DNA of 64,000 nucleotides from Myxococcota bacterium (GTDB taxonomy: Bacteria > Myxococcota_A > UBA9160 > UBA6930), in the NCBI GenBank assembly GCA_965223415.1, contig OZ245002.1:3232001-3296000 (forward strand), written 5' to 3'. The notes beneath the pieces were generated by a model that was given only the letters and a program-made list of their open reading frames with translations, ran no database searches and was not told the origin of the DNA. The position numbers and the translations under genes were made by a program. Of this stretch, positions 1 to 64,000 are shown piece after piece (the first letter of the stretch is position 1; the number at the start of each line of letters is the position of its first letter).

Positions 1-1520
1 GGGTCCGCGCCCATCCGGGCCGTGCCCATCTCGTGGATCGCTTCGCCGCCGATGCCGAAGCCCTGGCCCGGCACGATGTTCTGGACGCCCGCGGCCTCGA
101 GCATGGCTACGGCCTGGCGGGTGACGTCCCGGCGCATCGCGCGCTCGTTCTCGCCGAAGGCGAAGCTCACCTTCACGCGGGGGATGCCGTGCTCGTCGCG
201 AGCCATCGGGTCGAGGGCGACGCGGTTGTCCGCATCGGGAAGGCACTCGCCGAAGCCGCCCAGGAACACCATCCACGGCAGCGGACCGGCGAGCGCGTCC
301 TTGAAGGCGCCGCCGAAGCCGGGCTGGGCGATCGCCGAGCTCCAGCCGAGGGGCAGCGCCGCACCCTGGTAGCCGTAGCCCCGCACGTAGTCCGCGGCCG
401 GTGTCTGCCCCGGGAGGTTCTGGAAGCGCGGGATGTAGAAGCCGTTCGGCCGGTTGCCGAAGGTGGTCTGGCCCGCGAACTGGGGAAGGGTGCCGAAGGC
501 GCCGACGCCGATCGTGTGGTCCATCAGGTAGCGGCCGAGTACGCCGCTCGAGTTGGCGAGCCCGTTCGGGAAGGCCTCGCTCTCGGACGTGAGGAGGATG
601 CGGGTCGTCGCGATCGTCGACGCACACAGGAAGACGAGTCGCCCGTCGATCTCGCGGTGCTCGCCCGTCGCTGCGTCGACCACCTCGACGCCGGTGGCCC
701 GCCCCTTCCCGGGATCGTGGAGGACGCGACGGACCACCGCGTCGGTCAGCACCTCGAGACGTCCCGTCGCTCGAGCCGCCGGCAGCGTGCTGCTCTGGCT
801 GCTGAAGTAGGAGCCGGTCGAGCAGCCCCGCCCGCAGGGTCCGCAGTAGTGACAGGCCTTCCGCCCCCGATGATCGGCGGTGAGGATGGCCGTCCGCCCG
901 ATCGTCACCGTGCGCTCCGGGAACGTCTTCTCCACCGCCTGTTTCAAGTGGAGCTCGCCGCAGGTCATCTCCATCGGCGGAAGGAAACGGCTGTCCGGGA
1001 GCTGGGGGAGCCCCTCGCTCTGGCCAGAGACGCCGATGAAGTCCTCGACGTGGTCGTACCAGGCTTCGACGTCGCGGTAGCGGACCGGCCAGTCGACGCC
1101 GTGGCCGTCGGCGGCATTGGCGCCGAAGTCCAGGTCGCTCCACCGGTACACCTGCCGGCCCCAGGTGAGCGAGCGGCCACCGAGTTGGTAGCCGCGGATC
1201 CATGCCCATTCGCTGCCCTCCTCCTGGACGTAGGGATGCTCCGGGTCCTTCACGAAGAAGTGCTTCGTATCCTCTGCACAGCCGGGCGCGATGCCCTGGA
1301 TCGGGTAGTCGCGGGCCATCTCCTTCGGGTTTCCGCGGCCGCGGAAGGGGAGCTGCCAGGGAGGCAGGTGCTCGGTCACGTAGTCCTTGCCATGCTCCAC
1401 CATTCGGCCGCGTTCGATCAGGAGCACGCGCAGGCCGCGCTCCGTGAGCTCCTTGGCGGCCCACCCGCCGGTGATGCCGGAGCCGACGACGATCGCGTCC
1501 CAGGTGCGGTTGGTGTCCAC
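1..1520 (-). CDS. GMC-family FAD oxidoreductase (gluconate 2-dehydrogenase flavoprotein-like); 3' end runs off the window
   Basis: Not in the ORF track. Minus-strand GTG at 1520 with SD AAGGAG reads VDTNRTWDAIVVGSGITGGWAAKELTERGLRVLLIERG...GYQLGGRSLTWGRQVYRW (GxGxxG FAD motif). Lies directly downstream of the subunit-3 gene. Confidence 0.9.
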   Translation of the reverse strand, partial: MDTNRTWDAIVVGSGITGGWAAKELTERGLRVLLIERGRMVEHGKDYVTEHLPPWQLPFRGRGNPKEMARDYPIQGIAPGCAEDTKHFFVKDPEHPYVQEEGSEWAWIRGYQLGGRSLTWGRQVYRWSDLDFGANAADGHGVDWPVRYRDVEAWYDHVEDFIGVSGQSEGLPQLPDSRFLPPMEMTCGELHLKQAVEKTFPERTVTIGRTAILTADHRGRKACHYCGPCGRGCSTGSYFSSQSSTLPAARATGRLEVLTDAVVRRVLHDPGKGRATGVEVVDAATGEHREIDGRLVFLCASTIATTRILLTSESEAFPNGLANSSGVLGRYLMDHTIGVGAFGTLPQFAGQTTFGNRPNGFYIPRFQNLPGQTPAADYVRGYGYQGAALPLGWSSAIAQPGFGGAFKDALAGPLPWMVFLGGFGECLPDADNRVALDPMARDEHGIPRVKVSFAFGENERAMRRDVTRQAVAMLEAAGVQNIVPGQGFGIGGEAIHEMGTARMGAD

Positions 1521-1532
1521 GGGGGGCGCTCC

Positions 1533-2165
1533 TTATCGCTGCGAGAGTGGGCGCCGCGCGCCGGGCTCGGGGGTGACGCAGCCGTCGTAACGTCCCGGCC
1601 ACGGGGTGAAGGCGGCGGCTCCGGTCGCTCCCGTCTCCGAGGTGAAGTGGCCGACGACGCTGAGCTCCTTTAGCGTGGCGAAGAAGGGCTTCTCGCTCGA
1701 CAGGCCGCCGAAGAGATCCGGCACCGGCGGGGACGCGGCGAGCTCCGCCTGCTCGGCGGCGGCAAGGAGGCCGTCTCGGTCCTCGGGCGGCAGGGCCGCG
1801 AAGCCCCGCCCGTGCTGGGCGCTCGCTGCGGCATCGAGACCGGCGAGGCCCTGGCGGAAGCGCTGGCGGGCATCGCCGCCGAAGCCCTCCGCGAGGGCGA
1901 ACTCGACGAAGTCGGGCACGCCGGCTTCCAGGGCGCCCGGGGTGGCCGTGGTCGGGAGGATGCGGTCCACGGCGGCCTCGAGGATGGCGCGCTCGTCCGC
2001 GGCGAGCGTCGGGCGCTCGGTGCGCAGCGGCTCTTCCGGCGGGTGGCCGAGCACCGCGTTCGTGCAGGAAGTCGATACGGCACCGCCGAGGAGCACGGCG
2101 GCGCGCCATAGGAATTCGCGTCGGTCGAGGGACAAGGATCTCTCCTCTGCCAATGAGCCCCGCAC
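1533..2165 (-). CDS. Gluconate 2-dehydrogenase subunit 3 family protein, Tat signal
   Basis: Twin-arginine motif DRREFL; DRILPTTATPGALEAGVPDF and FFATLKELSVVGHFTSETG family motifs; adjacent to the GMC gene. Start uncertain. Confidence 0.85.
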   Translation of the reverse strand: MRGSLAEERSLSLDRREFLWRAAVLLGGAVSTSCTNAVLGHPPEEPLRTERPTLAADERAILEAAVDRILPTTATPGALEAGVPDFVEFALAEGFGGDARQRFRQGLAGLDAAASAQHGRGFAALPPEDRDGLLAAAEQAELAASPPVPDLFGGLSSEKPFFATLKELSVVGHFTSETGATGAAAFTPWPGRYDGCVTPEPGARRPLSQR

Positions 2166-2213
2166 GATACAACGTGCCCTATCCTAGGTGCGAACCGGGA
2201 GGGAGGCAGCGTC

Positions 2214-3419
2214 ATGGCGATGAGCCGCAGGCAGTTCGGAAAGCTGACCGCCGCGGGAGCATGCGCGGCGCTCCTGCCGGCAGGAGCGCGGAGCGAGGAA
2301 GCTCCCGCGCCCACCTACGCGATGCGCGCGTCGTCGCCGGTCAGTGTGGCTGGCGTGGCCCGCGGCGCCGCTCCGGAGGACACGGTCCGGGCCGTGCGGG
2401 CCGCGGCCCAGGCCGCGACGGACTTCGCCTGGCTCTCGCCGGGCGACACGGTGGTGATCAAGCCCGCCTGCAACTCCGGCAACGTCTACCCGGCGACGAC
2501 GGATCCGCTCGCCGTGCGCGCCATGATCGGTCTGCTGAAGGAGCGCGGCGCGGGCCGGGTGATCGTCGCCGACATGGCCGGCGTGCAGTTCGTCCGCTTC
2601 CACCCGGACAGCCTGAGCGGCAGTACCCGCGAGCTCATGCAGCGCAATGGCCTCGCCCGGGCGACCGAAGAGGCGGGAGGCGAGGTGCACGCCTTCGAGG
2701 AGGCGGGCTGGGACGGCTTCTTCGAGGACGCGCCGGCGGCCACCGGAGCCTGGAAGGCACCGGTCATGCTGCCCACCATCCTGAACGAGGTCGACCACGT
2801 GGTGCTGATGCCGCGGGTCGCCCGCCACCTGCTGGCCGGGAGCACCCTCGGCCTGAAGGCGGCGGTCGGCTGGTGGCGCCACGATTCGCGGCTCGAGTAC
2901 CACCGCGATGCCGGCACCTTCTCGGAGAAGACCGCCGACGCGAACGGCGTGCGCGCGGTGGCGGAGCGCCAGCGTCTGGTGCTCAGCTCGGCGACGAAGG
3001 TGATGACGACCTTCGGGCCCGATACGGGCGCCGTCGTGGAGCCCGAGACCGGAATCGTGTTCGCGAGCACGGACCTGGTCGCTCACGACATGGTCGCCCT
3101 CGCGTGGCTGATCGAGCATCGCGCCGCCATGGATCCGGCGCAGCGCGACGGCACCTTCGACGATCCCAACACCTCCGAGACGGTCGTCAACCTCGCCAAC
3201 CGCATGGTCGTGAACTGGCTCGGGGGAATCGGCGCGGCCTTCGGGGCCGAGCGACTGCGGCGCTATGACCTCGGGGCCATCGAGGACGACCGGGTGTTGG
3301 GTCGCGCCTTCGCGACGGGCGGCCGTCCGTCCCTCGAGCTGGTCGATCCCGACGGCTCGCTCCCGGACGCCGTGCGGGCCCAGCTCGCCGCTAGAACTCG
3401 GGGTCCTGCGACGTCGTGA
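2214..3419 (+). CDS. DUF362 domain protein with Tat signal
   Basis: MSRRQFGKL Tat motif; GDTVVIKPA..N..YPATTDP and TLGLKAAVG motifs typical of DUF362; SD GGAGG upstream. Confidence 0.75.
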   Translation: MAMSRRQFGKLTAAGACAALLPAGARSEEAPAPTYAMRASSPVSVAGVARGAAPEDTVRAVRAAAQAATDFAWLSPGDTVVIKPACNSGNVYPATTDPLAVRAMIGLLKERGAGRVIVADMAGVQFVRFHPDSLSGSTRELMQRNGLARATEEAGGEVHAFEEAGWDGFFEDAPAATGAWKAPVMLPTILNEVDHVVLMPRVARHLLAGSTLGLKAAVGWWRHDSRLEYHRDAGTFSEKTADANGVRAVAERQRLVLSSATKVMTTFGPDTGAVVEPETGIVFASTDLVAHDMVALAWLIEHRAAMDPAQRDGTFDDPNTSETVVNLANRMVVNWLGGIGAAFGAERLRRYDLGAIEDDRVLGRAFATGGRPSLELVDPDGSLPDAVRAQLAARTRGPATS

Positions 3420-3801
3420 TGTTGAGCTGGCCCGCGAGGCCGGCCGTGCGGTGTACCTCGATCTCCTGGAACGGCGGCGACGACGCGATCTCGATCAGTG
3501 CCCGGGCGGAGGGGTACTCGACGATTCCCACCTCGTCCCAGGGCTCGTCGACCTCCCCGAGCAGGAGCCCCTTCACCTCTCCCCCGAAGAGGAAGCGCCC
3601 ACCGCCCGCCTCGACGAGCTTGCGCATCTCCCGGGCGTAGCGCATGTACGCATCTCGCCCCGAGAGCTGCGGATCCCGCCCATCCGGGTAGGCCGCCTTC
3701 TCCCGGAACTTGAGCAGGTTCACCATGCACACCGGCCCCTCCGTCTCGAGGAAGGGCGCGATGCTCTCGGGCCTGGGGCGGACTTCGTTCATGACCTTCA
3801 T
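3391..3801 (-). CDS. DUF1330 domain protein
   Basis: GPVCMVNLLKFREKAAYPDG...SGRDAY...WDEVGIVEYPS...HRTAGLAGQ. Start moved to 3801 because the ORF-track N-terminus is translated REP sequence. Confidence 0.8.
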   Translation of the reverse strand: MKVMNEVRPRPESIAPFLETEGPVCMVNLLKFREKAAYPDGRDPQLSGRDAYMRYAREMRKLVEAGGGRFLFGGEVKGLLLGEVDEPWDEVGIVEYPSARALIEIASSPPFQEIEVHRTAGLAGQLNITTSQDPEF

Positions 3802-3820
3802 GACCCAGATCATGCCATAG

Positions 3821-3852
3821 GTGAGACAAGGGGACGTTCCTTTCTGTCTCAT
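3821..3852 (+). repeat. 32-nt REP-like unit (family A), left flank of the RAYT gene
   Basis: GTGAGACA-AGGGGACGTTCCTTTC-TGTCTCAT; matches 44165-44196 at 31 of 32 nt. Confidence 0.9.
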
Positions 3853-3896
3853 GAGTTCGCTAGGATGACGGTTGCCCCGGTCCCGCGGAGTCCCCC

Positions 3897-4696
3897 ATGC
3901 CGCGAACCGCCCGCCGGGACTGGCCCGGGGCGTTCCACCACGTCTGGTCCCGGGGCATCGAACGGCGCTCGATCTTCGTCGACGACGTGGACCGCCGGTT
4001 CTTCGTTGACCAGCTCGAACGCCTCGTTCTCGAGTGCGGAATCCATTGCTATGCGTGGGTGCTGATGCCCAACCACCTGCATCTGGCGTTGCAGGTCGGG
4101 CTGGGCCGTCTCTCCGAGTTCATGGCACGTCTCGGGACCCTCTATGCCGTGTACTTCAACCGGCGCCACCACCGGGTGGGCACCTGTTCCAGAACCGCTT
4201 CAAGTCACGGGTCGTCCTCGATGAGGTCGATCTACGCGGACTCCTTGCCTACATCCATGCGAACCCGCTTCGCGCGGGGATGGTCGGCTCCGAGGAAGGG
4301 CTCGCCTCGTTCGCATGGAGCAGCTACGGCGCCTGGGTCGGCGCACGCGAGCCGCATGCCTTCGAGAGCAGGAGGCGGCTCGCGTCGGTTCTGGACGTCC
4401 GCCCGGGCGACCTCGCATCCGTCCTCCGGGAGGATCTCCTCCGTCCGATGGCGGAGGATCCGCTCTGCGACCGCGCACTCCGGCGCATGCCCTCCGGCGA
4501 CGCTGATGCCCGGGTGCGCGCGGTGCTCGTGGAGCTCGACCTCTCGCCGAGCACGCTCGCGGCGATCCTCGACGATCCTGCGACGCTGCGTCGCCTGTTC
4601 GCGGCCATCGAGGCGAAGGGCCTCCCCTCACGTGCCCTCGCACGGGTGCTCGGGGTGTCCCATGCGACACTCGCCCGGCGCCGTTCGGCCTTGTAG
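3897..4696 (+). pseudogene. REP-associated tyrosine transposase (RAYT/TnpA-REP, HUH-Y1) with C-terminal HTH; one frameshift near 4180
   Basis: First frame: MPRTAR...HHVWSRGIERRSIF...MPNHLHL (HUH)...YFNRRHHRVG. It continues in another frame as HLFQNRFKS...YIHANPLRAG (catalytic Tyr)...ALARVLGVSHATLAR (HTH). One base is missing in GTGGGCAC. Confidence 0.9.
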
Positions 4697-4732
4697 CACC
4701 GGTGCCATGCGACTAGGGTCTGTCCGCGGTGA

Positions 4733-4764
4733 GTGAGACAAAAAGGAGCGTCCCCTTGTCCCAG
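4733..4764 (-). repeat. 32-nt REP-like unit (family A, diverged), right flank of RAYT, inverted
   Basis: GTGAGACAAAAAGGAGCGTCCCCTTGTCCCAG versus GTGAGACAGAAAGGAACGTCCCCTTGTCTCAC at 44206-44237 (4 differences). Confidence 0.85.
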
Positions 4765-5184
4765 ATCGAACGCACCGTCGAGCGTTGGCACGAGGTGATC
4801 TCCGGTGGCCCGGCGGGGTTGGACGACCTGCTGGCCGAGGATGTCGTGTTCTACTCGCCCGTCGTCTTCACGCCGCAGAAGGGCAAGGCGGTCACGAAGC
4901 TCTACCTCGGTGCGGCGGGCAACACGCTGGGCGGAGGCGAGCCCGTCAGCGGTACCGACGGGAGCTCCGGCAAGTTTCGTTACACGAAGGAGATCCTGGC
5001 CGGCAACCAGGCCATGCTCGAGTTCGAGACCGAGATGGACGGCAAGTACGTCAACGGAGTCGACATCATCACCTGCAACGACGAGGGCCGCATCGTCGAG
5101 TTCAAAGTGATGATCCGCCCGCTCCAGGCCATCCAGACCGTCCACGCCCAGATGGCGCGGATGCTCGAGAAGATGAAGAGCTAG
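4756..5184 (+). CDS. SnoaL/NTF2-like family protein
   Basis: LDDLLAEDVVFYSPVVFTPQKGK...LEFETEMDGKYVNGVDII...FKVMIRPL. Start is either TTG 4756 (SD AAGGAG) or GTG 4729. Confidence 0.85.
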   Translation: MSQIERTVERWHEVISGGPAGLDDLLAEDVVFYSPVVFTPQKGKAVTKLYLGAAGNTLGGGEPVSGTDGSSGKFRYTKEILAGNQAMLEFETEMDGKYVNGVDIITCNDEGRIVEFKVMIRPLQAIQTVHAQMARMLEKMKS

Positions 5185-6533
5185 AGATCGCCCTGCTTCT
5201 CGAGGTCCGCCCGCAGTGAACGGGCGGCCAGCCCGTAGTGCAGGACGGACCAGCTCGCGCAGGTGACGACGACGCCAAGGAGCGCGTAGCGGATCGACTC
5301 GATGCCGAAGCGGGGCTCGAGCAGGTCGCTCACGATGCCGACGCACATCGGGCCCAGGCCCATTCCGATCATGTTCAGGACGAAGAGCAGGATGGCCGAG
5401 GCCATGGCCCGCATGCGCGGCGGGACCAGCGCCTGGGTCATGGCGAAGGTCGGGCCCAGGTACATGCCGCCCAGCACCGCCGGGAGCGTGTAGATCATCA
5501 ACGCCTGGCGTCCCTCGGGCCAGAGGTAGAACAGGAAGGCGAAGGGCACCCCGATGGCGGTCGCGAGGCCGGGGAGCCACGCGTACCAACGCATGTCCCG
5601 ATGGGCGATGCGGTCGCTCAGGTAGCCGCCCAGGAAGGTGCCGAGGGCGCCGGTGGTGACGCCGATCGCCGCCAGCCAGGTGCCGAGCTCGCCGGTCTCG
5701 AACTCGTGGACCCGGCGGAAGAACGAGGGGATGAAGGCGCCGGCGCCGTAGCCGTAGAAGGCGTGCAGGGCCCCGGCGAAGGCGAGATGGTGGAACGAGC
5801 GCAGGCCCGCCATGAAGCGCAGCACGTCCCCGACGGACTCGGTCGGCGCCCCGGTCGGCTCCGGCGCCCGCTCCTCCGGCTCCGCGGCCTTGTCCCAGTA
5901 GCCGCGGGTCGGCTCGCGGAGGGTCAGCCGCACGACCACCGCCAGCAGGACGCCAGGCAGGCCCACCACGAGGAAGGCGGTCCGCCAGTCGAAGAGCTGA
6001 TCGATCCAGCCACCGGCGAAGGTGCCGATGGCGCTGCCGATCGGGATGCCGAGGGAGTAGATCGAGAGCGCCGTCGCTCGGCGTTCCATGGGAAAGAGGT
6101 CCGAGATCAGGGAGTGGGCCGGCGGGCTGCACCCGGCTTCGCCGATTCCCACGCCGACCCGCGCCAGGAAGATCTCGGTGAAGCTCCGGGCCATGCCGGT
6201 CACCGCGGTCATCCCGCTCCAGACGAGGACGGCCAGGGCGATGATCGACCGCCGCACGCCACGGTCGGCCCAGCGTGCGATCGGCACACCGAGGGTGGAG
6301 TAGAGGGCGGCGAAGGCCAGCCCCTGGAGCCAGCCCAGCTGGGTGTCGGAGAGATCGAGCTCAGCCTTGATCGAGTCCTGCAGGATCGAGAGGATCGAGC
6401 GGTCGACGAAGTTGAAGACGTAGACGACGACGAGCAGGCCGAGGGCGTAGCGCGAGGCGGCGGAACCGAACTCGGGCTCCCGGGCCGGCGGGCCGCTCCC
6501 TTCGTGAGCGGCTTCGCCGCGCTCGTCCTGCAT
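5181..6533 (-). CDS. MFS transporter (spinster-like)
   Basis: YVFNFVDRSILSIL, ARWADRGVRR and ARVGVGIGEAGCSPPAHSLISDLFP motifs; multiple TM segments. Confidence 0.9.
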   Translation of the reverse strand: MQDERGEAAHEGSGPPAREPEFGSAASRYALGLLVVVYVFNFVDRSILSILQDSIKAELDLSDTQLGWLQGLAFAALYSTLGVPIARWADRGVRRSIIALAVLVWSGMTAVTGMARSFTEIFLARVGVGIGEAGCSPPAHSLISDLFPMERRATALSIYSLGIPIGSAIGTFAGGWIDQLFDWRTAFLVVGLPGVLLAVVVRLTLREPTRGYWDKAAEPEERAPEPTGAPTESVGDVLRFMAGLRSFHHLAFAGALHAFYGYGAGAFIPSFFRRVHEFETGELGTWLAAIGVTTGALGTFLGGYLSDRIAHRDMRWYAWLPGLATAIGVPFAFLFYLWPEGRQALMIYTLPAVLGGMYLGPTFAMTQALVPPRMRAMASAILLFVLNMIGMGLGPMCVGIVSDLLEPRFGIESIRYALLGVVVTCASWSVLHYGLAARSLRADLEKQGDL

Positions 6534-6583
6534 CGGCGGAACTGTGGAACAGCCGGACGCCTTCCTGCAACAGGTGGGCGGAC

Positions 6584-8665
6584 GTGACCTACCATGCCGC
6601 CGTGCCGCGGCAGCAGAAAGCCCCCATGCGAGGTCCCGCCGGCGAGGGCTACCTGACGATGATCGCCTGGGCCGTCGGCCTGGGCATCGCCGGCGCCGCG
6701 GGCGCCGTGGCCTTCCGCATCGTCCTCCGCCTGCTCCAGGCGCTCTTCTTCGGCGGGCCGAGCGGCCTGGCCGACGCGGTCGCCGCGGGCTGGCTCGCGG
6801 ACCCGGTCGACCCCGCCGCGATGGCCGCAGGCCTCGCACCGTGGCTGCTGGTGGGCATCCCCGCACTGGGAGGGCTCCTGGCCGGCGCCCTCATCACCTT
6901 CTACGGCCGCGAGGCCCGCGGGCCTGGTGTGCCCGAGGTGATGGAAGCCGTCGCGCTGAACGGCGGCGTCCTCCGCCGGCGGGTCGTGGTGCTGAAGACC
7001 CTGGCTTCGGCCCTGACCATCGGCTCCGGCGGGTCCGCGGGCCGGGAGGGACCGATCGTCCAGATCGGCGCCGCCACCGCGTCGCTCCTGGGGCGCGCCC
7101 TCAAGGCGCCGCCGCGTCAGCTCCGGACGATGGTCGGCTGCGGCGCCGCTGCCGGGATCGCCGCCACCTTCAACGCGCCGATCGCCGGGGCTCTCTTCGC
7201 CACCGAAGTGATCCTCGGGGAGTTCGCCGTCGCGTCGCTCACGCCGATCGTGATCTCGTCGGTGGTTGCCACGGTCATCTCCCGTGCGCTGCTCGGGGAC
7301 CTGCCGGCCTTCGCCGTGCCCGGCTACGAGCTGGTGACCTCGCTGGAGCTCCTCGCCTATTCCGCCATCGGCGCGGCCACCGGACTCCTCGCCGTCCTCT
7401 TCACCCGCAGCCTCGGCTGGGCCGAGGATCTCTTCGCGAGGATCCCGGTGCCCGAGTTCGCGCGGGCGGCGGTCGGCGGGCTGTGCGTCGGCGCCATCGC
7501 CCTCGCCGCGCCGAACGTGCTCGGCGTGGGCTACGGCGCCATCGGTGAGGCATTGGCCTCGGAGGTGGCCCTCTCGAGCCTCGCGGTCCTGGTCGTGGCG
7601 AAGCTCGTGGCGACGGCGATCACCATCGGCTCCGGCGGCTCCGGAGGGGTCTTCGCTCCGTCCCTCGTGCTCGGCGCCGCCTTCGGAGGCCTTGTGGGAG
7701 GCCTCCTCGACACCTCCTTCCCCGACGTCATCGCCAACCCGGGCGCCTACGCCCTCGTGACGATGGGTGCCATGGTCGCCGCCACCACCCATGCGCCCAT
7801 CACGGCGATCATCATGATCTTCGAGCTGACCCAGTCGATCCAGATCATCCCGCCGCTGATGGCGGCGTGCGTGATCAGCACCCTCGTCTCCACCCGCCTC
7901 TTCCGGGACTCGATCTACACCCAGAAGCTCGCCCGCCGCGGCGTGGACCTCGCGCGTGACGACGACCCGAACGTGCTGAAGGCGCTCTTCGTCCGCGACA
8001 TCCTCGACGAGTCGCCCGAGGTCGTGCAGGCCTCCGCCTTCTTCGACGAGGTGATCGACCGCATCGTGAACAGCGACCACAGCGAGCTCTTCGTGGAGAA
8101 CGAGGCCGGCGAGCTGGTTGGCGCCATCTACCTGCGTGAGGTCCGGAAGCTGCTCCAGGAGCAGGAGGAGCTCCGCTCCATCGTCGTCGCGGGCGATCTC
8201 GTCGAGGAGCGTGCGGTGATCTCCGCCGCGGACGACCTCGACGCCGCCATGCAGCACTTCGCCCGGGGCGTTGCGGACGAGCTGGCCGTGGTCGAGCCCT
8301 CCGCGCCGACGAAGCTCGTCGGCAGCGTCCACCAGCGCGAAGTCCTCGCCGCTTACAACCAGGAGGTGCTGCGTCGGGACCTGGCCGTGGGCGTCTCGAA
8401 CCGCATCTCCCTGGCCGGCGAGCGGGCCGTCGATCTCGGCGGCGGCTACGTGCTCGAGGAGCGCCGGGCCCCGCTGTCCTTCGCCGGACGGCAGGTGAAG
8501 GAGCTCGACCTTCGCCGCCGGGCCGGAGTGCAGATCCTGCTCATCCGGAGCCGCGGGCAGAAGGGGCGGATCCGCGTGCCCGGTCCGGAGGATTGCATCG
8601 AGGCCGGTGATCGTCTGGTGATCGCCGGGCCCCGCGCGTCCGTGGAAGGGCTGGAAGCGGGCTAG
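6584..8665 (+). CDS. CLC chloride/anion transporter with CBS pair and C-terminal TrkA-C (RCK_C) domain
   Basis: GPGVPE, GSAGREGP, FNAPIAG, GGVFAP and SIYT motifs; C-terminal GRQVKELDLRRRAGVQILLI...PGPEDCIEAGDRLVIAG. Start may be 6626. Confidence 0.9.
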   Translation: MTYHAAVPRQQKAPMRGPAGEGYLTMIAWAVGLGIAGAAGAVAFRIVLRLLQALFFGGPSGLADAVAAGWLADPVDPAAMAAGLAPWLLVGIPALGGLLAGALITFYGREARGPGVPEVMEAVALNGGVLRRRVVVLKTLASALTIGSGGSAGREGPIVQIGAATASLLGRALKAPPRQLRTMVGCGAAAGIAATFNAPIAGALFATEVILGEFAVASLTPIVISSVVATVISRALLGDLPAFAVPGYELVTSLELLAYSAIGAATGLLAVLFTRSLGWAEDLFARIPVPEFARAAVGGLCVGAIALAAPNVLGVGYGAIGEALASEVALSSLAVLVVAKLVATAITIGSGGSGGVFAPSLVLGAAFGGLVGGLLDTSFPDVIANPGAYALVTMGAMVAATTHAPITAIIMIFELTQSIQIIPPLMAACVISTLVSTRLFRDSIYTQKLARRGVDLARDDDPNVLKALFVRDILDESPEVVQASAFFDEVIDRIVNSDHSELFVENEAGELVGAIYLREVRKLLQEQEELRSIVVAGDLVEERAVISAADDLDAAMQHFARGVADELAVVEPSAPTKLVGSVHQREVLAAYNQEVLRRDLAVGVSNRISLAGERAVDLGGGYVLEERRAPLSFAGRQVKELDLRRRAGVQILLIRSRGQKGRIRVPGPEDCIEAGDRLVIAGPRASVEGLEAG

Positions 8666-8754
8666 CCGTGATCTCCGAACCCTCGCGAGGGGTGTGCGTC
8701 GCCTCCCACGTCGGCGACGTGGACTGCCTCGTGCGCGCCGCGCCAGCGCGTTGC

Positions 8755-8944
8755 GAGCGGGAGGAGACGAAGGAGCAGAGCCGGCTACGTCGAGCGGCGC
8801 TACGGCTCCTTCAGCCGCATCTTCTCGCTTCCGGCCAACGCCGACCCGAACGAGGTCGAGGTGGTCTTTGCGGACGGCGTCCTCATGGTCACCCTGGCGA
8901 AGGCTTCGGAGGCCAAGCCGAAGACCGTCGCCATCCAGTCCTGA
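8755..8944 (+). pseudogene. Hsp20/alpha-crystallin C-terminal remnant
   Basis: EREETKEQSR, then a frame change at ~8785 to YVERRYGSFSRIFSLPANADPNEVEVVFADGVLMVTLAKASEAKPKTVAIQS*. No start codon in that frame and no N-terminal half. Confidence 0.8.
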
Positions 8945-8956
8945 TCGCGGCGGGGC

Positions 8957-9403
8957 TCAGCTCGGCGCCGGCGGAACGACCAGCACCGGTCGAGCCGACC
9001 GGCGCACGAGCTTGTCCGTCAGCGACCCGAGCAGGAAGCGGCCGGCGGCGCCGAAGCCGTGCCGCCCGACGACGATCAGGTCCGCGTCCACCTCGTCGGC
9101 ATGGTCGAGGAGGGTCTGGCAGGTGTCACTGCCGCAGACGTCCACATGGCCTCGGGCGGGCACGTCCGCCTCGGCGAGGAACGCCTCGAGGGCACGTCGC
9201 GCGGCCTCCACCTCTTCGTCCTGGAGGCGCTTCACCGCCTCGCGGCTGCCCTTCGAGCCACGGAAGAGCGGCTTGAGCTCCGGTGTCACGTGGACCAACT
9301 CGACCCTCCCACCCAGGGCCCCGGCCAGCTCGAAGGCGTGGCAGACGGCCACCTCGGCGGCTTCCGAGAAGTCCGTCCCGACCAGGATCACGCGCTCGCC
9401 CAT
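8957..9403 (-). CDS. Universal stress protein (UspA family)
   Basis: ILVGTDFSEAA...ADLIVVGRHG...FLLGSLTDKLVRRSARPVLVV. Confidence 0.92.
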   Translation of the reverse strand: MGERVILVGTDFSEAAEVAVCHAFELAGALGGRVELVHVTPELKPLFRGSKGSREAVKRLQDEEVEAARRALEAFLAEADVPARGHVDVCGSDTCQTLLDHADEVDADLIVVGRHGFGAAGRFLLGSLTDKLVRRSARPVLVVPPAPS

Positions 9404-9426
9404 GTCGGGAGACTACCGGTCTCCCG

Positions 9427-9993
9427 CTAGTCGTCGATCTTGTCGAGCAGCTCGCGCAGCTCTCCGATCACGCGCTTGCGCAGCTTTCCGCCCACGTCGT
9501 GGAGGCTGTGGCGCACGTCCTCGAGCGCGTCGTAGCGAGCCTCGCGGCGCCGCCGGCTACGCGCCGAGCGGGCCGCCTCGCGGAGCTCGGAGCCCGCCGC
9601 CTCGGAGACGTTCCAGAGCTGGACGCCCAGCTCCATCACCAGATCGTCGAGGGAGACGAGCCCGACCACCTTGCCGCCCTCGACGAGGGGGACCCGCCGC
9701 ACGCCGCGATCTTCGAGCTGCTTCAGCAGCTCGAGGGTCGAGGTGCGGCGGTCGGCAGTGAGCAGGTCCTTCGACATGATCTCGCTGGCCTCGGTCTTGT
9801 CCGGGTCGCGAGCGTCGGCCACGACGCGTACGACGAGATCCCGATCGGTGATGATGCCCGCGGGCGCACCGGTCGAGTCCACCACGACGACGGAGCCCAC
9901 GGCGTGGGCGTCCATCTCGTCCGCGACGTGGCGGATGCTGGCATGGGTATGCACTGTCACCGCGTTCGATTCGTACTCTTCTGCTGAACGCAT
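9427..9993 (-). CDS. CBS domain protein with C-terminal helical extension
   Basis: GIITDRDLVVRVV...VRRVPLVEGGKVVGLVSLDDL; start MRSAEEY with SD GAGGAG. Confidence 0.85.
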   Translation of the reverse strand: MRSAEEYESNAVTVHTHASIRHVADEMDAHAVGSVVVVDSTGAPAGIITDRDLVVRVVADARDPDKTEASEIMSKDLLTADRRTSTLELLKQLEDRGVRRVPLVEGGKVVGLVSLDDLVMELGVQLWNVSEAAGSELREAARSARSRRRREARYDALEDVRHSLHDVGGKLRKRVIGELRELLDKIDD

Positions 9994-10003
9994 GCTCTTC
10001 TCC

Positions 10004-10429
10004 TCAGTCCTGCGCCCACTGGCTGCGGGCGACCTGGGCCGCCTGGTCCAGCTCGGTGGCGATGACCTGCAGGGCGTCGTCCCATTCCATGACACCGATG
10101 GTCTTGCCGGCGTCGTCGACGACCGGGATGCGTCGCAGGCCGTCGGCCCTCATGCGCCGGAAGGCGGTGAGGAGCGGGGTCGACTCCCACAGGGTGGTGA
10201 TCTCCTCGTGCATCACCTCGCCCACCTTCGTCTCGTTCGGCTGGCGGCCTCTTCGCAGCACCTGCATGGCGACGTCGCGATCGGTCAGCGTCCCGATCGG
10301 GCGCTCCTTGTCGTCGACGACGACGAGGCAGCCCGCGTTCTCGTCTCTCATCCGCTGGGCCGCCTCGCGGACCGTCTCGTCTTGGTTGGCCCGCGAGAAG
10401 CCCCTTCGGCAGTGATCTCCGACAGACAT
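10004..10429 (-). CDS. CBS domain protein (Hrp1-like)
   Basis: ETVREAAQRMRDENAGCLVVVD...GTLTDRDVAM...RRIPVVDD. Confidence 0.88.
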   Translation of the reverse strand: MSVGDHCRRGFSRANQDETVREAAQRMRDENAGCLVVVDDKERPIGTLTDRDVAMQVLRRGRQPNETKVGEVMHEEITTLWESTPLLTAFRRMRADGLRRIPVVDDAGKTIGVMEWDDALQVIATELDQAAQVARSQWAQD

Positions 10430-10479
10430 GGCGCTCCTCCGATGACTGCGCCCGGAAGCGGGCGACGAGCCTTCGCTAC

Positions 10480-10495
10480 TGCAATGCCCGGGCCA
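10480..10495 (-). promoter_or_regulatory. Sigma54 (-24/-12) promoter candidate for the CBS-CBS-usp genes
   Basis: Minus strand TGGCCC-GGGCA-TTGCA matches TGGCAC-N5-TTGCW, about 50 nt upstream of ATG 10429. Confidence 0.65.
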
Positions 10496-10570
10496 GTAGC
10501 CGGAGGGGTCCGGGGCACCGGGGCGCGGCGGCCTGAGGCAGGGGGCCGCGTTCTGGGGCTCCCTGCCGCA

Positions 10571-11323
10571 TCACACCTCGTCGGTGAGGAGCGTCGCCAG
10601 CTCGGCGTGGGAATCGACGACCCGATCCGCCTCGGGGAGCTCGTCCACGTCGTCGTGGACGGCGCGAAGCCGAACGCTCCCCATCCCCATCGCCCGTGCG
10701 CCCGCGACGTCGGTGCGGCGCAGGTCGCCCACGTGGACCGTTTCGTGGGCGGCGGTGCCCAGGGCGCGCAGGGCGGCGCCGAAGATCTGCGGGTCGGGCT
10801 TGGGCACGCCGACCTCGTCGGAGAAGAGCTGGGCTCCGAGGGGAGAGAGCAGCCCCAGGCGGTCGAGGTGGCGGCGTACCACCCGGCCCGGCGTGAGGCC
10901 CGTGTCGCAGATCAAGGCCATGGCGATGCCCTGCTTCCCGAGCGCGTCGAGCGTCTCCCGCGCGCCGGGGAGCGCCACCACGCGCCCCGAGTGCGATGCC
11001 TCCTCGAAGTGGTGGGTCAGGTGACGGACGGGAGCCCCCTCGGTCGAGACGCCCAGGGCCTCGAGGGCCCAGCCGGCCACGTGGCTGGCGCCGGTCGCCA
11101 CGCCCTCCGCCCAGAGGTCCATGTGCCGTCCCCAGGCGAGGCGGAAGGCCTCCTCCACCTCCGCCGGTTCGGGTTCGGCGCCGGTCTCGCGGGCCGCCTC
11201 GCCCAGGGCTTGCACGCGGCGGCGGTGGGCCGTGCCCCAGTCGGTCTCCTGAAGCAGCGTGTTCCAGCAATCGAAGGTGACGGCACGGGGACGGGACGGC
11301 AGGACGTGCTCCTCTCTCCTCAA
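10571..11323 (-). CDS. HAD-superfamily hydrolase
   Basis: AVTFDCWNTLL (motif I), GVPKPDPQIF, HVGDLRRTDVAGA. Probable TTG start overlapping the upstream stop. Confidence 0.85.
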   Translation of the reverse strand: MRREEHVLPSRPRAVTFDCWNTLLQETDWGTAHRRRVQALGEAARETGAEPEPAEVEEAFRLAWGRHMDLWAEGVATGASHVAGWALEALGVSTEGAPVRHLTHHFEEASHSGRVVALPGARETLDALGKQGIAMALICDTGLTPGRVVRRHLDRLGLLSPLGAQLFSDEVGVPKPDPQIFGAALRALGTAAHETVHVGDLRRTDVAGARAMGMGSVRLRAVHDDVDELPEADRVVDSHAELATLLTDEV

Positions 11324-12530
11324 TCCGGGAAGCGCTCGGGCCAGCCGGGAATGGCGGCGCGGGTGGCTTGGATGCATCGCTCGACGGGCTGGCCCGTGTC
11401 CAGCAGCAGGTGTTCGCCGGGCTCATCGTTCGACCAGGGCTCCCAGCGCAGCGACAGCTCCCTCGCGATCGCGTCCCAGGCCGGCTCGTCGCAGCCGTCC
11501 CGCGCGTCGCGCTCGGCCCAGCGCTTGCGCAACACTGCCGGGTCCGGACGGCATTCGACGAACCAGACGGGTACACCGTGGGACGCGGCCAGGTCGGCCA
11601 CCTCCCGGCGCCGGGTGCGGTTCGGCATGCAGGCGTCGAGCACCACCGGTCGCCCGGAGGCGAGGACCGGCTCGGCCCGGGCGAGCACCGCGTGGTAGCC
11701 TCGCTCCTCGAAGCCGGGGGCGAAGGCGCGCTGCCAGCGGGCCTCGTGGATCTCGCGCTCGCTCCAGCCCGGCGGCACGTCGAGCAGGACGTCGCGCACT
11801 GCATCTGCCACCACCCGCGGCGCACCGATGCGGAGCGCGAGGGCCCGGGCGATGGTGCTCTTCCCGCTGGCGACGGGCCCGGTCGTGGCGAGCACGATCG
11901 GCGCCAGGAGCGCCCGCCTGCCGCTGGCGAGCGCCGCCAGGGCGAAGGCCCTTCCTTCTGGTCGGCCGCCTCGACCGCCAGCCGGCAGGCCTGATGCCGC
12001 TCGTAGAAATCGATCACGCGGAACAGGTCGTAGTCGTCGGCGGCGAGCGCGTGGGCGGCCAGCACCTGCTCCGCCCGGTGCCCGGCGCGGCGCGCCGTGA
12101 GGTCGACGCAGAGCCGGGCGAGGGCCTCGGCGACGTCGCGCAGAGCCGTCTCGTCGGCGAAGTGGAGACCGCCGTCGTCGTCGAGCCCTACCCGGTCGCA
12201 GCGCAGATCGCCGGGCACGCGGCGGATACGCCCGTCCTCGATCCGATCGAGCAGTGCGTCGACGGCACTCCGCAAGAGCTCCGCCTGCTGGCGCTCGATC
12301 CGGCCGAGATCGTCGCGTCCGAGTCGAGCGCGCTCCGCGACGGCTCGAAGGCCGGCGACGGCTTCCCGGACGCGCCGGGCCAGGGCGACCGGCGTGGCGC
12401 TCCCGCCACCGTCGACGCCCCTGGGCGCGCTCGCGAAGGTGCGGGCGAGCCCCCGGCCGAGGGCCTCCGCCGTCTCGGCGTCGAAGCGGGCTTCCGCGAG
12501 GCGCCGGTCGAGGAGGTCGACCGACTTCAT
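11320..12530 (-). pseudogene. Degenerate aminoglycoside-phosphotransferase-like / AAA_33 kinase fusion, frameshifted near 11950
   Basis: N-terminal part ...RIEDGRIRRVPGDLR...DDYDLFRVIDFYE. The C-terminal part is in another frame: RAFALAALASGRRALLAPIVLATTGPVASGKST (Walker A)...VVLDACM. Confidence 0.7.
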
Positions 12531-13318
12531 CGCGGATCCCCGGGCGCAGGCTCCCAGCTCTGGATCGCCTGCCAGATCTCCTCCGGCGTCTCGGCGAAGC
12601 GCACCAGCTCGCGGTCCTCCGGGCGGATCACGCCTTCGTCGACCAGGAACCCGAAGTCGATCGCCCGCTCCCAGAAGCGGCGGCCGACCAGGACGATCGG
12701 AAGGGCCGGCCGCTTGCCGGTCTGCACCAGGGTGAGCACCTCGAAGAGCTCGTCGAGGGTGCCGTAGCCGCCGGGGAAGGCCACCAGCGCGTGGGCCCGG
12801 AGCATGAAGTGGAGCTTGCGCAGGGCGAAGTAGCGGAACTCGAAGGACAGGCCCGGCGTCAGGTAGGGGTTCGGCGCCTGCTCGCTCGGGAGCGTGATGT
12901 TGAGGCCGACGGTCGGGGCGCCGGCGTCGAAGGCTCCGCGGTTCGCCGCCTCCATCAGGCCCGGGCCGCCGCCGGTCATCACGACCAGGCCGTCTCGCTG
13001 GGCCGCCAGCTCGCCGAAGGCGCGGGCGCGGTCGTAGTAGTGGGCGTTCTCGAGGCGGCGATCGCACACGCGGACCTCGCGCCGGGTCTCCTCGTCGTCT
13101 CGCTCCCCATGGCGGTGTCTCGCGGCCGCGAGCTCCCGCCGGGCCTCCGCCTCCTCGACGATGCGGGTGCTCCCGAACACGATGATGGTGCGGGTCACAC
13201 CGCGTTCGCGTAGGCCCAGCTCGGGCTTCAGGTACTCGAGCAGCAGGCGCACCGGCCGCAGCTCGTCCCGGGCGAGGAAGTCCAGGTCGAGATCGGCGCG
13301 GGAGGGATTGTGGTCCAT
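12527..13318 (-). CDS. LOG family nucleotide phosphoribohydrolase (TIGR00730-like)
   Basis: VFGSTRI, TGGGPGLMEAANRGA, FRYFALRK, FPGGYGTLDELFE. Confidence 0.9.
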   Translation of the reverse strand: MDHNPSRADLDLDFLARDELRPVRLLLEYLKPELGLRERGVTRTIIVFGSTRIVEEAEARRELAAARHRHGERDDEETRREVRVCDRRLENAHYYDRARAFGELAAQRDGLVVMTGGGPGLMEAANRGAFDAGAPTVGLNITLPSEQAPNPYLTPGLSFEFRYFALRKLHFMLRAHALVAFPGGYGTLDELFEVLTLVQTGKRPALPIVLVGRRFWERAIDFGFLVDEGVIRPEDRELVRFAETPEEIWQAIQSWEPAPGDPR

Positions 13319-13320
13319 CG

Positions 13321-14823
13321 TCACCCTCCGACCAGGATCCGCAACGTCAGCGTGTAGACCAGTCCGGTGATGAGCGCGATGCCGATCGCGTTGAGCCACC
13401 AGCCGGCGCGGACCATGTCTTCGATCTGCAGGCGGCCCGAGCCGAAGACCACGGCGTTTGGCGGCGTGGCGACCGGCAGCATGAAGGCGCAGCTGGCGGC
13501 CACCGTGGCGGGCACGACCAGCAGCAGGGGCGGAAGCCCCAGGCCAGGGGCGATGCCCGCCAGGATCGGTACCAGGGTCGCGGTCGTGGCGGTGTTGCTC
13601 GTCACCTCGGTGAGGAAGATCATGCCGGCCACGACAGCGAGCACCAACAGCAGCCGGGGTACCCCCGCGAGCGCCTGGACCTGGTGCCCGAGGTAGGCGC
13701 CGACGCCCTGGTCCTGGATCGCCGCCGCCAGGCTGAGGCCGCCGCCGAAGAGCAGCAGGAGGCCCCAGGGAAGCTGGACCGCCGTGTCCCAGTCCATTAC
13801 CGCGCCTTCGCCCCGGCCGGCCGGCAGCACGAACAGCGCGAGGGCAGCGACGATGGCGATGCCGGGATCGCTCAGGCCCGCCAGGGGGCGCGCGCCGGCG
13901 ATCTCGATTCCGGCCAGCCAGGGGCGGGTGATCCACGCCGCTGCGGCCAGGACGAAGACGGCCAGGGTGAGCCACTCGGCGCTCCGCACCCGTCCGAGCC
14001 CGGCGGCCGCGCGGCGGTAGACCTGCTCGCCGCCGGGGACGTGTCGGATCCGGATCGGGAACACGACGCGGGTGAGCAGCCAGCCGGTGAGCGGGAGGAA
14101 GACCGCCACCAACGGCAGCCCCACGGCCATCCAGCGGGCGAAGCCGATCTCGACGCCCAGCTCCTGGCTCGCGAAAGAGGCCAGGAACAGATTGGGTGGC
14201 GTTCCGATCAGCGTGCCCACGCCGCCGATCGACGCTCCGTAGGCGATGCCGAGGAGAAGCGCGCGGGCGAAGTTCTCCCCATCGGCGGCGTCGCCATCGC
14301 CCTCCGGCCCTGGCTCGCCGACGAGCGCGATGACGCTGACGGCGATGGGCAGCATCATCACCGCCGTCGCCGTGTTCGAGACCCACATGCTGAAGAACGC
14401 GGTCAGGGCCATGAAGCCGCCGACCACGCGGCGCGGCCGGGCGCCCACCCGCCGCAGCACGGCCAGGGCGATGCGCCGGTCGAGCCCCCAGCGCTGCATC
14501 GCCAACGCGAGGACGAAGCCACCCATGAACAGGAAGATCAGGGGATGCGCGTAGGGCGCCGCCGTCTCGCGCAGACCCCGGCCGGTGGCGAGGGGGAGGA
14601 CGGCCAGCGGCAACAGGGCCGTGGCGTAGAGGGGAATCGCTTCGGTCATCCACCACACGGCCATCCAGACCGCCAATCCGGCGGTGACTCGGCCGCCGGG
14701 ACCGAGGGCTGCGAGCTTGTCACCATCCGCGTCGGGAAGCAGCATCGCCACGGCGAGCCCGAGGAGCGGGCCCGCTCCTCGACCGGCCCGCTGCACCCGC
14801 TCACGTCGCTTCGACGGCTCCAT
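13321..14823 (-). CDS. DASS/SLC13 sodium-coupled anion symporter
   Basis: SMWVSNTAT, GTLIGTPPN, TEVTSNTAT and AFMLPVATPPNA motifs. Confidence 0.92.
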   Translation of the reverse strand: MEPSKRRERVQRAGRGAGPLLGLAVAMLLPDADGDKLAALGPGGRVTAGLAVWMAVWWMTEAIPLYATALLPLAVLPLATGRGLRETAAPYAHPLIFLFMGGFVLALAMQRWGLDRRIALAVLRRVGARPRRVVGGFMALTAFFSMWVSNTATAVMMLPIAVSVIALVGEPGPEGDGDAADGENFARALLLGIAYGASIGGVGTLIGTPPNLFLASFASQELGVEIGFARWMAVGLPLVAVFLPLTGWLLTRVVFPIRIRHVPGGEQVYRRAAAGLGRVRSAEWLTLAVFVLAAAAWITRPWLAGIEIAGARPLAGLSDPGIAIVAALALFVLPAGRGEGAVMDWDTAVQLPWGLLLLFGGGLSLAAAIQDQGVGAYLGHQVQALAGVPRLLLVLAVVAGMIFLTEVTSNTATTATLVPILAGIAPGLGLPPLLLVVPATVAASCAFMLPVATPPNAVVFGSGRLQIEDMVRAGWWLNAIGIALITGLVYTLTLRILVGG

Positions 14824-15438
14824 CTAGGGCGCTCCGCCGCACCGTAAACGCAGTGCCGCCCACAGCGCGCCCACCGAGAGCCACGAGCCCAGCAGGGCCA
14901 GGGCCGTGTCCTTCTGGGCGTCCCAGATGTCACCCTGGGCGCCGACGAATGCGATGCCGAGCTCCGGGTCGACGACGCTGGCGGCGCCCCACTCGAGGAG
15001 CTCGTAGAAGGTCGAGCACGAGACCACGATCGAGACGGCCAGGGAAGCCCGGAGCCAGGTCCGTCCCCGGAGCACCCTGCCGAGGAGCTGCCAGGCGGCG
15101 GGCGCCACGAGGAGCCCGAAGGCGAAGTGCACGAGGCGGTCGTAGTGGTTGCGATCGCCTTCGAGCCAGGGAACCCACGACGCGTAGGGCACGTGGGAGT
15201 AGGTGAAGTGGCTGCCGACCTCGTGCAGAGCGAGGAACAGCAGGAGCGCGAGTACGACGCCGTAGGAGAGCCGGTGCCGCTCGCGGCCGAGCACCAGGAA
15301 CAACGCGGCCGGAGCCGAGATCAGGTTCTCGAGCAGCCAGTCGCCCCGGTCGTGCGGCGCCCACGCCAGGAACACGAACTCGCCGGCGAAGAGCGCCGCC
15401 GCCCACCACGGAAACCGCGTCGCCCTGCTCCCAGCCAT
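14824..15438 (-). CDS. DUF2238 membrane protein
   Basis: DWLLEN, HEVGSHFTYSHVP, RNHYDRLVHFAFG, GAQGDIWDAQKD. The ORF-track N-terminus is translated palindrome. Confidence 0.85.
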   Translation of the reverse strand: MAGSRATRFPWWAAALFAGEFVFLAWAPHDRGDWLLENLISAPAALFLVLGRERHRLSYGVVLALLLFLALHEVGSHFTYSHVPYASWVPWLEGDRNHYDRLVHFAFGLLVAPAAWQLLGRVLRGRTWLRASLAVSIVVSCSTFYELLEWGAASVVDPELGIAFVGAQGDIWDAQKDTALALLGSWLSVGALWAALRLRCGGAP

Positions 15439-15467
15439 CCGCCGAGAGTGCCCCCGCCCCCCGAGAA

Positions 15468-15542
15468 CGCAAGAGTGGGGACGTTCCTTGCATCTTGCGC
15501 TCTCGAAGAGCGCAAGATGCAAGGAACGTCCCCACTCTTGCG
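15468..15542. repeat. Perfect 75-nt palindrome: inverted doublet of 32-nt REP-like units (family B)
   Basis: CGCAAGAGTGGGGACGTTCCTTGCATCTTGCG-CTCTCGAAGAG-CGCAAGATGCAAGGAACGTCCCCACTCTTGCG; 36-bp stem, 3-nt loop. Confidence 0.92.
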
Positions 15543-15546
15543 GGGC

Positions 15547-16662
15547 TCAGTGGGTGCGGCGGAGGGCGGGGACGAGGAGGGGGAGGGCGAGGAGGCCGGC
15601 GGCGGCGATGGCGGTGGCGAGGGCGCCCGGGTTCGCGGCGAGGAGGCCCGCGGCGGCGGGGCCCAGGGCCGAGCCGGCGGCGCTCATCCCCGAGGCGGCG
15701 GAGGTCCAACGGCCGGCCGGGTCGAGGGCGGCAGCGACACCGAGCAGGTAGGGCGTGGTGAAGAAGAAGGCGACGGCCCAAACGAGCTGGGTCAGGACGA
15801 ACAGGGACACGGTGGTGGCGAGGGCCAGGCCGGTCATGCTCGCGGTGGAGACCACCACGCCGAGGAGGAGCGGCCCGGCGCGTCCGCGGCGCGTGCCGAG
15901 CCAGGCCGCCGCCGCGGCGCCGCCCAGGCCGAGCACGGTCGCCGCGCCGAGCACGCTGCCCACGCCGGAGGGGCCGAGGCCCGCCGCCGTGCCGATCCGT
16001 TCGCTGAGCGTCCAGATGCCCATGCCCGCGACCGACATGGCGAGGATCGCCGCCAGGGCGGCGAAGGCGGCAGCGCGATGGGGCGCGCGACCCCGCGGAC
16101 CCGCGGCGCTTCCGTCGGCAACCTCCGGCAGGTTCCCAACCAGGGGCGCGGCGCACACGCATAACGTCGCCAGGGCGAGGAATGCGCCTGCCGCGCCGAA
16201 GGGTACGGTCACGGACGGAAGCCCCACGAGCAGCAGGCCGATCGCGAGCCCCTCGAGCAGCGCGATGGTCGCGAACAGCCGATCCGGCTCGCGGCTTCCC
16301 GCCGCCGCCGCACTGGCCGAGGCGATCAGCCAGCCCGCGCCGAGCCCCGCGCCGGCCCGGGCGACCAGAAGCCACAGGCCGGGTCCGAGCCCGGCCGACG
16401 CGGCGTTGCCCGCCACCGCGGCGAGCAGGCCGATCCCTGCCCAGCGCCGCCGCGAGTCCCGGGCCATGCGCGGGGCCACCGCGACCGCACCGACGAAGGT
16501 CGCGCTGAGCTCCACGGTCAGCAGCAGGCCCGCCCCCACCTCCGTCAGCCCGAGATCCGAGATGAGCACGCCCATCAGGAGCGGCAGCACCCCGGCCCCG
16601 AGGTTGCCCGCCGTATGGACAGCGACCAGGGCCGCCACCTGACGGGGTGCCGACCGCTCCAC
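15547..16662 (-). CDS. MFS-like membrane transporter
   Basis: About 12 hydrophobic segments; LLVARAGAGLGAG and AAALDPAGRW motifs. Confidence 0.75.
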   Translation of the reverse strand: MERSAPRQVAALVAVHTAGNLGAGVLPLLMGVLISDLGLTEVGAGLLLTVELSATFVGAVAVAPRMARDSRRRWAGIGLLAAVAGNAASAGLGPGLWLLVARAGAGLGAGWLIASASAAAAGSREPDRLFATIALLEGLAIGLLLVGLPSVTVPFGAAGAFLALATLCVCAAPLVGNLPEVADGSAAGPRGRAPHRAAAFAALAAILAMSVAGMGIWTLSERIGTAAGLGPSGVGSVLGAATVLGLGGAAAAAWLGTRRGRAGPLLLGVVVSTASMTGLALATTVSLFVLTQLVWAVAFFFTTPYLLGVAAALDPAGRWTSAASGMSAAGSALGPAAAGLLAANPGALATAIAAAGLLALPLLVPALRRTH

Positions 16663-16665
16663 CGC

Positions 16666-18834
16666 CTAACGCCGCAGATCGACGAAGATGGGGGAGGACC
16701 AGGCGCGCTCCTGGACGTCCGCCAGGCAGTCGTCGCCGGCCGCTTCCGCGGCGCCGACGAAGCACGGCTCCACGGCCACAGCCCGCCCGGCCGCGTCGAA
16801 GCGGGTGCGGAGGTTGGCGCCGTTCAAGGCCGGCGTGGGCTCCTGGAGCGCGCGCACGTAGTAGACGGCATCGCGCTCGAAGCCGGGATCCTCGAACCCG
16901 ACCCGACAACCCTCCGGATCCGGCGGACACGGGAAGCTCCGCCAGGGATCCTCGATGAGCGGGGTCACGTCCTCGTCTTCCGAACGCTGCGGGCGCACGC
17001 GCACCACCTCGATGCGGTCGATCCGATGGCGACGGTCGCCCGGGTGGTAGCATTCGCCGAGGCAGAGCCGCTCGACCCGCTCGGCGGAGAGCGCACCCAC
17101 CGCGTCCTCCGGGCAGCCCGGCTTCTGCACGAAGCTCCCGACGGCGCGCACGCGGAAGCGCGGCGTTTCGCTCACCTCCACCTCGCTGCCCATGGGCATC
17201 GCCGCGCCAGCCCGGTCCATGAAGTCGAACCACAGAAGGATGCGCGGGCCGCTGGTGCCGTAGGTCTCGCGCCGTTCGAGGGCGTCCCAGATCGCCTCCC
17301 GGCTCCGCCCGCGCGCGTGGACCGCCACCAGTCCTCCCGGATACAGGAAGCTCGCCGACCGCTCGATCGTGAGGGCGGAGGCGGCGCCGCCGGTGGACGG
17401 CACCGGCTGCTGCGGATCGTCCGGGTCGCCGCGACGATCCAGGAGCCGCGCGTAGATGGCGTCTCGCGCACCGACCATGTCGGTGCGGCCACGCTTGCGT
17501 CCGGTCTGCTTGAAGCCGTTTCCGGGCCGTGCCGAGTGGTTGTCGCTCGAGGCCACGAAGCCCAGACGGAAGCGGCGGGCCTCGTCGTGCAAGGCGCCTT
17601 CCCGCGAGAGGCTGAGGGCGTACTGCACGCTGCCGAGCGGCCGCAGCCCGTAGGCGGGCTTGAAGCCGTTTCTCGCCTGTCCGCAGTCGAGCCAGTCCTC
17701 GGCGCCGGTGCCCGGAAAGACCCCGCCCGGCGCGGTGCCCGCCTCCATCGCGAGCCGGCGCGCCCGCGCGACGCGCGCCTCGCACTCCGCCTCGGGCAGG
17801 TCCCCACAGCGCTCGCGCATGATCTCGCCGGCGCGCCAGCAGCAGGGCAGGTAGTCCGGTGTGGGCCCGGGACAGACCGGCTCACCATTCGCGTCGAAGT
17901 CGTACTCGCGCCAGCTCGCGTAGCGCTCCGAGTTGCCGTGGCCGGACATCACCTCCACGAGTCGCTGCCACTTCGGATCGTGCATGCCCGGCGCGAGCTG
18001 CTTGTCCCAGGACGTGATCGGCGGCGTGTAACTGCCCCAGGCGTTGCCGTGGGGGATCACGAGGGCAGGCAGCCCCCACTCGTCGAGCTTGCGGAAGAGC
18101 ACGTCCGGCGTCGGCGCCTCCTCGACGCAATCGGCGGGTAGCTCCCGGGTGTCCACGTCTCGCTCGCAGCGCGGCACCTCCGCGAGCCGATCGACCATCC
18201 ACGTGAAGTCGGCATAATCCCGCCAGTGGAACGGGTCGAGCAGCCCCATGATGCGCATGCCGCCGGCCAGCTCGTGCCACGGATTCACGTTCTCGGCGCC
18301 GAGGGAGGTGATCGGTCGCAGCGGCACCTCGTCCTCGGCCAGGCCCTTGAAGATGACGTTCTTGTGACCGTAGTGGGTCTCCGCCGTGCGGCCGATCTGG
18401 GTCCATTCGAAGCCGTGGAAGGCCACCAGATCCGGGTCCGTCGGGTCGCCGGCCACGGCGTTGCACTGGCGGACCGTCTCCTTCTCCGCGGCCCAGTGGG
18501 CGGGCGTCAGCTCCATCGCGTGGTCGGTGATCGAGAAGAAGTCGAGCGCGGCGCAGTGGCGGGCGAAGTCGCAAGCGTCGGCGGGAGGGTGGGCGCCTTC
18601 CCCGCCCAGGATCGGCATGGCGGTGAAGAAGGCGTCCATGGAGTAGGTGGTATGGACGTGGAGGTCGCCAAACAGCACGTGCTTGCCGCCCTCCATGGCC
18701 GCCGGGGCGCGGAGGATCGGAGAGCGGCGAGCCTTGGACAGCTCGCCCAGAGGCTGCTCGCCGCCGCCACAACCGAGCGCGAGCGGGAGGAGCCAGATCA
18801 CCCGCGCTGGGCGGGTCGGGGACGGGATCTGCAT
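16666..18834 (-). CDS. DUF3604 (PHP-like metallo-hydrolase) lipoprotein
   Basis: LALGC lipobox; LFGDLHVHTTYSMDA, SITDHA, GFVASSDNHSARPG, RETYGTSGPRI, QERAWSSPIF. Confidence 0.85.
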   Translation of the reverse strand: MQIPSPTRPARVIWLLPLALGCGGGEQPLGELSKARRSPILRAPAAMEGGKHVLFGDLHVHTTYSMDAFFTAMPILGGEGAHPPADACDFARHCAALDFFSITDHAMELTPAHWAAEKETVRQCNAVAGDPTDPDLVAFHGFEWTQIGRTAETHYGHKNVIFKGLAEDEVPLRPITSLGAENVNPWHELAGGMRIMGLLDPFHWRDYADFTWMVDRLAEVPRCERDVDTRELPADCVEEAPTPDVLFRKLDEWGLPALVIPHGNAWGSYTPPITSWDKQLAPGMHDPKWQRLVEVMSGHGNSERYASWREYDFDANGEPVCPGPTPDYLPCCWRAGEIMRERCGDLPEAECEARVARARRLAMEAGTAPGGVFPGTGAEDWLDCGQARNGFKPAYGLRPLGSVQYALSLSREGALHDEARRFRLGFVASSDNHSARPGNGFKQTGRKRGRTDMVGARDAIYARLLDRRGDPDDPQQPVPSTGGAASALTIERSASFLYPGGLVAVHARGRSREAIWDALERRETYGTSGPRILLWFDFMDRAGAAMPMGSEVEVSETPRFRVRAVGSFVQKPGCPEDAVGALSAERVERLCLGECYHPGDRRHRIDRIEVVRVRPQRSEDEDVTPLIEDPWRSFPCPPDPEGCRVGFEDPGFERDAVYYVRALQEPTPALNGANLRTRFDAAGRAVAVEPCFVGAAEAAGDDCLADVQERAWSSPIFVDLRR

Positions 18835-18865
18835 GGTCCCATGCGAGCGCTTGGCGACGGCCGTG

Positions 18866-19327
18866 TCAACCGGCCCCCTCGCTCCGCAGCGCGCGCTGCA
18901 CCTGCTCGTCCAGTGCCGATGCGAAGCGGGAGCGGTCGCGATCCGAGAGGGGAGGGGGGCCGCCGGTCGGAACGCCCCCCTCGCGCAGCCGGGCCTTCAG
19001 GTCGCGGGTGGCGAGGGCGCCCCCGATCGAATCCTCGGTGAAGGGGCGGCCCGTCGGGCCCAGCACCGACGCGCCCCGCTCGATGCAGCGCGCCGCGAGG
19101 GGGACGTCGGCGGTGACGACCACGTCCCCCACCTGGACGTTCTCCACGATCCAGTCGTCCGCCGCGTCCGGTCCTTCCTCGACGAGGATGAGCTGGGCGC
19201 CGAGGTCCTCGGGCACGAAGATCCGGGAGTTCGAGACCACGGCGACCGCCAGCCCGTAGCGGGTGGCGACGACGTAGGTCTCGTCCTTGACCGGACAGGC
19301 GTCGGCGTCGAGGAAGATCGCGATCAG
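18866..19327 (-). CDS. YaiI/YqxD family protein (probable non-canonical start)
   Basis: The conserved N-terminus IFLDADACPVKDE lies upstream of the first GTG (19240); DAADDWIV and VVTADVPLAARC motifs follow. Confidence 0.85.
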   Translation of the reverse strand: MIAIFLDADACPVKDETYVVATRYGLAVAVVSNSRIFVPEDLGAQLILVEEGPDAADDWIVENVQVGDVVVTADVPLAARCIERGASVLGPTGRPFTEDSIGGALATRDLKARLREGGVPTGGPPPLSDRDRSRFASALDEQVQRALRSEGAG

Positions 19328-19334
19328 GGTGGGA

Positions 19335-19736
19335 TCAGCGGCTCTGGAGCGCGTCGCGGATCTCGCGCAGCAGCTGCACGTCCTCGGCCGGCTCCGACGG
19401 CGCCCCTTCCTCTTCTTCCTCCTCGGCGCGCATGGCGTTCACGGCCTTGACCAGCATGAACACCGCGAAGGCGACGATCAGGAAGTCGATGGCGGTCTGG
19501 ACGAAGGCGCCCCACTGGAGCGTCACGGCTTCGGCCTCGGCGGTCTTGTCCTGCAGCGTGAGTGTGAGGTCGCTGAAGTCGACGCCGCCGAGCAGCAGGC
19601 CGATCGGCGGCATCAGCACGCCGTCGACGAAGGACGAGACGATTTTGCCGAAGGCGCCGCCGATGATGATGCCGACGGCCATGTCGACGACGTTGCCGCG
19701 GGCGGCGAAGTCCTTGAACTCCTGGACCATGCTCAT
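19335..19736 (-). CDS. mscL: Large-conductance mechanosensitive channel
   Basis: [30 protein letters not shown]...LLREIRDAL. Confidence 0.97.
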
Positions 19737-19775
19737 CGGTCACCTCCTTGCCCGGCGGTCCGCCGCAGGGGCGTC

Positions 19776-19805
19776 ATCATACGCAGCGCCGGCGCACCCG
19801 GTCCA
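19776..19805 (-). promoter_or_regulatory. Sigma70-like promoter candidate of mscL
   Basis: TGGACC-N18-TATGAT upstream of SD AAGGAGGTGA. Confidence 0.5.
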
Positions 19806-19854
19806 TTCGTAACGCGGGGCTTCGGCGCGTAGGGGATCGGCCCCGTCCGGGCCT

Positions 19855-20904
19855 CTACCCGCCCAGAGCGAAGTGCTCGGGGCGTTCCCGGACCAGCGCT
19901 TCGGCGATCAGCTCGCCGAGGGCCTGGTAGAGCTCCGGCGAGAAGTGGCACGCGAAGTGATGGTCGACGGCCTCCGGGGTCGGGGCGATCTCCCGGAAGC
20001 GCGGGACCGGGTTCACGCAGATCCCGCCCTCCCGCTCGACCTCGGCGCAGACCTTCTCCATGAAGGGCCAGCCATGGGGCCCCTCGCCATCGAGAGCCCG
20101 CGGGTGGGGAAGATGGGCCAGCGCGAAGAGCCCCCCCCGCTCCCGCGTCTCGGCGGCCATCTCGCGCACGATCGCGAGGCTGAGCGCGTTGGAGCGCCGG
20201 CGGACCTCCTTCTTGCCCTCCCGGGAAGCGCGGAAGATGCGCACGAAGTTCCAGGCTCGGGGCGGCCACCAGCGCAGGTAGGCCTCCGGCGGCGGCACCG
20301 GCACGTTCTCCACGGCGAGGCGACCCTCTTCGAGCCGCAGCCGGGGCTTCGCGTAGCCGCGGAAGGCCAGCAGATTTCGCCTCATGTCGGTGCCGTGGAA
20401 GCCGAAGACGACGGCGTCGGGCCGGTAGGGAAAGCCGTCCCGGCGCAGGCGAAGCAGGGCCTGGCCCTGGCCGTAGCCCATCACGCCCAGGTTCAGGACC
20501 TCGGCGTCGGCCAGGTGGCGCTCCATCGCGAACGGAAAGGTCTCGTCGTCATTCGCGCACTGACCGAAGGTGTAGGAATCGCCGACCGCCACGATCCGGG
20601 CGGCGGCACTCCGCTCGGCCGGGATCTCCCTTCGCCCGCGCATGTGGGCGCCGTTCGTGCTGATCCGTGCGCCCTGGTACTCGAAGGCGTCCAGGTGGGC
20701 GGCGGGCACATGGCCCAGGTCCGCGTCCAGCTCGACGAAGGCTCGGGGGTTCATTCCCTCCCGCTCCCGGTGCCAGCGCTCTTCCCACCAGGCATCGGTC
20801 GAGACGTGATCCGGCAGCGGGATCCACTCGAGGCGCGCCGCCACCTCCACCGCCCCGAGGCTGGCGAGGGTCGAGAGGAGAAGGGCGGCCAGATTGCGCA
20901 GCAT
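19855..20904 (-). CDS. SGNH/GDSL hydrolase family membrane-anchored protein
   Basis: N-terminal TM; VAVGDSYTFG, VLNLGVMGYG and C-terminal CHFSP. Confidence 0.75.
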   Translation of the reverse strand: MLRNLAALLLSTLASLGAVEVAARLEWIPLPDHVSTDAWWEERWHREREGMNPRAFVELDADLGHVPAAHLDAFEYQGARISTNGAHMRGRREIPAERSAAARIVAVGDSYTFGQCANDDETFPFAMERHLADAEVLNLGVMGYGQGQALLRLRRDGFPYRPDAVVFGFHGTDMRRNLLAFRGYAKPRLRLEEGRLAVENVPVPPPEAYLRWWPPRAWNFVRIFRASREGKKEVRRRSNALSLAIVREMAAETRERGGLFALAHLPHPRALDGEGPHGWPFMEKVCAEVEREGGICVNPVPRFREIAPTPEAVDHHFACHFSPELYQALGELIAEALVRERPEHFALGG

Positions 20905-20992
20905 GGCCGCGGGATCCTAGCGGCCTCGCCGCGGCCCACCGGGCCCTTCCCGCAGGCCCGCATCAGTGTGACAATGTCCCAGAGGAGACCCC

Positions 20993-22414
20993 ATGGCGCT
21001 CCATGACCGCCTGCTCCGTGAGGTGCGCAAGGCGCCTTCCGGCCCCAAGATCGGCGCCTTCTTCGACGTGGACCGGACCCTGGTGGCCGGATTCTCCGCG
21101 ACGGCCTTCTTCCGCGAGCGGCTGCTCTCCGGGCGCATGACGCCGAAGGAGCTGGTCGACACCCTGCGCGGGACCACCGGCTACGTGATGGGGCGCACCG
21201 GCTTCTCCGGCCTGGTGGGCGCCTCCACCGCCGCCTATCGCGGACTCTCCGAGAAGTCGATGCAGGAGATCGGCCAGGAGGTCTTCGACAAGCACCTGGC
21301 CACGTCGATCTATCCGGAATCCCGCGCCCTGGTGCGCGCCCACCAGGAGAAGGGGCACACCGTCGCGATCATCTCCTCGGCCACGCCCTACCAGGTGGAC
21401 CCGATCGCCCGGGAGCTCGGCGTCGAGCACGTGATGTGCACTCGGCTCGAGGTGGAGGACGGCGTCTTCACCGGTGAGGTGGTGCGGCCGCTCTGCTTCG
21501 GCGAGGGCAAGCGCGAGGCCGGCGAGATCCTGGCAGCCCGCCACGATCTCGACCTCGAAGAGAGCTTCTTCTACACCGACAGCAGCGACGACTTGCCTCT
21601 CCTCGAGGCCGTCGGCAAGCCGTGCCCCCTCAACCCGGACAGCCAGCTTGCCCAGATCGCCAAGGAGCGCGGCTGGCCGGTGCGTCGCTTCCGCAGCCGG
21701 GGGGCGCCGGGAGCGGAGGAGGTCGCGCGCACGGCCCTGGCCTACGGGAGCCTCGTTCCCTCGGTGGCGATCGGCGCCGCCGTCGGCTTCCTCAACCGCT
21801 CGCGGCGCGAGGCGCTGAACGTGGCCGGCTCCCTGTGGAGCGATCTCGCCATGTCGCTCTCCGGTGTCGACGTGCGGGTCGAGGGCGAGGAGCACCTGTG
21901 GTCCCATCGCCCGGCCGTCTTCATCTTCAATCACCAGAGTGCCCTCGACGCGGCGCTCATGGTCAAGCTCGTGCGGCGGGATCTCTCCGGCGTGGGCAAG
22001 AAGGAGCTGCAGAAGGACCCGGTCGTCGGCACGATCGGGCGCCTGGCGGGCACCGTGTTCGTCGACCGGGCGAACCGGGCCCAGGCCATCGAGGCGCTCA
22101 AGCCGGCGGTGGAGGCGTTGAAGGAGGGGCGCTCCATCATGATCGCACCCGAGGGCACCCGCTCGCCCACGCCACGGCTGGGGCGCTTCAAGAAGGGCGC
22201 CTTCCACATGGCCATGCAGGCCGGCGTCCCGATCGTGCCCGTCGTCTTCCGCAACGCCCTCGATGCCCTGCCCAAGGATGCGATGGTGATGCGGCCGGCG
22301 GTGGTCGAGGCGGTGGTCCTGCCGCCGGTCGACACCACGGCCTGGACCCGTGAGACCCTGGACGACGAGATCGAGGCGATCCGCAACGCCTACCTCGACG
22401 TGCTCGAGAGCTGA
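20993..22414 (+). CDS. HAD-IB phosphatase / lysophospholipid acyltransferase fusion
   Basis: AFFDVDRTL and YTDSSDDLPLL (HAD-IB) plus FNHQSALD and APEGTRS (PlsC). Confidence 0.9.
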   Translation: MALHDRLLREVRKAPSGPKIGAFFDVDRTLVAGFSATAFFRERLLSGRMTPKELVDTLRGTTGYVMGRTGFSGLVGASTAAYRGLSEKSMQEIGQEVFDKHLATSIYPESRALVRAHQEKGHTVAIISSATPYQVDPIARELGVEHVMCTRLEVEDGVFTGEVVRPLCFGEGKREAGEILAARHDLDLEESFFYTDSSDDLPLLEAVGKPCPLNPDSQLAQIAKERGWPVRRFRSRGAPGAEEVARTALAYGSLVPSVAIGAAVGFLNRSRREALNVAGSLWSDLAMSLSGVDVRVEGEEHLWSHRPAVFIFNHQSALDAALMVKLVRRDLSGVGKKELQKDPVVGTIGRLAGTVFVDRANRAQAIEALKPAVEALKEGRSIMIAPEGTRSPTPRLGRFKKGAFHMAMQAGVPIVPVVFRNALDALPKDAMVMRPAVVEAVVLPPVDTTAWTRETLDDEIEAIRNAYLDVLES

Positions 22415-22435
22415 AGAAAGGAAGGGAGGGGAGGC

Positions 22436-23440
22436 ATGCGGCTTCGCGTGGCCGTGCTCGGCTCGGGCTCCTTCGGGACGACGATCGCCCACCTGGTGGC
22501 CGGAAACGCGCCCGCAACCCTCTGGTGTCGCCGCGCCGAGACCGCGGACGAGGTGAACCAGGAGCATCGCAACGGGCGCTACCTCGCGGACTACGCCCTG
22601 CACCCGGACCTCCGCGCGACGGCCGATCTCGAGGAGGCGGTCCGGGAGGCGGACGTGGTGGTGATGGGCGTGCCCTCCCACGGCTTCCGCGAGGTGCTGA
22701 AGGAGGTCGGCAAGCACATCCGGCCCTGGGTGCCGGTGGTCAGCCTGGCGAAGGGCCTCGAACAGGATTCCCACCTCCGGATGACCGAGGTGATCCGCGA
22801 GCTCCTGCCGGAGCACCGTGCCGGCGTCCTTACCGGCCCCAACCTCGCCAAGGAGATCATGGCCGGCTTCGCCGCGGCCAGCGTGGTCGCCTTCGAGGAC
22901 GCCGACGTCGCGCGGCAGCTCCAGGACGTGTTCCACAGCGGCGGCTTCCGCGTCTACACGAACCACGACGTGGTGGGCTGCGAGCTCGGCGGCGCGCTCA
23001 AGAACGTGATCGCCATCGCGACGGGCATGGGCGATGGGCTCGGCGTCGGCGACAACACCCGCGCCGCGGTGCTCACCCGCGGCCTCGCCGAGCTGACCCG
23101 GCTCGGCGTCGCGATGGGCGGCGAGCACGCCACCTTCGCGGGGCTGGCGGGCATGGGCGATCTGATCGCCACCTGTGCCAGCCGCCAGAGCCGCAACCGT
23201 CACGTCGGCGAGGAGCTCGGCCGTGGCAAGACCATCGAGCAGGTGACCCGCGAGATGAACCAGGTGGCCGAGGGCGTGAAGACCAGCCGCGTGGTGATGG
23301 ACCTCGGCGAGAAGTACGGCGTGCTGCTGCCGATCTCGCGAGAGGTCTACGGCGTGGTCCACGAAGGCCGCACCGCCCAGGACGCCTACCGGGGCCTGAT
23401 GCGACGGCGTCCGCCGGGCGCCGAGGGGGATCCGGGGTAG
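22436..23440 (+). CDS. gpsA: NAD(P)H-dependent glycerol-3-phosphate dehydrogenase
   Basis: LGSGSFGT, SLAKGLE, GGALKNVIAIA, GMGDLIATC..SRN, VAEGV. Confidence 0.95.
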   Translation: MRLRVAVLGSGSFGTTIAHLVAGNAPATLWCRRAETADEVNQEHRNGRYLADYALHPDLRATADLEEAVREADVVVMGVPSHGFREVLKEVGKHIRPWVPVVSLAKGLEQDSHLRMTEVIRELLPEHRAGVLTGPNLAKEIMAGFAAASVVAFEDADVARQLQDVFHSGGFRVYTNHDVVGCELGGALKNVIAIATGMGDGLGVGDNTRAAVLTRGLAELTRLGVAMGGEHATFAGLAGMGDLIATCASRQSRNRHVGEELGRGKTIEQVTREMNQVAEGVKTSRVVMDLGEKYGVLLPISREVYGVVHEGRTAQDAYRGLMRRRPPGAEGDPG

Positions 23441-23507
23441 GCGGGGCGTTCCTCGTGTATGCTCGCCGGTCGCCTGGCACCTCCCTGCCGCCGAACGGAG
23501 CGCCCCC

Positions 23508-25214
23508 ATGGATCCCGCCCTCGAGAACGCCTGGAAGCAGCTGACCGCGCCCGGCGCGCCCTTCGCCTGGTCCGTCCAGGAGATCCGTGGCGTGCCCACC
23601 CGGACCTACGATGCCGCGCCGCCGACCCTGCGCGCGATCTGGGAGGCGTCGGCAGGCCACGGCGATGCGGACTACCTGATCTTCGGAGAGGAGCGCATCA
23701 CCTACGCCGACGCCCATCGCAAGGTGGCGTCGCTGGCGGCCTACCTGGCGAGCCGGGGCGTCGGCAAGGGCGACCGGGTGGCGATCGCCATGCGCAACTA
23801 CCCCGAGTGGGCGCTCTCCTACTGGGCCATCGTCTCCCTGGGCGCTGCCGTGGTGGGCATGAACGCCTGGTGGACCGGGCCCGAGATGGAGTACGGGCTG
23901 CTGGACTCGGCGCCCAAGCTGCTGATCGCCGACGAGCAGCGCCTGGAAACCGTGGCTCCCCACCTGCCGGCCGTCCGCGAGAAGGGGCCCCTCGAGCTGG
24001 TAGCGGTTCGCAGCGCCGATCCCGCTGCCCTCGGCGCGGTCGATTGGGACGAGGCCCTGGCCGCGCCCGCCGAGGGCCTGCCGGCGGTGGCGCTCGAGCC
24101 CGAGGACGACGTGTGCATCTTCTACACCTCGGGGACGACCGGCTTCCCGAAGGGCGCCGCGATGACCCACCGGGGCGCGGTGAGCAACCTGCTCAACCTG
24201 GCGTTCTGGGGAACGGCCGTCGGTCTGGCCAAGCCGAGCAAGAGGGCGGAGGACGCTCCCGCGCCGGAGCGGGCGAAGCGCCAGGCGACCACGCTGCTGG
24301 CCGTTCCCTTCTTCCACGTGACCGGCTGCAACTGCTGCCTGCATCCCGTGACGGCCACCGGCGGCCGGATCCTGCTCTTGTACAAGTGGAACGCTGACGA
24401 GGCCCTGGAGATCATCGAGCGCGAGAAGGTCGACACCTTCACCGGCGTCCCGATGATGTCCCGGGAGCTGGTCGAGCACCCGGACTTCGCCGGGCGGGAC
24501 ACGTCGAGCCTGGCTTCGCTCGGAGGTGGCGGCGCGGCGGTGCAGCCGGATCTGGTCGATCAGATCGAGAGCAAGCTCGAGCGCGGCCGGCCTGGCACCG
24601 GCTACGGCCTCACCGAGACCTGTGGCGTCATCTCGATGAACTCCGGCGACTTCTTCGTCGGCAAGCCCGACACCGTCGGGCCACCGCTGCCGGTGGTGGA
24701 GGCGAAGGTCGTCGACGAGCGCGGCCGCGAGCTACCGAGCGGAGAGGTCGGCGAGCTCCTGGTGCGCGGGCCGAACAACGTGCGGGGCTACTTGAACAGA
24801 CCCGAGGCCACCGCCGAGGCGTTCCCCGAAGGCTGGTTCCGCACCGGCGACCTGGCGGCCCTCGACGGCGACGGCTTCATCTCGATCCGCGACCGCGCCA
24901 AGGACATGGTGCTGCGCGGCGGCGAGAACATCTACTGCGCCGAGGTGGAGGCCGCTCTCTTCGACCACCCGGCCGTGAAGGAGTGCGCCGTCTTCGCCGT
25001 CCCCGACCGGCGCTTCGGCGAAGTGCCCGGGGCCGCCGTCGTCTGCCACCCCGGCGCCAGCGTCACCGAAGACGAGCTCCGCGCCCACGCCGGCGACCGC
25101 ATCGCCGGCTTCAAGGTACCCGCCCGCTTCTGGTTCCTGGACGAGGACCTCCCGCGCAACGCCAACGGCAAGTTCGTGAAGCGCACCCTCAAGGACCAGC
25201 TCCTCGGAGAGTGA
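23508..25214 (+). CDS. Long-chain acyl-CoA synthetase (class I adenylate-forming)
   Basis: YTSGTTGFPKG, GYGLTET, WFRTGD, RGGENIY, NANGK. Confidence 0.92.
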   Translation: MDPALENAWKQLTAPGAPFAWSVQEIRGVPTRTYDAAPPTLRAIWEASAGHGDADYLIFGEERITYADAHRKVASLAAYLASRGVGKGDRVAIAMRNYPEWALSYWAIVSLGAAVVGMNAWWTGPEMEYGLLDSAPKLLIADEQRLETVAPHLPAVREKGPLELVAVRSADPAALGAVDWDEALAAPAEGLPAVALEPEDDVCIFYTSGTTGFPKGAAMTHRGAVSNLLNLAFWGTAVGLAKPSKRAEDAPAPERAKRQATTLLAVPFFHVTGCNCCLHPVTATGGRILLLYKWNADEALEIIEREKVDTFTGVPMMSRELVEHPDFAGRDTSSLASLGGGGAAVQPDLVDQIESKLERGRPGTGYGLTETCGVISMNSGDFFVGKPDTVGPPLPVVEAKVVDERGRELPSGEVGELLVRGPNNVRGYLNRPEATAEAFPEGWFRTGDLAALDGDGFISIRDRAKDMVLRGGENIYCAEVEAALFDHPAVKECAVFAVPDRRFGEVPGAAVVCHPGASVTEDELRAHAGDRIAGFKVPARFWFLDEDLPRNANGKFVKRTLKDQLLGE

Positions 25215-25246
25215 CCGCATCGTGCCCAAGGTCCGGGATCCCCTAG

Positions 25247-26516
25247 CAGGCTGCTGAAATTCGGCGCTGAGAGGCGCCAGAACGCCAGAGGGCGCGGGTC
25301 CCCGCGGCCCGCTCGGCTCGCTCTTCGATCCCGGAAGTGATCCGGGGTACCTCGTCTCGATGCAGGTGCGTCATGTGACCTCTACGAGGTTGCGTATGCG
25401 GACCAGGTTGTAGACCGCCGCCGTGAAGACGAACATCCACCCGACCCGATCCGTGCCCCGGTGACGCGTCTTTCGCATTCCCCCGACCGTCTTCATCCAA
25501 CCGAAGCACTCCTCGATCCGCTTGCGTTTGTGCTGGCTGATCGCGTAGCCCTCGTGACGGACCGTGCGACCGTCGATCCGGCTGGCCCGATTCGTCGTGT
25601 GCTGCGCCACGTGCGGCGTGATGTTGCGCTTCCGGCAGCCCGCCACGAACTCCTCGGTGTCGTAGCCCTTGTCCCCGCCCAGCGTGATCCGGCGCCTTCC
25701 CGCCACGTCCTCCGCCATCTCCAGCGCTGCCAGCCGCTCGGCGTAGCCATCGGCCTCCGTCAGCAGCGCCGAGACGATCAGGCCGTTGCGGTTCTCCGTC
25801 AGCAGATGGCCCATGTAGGCCAGCTGCGAGGTCTGGCCCTTCTTGCGCGCCAGCCGCGCCTCGGGATCCGTCGTCGATTCGTGCGTCGCGTTGCTCCGCC
25901 GCTCTCCCCGAAAGTTCACCGTCGGGTTGCCCGGATCGTCGTCTCCGTCGTCCCCCGAGCCGTCCTTCGCCCGGAAGCTCTTCTGGCTCGCCCACGCCTC
26001 GATCAGCGTGCCATCCACCGTGAAGTGCTCCGACGACAGAAGGCCGTGGTCCTTTCCCTGCGCCAGCACCGCCTCAAAGAACGCCTCCGCCACGTCCCCT
26101 TCCAGCAGCCGGTCCCGGTTCTTCGTGAAGACCGTCGGGACCCAGACCGCATCCTCCATCCCCAGCCCTACGAACCAACGGAACAGCAGGTTGTACTCGA
26201 GCTGCTCCATCAGCTGGCGCTCACTCCGGATCGAGTAGAGCACCTGCAGCAACAGAGCCCGCAGCAGCCGCTCCGGTGGGATCGACGGCCGGCCCGTCGA
26301 CGCGTAGAGCTCCGAGAACCGCCGAGACAGGCCCCTCAGCGCCTCGTCCACCATCGCCCGCATGGGGCGAAGCGGATGATCCTCCGGAATCCGCGTCTCC
26401 AGCGAGACGTAGCTGAACATCGAACCCTGCTCTCGGTCGCTGCCGCGCATCCTCTCTCCCCCCGACCCATCTTCTACCATCGAGAACACGGAAACGCAGG
26501 GTTTTTCAGCAGCCTG
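25247..26516 (-). mobile_element. IS5-family insertion sequence (1270 bp), CTAG target duplication
   Basis: Terminal IRs CAGGCTGCTGAAA / TTTCAGCAGCCTG; CTAG at 25243-25246 and 26517-26520. Confidence 0.92.
25371..26450 (-). CDS. IS5-family DDE transposase
   Basis: MRGSD...DHPLR, GRPSIPPE, HFTVDGTLIEAWAS, LGGDKGYD, RKRIEECFGW. Confidence 0.93.
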   Translation of the reverse strand: MRGSDREQGSMFSYVSLETRIPEDHPLRPMRAMVDEALRGLSRRFSELYASTGRPSIPPERLLRALLLQVLYSIRSERQLMEQLEYNLLFRWFVGLGMEDAVWVPTVFTKNRDRLLEGDVAEAFFEAVLAQGKDHGLLSSEHFTVDGTLIEAWASQKSFRAKDGSGDDGDDDPGNPTVNFRGERRSNATHESTTDPEARLARKKGQTSQLAYMGHLLTENRNGLIVSALLTEADGYAERLAALEMAEDVAGRRRITLGGDKGYDTEEFVAGCRKRNITPHVAQHTTNRASRIDGRTVRHEGYAISQHKRKRIEECFGWMKTVGGMRKTRHRGTDRVGWMFVFTAAVYNLVRIRNLVEVT

Positions 26517-26867
26517 CTAGGCAAGCTGCGCAAGATCGTGAGCCGGTGGCCGGAGGTCACCGAGAAGCTCTCCCATGGGGCGCCGACCTTCTGGGGCGGC
26601 AAGAAGACCTTCTGCAACTTCCACGTCGACCATCACGGCGACGGGCGCGTCGCGATCTGGGTGAAGTCGGACCGGGGCACCCAGGAGGGCCTCGTGGAGG
26701 CCAAACCCGAGATCTTCTTCGTCCCGCCCTACGTCGGCCCGAGTGGCTGGGTCGGCATCCGCGTCGACGTCGACGTGGACTGGGGGATGATCGAGGCGAT
26801 CCTCGAGCACGCCTACCGGAGCGTCGCGCCGAAGCGCGCGCGGAAGCTCCTCGACGGGGAGTGAAGA

Positions 26868-28958
26868 TCAGGCGGGCTCTACCTCGACCGGGATCCCCGT
26901 CATGAAGGCCTGGTTGCTCAGGGGCTCGTAGCTCCCGGGCCCGAAGGGCAGCAATCGGTTCGCGTTGACGCCGGGATGCCGCTCGGCCACCGCCATGCCG
27001 GGCGTCGCCGCGTTGCCCCAGCCGTGGGTCAGGGCCACGACGCCGGGCCGCAGCGTCTCGTCCCGATGCACGGCCGTCTCGACGCTCCCCCACGCGCTCC
27101 GGCAGCGCACCCGGTCGCCCTCGGCGAGCCCCCGCGCCTCTGCGTCGCCCGGGTGCATGTGCAGGGGGTTCTCCCGACGGCCGGGCCGCTTCAGCTTCTC
27201 GACGTTGTGGTACCAGCTGTTGTGCATGTGGGGCGTGCGCAGGCTGATCAGCTTGAGGGCGCCGGCGTCCTCCGCCCCGAGCTCTGCGAAGATCACCGCG
27301 CACCGGTCCAGGGCGCCTTCGTCGGCGAAGAGCGTCGGGCAGCAGTCGACGCGGCGATCGTCAGTCTGGATCCACTCGGTGAAGAAGCGCCCCGGGCGGA
27401 GCGGCTCAAACACCACACCACCCGGCGTGGCTCGCACCTCCTCGAAATCGATCCCGCGCGTGCGCATCATGTGGGCGATGCGGCCCGTCAGCTCCGGCTC
27501 AGGGCCGGTGTCGAGCACGCTCTTCAGGCCGAGGGCCTGCTCGAGCCTGCCCAGGATCCACCACTCGGGCCGGCGCTCGTGGCGCGGCGGCACGACCGGG
27601 TCGCTCCACTGCACGTACGGTCGCGCCTGCATGCCGAGGCCGGTCAGGTTCACGTCGGCGCGCTCGAAGGCATCAGTGCAGGGCAGCACCCAGTCCGCGA
27701 GCTCGCCGGTGGCGTTTCGATAGAGGTCGAGGGAGACGACCAGGTCGAGCCCCTCGATCGCCTCCCGCATCGCTGCCTCCCCGCCGACCGTGAGCACCGG
27801 GTTGCCCGCGATCACGAACAGCGCGCGAACCCCTCGGTGAAGCTCGTCGGCCATGAGGTTCCCCGGGAGACTGCCGCGGATGCGGCGCATACGGCCGTGG
27901 GGTCCGTCGAAGAAGTGCTTGCCGGGCCTGGTGCGGCCCGCCTTGGTGGCTGCGTAGAAGCCCAGGGAGTAGAGGCTGCCTCCCTCCCGGTCGAGGTTGC
28001 CGGTGACGAAGGAGAGCATCTGCAGGAGCCAGTAGGCGAGGGTGCCCTGCCGACCCATGTTGACGCCGGTCGACATGTGCACCGCCGCCCGCGATGCCGT
28101 GGCGAATTCCCGGCCGAGGGCGCGGATCCTCTCGGCCGGGAGCCCGACCACCTCGGCCACTCGTTCCGCCGGGTAGCCCGCCACGAAGGCCCGCAGCTCC
28201 GCCACCCGCGCCCCGTGCTCCGCGAGCGCCTCGGCATCCTCGTGCCCCTCGCGGAAGATCGTCTCGAGCAGGGCCGCCATCAGGTAGACGTCCGTGTCCG
28301 GGCGGATCTGCACGACTTCGCCGGTGCCCGCGTCCGGTTCCTCGATGCGGCGGGGGTTCACGTATCGCACCACCGCGCCGCGCGCGACGGCGCGCTTGAT
28401 GGCGCCCATCGGGTCGGGGATCGACAGGAAGCTCATGTGGGAGACGCGGGGGTTCTCTCCGAACAGGAGCAGGTGGTCCGTGTGCTCGATGTCGGGGACC
28501 GGATGGCAGGTGCCGGTACCGAACACGGCCTCGCTGCTCGCGAACTTGTTCGCGCAGTCCTGGGTGCCCGACCCGAAGGTCCGCCGCAGCCCGAGCTGGC
28601 CGAAGAAGGAGCCGATCGCTGGCCCCGCGAAGGTGTTGAAGGCGGTCGGGTTGCCGACGTAAGCGGCGATGGCGTCGGGCCCGTCTTCGTCGAGGATCCC
28701 CCGCAGCCGCTCCGCCATGTCGGCGATCGCCTCGTCCCAGCCGGCGTCGACGAATCCGCCCATCTCACGGCGTTGGGGGCGGTCGACCCGGTCCGGATCC
28801 CGGTGGATGTCGAGGGCCGCGATGCCCTTGTGGCAGGCGAAACCGCGGGAGACCGGGTGCTCCCGGTCCGGCCGGAGGCCCGCGATCTCGCCGCCCTCTA
28901 CCCGGGCGACCAGGCCGCAGGCGGGCTCGCAGACGCGACAGAAGGTGGGGACGTCCAT
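26868..28958 (-). CDS. Molybdopterin-dependent oxidoreductase (DMSO-reductase superfamily, cytoplasmic)
   Basis: CRVCEPAC...ACHKG Fe-S motif, GNLDREGG, HNSWYHN, PGVVALTHGWG; no Tat signal. Confidence 0.9.
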   Translation of the reverse strand: MDVPTFCRVCEPACGLVARVEGGEIAGLRPDREHPVSRGFACHKGIAALDIHRDPDRVDRPQRREMGGFVDAGWDEAIADMAERLRGILDEDGPDAIAAYVGNPTAFNTFAGPAIGSFFGQLGLRRTFGSGTQDCANKFASSEAVFGTGTCHPVPDIEHTDHLLLFGENPRVSHMSFLSIPDPMGAIKRAVARGAVVRYVNPRRIEEPDAGTGEVVQIRPDTDVYLMAALLETIFREGHEDAEALAEHGARVAELRAFVAGYPAERVAEVVGLPAERIRALGREFATASRAAVHMSTGVNMGRQGTLAYWLLQMLSFVTGNLDREGGSLYSLGFYAATKAGRTRPGKHFFDGPHGRMRRIRGSLPGNLMADELHRGVRALFVIAGNPVLTVGGEAAMREAIEGLDLVVSLDLYRNATGELADWVLPCTDAFERADVNLTGLGMQARPYVQWSDPVVPPRHERRPEWWILGRLEQALGLKSVLDTGPEPELTGRIAHMMRTRGIDFEEVRATPGGVVFEPLRPGRFFTEWIQTDDRRVDCCPTLFADEGALDRCAVIFAELGAEDAGALKLISLRTPHMHNSWYHNVEKLKRPGRRENPLHMHPGDAEARGLAEGDRVRCRSAWGSVETAVHRDETLRPGVVALTHGWGNAATPGMAVAERHPGVNANRLLPFGPGSYEPLSNQAFMTGIPVEVEPA

Positions 28959-29045
28959 GGCGGCACGGTAGCGCGGCCCGGGGCCTGGAATGCGGGCCGA
29001 CGTCGCCGATTCCGACCAAGGCTCCGAAGCGGCGACGGGCGGGAG

Positions 29046-29984
29046 CTAGTCGCTCCGCGCGAAAGCCGCGATGTCTTCCGCCACGGCCTCGGCCTGCAGC
29101 ACCGGCAGCATGTGACTCCCGCCGGGGTACACCTTCAGCGTCGCGTCCGGGATCACGCCCGACAGGTACTCGGCGATCGCAATCGGGGCGAGGCGGTCGT
29201 CGTCGCCGTGGAGGAGGAGGGTGGGGCGGGCGACCTGGTCCGCGGGAAAGCCGCCGTCGCCGGAGATGGAGAACATCTCCCCGCGGTAGGCCAGGAGCGT
29301 TTCGTGGCGGCTGAGGTTGGCGACGACGGTGGGAATCCACCAGTCGGGCTGCGGCTTGCTGCTGAAGGCTGCATCGCTGATCGCGGAGATCAGGCCGCGG
29401 CCGACGGCGGGGACGCGGGCCCGCCAGGCGAGCACCGGATCCGAGTAGAGGAAGCGCATGAAGGCGCCGGGGTCCAGGGGCTCCGCGTCGGCGGAGTCGG
29501 GCCCGCCGGTTCCCACGAGGACGATGCGTCCGATACGCGAGGCGTCCTCCGCCGCCGCGAGGATCGAGAGCACGCCGCCGTAGGACCAGCCGACGAGGGT
29601 GGCGTCCCGCAGGTCCAGGGCCGCGAGCAGCCCGAGCAGCTCCACGGTGTTCGCCTCGACCGAGGCCTCGCTCGGGTCCGGCCTCGGGTCCGAGCGCCCG
29701 TAGCCGACCCGGTCGTAGGCGAGGGCGCGGAAGCCGCGGGCCGCGAGGGCGGCGCTCGTGTTCTGCCAGTCGTAGCCGGTGCCGGGCAGGCCGTGGACCA
29801 GGACCAGCGGCGGTCCGCTGCCTTCCTCGAGCAGGTTCACGGCGAGGCCGTTCGCCACCACGACCCGGCGGCCCGGGGCGGGCAGCCTCGGGGGCGCCTC
29901 CGAGGAGAGGCCCGAGCACAGCGGGGGGACGACGACGGCGCCAAGGACCAGCAACGCGAGGACGAGGAGAAGGCGGCGAAGCAT
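29046..29984 (-). CDS. Alpha/beta fold hydrolase with N-terminal signal/TM
   Basis: VHGLPG, DRVGYGRS, GWSYGG nucleophile, HGDDD, GSHML. Confidence 0.88.
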   Translation of the reverse strand: MLRRLLLVLALLVLGAVVVPPLCSGLSSEAPPRLPAPGRRVVVANGLAVNLLEEGSGPPLVLVHGLPGTGYDWQNTSAALAARGFRALAYDRVGYGRSDPRPDPSEASVEANTVELLGLLAALDLRDATLVGWSYGGVLSILAAAEDASRIGRIVLVGTGGPDSADAEPLDPGAFMRFLYSDPVLAWRARVPAVGRGLISAISDAAFSSKPQPDWWIPTVVANLSRHETLLAYRGEMFSISGDGGFPADQVARPTLLLHGDDDRLAPIAIAEYLSGVIPDATLKVYPGGSHMLPVLQAEAVAEDIAAFARSD

Positions 29985-30024
29985 GGGAAGACGGTACCAT
30001 GCGGTCCCACGCCGAGGAGCCGCC

Positions 30025-31251
30025 ATGAGCACGAGCCCGTCCCCCGACCACGAGCCCCGCATCACCCCCCTCATCACCGATTGGGTGATCGACGTCGATA
30101 CCCACATCACCGAGCCCGGTGACCTGTGGACGAGTCGGCTTCCCGCCAAGTTCAAGGACCGGGCGCCGCGCATCGTGCGCGATCCCGAGACCGGCGTCGA
30201 GACCTGGCGCATCGGCGACAGCTCGGCCTTCATCCCCGTCGGCTTCACCGCCGTCGCGGGCTGGCCCGAGCCCTTCCCCGCGGCGCCGAAGAACATGGAC
30301 GAGGTGCCGAAGGCCGCCTATGACGCGAGCGCGCGCCTCGAGTACATGGACCGCGTCGGCATCTGGGCGATGGCCATCTATCCGAACGTCGGCGGCTTCG
30401 GCAGCCAGGCCTTCCTCGACCTGAAGGACCCGGAGCTGATGCTGGCGTGCGTGCGCGCCTACAACGACTTCCTCATCGACTGGATCTCGCCGGACCCGCG
30501 TCGCTTCATCCCCATCCTGGCGACACCGTTCTGGGACGTGGCGGCCTCCGTCGCCGAGATCGAGCGGGCCGCGAAGATCGGCCACAAGGGCGTGCTCTTC
30601 AGCGGCACACCCCAGAGCCACGGCATGCCGATCCTCGCGAGCCGTCACTGGGATCCGATCTGGGAGGCGGCGAACGCCTGCGACCTCCCTGTGAGCTTCC
30701 ACATCGGCACCGGCACCTTCGACGACGGCTTCACGCCGGAGCGAATCGGGACGACCGGCGCCGGCTGCACCAACGGCTTCACCGCCATCTCCCTCTTCCT
30801 CGACAACGGCAAGCAGCTCACGGATCTGCTCTTCTCGGGCGTCCTCCCGCGCTACCCGGATCTCAAGTTCCTCTCCGTGGAGTCCGGCATCGGCTTCATC
30901 CCCTTCATCCTCGAGGCTGCCGACTACACCTTCGAGTACGGCCAGGTTCGCAGGGAGCATCCCGAGTTCGAGCTCAAGCCGAGCGAGTACTTCGCCCGCC
31001 AGGTGTACGGCTGCTACATCTTCGAGGAGCACGCGCCGCGGGAGCTCCTGGACTCGATCGGTGCGGACAACGTGCTCTTCGAGACCGACTATCCGCACCC
31101 GGTCTGCCTCTACGGCAACGTGCGCGAGAAGATCGACGGGGGGCTGGGCAGCGTTTCGGAAGAGGCGCGCCGCAAGGTCCTCTTCGAGAACGCGGCGAAG
31201 CTCTACGGGATCGAGGAGCCCGACGTGCCGGCGCCGGCGCCGGTGGGCTGA
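30025..31251 (+). CDS. Amidohydrolase-2 family protein
   Basis: DVDTHITEP, AYNDF, SFHIG, VESGIGFIP, FETDYPH, ENAAKLY. Confidence 0.9.
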   Translation: MSTSPSPDHEPRITPLITDWVIDVDTHITEPGDLWTSRLPAKFKDRAPRIVRDPETGVETWRIGDSSAFIPVGFTAVAGWPEPFPAAPKNMDEVPKAAYDASARLEYMDRVGIWAMAIYPNVGGFGSQAFLDLKDPELMLACVRAYNDFLIDWISPDPRRFIPILATPFWDVAASVAEIERAAKIGHKGVLFSGTPQSHGMPILASRHWDPIWEAANACDLPVSFHIGTGTFDDGFTPERIGTTGAGCTNGFTAISLFLDNGKQLTDLLFSGVLPRYPDLKFLSVESGIGFIPFILEAADYTFEYGQVRREHPEFELKPSEYFARQVYGCYIFEEHAPRELLDSIGADNVLFETDYPHPVCLYGNVREKIDGGLGSVSEEARRKVLFENAAKLYGIEEPDVPAPAPVG

Positions 31252-31258
31252 GGGCGCC

Positions 31259-32386
31259 ATGAGCGGAGCGCAGACCGAGAGCCGCAAGGCCTTCCGCGAG
31301 CTGCTGGGTCTTCTCTCGGAGCTGGACGAGCGCTGGGCCGGGCCCGAATGGAATCTCCAGAGCGAGAGCGACGTGGTAGGCGCCCATCGAGCCGTCATGC
31401 ACATGCTGGAGGGGGGCCTGGTCACCTTCTTCGAGCACGAGCCGGAGCATCCCCGCTTCCGGCGGATCGTATCGCCCACGCGCAAGTTCACGGGCGACAA
31501 CCCGGACGCGATCTACTGGGACGCGCCGATCCGCGACGACCTCGCCTATCGGGTGCGCGGACGGATGGACGGGGCCGTCTACGTCTCCTTCACGATCGAG
31601 GTGGACACCCACGACGGAGCCATGGCTCAGAAGACCGGGGGGGTGCTCAACGACACCCAGTTCGACGTCGCGGAGGACGGCAGCTTCGAGGTCTTCTTCG
31701 GAGGCCCGCCCCGGGAGCGGAACTGGCTGGCGCTGGATCCGGGGGCGTCGCGCATCACCACTCGCCACTACTACGAGAACGAGACCGCGGCGGCCGCTGA
31801 TCCGCGGCGGCACCCGGCCCTCGAGATCGAGCCCCTCGAGCCGGCTCCGCCGCCCGCGGCGCCGGGCGACGCCAGTGTCGCGGCCGGCATCCGGCGCGTC
31901 CTCGCATTCGTGCGCAGCCGCACCCTCGACCAGCGCCCGATGAGCGAAAGCGGCCAGCCGCCCTTCGTGTCGATCGTTCCGAACACCTTCCCCGAGCCCG
32001 TGACGCCCGGCGACTTCGGCCTCGCCGCCTTCGACGCGGCCTACTCGATGGCGCCCTTCGTGCTCGGGCCCGACGACGCGCTCGCCATGACGGGCCGCTG
32101 GCCCACCTGCCGCTGCGCGAACGTCTCCCTGTGGAACCGCCACATGCAGACCTTCGACTACGCGAACCGCCAGGTGTCGCGCAATCGGGCCCAGACGACT
32201 CTCGAGCCCGACGGGAGCTTTCGCATGGTGCTGGCCCACCGGGACCCGGGCGTGCCGAACTGGATCGACACCGAGGGGCGGCCCTTCGGCATGGTCTTCT
32301 GGCGCTTCATGCTCGCCGAGGGCCCGATCGAGACGCCTCGCACCGAGGTCGTGCCCTTCGCATCCCTGGCAGGATCCGCCTCGTGA
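31259..32386 (+). CDS. DUF1214 domain protein
   Basis: KFTGDNPDAIY, YRVRG...YVSFT, DGSFRMVLAHRDPGVPNWIDTEG. Confidence 0.75.
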   Translation: MSGAQTESRKAFRELLGLLSELDERWAGPEWNLQSESDVVGAHRAVMHMLEGGLVTFFEHEPEHPRFRRIVSPTRKFTGDNPDAIYWDAPIRDDLAYRVRGRMDGAVYVSFTIEVDTHDGAMAQKTGGVLNDTQFDVAEDGSFEVFFGGPPRERNWLALDPGASRITTRHYYENETAAAADPRRHPALEIEPLEPAPPPAAPGDASVAAGIRRVLAFVRSRTLDQRPMSESGQPPFVSIVPNTFPEPVTPGDFGLAAFDAAYSMAPFVLGPDDALAMTGRWPTCRCANVSLWNRHMQTFDYANRQVSRNRAQTTLEPDGSFRMVLAHRDPGVPNWIDTEGRPFGMVFWRFMLAEGPIETPRTEVVPFASLAGSAS

Positions 32387-33321
32387 CGGATCTCTTCGAC
32401 TGCCCGATCCGCCTCACCGGCCCGTGGCGGACCCCGGCCCAGATGCTCGAGAAGCAGGACGTGGGGGGAGGGCGCACCTCCATCCACGACGACGCCACCG
32501 CCCAGAAGGTCGGCTTCCAGGGCGGCACCATCGAGGGGCCGACCCACTTCAGCCAGTTCGTGCCCCTGGGCCATCGCCTGTTCGGGGACGCCTGGTTCGA
32601 GCGCGGCTGTCTCTCGGCCCACTACCAGACCGCCTGCATGGAGGGCGAGGAGGTCCAGGCCTGGGCGGAGGAGCCGGCGGTGGGGGCCGGCGTCGCCCGG
32701 GCCGGTATGCACAAGCGCGACGGCTCGCCGGTGCTCTCGGCGACGCTCTCCGTCGGGCCGGACCACGGCGAGACCGAGCTCGACGCACTGCTCTCGCGCA
32801 TCCGGCCGGCGCAGAAGCTGGTCATCCTCCATGACGTGCGCGTTGGCATGAAGGGCGCCGAGGTCGAGCGCGTGCGCATGGACTTCGACCGGGAGATGGG
32901 CGCGCTCTATCCCTTCAGCCTGGCGGACAAGCTCGCGGTGATCACCGAGCCCTGCGCCTGGTACACCGCCGATGGCGCCAAGGACTCGCCCTGGGGCCGC
33001 CCCCCGATTCCGCTGGAGATGATCAGCGTCCTCACCCAGTACTCGTCGCGCCAGGCCGCCTTCCCGGTACGCCCGGCGGTGGGCCTCTTCGCCAACCAGG
33101 AGATCCGGCTGCTGGAGGGCCCGCTCTTCGTCGGCGAGGAGTACCGGCTCGAGCGGGAGGTGGTGGCGCTCAGCGAGAGCCGGCGGGCGGAGTCGATGTG
33201 GGTGCGGACCTCCGTGAGCGAGGCCGCGAGCGGCACCCTGGTCGCGACCACCCTGCTGAACAGCGCCGTGATGAAGGCGTCCTACCCGGATTACGAGGCC
33301 GAGCGCGAGGCGCGGGGCTGA
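32383..33321 (+). CDS. Hypothetical protein, probable double hot-dog fold
   Basis: SIHDDATAQKVGFQGGTIEGPTHFSQF (MaoC-like) and SPWGRPPIP...VGLFANQEI; GTG overlaps the upstream stop. Confidence 0.65.
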   Translation: MTDLFDCPIRLTGPWRTPAQMLEKQDVGGGRTSIHDDATAQKVGFQGGTIEGPTHFSQFVPLGHRLFGDAWFERGCLSAHYQTACMEGEEVQAWAEEPAVGAGVARAGMHKRDGSPVLSATLSVGPDHGETELDALLSRIRPAQKLVILHDVRVGMKGAEVERVRMDFDREMGALYPFSLADKLAVITEPCAWYTADGAKDSPWGRPPIPLEMISVLTQYSSRQAAFPVRPAVGLFANQEIRLLEGPLFVGEEYRLEREVVALSESRRAESMWVRTSVSEAASGTLVATTLLNSAVMKASYPDYEAEREARG

Positions 33322-34574
33322 CTTCGCCCCATCGCTCGCTGCCGCGTCTGCACCGCCTGCTGCCCGGCGTCTTCTACGGCTGGATCGTGGCGATCGGCTG
33401 CGGGCTGCTCTCCTTCGTGGTGGTGGGCATCGGCTTCTACGGCCTGGTCGTCTTCCTCGATGCCCTGGTGGCGGAGCACGGCTGGGATCGGGAGTCCGTG
33501 GCCGCTGCGACCAGTCTCTACTGGGTCGTGACGGGCTTCGCGGGCATTCCGATCGGCCGCGGCGTGGATCGCTTCGGCGCCCGCGGCTTCCTGCTCGCCG
33601 GCGTCCTGGTGATGGCGGTGAGCCTCGTCCTGATCGGCCGGGTCCAGGCGCCCTGGCAGATCTTCCCCCTCTACGTCGTGCTGGCGATCGGCTTCTCCCT
33701 GGCCGGGTCGATCCCGAGCGGTGCGATCATCACCCGCTGGTTCGCGGCCCGCCGCGGCGTTGCGATGATGCTGGCCCACACCGGCGTGTCCCTCGGTGGA
33801 ATGCTGCTCGTTCCCCTCTTCAGCGGATGGATCGCGGACGACGGGCTCACGGTTGCGACCGACCGGCTCGCCCTCCTTCTGCTCGCGGTGGCTGTCCCGG
33901 TGATCGCGTGGGTCCTCCGCAGCGAGCCCCGCTCCCACGGCCTCGCACCGGACGGCCTCCCGAACGAGCCGGCGAGCCCGGCGCCCCTCCCGCCCTCCGA
34001 CGCGGCCCCGAGATCCCAGTCCGACATCCTCCGGAGCCCCGCTTTCCTGCGCCTGGCCGCCGCCTTCGGATTGATGCTCTTCTGCCAGGTCGCCTTCGCG
34101 ATGCACGAGCTCGCCTACCTACGGGGGCGCATCGGCCCCGAGCTGGCCGCCCTCGCCGTGAGCGCGACGGCGGCCGGCAGCCTCGTGGGCCGCCTGGTCG
34201 TCGGGAGCTTCGCCGACCGGGTCGATCGCCGTCACCTCGCCGCCGGCCTCTTCCTGCTCCAGGCCGCCATGGTGGCGCTTGCCGCCCTCGGTGAGGGAGA
34301 GACGGTGCTCCTCGTGGCCGCGGCAGGCGTCGGCCTCACCATCGGCAACATCTTCCTCTTCCAGTCGTTGCTGGTGGCAGAGCTCTTCGGCATGGCCTCC
34401 TTCGGCTCCGCCCTGGGGCTGCTCCAGCTCGTCACCCAGGTCGCCAGCGGCCTCGGCCCCCTGGCGCTCGGCTTGCTGCGCGGGATCCACGGCGGGTACG
34501 AGCCGGCGCTCGCGTGGCTGGTGGGCGGTGCGTGTGTAGCAGCGGGGTTGGTGTGGGGGGTGCGGCGGGAGTAG
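33318..34574 (+). CDS. MFS transporter (probable CTG start)
   Basis: FYGWIVA, GRGVDRFGAR, ITRWFAARRGVA, GSFADRVDRR. Confidence 0.85.
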   Translation: MTSPHRSLPRLHRLLPGVFYGWIVAIGCGLLSFVVVGIGFYGLVVFLDALVAEHGWDRESVAAATSLYWVVTGFAGIPIGRGVDRFGARGFLLAGVLVMAVSLVLIGRVQAPWQIFPLYVVLAIGFSLAGSIPSGAIITRWFAARRGVAMMLAHTGVSLGGMLLVPLFSGWIADDGLTVATDRLALLLLAVAVPVIAWVLRSEPRSHGLAPDGLPNEPASPAPLPPSDAAPRSQSDILRSPAFLRLAAAFGLMLFCQVAFAMHELAYLRGRIGPELAALAVSATAAGSLVGRLVVGSFADRVDRRHLAAGLFLLQAAMVALAALGEGETVLLVAAAGVGLTIGNIFLFQSLLVAELFGMASFGSALGLLQLVTQVASGLGPLALGLLRGIHGGYEPALAWLVGGACVAAGLVWGVRRE

Positions 34575-34585
34575 CCGGGCTCGGC

Positions 34586-34752
34586 GGTCGATCGGGTCCT
34601 GGGAGGGGTGCGGGGCTTGGGTCTGGCTGGGATGGGGGCGCGTTGGGTGTCTCGCGGCTTCCTCCGCTCGCGCGTCGCAGCTGCGAAACACCCCGAACGC
34701 GCCCCCATCCCAACCGAACCCAAACTCGCATCACCCCACCGCCCGATCGACC
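34586..34752. repeat. Decayed ~167-nt inverted-repeat (hairpin) element
   Basis: GGTCGATCGGG...TGGGATGGGGGCGCGTT pairs with AACGCGCCCCCATCCCA...CCCGATCGACC; most mismatches are transitions. Confidence 0.75.
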
Positions 34753-34795
34753 TCCCCCCTACCCACGCACGCCTCCGTCCGACATCCTCCTCCCG

Positions 34796-35596
34796 GTGCC
34801 CCAACCCCCTCTCGACCTCTCCAGCGTCTTCCAGCTCGAGAGCCACGGTCCGGACACCTTCGTCGGAGAGAGCCCCGCCTACAGCTGGGGTGCGATCTAC
34901 GGCGGGCTCGCCGTGGCCCAGGCGCTGTGGGCCGCCACGCAGACCGTGGTGCCCGAGCACGGCGTCCACTCCCTCCACGCCTACTTCATCCGCGGCGGCG
35001 AGCTCGGCGAGCCGGTGCGCTACGAGGTGGACCGGGTGCGCAACGGCCGCTCCTTCACGACGCGCCGGGTGGTCGCGCGCCAGAGCGGCGGCGCCATCCT
35101 GACGGTGGGGTGCTCGTTCCAGGTGGAGGAGCGGGGCGCGGACGTGCAGGCGGGCTCGCTGCCGGAGGTGTCGGCGCCCGAGGAGCTGCGCGAGGAGTTC
35201 GATGCGGGAGCACCGCGTCGCGACGTTCCGAGCGGCGAGGATGCGCCCCGTTCCCGCATCTGGACCCGCTACCCGGTGCCGCTCGGAGGAGATCCGCGAT
35301 CGCAGGCCTGCGGGCTCGCCTATCTCTCGGATCTCAATCCGATGAGTGCCATCGGAAGCGCCTATCCGGAGCCGGTTCCGGAGGAGGAGGTGATGGCGGT
35401 GAGCCTGGACCATGCGGTCTGGTTCCACCGGCCGGCCCGTGTCGACGACGAGTGGCTGCTCCTCGATCTCGAGGGCCACGGCTTCGTCGGGACGCGGGGC
35501 CTCGCGACCGGGCTCGTGTTCAGCCGTGACGGTGTTCACGTCGCGACGATCGCCCAGGAGGGTCTGTTTCGGGATCGCCGGCGCCGCGGCGCCTGA
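34796..35596 (+). CDS. Acyl-CoA thioesterase II (TesB family)
   Basis: IYGGLAVAQAL, HSLHAYFIR, RNGRSFTTRRV, YLSD, SLDHAVWFH, AQEGL. Confidence 0.9.
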   Translation: MPQPPLDLSSVFQLESHGPDTFVGESPAYSWGAIYGGLAVAQALWAATQTVVPEHGVHSLHAYFIRGGELGEPVRYEVDRVRNGRSFTTRRVVARQSGGAILTVGCSFQVEERGADVQAGSLPEVSAPEELREEFDAGAPRRDVPSGEDAPRSRIWTRYPVPLGGDPRSQACGLAYLSDLNPMSAIGSAYPEPVPEEEVMAVSLDHAVWFHRPARVDDEWLLLDLEGHGFVGTRGLATGLVFSRDGVHVATIAQEGLFRDRRRRGA

Positions 35597-35639
35597 GGCG
35601 CCGCCCGATGGGGTAGGCTTCGCCCGGAACGGAGGCAGC

Positions 35640-36218
35640 ATGCGACGCCGGCTGGCCGGAGGACTCCTGCACATCCTGGGATGGCGAGCCGTGGAGGGCG
35701 AGGGCGTCCCCGCCCGCGCCGTCGTCGTGGCCGCGCCTCACACGTCGAACTGGGACTTCTTCTACCTGATCCTGTTCGCCTGGAAGTTCGGCGTCTCACT
35801 GGCCTTCGTCGGCAAGCACACCCTCTTCCTCGGGCCGATGGGACCGGTGATGCGCAGCCTCGGCGGTGTCTCGGTGGACCGCTCGCGTCCGGGCGGCATG
35901 GTCGGCCAGCTGGCCGAGGCCATGAAGCGCACCGATCGCCTGGCCCTGGTGATCCCCGCCGAGGGCTCGCGCGCCTGGCGGCCGCGCTGGAAGTCCGGCT
36001 TCTACCGCGTCGCCCAGGTGGCGGGGGTGCCCGTCAGCCTCTCGTTCCTCGACTACGAGCAGCGGGTCGGCGGGTTCGGCCCGTGCTTCGAGGTGACCGG
36101 GGACGTGAAGCGGGACATGGACCGCGTGCGTGCCTTCTACGCGGACAAGCAGGGGCGCTTCCCGGAGCGCTTCGGACCGATCGCACTGGAGGACGAGGAG
36201 GCCTCGACGACGTCGTGA
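35640..36218 (+). CDS. Lysophospholipid acyltransferase family protein
   Basis: APHTSNWD, PAEGSR, WKSGFY. Confidence 0.88.
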   Translation: MRRRLAGGLLHILGWRAVEGEGVPARAVVVAAPHTSNWDFFYLILFAWKFGVSLAFVGKHTLFLGPMGPVMRSLGGVSVDRSRPGGMVGQLAEAMKRTDRLALVIPAEGSRAWRPRWKSGFYRVAQVAGVPVSLSFLDYEQRVGGFGPCFEVTGDVKRDMDRVRAFYADKQGRFPERFGPIALEDEEASTTS

Positions 36219-38449
36219 CGGCGGAGGTCTTCAAGAAGACCTGTCCCCTGTGCGAAGCCATGTGCGGCCTCGAGGTCACCGTGGCGGACGGCCGGGTCGA
36301 GAAGATCCGGGCCAACCGGGACGACGTCTGGAGCCGCGGCTACCTGTGTCCGAAGGGCACGGCCCTGGGCGAGCTGCACCACGATCCGGACCGTCTGCGC
36401 CGGCCCCTCGTGAAGCGCGGCGACGGCTTCGTCGAGGTCGATTGGGACGAGGCCTTCGCCGAGGTCGAGCGCCGCTTGCGGCCGGTGATCGAGAGGCACG
36501 GCCTGGCGGCGGTGACCGCCTACATCGGCAACCCGACGGCCCACAACTACTCCCTCTCGCGCTACGTCGCGGCCTTCACGCCGATGGCCCAGCTGCCCGT
36601 CGTCTACTCGGCGGGCACCGTGGACCAGTGGCCGAAGAACGTGTCGAGTGCGCTGCTCTTCGGAGGCATGTGGACTTTCCCGATTCCCGACGTGGACCGC
36701 TGTGACTTCCTCGTCGTGATGGGCGCGAACCCGCACGCGTCCCAGGGCAGCCTGCTCGCCTGCGCGGACGTGCTGGGGCGCCTCGACGCCATTCGGGCCC
36801 GGGGCGGCAAGGTGGTGGTGGTCGATCCGCGGCGCACCGGGACCGTGAGCCACGCGGACGAGTGGCTGCCGGTTCGGCCGGGCGGCGACGCGGCGCTCCT
36901 GATGGCGATCGTCCAGGTGCTCTTCGCGGAAGGGCGGGTCGACCTCGGTGAGCTCGAGGGCCGGGTGGCCGGTTTGGCGGAGATCGAGGCCCTGTGTCGC
37001 GACTTCACGCCCGATGCCGTCGAGGGGCGCACGGGCCTGCCGGCCGAAGACGTGCGGCGGCTGGCGCGCGAGCTGGCGGGCGCACCGCGCGCCGCCGTCT
37101 ACGGACGCATCGGCACCTGCAACCAAGAGTTCGGCACGCTCGCCTCTTGGCTCGTGGACGTGGTGAACGTGCTCACCGGCAACCTCGACCGGCCGGGGGG
37201 CGCGATGTTCGCGAAGCCCATCGCGTGGTCGCTCACGTCGTTGACGCCGCCGGAGTTCGCCGACGGCTACCGCTTTCATCGCTGGCGCACGCGGGTGCGC
37301 GGAGCACCGGAGATCCTGGGGCAGGTGCCGGTCTCGTGCCTGGCCGAGGAGATCGCGACGCCCGGCGCGGGCCAGCTGAAGGCGCTCGTCACCATCGCCG
37401 GCAATCCGGTGCTCTCGTCACCGGGGGGCGATCGGCTCGACCGGGTGCTTCCCGAGCTCGAGTGCATGGTGTCGGTGGACAACTGGCTGAACGAGACCAC
37501 GCGCCACGCGCACGTGATCCTGCCGGGCCTCTCGGTGCTCGAGCAGCCCCACTACGACGAGATGCTGTGGAGCTGGGCGGTGCGTAGCGCCGGCAAGTGG
37601 TCGCCGCCGGTGTTCGAGCCCGAGCCCGGGCGGCCCGAGGAGTGGGAGATCCTGCTCACCCTCGCGGCGATCCTCCAGGGCCAGAAGGCCGCGGACGTCG
37701 ACACCGCCGCCCTCGATCAGCTGTTCTTCTCGGGTCTCGTCGCGGGTCTCTGCCAGATGCCCGGCTTCCCCACCGCGGGTCGCGATCCGGCGGAGATCGT
37801 CGCGGCCACGCCGGGCCGCGGCCCATCGCGGGTGCTCGACTTCCAGATCCGTACCGGGCCCTGGGGAGAGGGCTACGGGGCGAACCCGGACGGCCTCACC
37901 CTGGAACGCCTCGCCGCGGAGCCCGACGGCCTCGACTTCGGGCCCATGGTGCCGCGGCTGGACGCGGTGCTGACCACGCCGTCGGGTCGGATCGAGCTCG
38001 CGCCGGAGCATCTGGTGGCCGACGTGCCGCGCCTGCGGGACGCGCTGGCGGAGGGGGGTGCCGGGCTCGTGCTGGTGAGCCGCCGCCACGTCCGCTCGAA
38101 CAACTCGTGGATGCACAACGCGCCGTCCCTGGTGACCGGCCGGGATCGCTGCACCCTGCTCGTTCATCCGGACGACGCGGCAGGCCTGGGGCTCGTGGCG
38201 GGGCGCAAGGCGCGCGTCGCCTCGAGCGCGGGAAGCCTCGAGGTGCCGATCGAGATCAGCGACGAGATGCGGCCCGGCGTCGTGTGCCTGCCCCACGGCT
38301 GGGGCCACGACAAGCCCGGAACGCGGCAGGCCGTGGCCTCCCGGCACGCGGGCGTGTGCAACAACGTACTCGCGCCCGGCGAGCTGGTGGATCCCGCCTC
38401 GGGCAACGCGGTCGTGAACGGCATCCCCGTCGAGGTGACGCCGGTCTGA
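36215..38449 (+). CDS. Molybdopterin-dependent oxidoreductase (paralog of 26868-28958)
   Basis: CPLCEAMC...LCPKG, SAGTVDQWPK, GNLDRPGG, NNSWMHN, PHGWGH. Confidence 0.9.
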   Translation: MTAEVFKKTCPLCEAMCGLEVTVADGRVEKIRANRDDVWSRGYLCPKGTALGELHHDPDRLRRPLVKRGDGFVEVDWDEAFAEVERRLRPVIERHGLAAVTAYIGNPTAHNYSLSRYVAAFTPMAQLPVVYSAGTVDQWPKNVSSALLFGGMWTFPIPDVDRCDFLVVMGANPHASQGSLLACADVLGRLDAIRARGGKVVVVDPRRTGTVSHADEWLPVRPGGDAALLMAIVQVLFAEGRVDLGELEGRVAGLAEIEALCRDFTPDAVEGRTGLPAEDVRRLARELAGAPRAAVYGRIGTCNQEFGTLASWLVDVVNVLTGNLDRPGGAMFAKPIAWSLTSLTPPEFADGYRFHRWRTRVRGAPEILGQVPVSCLAEEIATPGAGQLKALVTIAGNPVLSSPGGDRLDRVLPELECMVSVDNWLNETTRHAHVILPGLSVLEQPHYDEMLWSWAVRSAGKWSPPVFEPEPGRPEEWEILLTLAAILQGQKAADVDTAALDQLFFSGLVAGLCQMPGFPTAGRDPAEIVAATPGRGPSRVLDFQIRTGPWGEGYGANPDGLTLERLAAEPDGLDFGPMVPRLDAVLTTPSGRIELAPEHLVADVPRLRDALAEGGAGLVLVSRRHVRSNNSWMHNAPSLVTGRDRCTLLVHPDDAAGLGLVAGRKARVASSAGSLEVPIEISDEMRPGVVCLPHGWGHDKPGTRQAVASRHAGVCNNVLAPGELVDPASGNAVVNGIPVEVTPV

Positions 38450-40524
38450 GGGTCCGCGGACTCGCCGTGCTCCTGCTCCTCGCCGCGACACCGTCCGCCG
38501 CGGCGGATGGGGACTGGCCCCTGCACGGGCGCACCCACGACGAGCAACGTTTCAGCCCCCTCGCCCAGATCCACCGGCGCAACGTCGGCGGGCTCGGCCT
38601 GGGCTGGTCGCTGCCGACGGGGACGACCCGCGGCATGGAGGCGACGCCCATCGTCGTCGACGGCACGATGTATGTCACCACGGCGTGGAGCCGAGTACTC
38701 GCCCTCGACCCGGCCAGCGGCGCCGTGCGCTGGCGTTACGACCCGAAGGTGCCCGGCTGGAAGGCGCGGCATGCGTGCTGCGACGTGGTGAATCGCGGCG
38801 TCGCGGTCTGGAAGGGCCGCGTGTACCTGGGGACGCTCGACGGGCGCCTCGTGGCGCTCGATGCGAAGACCGGCCAGGTGGTCTGGGAGGTGCGCACGAC
38901 GCCGCTGGGCGAGCCCTACACGATCACCGGCGCGCCACGCGTCGTGAAGGGCAGGGTGGTGATCGGCAATGGCGGCGCCGAGTTTGGCGTGCGTGGCTAC
39001 GTCTCGGCCTACGACGCGGAGAGCGGCGCGCTGGTTTGGCGCTTCTACACGGTGCCGGCCAGCAAGGAGGGGCCGCACGAGCATCCGGAGCTGGAGCGGG
39101 CGGCCGAGACCTGGTCCGCCGATTCGGTGTGGGCGTCGGGGCTCGGCGGCACCGTGTGGGACGCCATGACATGGGACCCGGAGCTCGACCTGCTCTACGT
39201 GGGCGTGGGCAACTCGTCCATCTATCACCGGGAGACGCGGAGCCCGGGCGGAGGCGACAACCTCTTCCTCGCTTCCATCCTCGCACTGCGGCCGGATACC
39301 GGCCGTCTGGTCTGGCACTACCAGACGACGCCCGGTGAGCAGTGGGACTACACGGCGACCCAGCACCTGATGCTCGCGAACCTCGAGATCGACGGGCGCC
39401 TGCGCAAGGTGTTGATGCAGGCGCCGAAGAACGGCTTCTTCTACGTGCTGGATCGTGCGACCGGAGAGCTCCTCTCCGCCGAGAAGTACGTGTTCGTGAG
39501 CTGGGCGAGCCGCGTCGACCTGGCGACGGGACGACCGATGGAACGGCCCGAGGCGAGCTGGAACGACGAGGACGCCGCCGTGGCCCCGGCGGTGGTCGGC
39601 GGACATAGCTGGCATCCGATGGCGTTCAGCCCGCGCACCGGGTGGGTCTACGTGCCGGCGATCGAGCTCGCCTACATCTTCCGGCCCGATCCCGGCTACC
39701 GCTTCGTTCCGGGGAAGTTCAATACGGCGGAGGACGTGGCGGGCCTCTCCGAGTCGATCGAGGGCTACGAGGCGCTGAACGACGCGCCCTGCTCGCCGAC
39801 CCGGCTGGTCGCCTGGGATCCGGTGGCGGCCCGCAAGGTCTGGGAGGTGCGCCGCGACACGGCGCTTCCGGCGGGCGTGCTGGCGACGGCTGGCGATCTC
39901 GTGTTCCAGGGAGGCGACGGCGGGCGCCTGGCCGCCTACGATGCGCGCAGCGGGGTGCGGCTCTGGGTCTCGGCGCCCGGCGTGCGCATCATGGCTCCGC
40001 CGATCAGCTACCTGGCGGGCGGCGAGCAGTACGTGGCGGTGGTGGCCGGTGCCGGTGGCAGCTCCGGCGGCCACTTCGAGCGCATCGACGATGCGAACGA
40101 AGGCCGCATCCTCGCCTGGAAGCTGGGCGGAACGGCGATCCGTCCGCCGGCGCGGGCGCGCCCGGCGCCCAGGGTGGAGGCCCCGGAAATCGAGCTCTCC
40201 CCCGAGGCCGTCACGCGAGGTCGCGAGCTCTACGCCCGGTACTGCTTCAACTGCCACGGCATCGGGGTGCGGGCGAGCGGCCTCTACCCAGATCTCCGCT
40301 TCGCGAGCCGCGAGGTGCACGAGCAGTGGAACGACATCGTGCTGGGCGGCCTGCGCCAGGCCAAGGGCATGGCGAGCTTCGCCGACGCCCTCACCCCCGC
40401 CGACGCCGAGGCGATCCACGCCTACGTCATCCAACGCGCCCTCGCCGAGCCCAACCTCCCCCAGCGCCTCCTCCGCTGGGCCACCCATCACGCCTGTATC
40501 CCCGCCCGCTGGCTCACCGACTGA
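38446..40524 (+). CDS. PQQ-dependent quinohemoprotein alcohol dehydrogenase (type II, c-type heme)
   Basis: Signal peptide; RFSPLAQI, EATPIVVDG, vicinal ACCDVVNRG, WDYTATQ and C-terminal CFNCHG. Confidence 0.92.
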   Translation: MRVRGLAVLLLLAATPSAAADGDWPLHGRTHDEQRFSPLAQIHRRNVGGLGLGWSLPTGTTRGMEATPIVVDGTMYVTTAWSRVLALDPASGAVRWRYDPKVPGWKARHACCDVVNRGVAVWKGRVYLGTLDGRLVALDAKTGQVVWEVRTTPLGEPYTITGAPRVVKGRVVIGNGGAEFGVRGYVSAYDAESGALVWRFYTVPASKEGPHEHPELERAAETWSADSVWASGLGGTVWDAMTWDPELDLLYVGVGNSSIYHRETRSPGGGDNLFLASILALRPDTGRLVWHYQTTPGEQWDYTATQHLMLANLEIDGRLRKVLMQAPKNGFFYVLDRATGELLSAEKYVFVSWASRVDLATGRPMERPEASWNDEDAAVAPAVVGGHSWHPMAFSPRTGWVYVPAIELAYIFRPDPGYRFVPGKFNTAEDVAGLSESIEGYEALNDAPCSPTRLVAWDPVAARKVWEVRRDTALPAGVLATAGDLVFQGGDGGRLAAYDARSGVRLWVSAPGVRIMAPPISYLAGGEQYVAVVAGAGGSSGGHFERIDDANEGRILAWKLGGTAIRPPARARPAPRVEAPEIELSPEAVTRGRELYARYCFNCHGIGVRASGLYPDLRFASREVHEQWNDIVLGGLRQAKGMASFADALTPADAEAIHAYVIQRALAEPNLPQRLLRWATHHACIPARWLTD

Positions 40525-41735
40525 GTTGTGGATCGAAGATTGGGTCTGGGGGGGGGGGAGGTGCCCCCTCGTTCACGGGGATCGGTCGCTCAGTCCGCGT
40601 AGCGAAGTCGGTGCGTCCTCTGCCTCGCGAGGCATCGCGTGCGGATCCGGCCGCGGTAGCAGGCCGTGAGCCAGGGCGCGAGCTCCTGGCGCCACGGGAA
40701 GAGGCGACGCGAGAGGATCTCGTTCACCGAGAGCCGTGTCGGGACGATCCCGAGCTGCACCGCCGGGGGATCGCTGCGCTTGCCCTCGGCGCTCCACTTC
40801 ACGTAGTTCCGCCACACCACCCAGATCGCCGCCCGGTACAGCGCCCCCTGCCTCCGCTTCGAGAACGCGATCGTCTCCCGCTTGTGGTTCGCGCTGCCGT
40901 GGCGCAAGAGCAGGTCCGCCAGGTTGATCGGGAAGAGCGGGTTCTTCGCCGTCCTCGCCTTGCGCGACGACGTCGTCTCGTGGACGATCCTCCGCCCCGG
41001 GAGCCGGCGAAGGGCCCCGGGGTAGCTCGGATGCTCGTCCGAGCGCACGACGACCTCCGCGCCCTCCGGCACGATCCGGCCCACGAGCTCCTGGACGGCC
41101 TTGCCCGTGGCCCCGGGGTCCGGACGCCCGTGGGCCTGCTCCAACCGCTCGCGCTTCGCCCGCTGGGCCTTCGTCATCGTCCCGCTCCTCCGCAGCTCGG
41201 CCTCGTTGAAGCCGTAGACGTAGTGGGACGCGCCCACCACCAGGTTCAGGTCGAAGGGCCAGTACTGGCCGGACTCGACGCTGCGGAAGCCGTCGAGGGC
41301 CAGGGGCTCGGCCGGCACCCGGGGCCGGAGGCGCTCGTGGAAGAGCAGGCAGTGGCGCCCCAGGCGCTCGACCTGGCGCTGGAGGGTCGCGTGGGAGACG
41401 CCCAGCTCCTGGGCGATCTGGCGCAGGCCACTGCAGCCGCGCATGCGGAAAAACAGCGTCTCCAGGAGGTCGGGGGCGCGGAGCCAGTAGGTGGGGGAGA
41501 ACGTCGGTTCACTGAACGAGCGGCGGCAGTGTTGACAGAGGTACCGCTGGACGCGGTCGCCGCGGCGGGGGCGGGAGAAGAAGCCCTTCTTCTTGAACCG
41601 CCAAGGGCCCGAATTCGTGTGGGAATCACATGTGGGGTTCGGACAGTGCGGGGGAACGAAGGTAGCGCCGGCGGTCGGCATGACCGCCCTTCACCGCACG
41701 TTTCATGCCGGACCCATTCTTCGATCCACAACTCA
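40522..41735 (-). mobile_element. IS1-like element with 28-bp terminal inverted repeats; no target duplication visible
   Basis: TGAGTTGTGGATCGAAGATTGGGTCTGG (40522-40549) versus the reverse complement of 41708-41735, TGAGTTGTGGATCGAAGAATGGGTCCGG. Confidence 0.8.
40590..41681 (-). CDS. IS1-like transposase (Zn ribbon + HTH + RNase H-like domain)
   Basis: CPNPTC...RVQRYLCQHCRRSFS, LRQIAQELGVSHATL, LDGF, RSDEHPSY, RETIAFSK; enclosed by IRs. Confidence 0.75.
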   Translation of the reverse strand: MPTAGATFVPPHCPNPTCDSHTNSGPWRFKKKGFFSRPRRGDRVQRYLCQHCRRSFSEPTFSPTYWLRAPDLLETLFFRMRGCSGLRQIAQELGVSHATLQRQVERLGRHCLLFHERLRPRVPAEPLALDGFRSVESGQYWPFDLNLVVGASHYVYGFNEAELRRSGTMTKAQRAKRERLEQAHGRPDPGATGKAVQELVGRIVPEGAEVVVRSDEHPSYPGALRRLPGRRIVHETTSSRKARTAKNPLFPINLADLLLRHGSANHKRETIAFSKRRQGALYRAAIWVVWRNYVKWSAEGKRSDPPAVQLGIVPTRLSVNEILSRRLFPWRQELAPWLTACYRGRIRTRCLARQRTHRLRYAD

Positions 41736-41785
41736 TGGAGTGAGCGCGATGGCCCCATGGCGGACCTCACGGATCTCGAGGCCGG

Positions 41786-42358
41786 CTAGCGGCGGAGCTC
41801 GCGGATCTCGTCGCGGGCGTTTCTGAGGATCGTGCGGACCTGGTCGCGGATGTCCGGGTCGTCGGAGGCGCCGACGGTGCGGATGGCTTCCTGCATCAGC
41901 CGGAAGGCGGGGCGGATCAGCTCGGCGGCGTCCGGGTCGTGGGCGTGGCCCCAGCCTCCCCAGTCGTCCTCCTCGAGTCGGCCCCAGATGCGTTCGACGC
42001 TCTCCGCCTCCTCCTCCAGGTGGGCGCGGCCGGCGTCGGTGAGCTCGTAGGTGCGGCGGCCGCCTTCCTCCTCGCGGGAGTGCACGAGGCCTTGGTCCTG
42101 GAGCTGCTGCAGGGTCGGGTAGATCGTGCCGGCACTCGGCTGGTAGCAGCCGTCGGTGCGCTCCTCGAGCAGGGTCATCAGCTCGTAGCCGTGCTTCGGG
42201 CCGTCCTCGAGGAGGGACAGGAGCGCCAGCGGCACCTCCCCCCGATCGAAGAAGCGCCCCTGCCAGGACCAGGGTCCGAAGCGCTCGCCGCGGCCATGGC
42301 GGCCGCGCCGCCGACGGCGGTGGTGACGTCCGAGGTGTCGATAGTGGTGTCGCCTCAT
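41786..42358 (-). CDS. PadR family transcriptional regulator
   Basis: PKHGYELM...YQPSAGTIYPTLQQL...RRTYELTDAG. Confidence 0.92.
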   Translation of the reverse strand: MRRHHYRHLGRHHRRRRRGRHGRGERFGPWSWQGRFFDRGEVPLALLSLLEDGPKHGYELMTLLEERTDGCYQPSAGTIYPTLQQLQDQGLVHSREEEGGRRTYELTDAGRAHLEEEAESVERIWGRLEEDDWGGWGHAHDPDAAELIRPAFRLMQEAIRTVGASDDPDIRDQVRTILRNARDEIRELRR

Positions 42359-42368
42359 GGATCTCAAC

Positions 42369-42386
42369 ATATATCGTGCGATATAT
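42369..42386. promoter_or_regulatory. Probable PadR operator inside its own promoter
   Basis: Perfect AT-rich palindrome ATATATCG-TG-CGATATAT between the minus-strand TTGCGG and TATGTT boxes, overlapping the latter. Confidence 0.7.
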
Positions 42387-42440
42387 TCCGCAAGGCTCGT
42401 ATTGCAGGCTCTCCACCTTCCGGCGTAGCGTGGCCCTCCG

Positions 42441-44168
42441 GTGGGCTACGACCTGGTCATTCGAGGTGGCACGGTGGTGGACGGCACGGGGCTGGCCCGG
42501 CGCCGCGCAGACGTGGCGGTGTCCGCCGGGCGCATTGCCGCGGTCGGCCACTTGCCCGGCGGCGCCGGGGACGCTCGGGTGATCGATGCGGGCGGCTGCA
42601 TCGTCGCCCCGGGCATCATCGACCTCCACACCCACTACGACCCGCAGCTCACCTTCGATCCCTGGGCCACCTGCTCCTGCTACCACGGCGTGACCTCGGT
42701 CCTGGCCGGCAACTGCGGCTTCTCGATCGCCCCCACCCGCCCGGAAGGCCGCGACTACATCAAGGCGATGTTCGCCAAGGTCGAAGGCATGGCCCCGGTC
42801 GCGCTGGACGGCGTGCGGTGGGACTTCGAGAGCTTCCCGGAGTACCTGGCGGCGCGCCGTGGCCGGCTCGGCGTGAACCTGGCCTGCTACGTCGGCCATT
42901 CGACCCTGCGCCGTTTCGTCATGGGCGCCGACGGGTCGCAGCGGGGGGCGAGCACGGAGGAGGTGGCCCAGATGGCGGCCCTGGTCCGCGAGGCGATCGC
43001 CGCTGGAGCCGCCGGCTTCTCGTCCTCCGACGTGCCGACCCAGGTGGACGGTGACGAGCGGCCCATCCCCAGCCGCTTCGCGGCGAAGGAGGAGCTGAAG
43101 GCGTTGGTCGAGGCGGCCGGTCGGGCCGGGGCGGGCAGCATCGCTTACCTGCCGGAGAGCGTCATCGGCGGTCTCGACGCCGAGGACGAGGATCTCCTGA
43201 TCGAGCTGGGCCGACTCGCCCGCGCACCCATCGTGATCCAGGGCGTGGGCGGGCGCGACAAGGTCGACGCCCCCACCGCCGGCTGGGACCACGCCAAGGC
43301 GTTCCTGGATGCGGCGGCCCGGCGCGGCGCCGCCCTCTTCTCCATCCTGCGCACCCACCCCTTCGACCGGCCCATCGACCTGGCCGCAGGCTGCCCGCTC
43401 TACGCGGGCGTCTTCCCCTGGGCCGAGATCATGGACCTCCCGCACGAGGAGAAGCTCGCTCGGCTCCGCGATCCCGCCCAGCGCGAGCGCATGCGATACG
43501 CCGTCGAGCACCCGAACCGCGATCCGCAGGCCGGCTCGACGCTGCCGCCTCCCCATTGGGACGTCACCTTCGTCGAGGAGGTGCGCGACGCCGTCCACGA
43601 GCCGCTCGTCGGCCGCACGATCGCGGACCTAGCTGCCGAGCGGGGCGAAGCGCCCGCCGACGTGCTCCTCGACCTGGCCCTCACCGAGGACCTGGAGACG
43701 AAGTTCCGCTGGCAGAACCGCACGGGGGCGTGGGCCGAAGCCGTGCGCGAGAGCATGAAACACCCCTCGATGTTGATGGGCATCTCCGACGGCGGCGCGC
43801 ATCTCGACCGGGACGACGGCAGCGACTGGTCGAGCTTCTTCCTGCGCCACTGGGTGCTCGATCGGGGGGAGTGGACCCTCGAGGAAGGCGTCCGCCAGCT
43901 GACCCAGGTACCGGCAGCGCTCGCGGGCTTCGCCGACCGCGGCGTCGTGATGCCCGGCTTCGCCGCCGACCTGATGATCTTCGACCCGGAGACGATCGGG
44001 CCCGGCACCAAGCGCCTGGAGCACGACCTGCCCGGCGGCCAGGGCCGCTTCTGCGCGCGTCCGCGGGGCCTGCGCGCCACGATCGTGAACGGAGAGTCCA
44101 TCGTCCTCGAAGGCAAGCTCACCGGCGCCCTGCCCGGGCAGCTGCTGGCGCCCCACGGCGGATCGTGA
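42441..44168 (+). CDS. N-acyl-D-amino-acid deacylase family amidohydrolase
   Basis: YDLVIRGGTVVDGTG, PGIIDLHTHYD, GNCGFSIAP, SDGGAH. Confidence 0.9.
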   Translation: MGYDLVIRGGTVVDGTGLARRRADVAVSAGRIAAVGHLPGGAGDARVIDAGGCIVAPGIIDLHTHYDPQLTFDPWATCSCYHGVTSVLAGNCGFSIAPTRPEGRDYIKAMFAKVEGMAPVALDGVRWDFESFPEYLAARRGRLGVNLACYVGHSTLRRFVMGADGSQRGASTEEVAQMAALVREAIAAGAAGFSSSDVPTQVDGDERPIPSRFAAKEELKALVEAAGRAGAGSIAYLPESVIGGLDAEDEDLLIELGRLARAPIVIQGVGGRDKVDAPTAGWDHAKAFLDAAARRGAALFSILRTHPFDRPIDLAAGCPLYAGVFPWAEIMDLPHEEKLARLRDPAQRERMRYAVEHPNRDPQAGSTLPPPHWDVTFVEEVRDAVHEPLVGRTIADLAAERGEAPADVLLDLALTEDLETKFRWQNRTGAWAEAVRESMKHPSMLMGISDGGAHLDRDDGSDWSSFFLRHWVLDRGEWTLEEGVRQLTQVPAALAGFADRGVVMPGFAADLMIFDPETIGPGTKRLEHDLPGGQGRFCARPRGLRATIVNGESIVLEGKLTGALPGQLLAPHGGS

Positions 44169-44237
44169 GACAAGGGGACGTTCCTTTCTGTCTCACGGCT
44201 TCGCCGTGAGACAGAAAGGAACGTCCCCTTGTCTCAC
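44165..44237. repeat. Perfect 73-nt palindrome: inverted doublet of family A REP units between convergent genes
   Basis: GTGAGACAAGGGGACGTTCCTTTCTGTCTCAC-GGCTTCGCC-GTGAGACAGAAAGGAACGTCCCCTTGTCTCAC; 35-bp stem. Confidence 0.95.
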
Positions 44238-45115
44238 TAGATGCCCTTCAGCCAGTCGGCGACCGCCTGGCCGATCTCGTCGGGCGAGTCCTCCTGCACG
44301 AAGTGGATGCCCTTCACCGTCACCTCGCTGGTGCGGGGCCAGCTGCGGCAGAGCTCGCGCTGCTCGCCGCGCAGGATGGCGCCGGGCTCGGCGTTGATGA
44401 AGAGCTTGGGCACGTCGCAGCCCGCGAGCCACTCGCCGTAGGCCTTCACGATCTCCACCACGTCCTCGGGTTCGCCCTCGATCGGGATCTGGCGCGGCCA
44501 GGTGAGGGTGGGGCGGCGGCCCTCGCCGGGCTCGCGGAAGGGCCGGCGGTAGACCTCCATCTCCGCGTCGCTGAGCTCGCGCATCACCGAGGTGGGCAGG
44601 ACCTGCTCGATGAAAGCGTTGCCCTCCAGGATCATCTCTTCGCCAGCGGGGGAGCGGAAGCCCTGGAAGACGGCGGTGGCGGCCCCCGGCCACTGGTCCC
44701 AGGTCATGGGGGCGACGATCCCCTCCATGTAGGCGATACCGCGCACCGCGTCGCGGTGGCGGTTGGCCCAGTCGAAGCCGAGCGCGGAGCCCCAGTCGTG
44801 GATCACGAGGGTGACCCGCGAGTCGACGCCCAGCTGCTCGAGCAACGCGTCCAAGTACTCGCGGTGCTCGACGAAGCGGTAGCGCTCGGGCCCGCTGTCC
44901 TCGAGCTTGTCCGAATCGCCCATGCCGATCAGGTCCGGCGCGATGCAACGGCCGAGCCCCTCCAGGTGGGGAATCACGTTCCGCCACAGGTAGGACGAGG
45001 TCGGATTGCCGTGCAGCAGGACGATCGGGTCGCCGCTGCCGACGTCGACGTAGGCCATCGTCTTGCCCCGCACCGTGGCGGTCTGCTTCGGGTAGCGCTC
45101 TTCGGCCGAGATCAC
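44237..45115 (-). CDS. Haloalkane dehalogenase (LinB/DhaA-like)
   Basis: [45 protein letters not shown]. Confidence 0.93.
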
Positions 45116-45166
45116 GGGGAGTCCTCCTCGAGGGGAGGCGATAGGGTCCCCGCGCGGAGGCGCCTG

Positions 45167-45958
45167 TCAATCCTGGGCGACGAGCCGCCCCTCGCGCTTG
45201 AGCTCACCGGTCACGTGCACCTTCGCCAGCACGTCGTCGAGATAGCCCGGGCCCTCGGCCGTGGGGACGAACCAGCCCGTCGGGCACATGGTCAGGATCT
45301 CGACGAAGGAGAAGCCCTCGCCGCGCATCTGGTGCTCGAAGGCGCGCTTCAGCAAGCGGCGCGTCTGCTGGATGGCCTTGGCGTCGTGCACGGAGCCGCG
45401 GGCGGCGTAGCCGGTGCCGCCGAGGCCGGCGACCAGGTCGGTGACGAGGATGGGATGGCCGTGGTAGCCCGCGTCGCGGCCCTCGAGGGTGTTCTTGGTG
45501 CGCTGGCCCAGCACGGTGGTCGCGGTCATGTGGCCTCCGGTCTCCCCGAAGACCCCGTTGTTCAGCAGCACGCAGGTGACGCCCTCGCCCCGGGCCGCCG
45601 TGTGGAGAACTTCCTGCAAGCCCTCGTTCACCATGTCGCCGTCGCCCTGGAGCGTGAAGAGCAGGCTCTCCGGTCGCATCCGCTTCGCCCCGGTGGCGAC
45701 GGAGGGGGCGCGCCCGTGCAGCGCCTGGATCAGGTCCACGTCGATGAGCGAGGTCAACGCCGTGTAGCAGCCGATGCCTACCACGCCGATCGCCCGCTCG
45801 GCCAGGCCGAGCTCCTCGATGCACTCGAGCAGGAGCCTGAGCGCCACCGGCTCTCCGCAGCCCGGGCACAGGTCGTGGTCCCCGCTCAGCTGGAGGCGCG
45901 GGTGGAAGGGGCCGGTCCGGCGCGCGGGTCGCTCGGGCGGGGCGTCGGTATCGATCAC
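45167..45958 (-). CDS. 2-oxoacid:ferredoxin oxidoreductase beta (TPP-binding) subunit
   Basis: LCPGCG, GIGC, ALHGRAP, QGDGD, NNGVFGETGG, CPTGW. Confidence 0.88.
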   Translation of the reverse strand: MIDTDAPPERPARRTGPFHPRLQLSGDHDLCPGCGEPVALRLLLECIEELGLAERAIGVVGIGCYTALTSLIDVDLIQALHGRAPSVATGAKRMRPESLLFTLQGDGDMVNEGLQEVLHTAARGEGVTCVLLNNGVFGETGGHMTATTVLGQRTKNTLEGRDAGYHGHPILVTDLVAGLGGTGYAARGSVHDAKAIQQTRRLLKRAFEHQMRGEGFSFVEILTMCPTGWFVPTAEGPGYLDDVLAKVHVTGELKREGRLVAQD

Positions 45959-47028
45959 CGGGGTGTCTCCTGCAGGGCGTCCAGGGTCCGGCGGCGGATC
46001 TCGCCCGGATCGAGCAGGGGCCCGATGCCGAAGCCCGCCGCGTCGGTAGAGATGCCGCCGATGGGGACGACGGGCGCACGGCCGAGCACGGCGAGGCGCA
46101 CGTCGTCGATCATCTGTCCCGCGTTCTGCTCGAGGCAAGCGACCCGCGCGACGCCCTCCGCTGCACGAGCCAGGGCCTCGGTCGGGAAGGGCCACAGGGT
46201 GATCGGGCGGAACAAGCCGACCCGCACGCCCTCCGCCCGCAGCTCGCCCACCACGTAGCGAGCGAAGCGCGCCAGGGTGCCGAAGGCGACGATCAGGAGC
46301 TCCGCGTCCTCGATCCACGAGGCCTCCCAGCGCGTCTCCTCCCGCTCGATGCGATCGGCCTTGTCCTGGAGCCGGCCCCAGAAGGCGTCCGGGTCGATGC
46401 CCTTCGCCCCCTTCGTCATGCCGATCGAGTTGACATTGCGCGAGCGTCCGCTCCCGCCGAGCGATCCGTCCACGGCCCAGTCCTTGGGGGGCAGCAGCCC
46501 GAGGTCGACGGGCTCGACCTCGACCGCCTCGCTGGTGTGGGCCAGCAGGTAGTCGCCGTAGACGAGCACCGGATGGCGCCAGCGGTCGGCGAGGTGGAAG
46601 GCGAGCTGGGTGTGCTCCACCGCTTCCGCGGCGTCGATCGGCGCGAGCACCAGGTGCCGGTAGTCGCCGTGTCCCCCGCCGCGGGTGGCCTGGAAGTAGT
46701 CGCCCTGGCCGCGGGCCATGTTGAAGACGACCAGCGGAACCTCGGCGCGGGTGATCTCCGAGAGCGACTCCTGCATCAGGGACAGACCCTGCCCCGTGGA
46801 GCCGGTGGCGGCCCGCGCGCCGGTGGCGGCGGCGCCCCAGGCCATGCCCACCGCCTCGATCTCGCTCTCGGCGTTGACGCACACGCCGCCTTCGGGCGGC
46901 AGCAGCTTCGCCATGCCCTCGAGCAGCTCGGTGAACGGCGTCATCGGGTAGCCGGCGAAGAACCGGCAGCCCGCCGCAACCGCAGCGCGGGCGATGGCCT
47001 CCGAGCCCTCCATGAGCTGGCGGGTCAC
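45955..47028 (-). CDS. 2-oxoacid:ferredoxin oxidoreductase alpha subunit (VorB-like)
   Basis: FAGYPMTP, AESEIEA, SLMQE, DYFQATRGGGHGDY, RPITLWPFP, EQNAGQM. Confidence 0.88.
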   Translation of the reverse strand: MTRQLMEGSEAIARAAVAAGCRFFAGYPMTPFTELLEGMAKLLPPEGGVCVNAESEIEAVGMAWGAAATGARAATGSTGQGLSLMQESLSEITRAEVPLVVFNMARGQGDYFQATRGGGHGDYRHLVLAPIDAAEAVEHTQLAFHLADRWRHPVLVYGDYLLAHTSEAVEVEPVDLGLLPPKDWAVDGSLGGSGRSRNVNSIGMTKGAKGIDPDAFWGRLQDKADRIEREETRWEASWIEDAELLIVAFGTLARFARYVVGELRAEGVRVGLFRPITLWPFPTEALARAAEGVARVACLEQNAGQMIDDVRLAVLGRAPVVPIGGISTDAAGFGIGPLLDPGEIRRRTLDALQETPR

Positions 47029-47270
47029 GGTGCCTCCCCGTGTCGGAGGGGTTCCTCGTAGCGGAAGACCTCGAAGCAGAAGTCCGGGCACACGAGCAGG
47101 CAGGCGCCGCAGCCGGTACAGCCGGGCAGGAGCTCCGGGTAGGGGACGCCCAGGCCGTTGCGCTGCTTCGACATCTGCAGCACCGCGGGCGGACAGGCCG
47201 GGACGCACAGCTCGCAGCCCTTGCAGCGCTCGCGATCGATCACAACGGTGCCTCGCGACACCACGCTCAC
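47025..47270 (-). CDS. 2x[4Fe-4S] ferredoxin (OFOR delta subunit)
   Basis: CKGCELCVPACP and CTGCGACLLVCP. Confidence 0.92.
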   Translation of the reverse strand: MSVVSRGTVVIDRERCKGCELCVPACPPAVLQMSKQRNGLGVPYPELLPGCTGCGACLLVCPDFCFEVFRYEEPLRHGEAP

Positions 47271-47839
47271 GCGGCGGCCTCCTGCCACGCGGCCGGCACG
47301 TCCGCGGGCGCGGCGGCGAAGCCCGCGCGCAGGGCCTCTCGGTTGTTCGGCAGCTGCGGGTGTCGGTAGGGAGGCAGGCACTCGGCGATGGCGTCGCAGA
47401 GCGCGTCGATGCCGACCAGGCCGGTTCCGCCGCAGAAGGCCGCCAGGAGCACCAGCGCCGCCGCCAACGGCACGCCGAGCTCACCTGCGATCTGCGACGC
47501 GGGCACCGGGAGGATGCGAACGCCCTGCGGCACCTCCTCGTCGAAGCGGGCCGGGTCCGTCCAGACGAGGGAGCCGGCCGTGAGCTTCGCGCGCACCGGG
47601 GCCCAGAAGCGGGGGTGCACGACCAGCGCCGACCACACCCGCGAGACGATCGGCGGCGATTGGATCGGTCCGTTCCCCACCACGACCACCGATTCGGTGT
47701 TGCCGCCGCGCATGGTGCCGCCGTAGGTGCCGAGGGAGAGCACGTGACGGCCCTCGAGGGTGGCCGCGCGGGCCAGCAGGCCTGCGGCGAGCTGCACGCC
47801 CTGGCCGCCGATCCCGGCGAGCATCACCTCACGCTCCAC
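47267..47839 (-). CDS. 2-oxoacid:ferredoxin oxidoreductase gamma subunit
   Basis: AGIGGQGV, TYGGTMRGG, NNREALRAGF. Confidence 0.88.
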   Translation of the reverse strand: MEREVMLAGIGGQGVQLAAGLLARAATLEGRHVLSLGTYGGTMRGGNTESVVVVGNGPIQSPPIVSRVWSALVVHPRFWAPVRAKLTAGSLVWTDPARFDEEVPQGVRILPVPASQIAGELGVPLAAALVLLAAFCGGTGLVGIDALCDAIAECLPPYRHPQLPNNREALRAGFAAAPADVPAAWQEAAA

Positions 47840-48491
47840 GGTCGGTGTCTCCGGCGCCGAGGCCCGCCAGGGCGAAGCGCTCCAGGCGTGCGGCACTCCC
47901 GGCGTCCACCGGCCGGGGCTCCAGCAGGCGCGCCTGCATCCAGCCCATCGCCAGGTGGTAGAGGGCCTCGGCGTCGTGGGCCGGGTCCGCGCCCGGGAAG
48001 CGTCCATCGGCCTGGCCTCGGGCGATCGCCGCGCGCAGCGGTTCGGTGAGGCGGCGCTCCGAGAGGGCGACCTCCTCGGGGAAGCGCTCGGCCAGCCGGC
48101 CGCGGGCCAGGGCGAAGGGCCGGGTCGCCGCGGCGGCCTCCGGGTCGAGGGCCTGCTGCAGCATGCCGCGGATCCAGGCGCGCACCGCCTCCACCGGCTC
48201 CGCCGCCTCCGCCATGCGGTGCTCCAGGTAGCTCGCGAGCTGGCTGATGCCGGCGTCGAGCACGGCCACCAGCAGCTCGTGCTTCGAGCGGAAGTGCTTG
48301 TAGAAGGCCTGGTTCGAGAGGCCCGCCCCGTGAACGATCTCGCTCACCCGGGGCTCCAGCTCGCCGGAGCGGCGGATCAACCCGAAGGTCGCGGAGACCA
48401 GGCGCTCGATCTCGTCTGCGACCACCGCCCGGCGCCCCGCGAGCGAGCGCTCGACGGCGCGATCGGCTGCGGAGGGAACATTGATCTGCAT
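47829..48491 (-). CDS. TetR/AcrR family regulator
   Basis: RVSEIVHGAGLSNQAFYKHFRSKHELL. Confidence 0.9.
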   Translation of the reverse strand: MQINVPSAADRAVERSLAGRRAVVADEIERLVSATFGLIRRSGELEPRVSEIVHGAGLSNQAFYKHFRSKHELLVAVLDAGISQLASYLEHRMAEAAEPVEAVRAWIRGMLQQALDPEAAAATRPFALARGRLAERFPEEVALSERRLTEPLRAAIARGQADGRFPGADPAHDAEALYHLAMGWMQARLLEPRPVDAGSAARLERFALAGLGAGDTDRGA

Positions 48492-48517
48492 CGCGAGAAC
48501 GATATTCTGTCCCCGCC

Positions 48518-50065
48518 ATGGCCGCCAGCGCTGCGCCTCCGCCGCTCCCGCCTCTGCCGCTCCTGATCGGCGACGTCTTCCGCCGCAACGCCGCCCTGCT
48601 GCCGAGCCGGGTGGCCGCATCCCTCGGCGAGGCCACCCTCACCCACGGCGAGCTCGACCGGCTCGGAAACCGCATGGCATGGGCGCTGCGGGGGCTCGGC
48701 ATCGGTCACGGCGACCGCATCGTCACCTGGGCGGACACATGCCTCCAGGTGCTGCCGCTCTTCGTCGCCGCGGCGAAGCTGGGCGCGGCCTTTGCGCCGG
48801 TGAACGCGCGGCTCGGCGCCGAGGAAGCCGGGCAGGTCGCCCGGCTGGCGCGGCCCGCGCTGCTGGCGGTCGATGGCGAGCGCGCCGCGGCCGCGGCGGA
48901 CGTGGCGGAGGCGGCCGGCGTGAAGCGGGTGGCCCTGCTCCAGGACGGCGAGGCTCGGGGCGACGTCCTGGACTTCCGCGCCAGCGCGCTCCCGGGTCGA
49001 GACGAGGATCCCCACGAGCCCGCCCTGCGCGAGACCGATCCCCACGTCCTCTTCTTCACGAGCGGCAGCACGGGTCGTCCCAAGGGCGTGGTGCTGAGTC
49101 ACCGAGCCAACGCCCTGCGCACCTTCCAGGGCGTGTTCCGGGACGTACCGGAGCGCTCGGTGTGCATGTTCCCCCTGTTCCACATGGCGGCCTTCACCCT
49201 CGGTCTCTCCGCGTGGCAGACCCGTGGCGAGATCGCCTTCGTGCAGGCCGCGACCGCCGAAGCGATCCTCTCCGCCGTCGAGCGGCGGCGCGCCAACCGG
49301 CTCTACTGCATCCCGCTCGTGTGGAGCCGTATCCTCGAGATCTCCGAGGATCGCTACGACCTCTCGAGCCTTCGCGAGCTCGACACCGGCACCCAGGCGG
49401 TTCCCATCGAGCTGGTGCGCGCCCTGAAGGAGCGCTTCCCCGGCACCGCCACGCGCATCTACTACGGCAGCACCGAGGTGGGCTCGGGCACGACGCTCCC
49501 CGACGCGGACGTGCTGCGCAAGCCGGGGAGCGTGGGCCCGGCCTCGCCCGGCGTCGAGCTCCGGCTCGCGGAGGACGGGGAGATCTGCCTGCGCAGCGCC
49601 TACCTTACCGACGGCTACTTCGACGATCCCGAGGCCACGGCCAAGGCACTCCGAGAGGGCTGGTTCCACAGCGGCGATCTGGGGGTCCTCGACGACGAGG
49701 GCTACCTGACCGTCACCGGTCGGAAGAAGGACGTGATTCGCAGCGGCGGGGAGAGCGTGGCGCCGACCGAGGTGGAGGCGGCGCTGGCGGACCACCCGGG
49801 CATCGCCGACGTGGCCGTGGTCGGCGTTCCGGATCCGGACTGGGGTGAGGTGGTGTGCGCCGTAGTCGTGCCCGCTGAAAGAGAGGCTCCCGATCTCGCC
49901 TCCGTGCAGAACCACTGCGAGACCCGGCTCGCCGGCTTCAAGAAGCCCCGCCGCCTGGCGACGACGGACGCGATTCCGCGAACCGCGGCGACGGCGCAGA
50001 TCCAGCGCCCGCTCCTGATCGAGCAGCTCCAGAGCGGCGCACTCCCTATGGAGCGCGAGCGGTGA
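48518..50065 (+). CDS. Acyl-CoA synthetase (class I adenylate-forming)
   Basis: FTSGSTGRPKG, YYGSTE, WFHSGD, RSGGES; the C-terminal catalytic Lys position appears as Q (TATAQI-like). Confidence 0.85.
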   Translation: MAASAAPPPLPPLPLLIGDVFRRNAALLPSRVAASLGEATLTHGELDRLGNRMAWALRGLGIGHGDRIVTWADTCLQVLPLFVAAAKLGAAFAPVNARLGAEEAGQVARLARPALLAVDGERAAAAADVAEAAGVKRVALLQDGEARGDVLDFRASALPGRDEDPHEPALRETDPHVLFFTSGSTGRPKGVVLSHRANALRTFQGVFRDVPERSVCMFPLFHMAAFTLGLSAWQTRGEIAFVQAATAEAILSAVERRRANRLYCIPLVWSRILEISEDRYDLSSLRELDTGTQAVPIELVRALKERFPGTATRIYYGSTEVGSGTTLPDADVLRKPGSVGPASPGVELRLAEDGEICLRSAYLTDGYFDDPEATAKALREGWFHSGDLGVLDDEGYLTVTGRKKDVIRSGGESVAPTEVEAALADHPGIADVAVVGVPDPDWGEVVCAVVVPAEREAPDLASVQNHCETRLAGFKKPRRLATTDAIPRTAATAQIQRPLLIEQLQSGALPMERER

Positions 50066-51000
50066 GTGGGCCGCGCGTGCTGAGTCACCTGCCCGACGGG
50101 CTGCTGGGCCCGCTTCACGAGCGCTTCTCGGACGTCGCCGTGGAGGTCGTACCGGAGGAGGGCCCGGTTCCGGAGGGCCCGGCCGCCGAGATCCTGCTCA
50201 CCCAGGCCTGGGGCAGCCCCAACCTCGGCGACGTGATGGGCCGTGGGGTGCGCTGGGTGCATGCCTACGGCACCGGCGTGAACGATTTTCCCTTCCACGA
50301 GCTGGGCGACGCCGTTCTCACCTGCTCCCGCGGCGCCAGCGCGGTGCCGATCGCCGAGTGGGTGATGGCCGTGATCCTCGCAGCCGAGAAGCAGCTTCCG
50401 GACGCCTGGATCCACGCGCCGCCGGAGCGCTGGAACACCACGCGCTTCCTCGGGGGGCTGGCCGGCCGCACGCTCGGCCTGATCGGTCTCGGCGGCATCG
50501 GTCTCGCGGTGGCGCGCCGCGCCCTGGTCTTCGGCATGCGCGTGATCGGCCTGCGCCGCCGCGCGGCGAAGAGCCCCCTGGCCGGCGTCGAGCTGGCGCC
50601 GGACCTCGCGACCCTGATGGCGAGCTCGGACCACGTGGTGGTCGCGGCGCCCGCGACGAAGGAGAGCCGTCACCTGATCGGGCGCGAGTCGCTGGCCGCC
50701 GCGAAACCGGGACTCCACCTCGTGAACGTCGCGCGGGGCCAGCTCGTCGATCAGGACGCGCTGCGCGCCGCCCTCGACGACGAGCGCGTTGCTCTCGCTT
50801 CCCTCGACACGGTCGAGCCCGAGCCCCTGCCCGACGGACACTGGATGTATTCCCATCCCAGGGTCCGGCTGAGCCCGCACATCTCCTGGAGCGGGCCGGG
50901 CGCCCTCGAGATGCTGCTCGATCCGTTCCTCGAGAACCTCGCGCGCTACCGCAGCGGCGAGCCGCTGACCGACCTCGTGGACCTCGAGCTGGGCTATTAG
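50062..51000 (+). CDS. D-2-hydroxyacid dehydrogenase family NAD(P)-dependent oxidoreductase
   Basis: GLGGIG, VNVARG, LDTVEPEPLP, SPHIS. Confidence 0.9.
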   Translation: MSGPRVLSHLPDGLLGPLHERFSDVAVEVVPEEGPVPEGPAAEILLTQAWGSPNLGDVMGRGVRWVHAYGTGVNDFPFHELGDAVLTCSRGASAVPIAEWVMAVILAAEKQLPDAWIHAPPERWNTTRFLGGLAGRTLGLIGLGGIGLAVARRALVFGMRVIGLRRRAAKSPLAGVELAPDLATLMASSDHVVVAAPATKESRHLIGRESLAAAKPGLHLVNVARGQLVDQDALRAALDDERVALASLDTVEPEPLPDGHWMYSHPRVRLSPHISWSGPGALEMLLDPFLENLARYRSGEPLTDLVDLELGY

Positions 51001-51003
51001 CTA

Positions 51004-52662
51004 CTTCCCGTCCAAGAACTCGTAAGTCACTGAGAAGAAAAGGAATTGGCGCAAACGCGCCTCCCGATCGAGTTGCGATTGGTGTATGTTAGGTGGTGCC
51101 AACCTACCGAACATACACAGCAATTCGCCAACCGGGGGGTGAAGCGATGCGCCAATTCCGAGAAACTCAGCTCTCACTCACGCCCACATGGGGTCCGCAT
51201 CAACATACCCGAGAGCTGCAGATGATCGCCAGGATCCTCGGGGCGGATCCGCGCTTGGGTGCTGTTGTGCACGGAGATCTGATCGGGGAACGTCGCGCCG
51301 ATACCGGCCGTCGGGGCCTCAGCGGCGATCAGGTCCTTCGAATCGCCCTACTCAAGCAGATCCACGGGCTGAGCTACCGGGAGTTGGAGTTTCACCTCCA
51401 GGACTCGGCCGCCTTCCGCAGCTTCGTAGGACTCGGGCTTGGTGACTGGCCCCGCTTCCAGACCCTTCAGGACAACGTCAAACGGATCCGGCCCGAGACG
51501 TGGGAAGCCATCCACCGTGCGTTGATCGGCCTGGCTCGCCGGGAAGGAATCGAACGAGGCGAGACGATTCGGGCGGATACGACGGTCGTCGAGGCGAACA
51601 TCCACGAGCCCGCCGACTCGGCCCTGCTCTGGGACAGCGTTCGGGTGATGACGCGGATTTTGCGAAGGATGGCGAAGCAACGCCCTTCGCTGCGCAAGAT
51701 GTTCCCGGATCGTCGTCGTTGCGTGAAGCGACGCGCCTACGCGATCAAGTTCCACCGGCGGTCGATCAACCTGGTCGCGAGCTATCGGTGCATGATCCGG
51801 GCCACGGAAGAGGTCTGCCAAGCGGCCCGTAGCGTCGCGGAGAGGGTCGCCCGAGTCGAAGACACGACGCCGCTTCGCGAAGAGCTCCTCGCGGTGCTTC
51901 CCCTCGTCGAGCGCGTCATCGATCAGAGCCGTCGCCGTGTCCTCGAAGGCGAGCGCGTCCCTGCAGCCGAGAAGATCGTGTCGATCTTCGAGCCGCACTC
52001 GGACATCCTCGTGAAGGACAATCGAGGCACCTACTACGGTCACAAGGTCTGTCTGACTGGCGGCAGGTCGTCACTCGTCCTCGACTGTGTCATCGAGGAA
52101 GGAAACCCTACGGACTCGACGCTGGTCGAACGTACGCTCGAGCGCCATGCAGATCTCTTCGGCAAGGCACCCCGCCAAGTGGCGATGGACGGAGGCTTCG
52201 CGTCCATGGACAACGTTGCCAAGGCCAAGGCGCTCGGCGTGGAAGACATGGCCTTCAACAAGAAGAGCGGACTCGAGGTCCACGAGATGGTGCGCAGCGC
52301 CTGGGTCTTCCGGCGCCTTCGTGACTTCCGCTCGGGGATCGAGGGCGTGATCTCGACGCTCAAGCGAGCGTTCCAGATGGACCGATGCACCTGGCGGGGC
52401 CTGGCGTCCTTCAAGGCCTATGTCTGGGCCAGTGTGACGAGCTTCAACCTCGTCGCCTTGGCCCGCCACCTGCTGACTCGCGAGTTCGCCTGAACCCCTG
52501 AGAGTGGTTCGGTCGGTGGACACGTGCGCCCGCGCATCGGAACACGGTCGCTCACTCACCCCGACGGCTCCGGGACTGCTGTGACATCGCTACTCTCAAC
52601 GCCCGCGAAGACCGCCAACGATCCACTAAGAGGCCGACGAACGGCTCTTCTCGGACGGGAAG
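51004..52662 (+). mobile_element. ISNCY-type insertion sequence flanked by TAGCTA direct repeats (boundary ambiguous by up to 6 nt because the target is palindromic)
   Basis: IRs CTTCCCGTCCAAGAA / TTCTCGGACGGGAAG; TAGCTA at 50998-51003 and 52663-52668. Confidence 0.85.
51147..52493 (+). CDS. ISNCY-family DDE transposase
   Basis: RADTTVVEANIHEPADS, EKIVSIFEPHSDI, MDGGFAS, FRSGIEGVISTLKR. Confidence 0.88.
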   Translation: MRQFRETQLSLTPTWGPHQHTRELQMIARILGADPRLGAVVHGDLIGERRADTGRRGLSGDQVLRIALLKQIHGLSYRELEFHLQDSAAFRSFVGLGLGDWPRFQTLQDNVKRIRPETWEAIHRALIGLARREGIERGETIRADTTVVEANIHEPADSALLWDSVRVMTRILRRMAKQRPSLRKMFPDRRRCVKRRAYAIKFHRRSINLVASYRCMIRATEEVCQAARSVAERVARVEDTTPLREELLAVLPLVERVIDQSRRRVLEGERVPAAEKIVSIFEPHSDILVKDNRGTYYGHKVCLTGGRSSLVLDCVIEEGNPTDSTLVERTLERHADLFGKAPRQVAMDGGFASMDNVAKAKALGVEDMAFNKKSGLEVHEMVRSAWVFRRLRDFRSGIEGVISTLKRAFQMDRCTWRGLASFKAYVWASVTSFNLVALARHLLTREFA

Positions 52663-52665
52663 TAG

Positions 52666-53232
52666 CTACGGGGCGCACGCCCGGGCGAAGAGCTCGCAGT
52701 AGAGCGCCGGCTCCTCCGGCGGCGCACGGTCGCCGCGGGCGAGAAAGCCGAGCAGACCGGTCAGGAACACGCTGGCGAGCTCGTCGGCGGGCCGGTCGCT
52801 GCGGATCCGCCCTTGCTCCTGCAGCGCGGCGATCGGTGCCGCAACGCCTTGCACGTGGGGATGCTCGGCGCTGCTCGCCGCCTGCCGGACCGTCGCGCTC
52901 CACACCTCGTCGCGCAGCTCCGGGGCCTCGAGCTCGGCCTCGGCATGAACGGAGGCGATGGCACGGAACAACGCGGCAGCCGAGTCGGGGGGCGGATCCA
53001 ACGCGGTGGCCAACCGCTCCCACACCCGGCCGGCCAGGCGCCGCGCGCACTCGAGCAGCACCGCGTCCTTGTTCTCGAAGTGGGTGTAGAAGCTGCCGTA
53101 GGCCACGCCGGCCGCGCGGGCGATGGCGGCCACCTGGGCGGCCTCCACCCCGCGCTCCCGGAACTCCGCGAGGGCGGCCTGGTAGAGCCGCTCCCTCGTG
53201 GCTCGGCTCCGCTCGGCGCGGGTCGGGGCCAT
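52666..53232 (-). CDS. TetR/AcrR family regulator
   Basis: IARAAGVAYGSFYTHFENKDAVL. Confidence 0.9.
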   Translation of the reverse strand: MAPTRAERSRATRERLYQAALAEFRERGVEAAQVAAIARAAGVAYGSFYTHFENKDAVLLECARRLAGRVWERLATALDPPPDSAAALFRAIASVHAEAELEAPELRDEVWSATVRQAASSAEHPHVQGVAAPIAALQEQGRIRSDRPADELASVFLTGLLGFLARGDRAPPEEPALYCELFARACAP

Positions 53233-53238
53233 GCCGGG

Positions 53239-53273
53239 ACCCTATCCACCTCCCGGTGGGATGACAATCGTCA
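53239..53273 (-). promoter_or_regulatory. Leaderless sigma70 promoter of tetR with an overlapping TGAC-N4-GTCA operator
   Basis: Minus strand TTGTCA-N17-TAGGGT-N6-ATG; palindrome TGACAATCGTCA at 53262-53273 covers the -35 box. Confidence 0.65.
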
Positions 53274-53360
53274 CTGACAGGAATCGGTCGCTGGGATTCT
53301 CGTTCTCGCGGGTCCCCTATGGGAAGATCGCGCTGCTTCTAGGGCACGGGGTGCCGGTCG

Positions 53361-53447
53361 ATGCCCGAATGGCCGTTCGTCGTGTGGTTCCTTTCCATCC
53401 TCGTGGGCGGGGCTCTGTGGCTCATCCTGATGTTCTTCGTCCTCTAG
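53361..53447 (+). CDS. Putative 28-aa single-TM small protein
   Basis: MPEWPFVVWFLSILVGGALWLILMFFVL*; GGGGTG 7 nt upstream; GC3-rich codons; hairpin downstream. Confidence 0.5.
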   Translation: MPEWPFVVWFLSILVGGALWLILMFFVL

Positions 53448-53470
53448 AGATGGCGACGCCATCATCAGCA

Positions 53471-53494
53471 GATCGACCCGGACCTGGGTCGATC
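53471..53494. terminator. Strong hairpin, possible terminator
   Basis: GATCGACCCG-GACC-TGGGTCGATC; no clear U-tract. Confidence 0.4.
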
Positions 53495-53766
53495 CTCCAT
53501 TGTCGCCGGCAACTCGATGGGAGGTGCGCGTCTCCTCGGCTTCTTCTTCTCGCGTGGACCTGAAGCGACGAACGACCGAACTCTCGTTGCCGCCGCGTGG
53601 CGCATCCGCATCCGCGGGCCGGTGATCTTGCCGTGGGTGCTGGTACCCCTGGGTTTCATGCTGTGCCCTAGGTCTCGAGGCGGCCCGGGTGGAGCAGAGG
53701 GCCGCCCCGGGTGAAGCCGGATCGGGCCGGGCGGTGCGCTGACCGATCGGCGATGATGGGGAGCCG

Positions 53767-54330
53767 ATGGACGATCGCACGGATCGCCGTGCCGCGGAGG
53801 AGGCGCGCTGGGCCGCAGCCATGCGCCGTGCCCAGGAGGGCGACGCGGTCGCCTACCGGGGCCTGCTCTCGGAGCTCGACGGTGTCCTCCGGGCGTTCCT
53901 GACGCGCCTGATCGGCGAGCCCAGCCTGGTCGAGGACGGCGTACAGGAGACCCTGATCGCCGTGCACAAGGCCCGCCACACCTGGGACCCGGCGCGCGCC
54001 TTTCGTCCGTGGCTGATGGCGATCGCCCGTCACAAGGCGGTGGATCTGCTGCGGCGGGGCCGCAACCCGGCCGAGGCCGCGGCATCCCAAGCCGAGGAAG
54101 AGCCCGCAGCCGCGGGCGACGAGAATCGGCCCGAGGCCGCGCTCGAGGTGGCGCGTCTGCTGGCCGGGCTTCCGGAAGCCTTTCGGGAGGCCGTCGTGCT
54201 GACCAAGCTGCAGGGTCGAACCGTGGACGACGCCGCCCGCCAGGCCGGCGTCAGTGCCACCGCGATGCGCTCGCGAGTGCACCGGGCGATGCGCCTCCTG
54301 CGCCGGCGGATCGCCGAGGAGCCCCTGTGA
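53767..54330 (+). CDS. ECF sigma factor (SigF/EcfF-like)
   Basis: EDGVQETLIAVHKARHTWDPARAFRPWLMAIARHK; region 4 MRSRVHRA; coupled to a DUF1109 gene. Confidence 0.9.
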   Translation: MDDRTDRRAAEEARWAAAMRRAQEGDAVAYRGLLSELDGVLRAFLTRLIGEPSLVEDGVQETLIAVHKARHTWDPARAFRPWLMAIARHKAVDLLRRGRNPAEAAASQAEEEPAAAGDENRPEAALEVARLLAGLPEAFREAVVLTKLQGRTVDDAARQAGVSATAMRSRVHRAMRLLRRRIAEEPL

Positions 54331-54971
54331 GCGCACCGGGGGGGCGACGCCTGGTCGACGAGCTGGCGGCCCAGCTCGAGCCGGTGCGGCGGCCCGCGCC
54401 TCCGGCTCTCGTGCTGGGGGTCTGGCTCGCGGCGGGCTGGGCCGTCGTCCTGCTCCTCACCTGGCTGACCGGCCCGTTCCGGCCCGGCGCGGGGGAGCAG
54501 CTCCTCGGGGTGCCACGCTTCGCCTTCGAGTGCCTGCTGGGCCTCGGCGTCGGTGTGGCCGCCGCCAGCGGGAGCTTCGCCCTCGGGACGCCGGGCCGCC
54601 CCGCGGCGGCCTCCCTGCGCGCCGGAGCCGCCCTGGCCGCCGCGTGGATCGGGCTCCTCGGCGTGGGTCTACTCTGGCCGGCCCTCTCCCCTTCCTCCGT
54701 GGGGGCTCGGGCGTTCTGCGACCTGCAGACTGCGCTGTTTGCGATGCCTCCGCTGGGCTTGGGCCTCTGGGCACTGCGCCGCCGGGCCACCCTCGACCGC
54801 CGCCGGGCCGGCCTGTGGCTGGGCCTCGCCGCCGGATCCCTGCCGGCGCTGGTCATGCAGTGGGCTTGCATGTACGACCCGGGCCACGCCCTCGTCTTCC
54901 ACCTCGGTCCGGTAGCGCTCGTGGCGGTGGCCGGGCTCCTCCTGGCTCCCCGCCTGCTGCCCCGAATCTGA
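54327..54971 (+). CDS. NrsF/DUF1109 family membrane anti-sigma factor
   Basis: LVDELAAQLEPVRR, ~6 TMs, two Cys (AFCD; WACMYDPGHALVFHL); GTGA overlap with the sigma gene. Confidence 0.82.
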   Translation: MSAPGGRRLVDELAAQLEPVRRPAPPALVLGVWLAAGWAVVLLLTWLTGPFRPGAGEQLLGVPRFAFECLLGLGVGVAAASGSFALGTPGRPAAASLRAGAALAAAWIGLLGVGLLWPALSPSSVGARAFCDLQTALFAMPPLGLGLWALRRRATLDRRRAGLWLGLAAGSLPALVMQWACMYDPGHALVFHLGPVALVAVAGLLLAPRLLPRI

Positions 54972-55040
54972 AGAAAATCGTCCCTTCGCTGCGACGATCT
55001 TCGCGTCTCTCGCGAACAGGGCTGCGAGGAGGACGATTCG

Positions 55041-55586
55041 ATGGACGCAGCGACCCCCGACCTGGAGCTCGTCGAGGCCGCCCGCCAGGGCGACGCCGAG
55101 GCCTTCCGGGCGCTCCACGACCGCTATCGACCTCGTGTGCAGCGCTACGTGCAGTCCCACATGCGCGATGCCGCCGAAGCCGACGACGTGACCCAGGAGG
55201 TCTTCCTGCGCATGCACCGCGGTCTCGATCGCTTCGAGGGCCGGTCGTCCTTCTCCACCTGGATCCTGGGCATCGCCCGGCACGAGAGCCTCTTCCGGCT
55301 GCGCACCCTGCGGCGGCGGCGGGCGCGGGAGGTGGCCACCGAGCACGATGCCCCCGCCGACGTGGTGCCCCTGGACCGGGCCCTCCACGCCCGCCGCACC
55401 CTGCGGGCGACGACCCGCGTGCTCGAGACCCTGGAGCCCGACCGCCTCGACCTGGTCGTCGCGCCGGTGGTCACCGACGTCTCCGTGGCCGAGCTGGCAC
55501 GCCGCCGCGGCATTCGCACCGGGGCGGTGAAGTCCCGGCAGCATCGCGTCCGGCACGCCGTTCGCACGGCGGTGGGTGACGCCTGA
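55041..55586 (+). CDS. Second ECF sigma factor
   Basis: ADDVTQEVFLR...FEGRSSFSTWILGIAR...GAVKSRQHR. Confidence 0.85.
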   Translation: MDAATPDLELVEAARQGDAEAFRALHDRYRPRVQRYVQSHMRDAAEADDVTQEVFLRMHRGLDRFEGRSSFSTWILGIARHESLFRLRTLRRRRAREVATEHDAPADVVPLDRALHARRTLRATTRVLETLEPDRLDLVVAPVVTDVSVAELARRRGIRTGAVKSRQHRVRHAVRTAVGDA

Positions 55587-55589
55587 CGC

Positions 55590-55654
55590 CTAGCAGGCTG
55601 CGGAAGAACGCCGATGGTACGCAGAGAACGGTGCCTTGGAGGCGCTTTGGCTAG
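55590..55654 (+). repeat. 65-bp direct repeat (CTAG + IS5 terminus + CTAG), copy 1
   Basis: Identical to 56865-56929. Confidence 0.95.
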
Positions 55655-56865
55655 TGTCCTGTTTCGGAAAAAAATACGCAAAATAGTGCGAACTCCCAAC
55701 GTGCAGGGGGCATCTTACCGGCATCACGTTGGGGGGACGTATGGCGAATCGTGGCCGGCCCAAGACGCCGATTGTGCTGACGGATGCGGAGCGAGAAGAG
55801 CTCCAGACGCACGCCAGAAGGCGGAAGAGCGCGCATCAGTTGGCCTACCGCTCGCGCATTGTATTGCTCGCAGAGCAGGGGCTGACGAATGGGGAAATCG
55901 CGGAACGCGTAGGCAAGCGACGAGAGACCGTCGGGATCTGGCGCAAGCGCTTCGTCGAAAAGCGGATCGCTGGGCTCTACGACGAGCCCAAGCCGGGAGC
56001 GCCCCGGACGGTGACCGACGAGCAGGTCGATGAGGTCGTGCGCTTGACGCTAGAGGAAACGCCCACGGGAGCGACGCACTGGTCCGTTCGCCTGATGGCG
56101 AAGCGGGTAGGCCTCCCGACGACGACGGTTCATCGCATCTGGCGAGCATTCAGCCTCCAGCCGCACCGAGTCGAGCGCTTCCGGCTCTCCAACGATCCCC
56201 ATTTTGTGGACAAGGTGGTGGATATCGTCGGCCTGTACATGTCTCCGCCGGCGAACGCGGTCGTCCTCTGCGTCGACGAGAAATCGCAGATCCAAGCGCT
56301 GGAACGGAACCAGCCTGTCTTGCCGATGCAACCGGGCCGGGCGGAGCAGCGCACACACGGATACCTACGCCATGGCACGACGACACTCTTTGCCGCACTC
56401 AACATCGCAACGGGCGAAGTGATCGGATCCCTCCATCGCCGGCACCGCACGGAGGAGTTCCTGAAGTTCCTCAGGACGATCGACGACAACGTACCCGCCG
56501 AACTCGACATCCATCTCGTGCTCGACAACTACACCACGCACAAGACGAAGCGAACTCGGAGCTGGCTCGCGCGCCACCCTCGTTTCCACGTGCACTTCAC
56601 CCCGACGTACAGCTCATGGCTGAATCAGGTCGAGCGGTTCTTTGCACTCATCACCGAGCGTTGCATCCGTCGCGGCGTGCATCGCAGCACGAGGGCGCTC
56701 GAGAACGACATCCGGAGCTTCCTGAAGACGACGAACGACGATCCGAGACCCTTCGTCTGGACCAAGACCGCGGATCAGATCCTCGCGAGTGTGCGGCGCT
56801 ACTGTGGTCGCGTCCTCGACGTCCACTCCGATTCTAATCGAGTGGTTTCTTCTGGAACAGGACAC
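55654..56865 (+). mobile_element. IS630-family insertion sequence, TA (CTAG) flanks
   Basis: IRs GTGTCCTGTTTCGGAA / TTCTGGAACAGGACAC. Confidence 0.92.
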
Positions 56866-56868
56866 TAG
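55741..56868 (+). CDS. IS630-family transposase
   Basis: [50 protein letters not shown]; the stop codon is supplied by the flanking CTAG. Confidence 0.95.
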
Positions 56869-58159
56869 CAGGCTGCGGAAGAACGCCGATGGTACGCAGA
56901 GAACGGTGCCTTGGAGGCGCTTTGGCTAGGAAAGGAGCGCGGAATCGAGGCCTTGCCGCCGGTTGACGCCCGGCTCGCTGCCAACGGGGCCCTCCACTCG
57001 ACCCGACAAGCTACGTGGGGCATAGCAGGTTCCTCATCCTCACAAGGTTGTAGGCCGCCTGGGTGAACGTGAACATCCAGCCCACCCGCTCCTTGCCGCG
57101 ATGCTTCACCTTGCGAATCGGGCCTACCGTCTTCCCCCAGCCGAAGACCTGCTCGATCGCCTTGCGTTTGCGCTGGCTGATCTCGTAGCCCACGTGCGTC
57201 GTCGTTCGATCATCGATCGCGCTGCGGCGGCCCTTGTCGTTCTGCGCAACGTGCGGGGTCACGCCCAGCTCTCGAAGCTCTTCGACATGCGACACCGTGT
57301 CGTAGCCCTTGTCTCCGCCCAACGTCGATCGCCGTCCGCGTGGCACCCGCTTCACCATCGCCACCGAGGCCTCGCGCTCCGCCGTGCCCGTGGCCAGCGT
57401 CGTCTTGGCCGCCACCACCAGGCCATGCCGGTTCTCCGTCACCACGTGGCCCATGAAGCACAGCTTCGCTTCCTTCCCCTTCCCCTTGCGGTAGAGCCGG
57501 GACTCCGGGTCCGTCGTCGAGGCGTGCGTGTCGTTCTTCCTACGCTCACCGTGGAAGTCCCGCTCCGTCGCCTTCCGTCCACCCCCGCGGCCGCCCCGGT
57601 CCTCGTCCTTCGGCCGAAAGCTCTTCTGCCCCGCCCATGCCTCGATCAGCGTGCCGTCCACCGTGAAGTGCTCGTCCGACAGAAGCCCCTCCTCGCGGGC
57701 CTCCGCCAACACGGCCTGAAAGAACCCCTCCGCGATCTCTCCCCGAAGCAACCGATCCCGATTCTTCGTGAACACCGTCACGTCCCAGACCCGGTCGTCC
57801 ATCTCGAGCCCCACGAACCAGCGGAACAGCAGGTTGTACTCGAGCTGCTCCATCAGCATCCGCTCGCTTCGCACCGAGTAGAGCACCTGCAGCAGCAGGG
57901 CCCGCAACAGGTGCTCGGGCGGAATCGACGGCCGACCCGTCCGCGAGTACAGCTTCCGCAACCTCCCGTCCAGCCGGACCAGGGCGCGATTCGTCATCTC
58001 CCGCGTCACGCGCAGTGGATGATCGGCGGGGACACGCGCCTCCGGCGACACGTAGCTGAACATCGTGGACTGCGTTCGATCGGTTCCGCGCATCTCCATC
58101 CCCCCGGTATGCCTGTACCAACCGATTCGACCCGTCGCACGGGGTTTTTCCGCAGCCTG
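56869..58159 (-). mobile_element. IS5-family insertion sequence (1291 bp), CTAG flanks; related to but distinct from 25247-26516
   Basis: IRs CAGGCTGCGGAA / TTCCGCAGCCTG; CTAG at 56865-56868 and 58160-58163. Confidence 0.92.
57011..58093 (-). CDS. IS5-family DDE transposase
   Basis: MRGTD...DHPLR, HFTVDGTLIEAWAG, LGGDKGYD, RKAIEQVFGW. Confidence 0.93.
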   Translation of the reverse strand: MRGTDRTQSTMFSYVSPEARVPADHPLRVTREMTNRALVRLDGRLRKLYSRTGRPSIPPEHLLRALLLQVLYSVRSERMLMEQLEYNLLFRWFVGLEMDDRVWDVTVFTKNRDRLLRGEIAEGFFQAVLAEAREEGLLSDEHFTVDGTLIEAWAGQKSFRPKDEDRGGRGGGRKATERDFHGERRKNDTHASTTDPESRLYRKGKGKEAKLCFMGHVVTENRHGLVVAAKTTLATGTAEREASVAMVKRVPRGRRSTLGGDKGYDTVSHVEELRELGVTPHVAQNDKGRRSAIDDRTTTHVGYEISQRKRKAIEQVFGWGKTVGPIRKVKHRGKERVGWMFTFTQAAYNLVRMRNLLCPT

Positions 58160-58239
58160 CTAGGAGTTCCTCCGTTCGCGCCGGCGCGAGCGCGCCAGCT
58201 CGTTCGATCACGACGTGTCGGCTTGGCTAGGTTGTCGCC

Positions 58240-58962
58240 GTGATCTACGGGGTCCGGTACTTCCTGATCGTGGTCTACACCGTGCTGTGGGGAACGCTCG
58301 GCAGCGCCATGGCGTTCTTCGACCGGGAAGGGCGCTTCACCTGCTGGGTGGCGCGAAGCTGGATCCGTTGGGTGGTCGTGACCTGCGGCGTGCGCATCCA
58401 GTGCGAGGGGCTCGAGAACTTCGATCACGAGCGACCCTTCGTGCTGATGACGAACCACCAGAGCGTCTTCGACATCGCTGCCATCGTGCTGACCCTTCCC
58501 ACGGAGTTCCACTTCGTCGCCAAGAAGGAGCTGGCCTACATCCCCTTCTTCGGATGGGCCCTCGCGTGGTCCGGCGTCGGCGTCATGGTGGACCGCAGCA
58601 ACCACGACCGCGCCGTCGCGAGCCTCAAGGCCGCCGCCGAGCGGGTCCGCGGCGGCGCCCGCGTGATCATCTTCCCGGAAGGCACGCGCAGCCCGACCGG
58701 CGAGCTCCAGGCCTTCAAGAGCGGCGGCTTCCACCTGGCGATCCAGGCCGGCGTGCCGATCGTTCCCGCCACCGTCTCGGGCACCTTGAAGGTCACGCCG
58801 CGGCGAAGCCTGCGGGTGGACAGCGGCACGATCAAGATCGTCTACGGCAAGCCCATCGAGACCGAGGGCCTCGACACCGATGCCCGCAGCGCGCTCAAGG
58901 ACCGGGTGCGTGAGGCGATCCAGGCGGGCTTCGACTGGGAGCTGCAGGCGCCGGCGGGCTAG
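58240..58962 (+). CDS. plsC: 1-acyl-sn-glycerol-3-phosphate acyltransferase
   Basis: NHQSVFD, FVAKKEL, FPEGTRS, FKSGGF. Confidence 0.88.
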   Translation: MIYGVRYFLIVVYTVLWGTLGSAMAFFDREGRFTCWVARSWIRWVVVTCGVRIQCEGLENFDHERPFVLMTNHQSVFDIAAIVLTLPTEFHFVAKKELAYIPFFGWALAWSGVGVMVDRSNHDRAVASLKAAAERVRGGARVIIFPEGTRSPTGELQAFKSGGFHLAIQAGVPIVPATVSGTLKVTPRRSLRVDSGTIKIVYGKPIETEGLDTDARSALKDRVREAIQAGFDWELQAPAG

Positions 58963-59120
58963 AGCCCCTCTCGCGACTCCTCCCGTCGCCAGGCACGCGC
59001 CTGCAGCCTCCCGGCCGCGTTGCGCTCCCTGCGCCGTGGGCTCCGCGACGCCTCGGTCGCCCGCCTTGTCAGGAGGCCGCAGGCGCGCACCTGGCTCGGT
59101 CCGGATTCGTGGGGTGGGCT
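58963..59120. mobile_element. Putative 158-bp MITE-like hairpin element at a CTAG site
   Basis: CTAG|AGCCC...GGGCT|CAAG; inner arms 58988-59011 and 59072-59095 match at 21 of 24 positions. Confidence 0.6.
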
Positions 59121-59212
59121 CAAGGACGCTGCCCTCGGAGGCGTGCTTGCCGACGCCCCCCGGCCGACTACGCTTGCTTCATTGCCCGTCCCACGGGGTG
59201 AGGGACTCGGGA

Positions 59213-61630
59213 ATGGCCGAGGCTGCGCGCGGATCGCGCCGCAGGAAAAGACGAAGCGGGCGTGCCCGCCGCTCCGGGAGGGGCGCCATCGAGACCGTCG
59301 GCCGCGAGATCGCGGGCGTCGCGCTGGTCGCCCTCGCCCTGCTGGCGGGTATCGCGCTCATCACCTACGACGCCGCCGATCCGATCGGCGTCTGGCAGCC
59401 CGTTCACAACGGCGGTGGCGTGGCCGGCGCCACCGTCGCCGGGCTGCTGGTGCGGGCGATGGGCGCCGGTGCGGCGGTTCCGGTGGCGGGGCTGCTGCTG
59501 CTCGGCCTCCGCCTGCTCCTGCCCGGGACGATCCAGCTTCCGGCCACGCGCTTCTGGGTCGGGGCGGCGCTCCTGCTCCTCTCCCTCTCCGCCCTGCCGG
59601 AGCTGCTGGCCTCCCTGGCGCCGCACCTGGCGGTGGGGAGCGGCGGCTGGCTCGGGGGGATCCTGGCACCCGCCGAGCGCATGCTGCTCTCGGGCCCCGG
59701 GGCGCTCGCCCTGAACGCGCTGGCCCTCCTGGTGGGTGTGCTCGGGGTGGTGGGGGTTCCGCCGGGCGTGGCCCTCGCCCGGCTCGGACGCGGCGCCGCC
59801 CTCGCGGCCCAGCGGACCGGGGCAATCCTCGCAGGCGGGCTGGCCGCCGCCCGGGAGGCGACCGGGCGGGCGGGGCGCCGGCTGGCGCGGTTTCCCGCGG
59901 CCTTCACCGTGTGGCGGGAGCAGCGCGCCCGGCGCGCCCGGCGTCACTCGAGGGAGGAGGCTCCGGAGACGCAGATCGCCGACGCGCCCGTGCCGGCGGA
60001 AGCGCTGCCGGCCCCGGAGCTGCCGAAGCCGCCCCGGGCCAAGAAGGGCGCTCCGCCGGACATCGTCGACCACCGCGACCGGCGCAAGCCGGAGCCGGAG
60101 CAGGAGGCCTTCACCTTCTCGGAACGGACCTCCTTCGGCCCCTACACGCCGCCGGACGTGTCCGAGATCTTCCAGGCGCCGCCGGCGGGCGGGCGCCGCT
60201 ACGACCGCGACAGCCTGATCATGAACTCGCGGATCCTCGAGAAGAAGCTCGCCGATTTCGGGGTGAACGGGCGCGTGGTGACGGTGCACCCGGGTCCGGT
60301 GATCACGATGTACGAGTTCGAGCCCGCACCCGGGGTCAAGGTCAACCGCATCACGAACCTGTCGGACGATCTGGCTCTCGCGCTGCGGGCGCTCTCGATC
60401 CGCATCATCGCGCCGATTCCCGGCAAGTCCGTGGTCGGTATCGAGGTCCCGAACCCGGACCGCGAGGTCGTCTACATCCGCGACCTGCTCGAGTCGAAGT
60501 CGTTCCGGAGCGGTGGCTCCAAGCTCACCCTGGCCCTCGGCAAGGACATCTTCGGCAACCCGGTCGAGGGCGATCTGGCGGTGATGCCCCACCTGCTGGT
60601 GGCCGGCGCCACCGGTACCGGCAAGAGCGTGTTCCTGAACTCGCTCCTGTGCTCGATCCTCACCCGCGCCACGCCCGACGAGGTGAAGCTCCTGCTCGTC
60701 GATCCCAAGCTCCTCGAGCTGTCGATCTACGAGGGCATTCCGCACCTGATCGCCGAGGTGGTGACCCAGCCGAAGCGCGCGGCGGCGGCGCTCCAGGGCA
60801 TCGTCCAGAAGATGGAGGAGCGCTACCAGATGATGGCGGCGCTCGGCGTGCGCAACATCCGCCAGTACAACGCGCGGGTCGAGGAGGCCCTCGCGGAGGG
60901 CGAGAAGACCTTCCGGCTGAAGCCGCTGCCCGGCGAGGAAGAGGGCCGCGAGGTCGAGTACCAGACCATCCCCTACATCGTCGTGGTGATCGACGAGCTG
61001 GCGGACCTGATGGTCGTGAGTGCGCGCGACGTGGAGGAGAGCCTCCAGCGTCTGGCCCAGATGGCGCGGGCCGCCGGCATCCACCTGGTGCTCGCGACCC
61101 AGCGTCCGAGCGTCGACGTGCTGACCGGCATCATCAAGGCGAACTTCCCCTCGCGCATCTCCTTCCAGGTCTCGTCGCGCACCGATTCCCGGACCGTCCT
61201 CGACCAGGGCGGCGCCGACGCCCTGCTCGGCCAGGGCGACATGCTGTTTCTGCCGCCCGGCACCTCCAAGATCCAGCGGCTGCACGGCTCCTACGTCTCC
61301 GAGAAGGAGGTGACCGAGCTCGTCCGACATCTCCGCGCCCAGGGAGCGCCGAAGTTCGACGACGATCTCGTGCGCCTCGAGGCGTTGGCCGACGCGGGCG
61401 AAGGCGGAATGCCCGATGAGGAGGCGGACGAGCACTACGACCTGGCGGTTCAGATCGTCGCCGAGACGCGCAACGCCTCCATCTCCTACATCCAGCGGCG
61501 GCTCAAGGTCGGCTACAACCGGGCGGCGCGGATGATCGAGCAGATGGAGCGCGAGGGCGTCGTCGGGCCGCAGATCGGCACCCGTCCCCGCGAGGTCTTC
61601 GTCCAGCAGCTCGGCGGCGAGGAGGAGTGA
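59213..61630 (+). CDS. ftsK: DNA translocase FtsK
   Basis: N-terminal TMs, PHLLVAGATGTGKS, IDELADLM, ATQRPSVDV and gamma domain IQRRLKVGYNRAAR. Confidence 0.96.
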   Translation: MAEAARGSRRRKRRSGRARRSGRGAIETVGREIAGVALVALALLAGIALITYDAADPIGVWQPVHNGGGVAGATVAGLLVRAMGAGAAVPVAGLLLLGLRLLLPGTIQLPATRFWVGAALLLLSLSALPELLASLAPHLAVGSGGWLGGILAPAERMLLSGPGALALNALALLVGVLGVVGVPPGVALARLGRGAALAAQRTGAILAGGLAAAREATGRAGRRLARFPAAFTVWREQRARRARRHSREEAPETQIADAPVPAEALPAPELPKPPRAKKGAPPDIVDHRDRRKPEPEQEAFTFSERTSFGPYTPPDVSEIFQAPPAGGRRYDRDSLIMNSRILEKKLADFGVNGRVVTVHPGPVITMYEFEPAPGVKVNRITNLSDDLALALRALSIRIIAPIPGKSVVGIEVPNPDREVVYIRDLLESKSFRSGGSKLTLALGKDIFGNPVEGDLAVMPHLLVAGATGTGKSVFLNSLLCSILTRATPDEVKLLLVDPKLLELSIYEGIPHLIAEVVTQPKRAAAALQGIVQKMEERYQMMAALGVRNIRQYNARVEEALAEGEKTFRLKPLPGEEEGREVEYQTIPYIVVVIDELADLMVVSARDVEESLQRLAQMARAAGIHLVLATQRPSVDVLTGIIKANFPSRISFQVSSRTDSRTVLDQGGADALLGQGDMLFLPPGTSKIQRLHGSYVSEKEVTELVRHLRAQGAPKFDDDLVRLEALADAGEGGMPDEEADEHYDLAVQIVAETRNASISYIQRRLKVGYNRAARMIEQMEREGVVGPQIGTRPREVFVQQLGGEEE

Positions 61631-62412
61631 GGCGCTCCTGCGGGCTGGCGCTCGCCGGCGCCCTGGCCTGGGTGCTGGCGGCGAGCTCCGCTGCCGGCGG
61701 CGACCCGGCGGCACCGCCCGCGGAACCGCCTGCGGAGACTGCGGCGCCGCCCGCGGCACCGCCCGCGGAGACTGCGGCGCCGCCCACACCGACCGCCGAA
61801 CCCCCGGCGGACGGTGCGGCGTGCGCGGAGGCAGCGGCCGGCAGGGTGCAGAGCTACTACGACGACGTGCAGGACCTGGCGGCCGCGTTCCGCCAGACCA
61901 GCCGCAGCGTCGCCTTCGGAGGCGCAGCGGGTCCGGACCAGCTCGCCGCCGGCCGGGTCGAGTTCGCGAAGCCGGGCAAGATGCGCTGGAGCTACACCGA
62001 GCCGGAGCCCAGCGAGGTCGTGAGCGACGGCTCCACCCTCTGGATCTACGACCCGGCGGCGAAGGAGGTGCAGGTCCTCGAGGTGGGGGAGGCCTTCCTG
62101 TCCGCCGCCGCCATCCAGTTCCTGCTCGGCTCCGGCCGGATCCTGGAGACCTTCTCGGTCGCCGCGCGAGATTGCGCCGCCTCGCCGCTGCAGCTCGTGC
62201 TGACGCCGAAGCAGCCCGCCAGCTACGAGCGTCTCGAGCTCCATGTCGATCCCCAGAGCGGCGTGATCGCCCGCACCGTCGTGCTGGATCTGCTCGGCAA
62301 TCGCACCGAGGTGGCCTTCGACGATCTCGAGACGAACCGCTCGCCGCCGGCGGAGCGGTTCGTCTTCCAGGTGCCGGAAGGCGTTCGAGAGCTCCGGCTT
62401 CCCGGGCGCTGA
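61627..62412 (+). CDS. lolA: Outer-membrane lipoprotein carrier LolA
   Basis: Signal peptide; AAFRQ, KPGKMRWSYTEP, VSDGSTLWIYDP, FVFQVPEGV; follows ftsK. Confidence 0.9.
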   Translation: MRRSCGLALAGALAWVLAASSAAGGDPAAPPAEPPAETAAPPAAPPAETAAPPTPTAEPPADGAACAEAAAGRVQSYYDDVQDLAAAFRQTSRSVAFGGAAGPDQLAAGRVEFAKPGKMRWSYTEPEPSEVVSDGSTLWIYDPAAKEVQVLEVGEAFLSAAAIQFLLGSGRILETFSVAARDCAASPLQLVLTPKQPASYERLELHVDPQSGVIARTVVLDLLGNRTEVAFDDLETNRSPPAERFVFQVPEGVRELRLPGR

Positions 62413-62760
62413 GTTCGATCACTCGGTTGGCGGCAGCACGCCGAATTGCGGGCCGGTGCGCAGCCGGTGCGCAATCCGCCCTCCCCGTGCTCAGTTCGGG
62501 AAGAGCGTCTCCACGCTTCCGCTGTCCCTGCAACGGCGCGCGTAGCGTCGGCGGAGCGACACCAGCGTCAAGAACACGGCGTCGCGACGGCGCAGCGATG
62601 CCTCGCGGAGCGGCACCCGGGGGGCAGCTTCCAGCGGAATTCCGCTCGCGGAAAGGGGTTTGTCCGGGCCCTTCCCCGGGGTCTTCGCCCTGCGGGTGGG
62701 TGAAGGAAGGGAAGCGGCGTGGCGGCGCGGACCTGGGCGCTCGCTTGCACACGCGAGTGC

Positions 62761-62788
62761 TTGACACCCCTGGGGCCTGTCCTATGCT
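62761..62788 (+). promoter_or_regulatory. Near-consensus sigma70 promoter upstream of arc
   Basis: TTGACA-N16-TATGCT. Confidence 0.7.
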
Positions 62789-63111
62789 CGATCGGTGAAA
62801 ATGCACGTGAAAACAAGGGGTTCGGGGATTTTGATGCACCCCCCGGGCCGACCCGCGGCGGGGCGCAATGGGTGTGCGGGTCACCCGCATGCGAGCGTCC
62901 ATCGCCGCGAGGGCGAAGCCGAAGCGCCGGCGCACGGGGCTGCCACTTCCTCTTCGATGAGGCGACGCCCCCTCGCACCTGCCGGTCCCCTCCCGCGTTC
63001 CTCTCGCTTCGACGCACCGACCCCCCGGGCGGCCTCCGGGCCGCGGCATGGGCTTTGCAGTCTCCCGGAGCAGCTCCGTGGTGGGCACGGAGTCAACCAG
63101 GAGAGGGCGCA

Positions 63112-64000
63112 ATGAGCGAGTTCGAATCCGATGGTGGCCGGCGGGGTCTCATGAGAGACGTCATGCGACGGATCTCCCCGAACGGTCCCCGCCCCGGAGA
63201 CGAGGACTCGCAGGCGTCCACGGAAGCGGAAACGGAGCGTGGGCAGGCGATGGCACGATCCCTTCACGACGAGATCGAAGACCTTCGAGAGGCGCTGCGC
63301 TTCTTCGGAGGGGACTCGGCGGAGTTCCGCCGCCGGCTCGATCGGCTGCTCGCCGAGTACGAGGCGATCCGTCGCCGGTTCCATCTCACGCGCGACCAGC
63401 TGACCGACGCCGAGCGGCAGAACGAGAAGCTGGTCGGCACGCTGCAGGAAGCCAAGCAGCAGATCGAGCTCCTCAAGGAGGAGGTCGACAAGCTGTGCGC
63501 CCCGCCGAACGGCTACGGCGTCTTCCAGCGCTCCAACAAGGACGGCACTGCCGAGATCGTCGTCGACGGCAAGTCGATGCGCGTCAACGTGCATCCGAAC
63601 GTCGACACCTCCCACTTCGAGGAGGGGCAGCTCGTCGTCCTGAACGAGGCCTTCAACATCGTCGAAGGTGCCGGCTTCACGGCGCGTGGCGAGATCATGT
63701 CGATCGTGGACATGCTGGGCGACGGCCGCGCCGTCGTGCTCGGCCACACCGACGACGAGCGGGTCGTGACCCTCTCGGACCCGCTGCGCCGGGAGCGCCT
63801 CAAGGTCGGCGACCACATCCTGGTCGATCCGCGCACCCAGTATGCCTTCGAGAAGATGCCGAAGTCGTCGGTGGAAGAGGTGGCCCTCGAAGAGGTCCCC
63901 GACATCACCTACGACCGCATCGGCGGCCTCGGCGAGCAGGTCGAGATCCTGCGCGACGCGATCGAGCTGCCCTACCTGCACCCGGACATCTTCGCGGAGC
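63112..64000 (+). CDS. arc: Proteasome ATPase ARC/Mpa, 5' part (runs off the window)
   Basis: Not in the ORF track. ATG 63112 with SD GGAGAGG (alternative starts 63151, 63250). Coiled coil QNEKLVGTLQEAKQQIELLKEEVDKL, CAPPNGYG, LNEAFNIV, tandem OB region, then EEVPDITYDRIGGL...RDAIELPYLHP. Confidence 0.92.
   Translation, partial: MSEFESDGGRRGLMRDVMRRISPNGPRPGDEDSQASTEAETERGQAMARSLHDEIEDLREALRFFGGDSAEFRRRLDRLLAEYEAIRRRFHLTRDQLTDAERQNEKLVGTLQEAKQQIELLKEEVDKLCAPPNGYGVFQRSNKDGTAEIVVDGKSMRVNVHPNVDTSHFEEGQLVVLNEAFNIVEGAGFTARGEIMSIVDMLGDGRAVVLGHTDDERVVTLSDPLRRERLKVGDHILVDPRTQYAFEKMPKSSVEEVALEEVPDITYDRIGGLGEQVEILRDAIELPYLHPDIFAE

Follow-up and report, generated by a model that had tools for sequence, protein, structure and literature searches.

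A Y1-HUH transposase gene, here called R1, occupies positions 3897–4696 of the window (the whole stretch of 64,000 nucleotides that was analysed) and lies between two inverted 32-nt repeat units of a class that we term A. The two units point inward, as described in the initial annotation. The features of this locus, and of two related doublets elsewhere in the window, are as follows.

3821–3852, forward strand: left terminal inverted repeat, a class A unit, GTGAGACAAGGGGACGTTCCTTTCTGTCTCAt, matching the consensus at 31/32 positions.
3875–3890, forward strand: conserved upstream motif CCCCGGTCCCGCGGAG, seen ahead of all four paralogues in the genome.
3897–4184, forward strand: R1 N-terminal reading frame, comprising the Y1-HUH domain up to the frameshift, with the HUH motif NHLHL.
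4184–4190, forward strand: frameshift point, with one base fewer than in the paralogues R2–R4.
4190–4696, forward strand: R1 C-terminal reading frame, with the catalytic-Tyr helix LLAYIHANP, a linker and the C-terminal HTH; stop codon at 4694–4696.
4733–4764, reverse strand: right terminal inverted repeat, a degenerate class A unit matching at 28/32 positions (as reverse complement).
4743–4758, forward strand: AAGGAG (4743–4748) and TTG (4756–4758), within the right repeat.
15468–15542, no strand: class B doublet, with the GGGGACGTTCC core in a CGCAAG/CTTGCG stem and perfect 36-nt arms.
44165–44237, no strand: class A doublet, a perfect palindrome with 35-nt arms that are 100% complementary around a 3-nt centre.

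The single mismatch of the left repeat is its final stem base, a T, and 44 nt separate this repeat from the R1 ATG at 3897. The motif CCCCGGTCCCGCGGAG, which also precedes most homologues in relatives, contains a GGAG ribosome-binding site 7 nt ahead of that ATG. The base missing from R1, as judged against the paralogues, falls in the H/Y codon of the ‘RVG[HY]’ motif, and a tblastn search, which also recovers the paralogues in the genome, shows that R1 retains both NHLHL and AYIHANP. Independent Logan contigs from four runs (at most two samples, from one study) match 3822–5045 without a single difference or indel. The frameshift is thus not an assembly artefact, and we conclude that R1 is inactivated by the loss of one base. 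Contigs in this collection end at 3822–3850, inside the left repeat, as expected at a repeated sequence; many contig ‘joints’ were considered as rearrangements but rejected, as their sides span just 20–28 letters of metagenome sequence. The right repeat lies 36 nt past the R1 stop codon. Its AAGGAG and TTG are likely the ribosome-binding site and start codon of the downstream gene, whose orthologue in the congeneric genomes G003 and G004 has its own ATG and its own GAGGAGG. An Rfam search of the window gave no match at the gathering score.

The N-terminal part of R1 matches the Pfam family Y1_Tnp (PF01797) at 27.3 bits (cut-off 23), and R2–R4 score 31–37 bits; the residues H60, H62 and Y119 are invariant across 18 homologues. 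The C-terminal HTH proposed initially is evident in the intact paralogue R2 at genome positions 859166–859990 (HTH_23 at 31.2 bits, cut-off 24.6) and in the homologue profile, but not in R1 taken alone, as every Pfam HTH match to its C-terminal part falls under the respective cut-off. R3 gives weaker matches to HTH_23 and Bac_DnaA_C. The homologue profile matches DnaA domain IV (2z4r, E 5e-4) in a segment that covers the R1 C-terminal region, and also matches TnpAREP (4er8, E 1.3e-3); a single-sequence phmmer search with R2 against PDB chains returned weak HTH matches only. An AlphaFold model of R2 (pLDDT 89.7) is nearest to 4er8_A (E 5e-6, TM 0.72), followed by the ISDra2, IS200 and IS608 TnpA structures. 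E. coli TnpAREP (PDB 4er8) is thus the nearest solved catalytic fold, with the HUH motif and catalytic Tyr conserved, although identity is just 17% and the E. coli protein has no HTH. The R1-type protein is a RAYT-like Y1 domain joined to a DnaA-domain-IV-like HTH.

The label RAYT, given to this protein at first, does not hold in its classical sense. Against the NCBIfam model REP_Tyr_transpos (NF047646, cut-off 80), the N- and C-terminal parts of R1 score 35.4 and 25.1 bits, and R2–R4 score 57.8–61.0 bits. The protein is not a classical RAYT but, by its domain content, probably belongs to TnpA_REP subclass 2.1, of the TIRYT type. In the parts of Quentin 2018 used here (PMC6006769), subclass 2.1 is the second largest TnpA_REP subclass, is equated with the TIRYTs, and consists of long Y1 proteins extended at the C terminus by a part similar to Bac_DnaA_C, HTH_23 or HTH_28. 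The C-terminal HTH of R2 and, more weakly, of R3 corresponds to this extension. The genome also encodes one separate IS200-like TnpA (140.7 bits).

In all, the genome carries four paralogous Y1 genes (R1–R4), each flanked by its own repeat class and each class having a single gene copy. A Hamming scan allowing up to 7 mismatches counts 84 units of class A, 102 of class B, 90–92 of class C and 93 of class D, and the reversed genome, scanned at the same threshold, gives no matches save one for class B. For the 11-nt core, the count is 165 in the genome and zero in its reversed version. Within the window, GGGGACGTTCCTT is found seven times at up to 2 mismatches, where 1.57 occurrences are expected, and none of 100 shuffles reaches seven. 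The units begin with GTGAG, CGCAAG, GTTGCG or AAGAAAC, in keeping with the earlier remark that a GTAG-type head is lacking.

The repeat families are specific to this species. Class A has 80 matches in this genome (G000) and none in 30 relatives, and class B has 96 and a single marginal match elsewhere in that set; the class A unit pattern also has no match in a metagenome contig collection that may omit this genome’s own records. At up to 1 mismatch we find 65 of the 84 class A units and 85 of the 102 class B units. As class A units have decayed no further than those of class B despite the break in R1, either the frameshift is recent or a different enzyme works on class A. Judging from sequence, the candidate for such an enzyme would be R2, whose repeats share the class A core.

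Units of classes A, B and D are nearly always paired head to head in palindromic doublets, oriented like the repeats that flank the genes. Doublets of ‘+ −’ order number 40, 44 and 44 in classes A, B and D, and those of ‘− +’ order zero; lone units number 4, 14 and 5, where the A and B figures include the gene flanks. The perfect doublet at 44165–44237, already noticed at the outset, has the + then − polarity of the copies flanking R1 and fills the gap between two convergent genes, overlapping both stop codons. A second free-standing doublet in the window had been missed: the one at 15468–15542, which sets the same core in a different stem. The two arms of a doublet differ by about 1.0 mismatch, compared to 2.2–2.5 between doublets, and the spacers are themselves palindromic. 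No T tract trails the units in the window sequence. Inverted, short-spacer doublets in such numbers (40, 44 and 44), tied to flanked Y1 genes, are the hallmark by which REPINs are recognised. The genome-wide copies, together with the empty sites described below, support the initial proposal of a REP- or REPIN-like spread as doublets; an element of this REPIN-like kind is already known, as the TIRtron.

We then consider which part of the unit is likely recognised. The initial annotation described a 16-nt loop with a GGGGAC core, closed by an 8-bp stem, and placed a recognition element in the loop. The core is as stated, but under DNA folding parameters the loop is partly paired, forming a GGGA/TCCT mini-stem with a tip of 3–5 nt. 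Class A and B units have folding energies of −7.2 kcal/mol (z −3.3) and −7.6 kcal/mol (z −2.9) relative to shuffles, whereas class C and D units do not fold (0 and −0.1 kcal/mol). The best-conserved part of the unit is GGGACGTTC, with one change in 84 class A units and two in 102 class B units, and the stems of both classes show many uncompensated breaks. Between A and B the core is common while the stems differ at 6 of 7 pairs on both sides; within a class, 0–2 cells per pair are changed on both sides, which is too few for a test of the stem.

The box also extends well beyond this genome. Box-bearing repeats flank 16 of 20 homologue loci in relatives, and among 70 loci in named genomes 62 have an inverted repeat, 46 of those with a box. 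A regular expression finds a box in the upstream region of 89 of 96 loci, but is too permissive to serve as support, for which we use the boxes inside inverted repeats. In homologues from several phyla, a GGGG[ACT]C[GA] box sits some 10 nt into the terminal inverted repeats; GGGGACG itself is found next to homologues from Myxococcota, Desulfobacterales and Geobacterales, in most cases with no hairpin, and the variants GGGGTCA and GGGGACAC also occur. Only 1 of 89 box-bearing repeats beside homologues folds better than shuffles (z ≤ −2). The claim of a loop-encoded recognition element, as a feature of a stem-loop REP, is therefore only partly supported, and not in the form proposed: its core is indeed the best-conserved part, but the box is family-wide and mostly has no hairpin around it.

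These data bear directly on a classical REP/RAYT reading, in which each unit would be a REP stem-loop whose loop is read by the transposase, and the hairpin would be an essential substrate, as it is for E. coli TnpAREP and IS608 TnpA. The folding of class A and B units, the retention of one core within two stems changed at 6 of 7 pairs, and the identity of the nearest solved structure, which is TnpAREP bound to a REP hairpin, are all in line with it; Messing et al. 2012 are said to have described that E. coli complex with a GTAG-tagged substrate. We nevertheless regard this reading as improbable. The units have no GT(A/G)G head, units of classes C and D, from this very genome, show no folding, box-bearing repeats elsewhere rarely fold, and compensatory changes within a class are lacking; moreover, the proteins score 58–61 bits against a cut-off of 80 and carry an extra HTH domain that classical RAYTs do not have.

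Comparison with related genomes points to mobility. In the congeners G003 and G004 the whole R1 element is missing between the same two genes, which are about 83 nt apart compared to 971 nt here; G001 is rearranged at this site. A class A doublet at genome positions 431177–431254 has clean empty sites in the congeners G001, G002 and G005. There the spacer measures 8–17 nt, whereas in this genome it is 110 nt, with the insertion directly following the TAG. The empty orthologous sites that the initial annotation had suggested looking for were thus found for the R1 element and for one doublet. For the two doublets in the window, congeners retain one flank with no doublet next to it but lack synteny on the other side, and so we rejected these as clean empty sites. 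The indications of mobility all come from comparing species whose DNA is about 75–80% identical.

Could the whole element instead be an ordinary selfish insertion sequence of the IS200/IS605 type with its MITEs, jumping as a unit and spreading horizontally with no domestication or long residence in the host? Two congeners lack R1 at the orthologous site, 30 relatives contain no orthologue of it, and no relative in the metagenome collection exceeds 57% identity, which would suggest that R1 came into the lineage as a unit. However, there is a single gene copy per class, and several near-identical full-length copies were not found. R2, R3 and R4 have orthologues in congeners, with support of 94–100 in a tree that took in the homologues found in this analysis, and the R2 orthologues in G003 and G004 follow the same upstream gene, indicating vertical inheritance. 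The ends here are inverted repeats, whereas those of IS608 are same-strand subterminal hairpins. On balance, an ordinary insertion sequence seems quite unlikely.

The position of the doublets relative to genes is strongly skewed. Convergent genes surround 18 of 40 class A, 25 of 44 class B and 26 of 44 class D doublets, compared to 75 of 2000 random places, and divergent contexts number one, zero and zero. An upstream gene is called for 25 class A doublets; its stop lies inside the element in five of them and, in the other 20, at −5 to +1 relative to the outer end. The flanks of all 369 units show no single tetranucleotide as a target-site motif, only frequent TAG/TGA. The elements may prefer insertion immediately 3′ of stop codons, and if they do, they would follow a target rule that has not been described for REPINs; alternatively, very short intergenic spacers could force this abutment in place of target choice. 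In a check for lagging-strand bias, no usable origin/terminus pattern emerged from cumulative GC skew; one ‘replichore’ holds 29 solo units on the + and 28 on the − strand.

Such positions would also suit host sites, that is, hairpin terminators or operators of an HTH protein that arose or spread without transposition, with the box as an autoregulatory operator. Apart from the doublets adjoining stop codons at gene 3′ ends, this is suggested by AT-rich homologues, in which the box lies just 5′ of a promoter-like sequence at a fixed 58–60 nt from the ATG, and by a box-like motif that is also seen ahead of the start codon. The box may accordingly function as an operator, either alongside or in place of a role as transposition site. 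As an account of the repeats as a whole, however, we consider host sites very unlikely: there are four unrelated arm sequences, each tied to its own Y1 gene, the families are species-specific, junctions that are otherwise conserved differ in whether they hold an insertion, and no T tract follows the units in the window.

Taken together, we think it probable that the locus is a TIRtron with a TIRYT-type Y1-HUH gene, that the doublets are its cargo-less derivatives, and that the box is the recognition element. R1, probably a subclass 2.1 gene, would be the cargo bounded by the 32-nt terminal inverted repeats, and the doublets would be non-autonomous forms from which the cargo was deleted, leaving a left repeat, a spacer of 3–33 nt and a right repeat. 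In function, such doublets would correspond to REPINs or MITEs, with copying done in trans by this kind of transposase, whose Y1 domain presumably cleaves and joins single strands and whose target is predicted to include the box. The invariant GGGACGTTC, about 10 nt from the outer end, would serve as recognition element throughout the family, and the 6–8 bp stem around it may be a lineage-specific addition in classes A and B. The doublets would be kept as whole-length hairpins directly past stop codons, being tolerated at gene 3′ ends, where they could act as mRNA 3′-end hairpins.

This reading agrees with the TIRtrons as described in the parts of Di Nocera 2013 consulted (PMC3733652), where a RAYT-like gene lies in terminal inverted repeats with the motif GGGGWSAS near the outer end and repeats disperse as singles, dimers or groups. 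All four paralogues here are likewise bracketed by terminal inverted repeats, and TIRtrons of S. maltophilia and Koribacter versatilis also comprise several genes per genome, each with its own repeats. The box differs from the published one, being GGGGACGT or GGGGCCRG: it matches GGGGWSAS at 6 of 8 positions in classes A and B (GGGGACGT), 7 of 8 in D (GGGGCCAG) and 6 of 8 in C (GGGGCCGG). The present case also differs in its uncultured Myxococcota host with four parallel systems and about 370 units, in two classes that set one box in different hairpins, and in a frameshifted master gene.

The resemblance to the REPIN–RAYT systems of Pseudomonas and Enterobacteria lies in a single-copy Y1 gene flanked by its repeat, inverted doublets as the replicating unit, kept as hairpins, several gene/repeat pairs per genome, and vertical inheritance of the gene, here of R2–R4 (Bertels & Rainey 2011; Bertels et al. 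2017, PMC5581495, as far as consulted). The differences are the missing GTAG/GTGG head, another protein subclass with an HTH, and the absence of unit-level hairpins in two of four classes. In the sections of Bertels 2017 drawn on here (PMC5581495), REPs are tied to Groups 2 and 3 only, and Nunvar 2010, as far as seen, gives a GT(A/G)G head and a GC-rich stem-loop for all REPs of that study.

We tentatively suggest one further possibility, which we hold to be considerably less likely than not to be correct: that the DnaA-domain-IV-like HTH reads the GGGACG box, as duplex or as the stem of a folded doublet, and so places the Y1 domain, and that R2 may sustain class A. Specificity would then lie in the box rather than the arms. 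If so, intact R2 could have kept the 84 orphaned class A units replicating after R1 broke, making the genome a natural cross-mobilisation experiment. The literature searched, in which mentions of TIRYTs are few, yielded no biochemistry on them; one core in two hairpins, with one of two master genes dead, would be test material for enzyme recognition.

This complete genome holds four subclass 2.1 genes together, each with a REPIN-sized repeat population and with classes that are clearly separate. The abundant cognate repeats at each gene contrast with the statement in the consulted parts of Quentin 2018 that no REP-like sequences were found near subclass 2.1 genes (PMC6006769). For annotation, these elements account for about 370 short palindromes located at the ends of genes. 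Some supply or overlap stop codons, and one likely supplies a ribosome-binding site and start codon.

The Y1-HUH gene of the window (R1) lies between two inward-facing copies of a 32-nt unit, here class A, as the initial annotation had described. These features are listed below with the two doublets (pairs of inverted units) of the window.

3821-3852, + strand: class A unit GTGAGACA-AGGGGACGTTCCTTTC-TGTCTCAC, 32 nt, matching at 31/32 positions, with T as its final base
3897 (ATG) to 4694-4696 (stop), + strand: R1 open reading frame, between both class A copies
4733-4764, reverse complement: right class A unit, with four differences (28/32)
15468-15542, no strand: class B doublet, perfect, with 36-nt arms and a GGGGACGTTCC core in the stem CGCAAG...CTTGCG
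44165-44237, no strand: class A doublet, perfectly palindromic (arms 35 nt, centre 3 nt)

The N-terminal part of R1 is a Y1_Tnp domain (27.3 bits against a cut-off of 23); HTH matches in the C-terminal part were all sub-threshold. R1 as a whole retains the HUH histidines and the catalytic-helix tyrosine ('Y..RNP'). The reading frame shifts near 4184-4190, and alignment with paralogues shows that R1 is without one base in the H/Y codon of 'RVG[HY]'. Logan contigs from four runs, representing at most two samples from one study, show 0 differences and 0 indels across 3822-5045; these runs possibly contain the source sample, and so are independent of the assembly, not of the organism. As they agree without an indel, the frameshift is real in the sequenced population. 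The right repeat has changed, and seems to have been co-opted as a putative translation start for the downstream SnoaL-like gene: it contains AAGGAG (4743-4748), then 7 nt, then TTG (4756-4758), in frame with that ORF. The orthologues of this downstream gene in two congeners, G003 and G004, have their own ATG and their own GAGGAGG ribosome-binding site. We also see a motif, CCCCGGTCCCG(n)GGAG, at 3875-3890, lying 10-25 nt 5' of the start codon in R1 and its three paralogues and also 5' of most homologues in relatives (L004-L023), despite only 40-60% protein identity. Its reverse complement, CGGGACCGG, resembles the terminal-repeat box, and the motif may act as an internal operator or belong to the left end of the element.

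A tblastn search with both halves of R1 found three intact paralogues in the source genome (G000, a single contig of 5.83 Mb with 71% G+C, in which the window spans G000:C1:3232001-3296000), each bracketed by its own inverted repeat.

Genome 859166, + strand: R2, 274 aa, class B repeats
Genome 3528888-3528070, - strand: R3, 273 aa, class C repeats (GTTGCGTTAGGGGCCGGTTCCGTTTGTTGC)
Genome about 1715028-1714165, - strand: R4, 288 aa from ATG, class D repeats (AAGAAACGGGGCCAGAGTyWAGAATTCAGTT)

The doublet at 15468-15542, unnoticed in the initial annotation, belongs to the repeats of R2, 2.4 Mb distant, and combines the class A core with a different stem. Units were counted in a Hamming scan allowing up to 7 mismatches, with the reversed genome as control. 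This gave 84, 102, 92 and 93 units for classes A, B, C and D, respectively, against 0, 1, 0 and 0 in the control, and 369 units were left once overlaps were removed. Units no more than 150 nt apart were grouped as clusters, organised as follows.

Class A: 40 '+ -' doublets; 4 units standing alone, including both R1 flanks
Class B: 44 '+ -' doublets; 14 units standing alone, including both R2 flanks
Class C: 7 '+ -' doublets; 6 tandem pairs; 64 units standing alone
Class D: 44 '+ -' doublets; 5 units standing alone

Further copies of the unit are therefore abundant. No '- +' doublet was found among these clusters in any of the four classes, so doublets share exactly the polarity of the left and right gene-flanking repeats; an orientation first proposed from one example holds genome-wide. 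The core, too, is far more abundant than chance would give. It has 7 matches in the window at up to 2 mismatches (1.57 expected), and 165 exact copies in the genome against 0 in the reversed genome; class A units account for 50 of these and class B units for 101, and 14 lie elsewhere. A separate inverted repeat at 34617-34723 (TTGGGTCTGGCTGGGATGGGGGCGCG..., 34-nt arms, 85% complementary, 39 nt apart) falls outside all four classes.

R2-R4 match Y1_Tnp, and R2 additionally matches HTH_23 above cut-off. The HUH histidines and the 'Y..RNP' tyrosine do not vary across 18 aligned homologues, and a profile built from this alignment matches E. coli TnpAREP over the catalytic part (4er8, E 1.3e-3) and DnaA domain IV over the C-terminal 80 residues (2z4r, E 5e-4). 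An AlphaFold model of R2 (mean pLDDT 89.7) has 4er8_A as its closest solved structure (E 5e-6, TM 0.72 on target), followed by the ISDra2, IS200 and IS608 transposases. Quentin et al. 2018 (PMC6006769) assign this architecture, a Y1 domain with a C-terminal HTH, to TnpA_REP subclass 2.1, and they identify that subclass with TIRYTs (Di Nocera et al. 2013, PMC3733652), RAYT-like Y1 genes bracketed by terminal inverted repeats. Against the NCBIfam RAYT equivalog, R2-R4 score 58-61 bits, under the cut-off of 80. The REP/REPIN reading of the initial annotation thus stands in that the system is REPIN-like, of the TIRtron/TIRYT kind, and falls as regards a classical RAYT. The kind of element is already known; in G000 it is documented with unusual clarity. 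Y1_Tnp has eight matches in G000. Four are the TIRYT genes and one is an IS200-like TnpA of classical type (140.7 bits); the remaining three are similar copies of a further Y1-like ORF (HYSIQGDHVHLIVEA motif), of which two appear disrupted or truncated.

G000:C1:5490161-5490679; 4075206-4076090; 5825453-5826337; 13429-14115: IS200-like TnpA and other Y1-like ORFs

Doublets are near-perfectly palindromic through the spacer, where the variants GGCAAAGCC, GGCGAAGCC and GGCAGCGCC vary solely in the central three bases; these would form the loop of a long hairpin made by the whole doublet. Arms differ by 0.93-1.02 mismatches within a doublet versus 2.18-2.54 between doublets, and most doublet sequences are distinct (A 37/40, B 42/44, D 43/44). 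Coding strands were assigned by G+C at codon positions within 150 nt on either side. On this basis we found 18/40 class A, 25/44 class B and 26/44 class D doublets between convergent genes, compared to 75/2000 random places; between divergent genes there were 1, 0 and 0. An upstream gene was called for 25 class A doublets: in 20 of them its stop starts at -5 to +1 of the element, and in the other five a TGA at +20 inside the element serves as stop. The upstream stop lies 4-20 nt outside the element in 33/33 class B doublets, and mostly overlaps the element end in class D. The doublet at 44165-44237 occupies its entire stop-to-stop gap, overlapping both stop codons. Such abutment is perhaps partly forced, because spacers in relatives are as short as 8-17 nt. 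The flanks of units in G000 held no single common target motif 5' of the units.

Empty orthologous sites were found in congeners. The genes flanking R1 are adjacent in G003 and G004, about 83 nt apart versus 971 nt in G000, with the R1 gene and its repeats absent from the site. Within a pair of co-directional genes, the class A doublet at genome 431177-431254 starts directly after TAG; the stop-to-start distance is 110 nt in G000 versus 8-17 nt in G001, G002 and G005. The convergent junction with the class B doublet at 251796-251865 has a 26-nt spacer in G005, and in G003 and G004 it is occupied by long, perfect doublets that belong to a class of their own.

L151 about 1470-1590 (G003:C148) and L152 (G004:C25): GCGGGGACGTTCTTTCCGCAGTTTCCGTTACG... 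doublets, arms about 46 nt

GCGGGGACGTTCTTTCCGCAGTTTCCGTTACG... is the repeat that flanks the R2 orthologue of G003 and G004. Either the junction is an insertion hot spot, or one insertion there is old and its arms have since undergone turnover. These species are about 75-80% identical, and the comparisons show gain or loss, not the event itself. With up to 2 mismatches, class A has 80 matches in G000 and 0 in 30 relatives (68-99% complete), and class B has 96 in G000 and one marginal match in G029; class A has 0 matches in metagenome_contigs, a collection from which near-identical records are possibly excluded. The gene end that carries the window class A doublet carries a different class in the sister species G005: a class-D-like unit (L114:1-56, G005:C483) beside the stop of the orthologous gene, where the contig ends.

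A maximum-likelihood tree with 36 rows places R2, R3 and R4 each with orthologues from congeners (support 94/90, 100/98 and 100/99), and in G003 and G004 the R2 orthologue has the same gene upstream as R2. Vertical inheritance as a single copy is what has been described for RAYTs. The tree leaves R1 unplaced (branch 1.92 versus a median of 0.39), and no R1 orthologue was found in the relatives searched; R1 probably arrived in the lineage as a unit and broke later. Class A has not decayed more than class B. Either the frameshift is recent, or class A is maintained by another enzyme; R2, whose repeats contain the shared core, would be the obvious candidate.

The GGGG box starts 10-12 nt from the outer end in all four classes, and GGGG[ACT]C[GA] is present in the best inverted repeat flanking the gene at 16/20 homologue loci, drawn from 31 related genomes, 13 with a match. 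Among named genomes, MAGs of uncultured Myxococcota or 'Deltaproteobacteria' are the nearest relatives, then Desulfobacterales and Geomonas. Inverted repeats of 10 nt or more flank the gene at 66/75 usable loci in a first pass (exact GGGG in 35/66) and at 62/70 in a recount (GGGAC or GGGGNC box in 46/62). Metagenomic relatives of R1, none above 57% identity, have GGGACG, GGGGACG or GGGGTCA 55-60 nt 5' of the ATG. Units of classes A (z -3.3) and B (z -2.9) fold, those of C and D do not, and the hairpin is not general around the box, with z <= -2 in only 1/89 box regions beside homologues. The class A core has 1 change in 84 units across GGGACGTTC, and the class B core 2 changes in 102 units across 15 positions. 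Stem breaks are uncompensated, affecting the outermost class A pair in 13/84 units and two class B pairs in 16/102 and 12/102. The near-invariant core and these breaks support the core as the key element, judged from sequence, as a family-wide TIRYT box rather than a feature of REP loops. Of the loop-encoded recognition proposed earlier, the core, near-invariant in A and B, is accordingly kept as a candidate recognition element, and the loop is given up, given the unfolded classes and the single box region in 89. Class A and B stems differ at 6/7 pairs yet stay complementary, which suggests that this lineage favours a local hairpin but gives no evidence of recognition. A fifth, small repeat family in G000 (GGGGACGyTCCTGAACGCAAC) has about a dozen copies, and one of its doublets (L140, G000:C1:779800-781700) is interrupted by a 1.3-kb IS5-like element with a DDE transposase; here a REP-like palindrome was itself the target of an insertion sequence.
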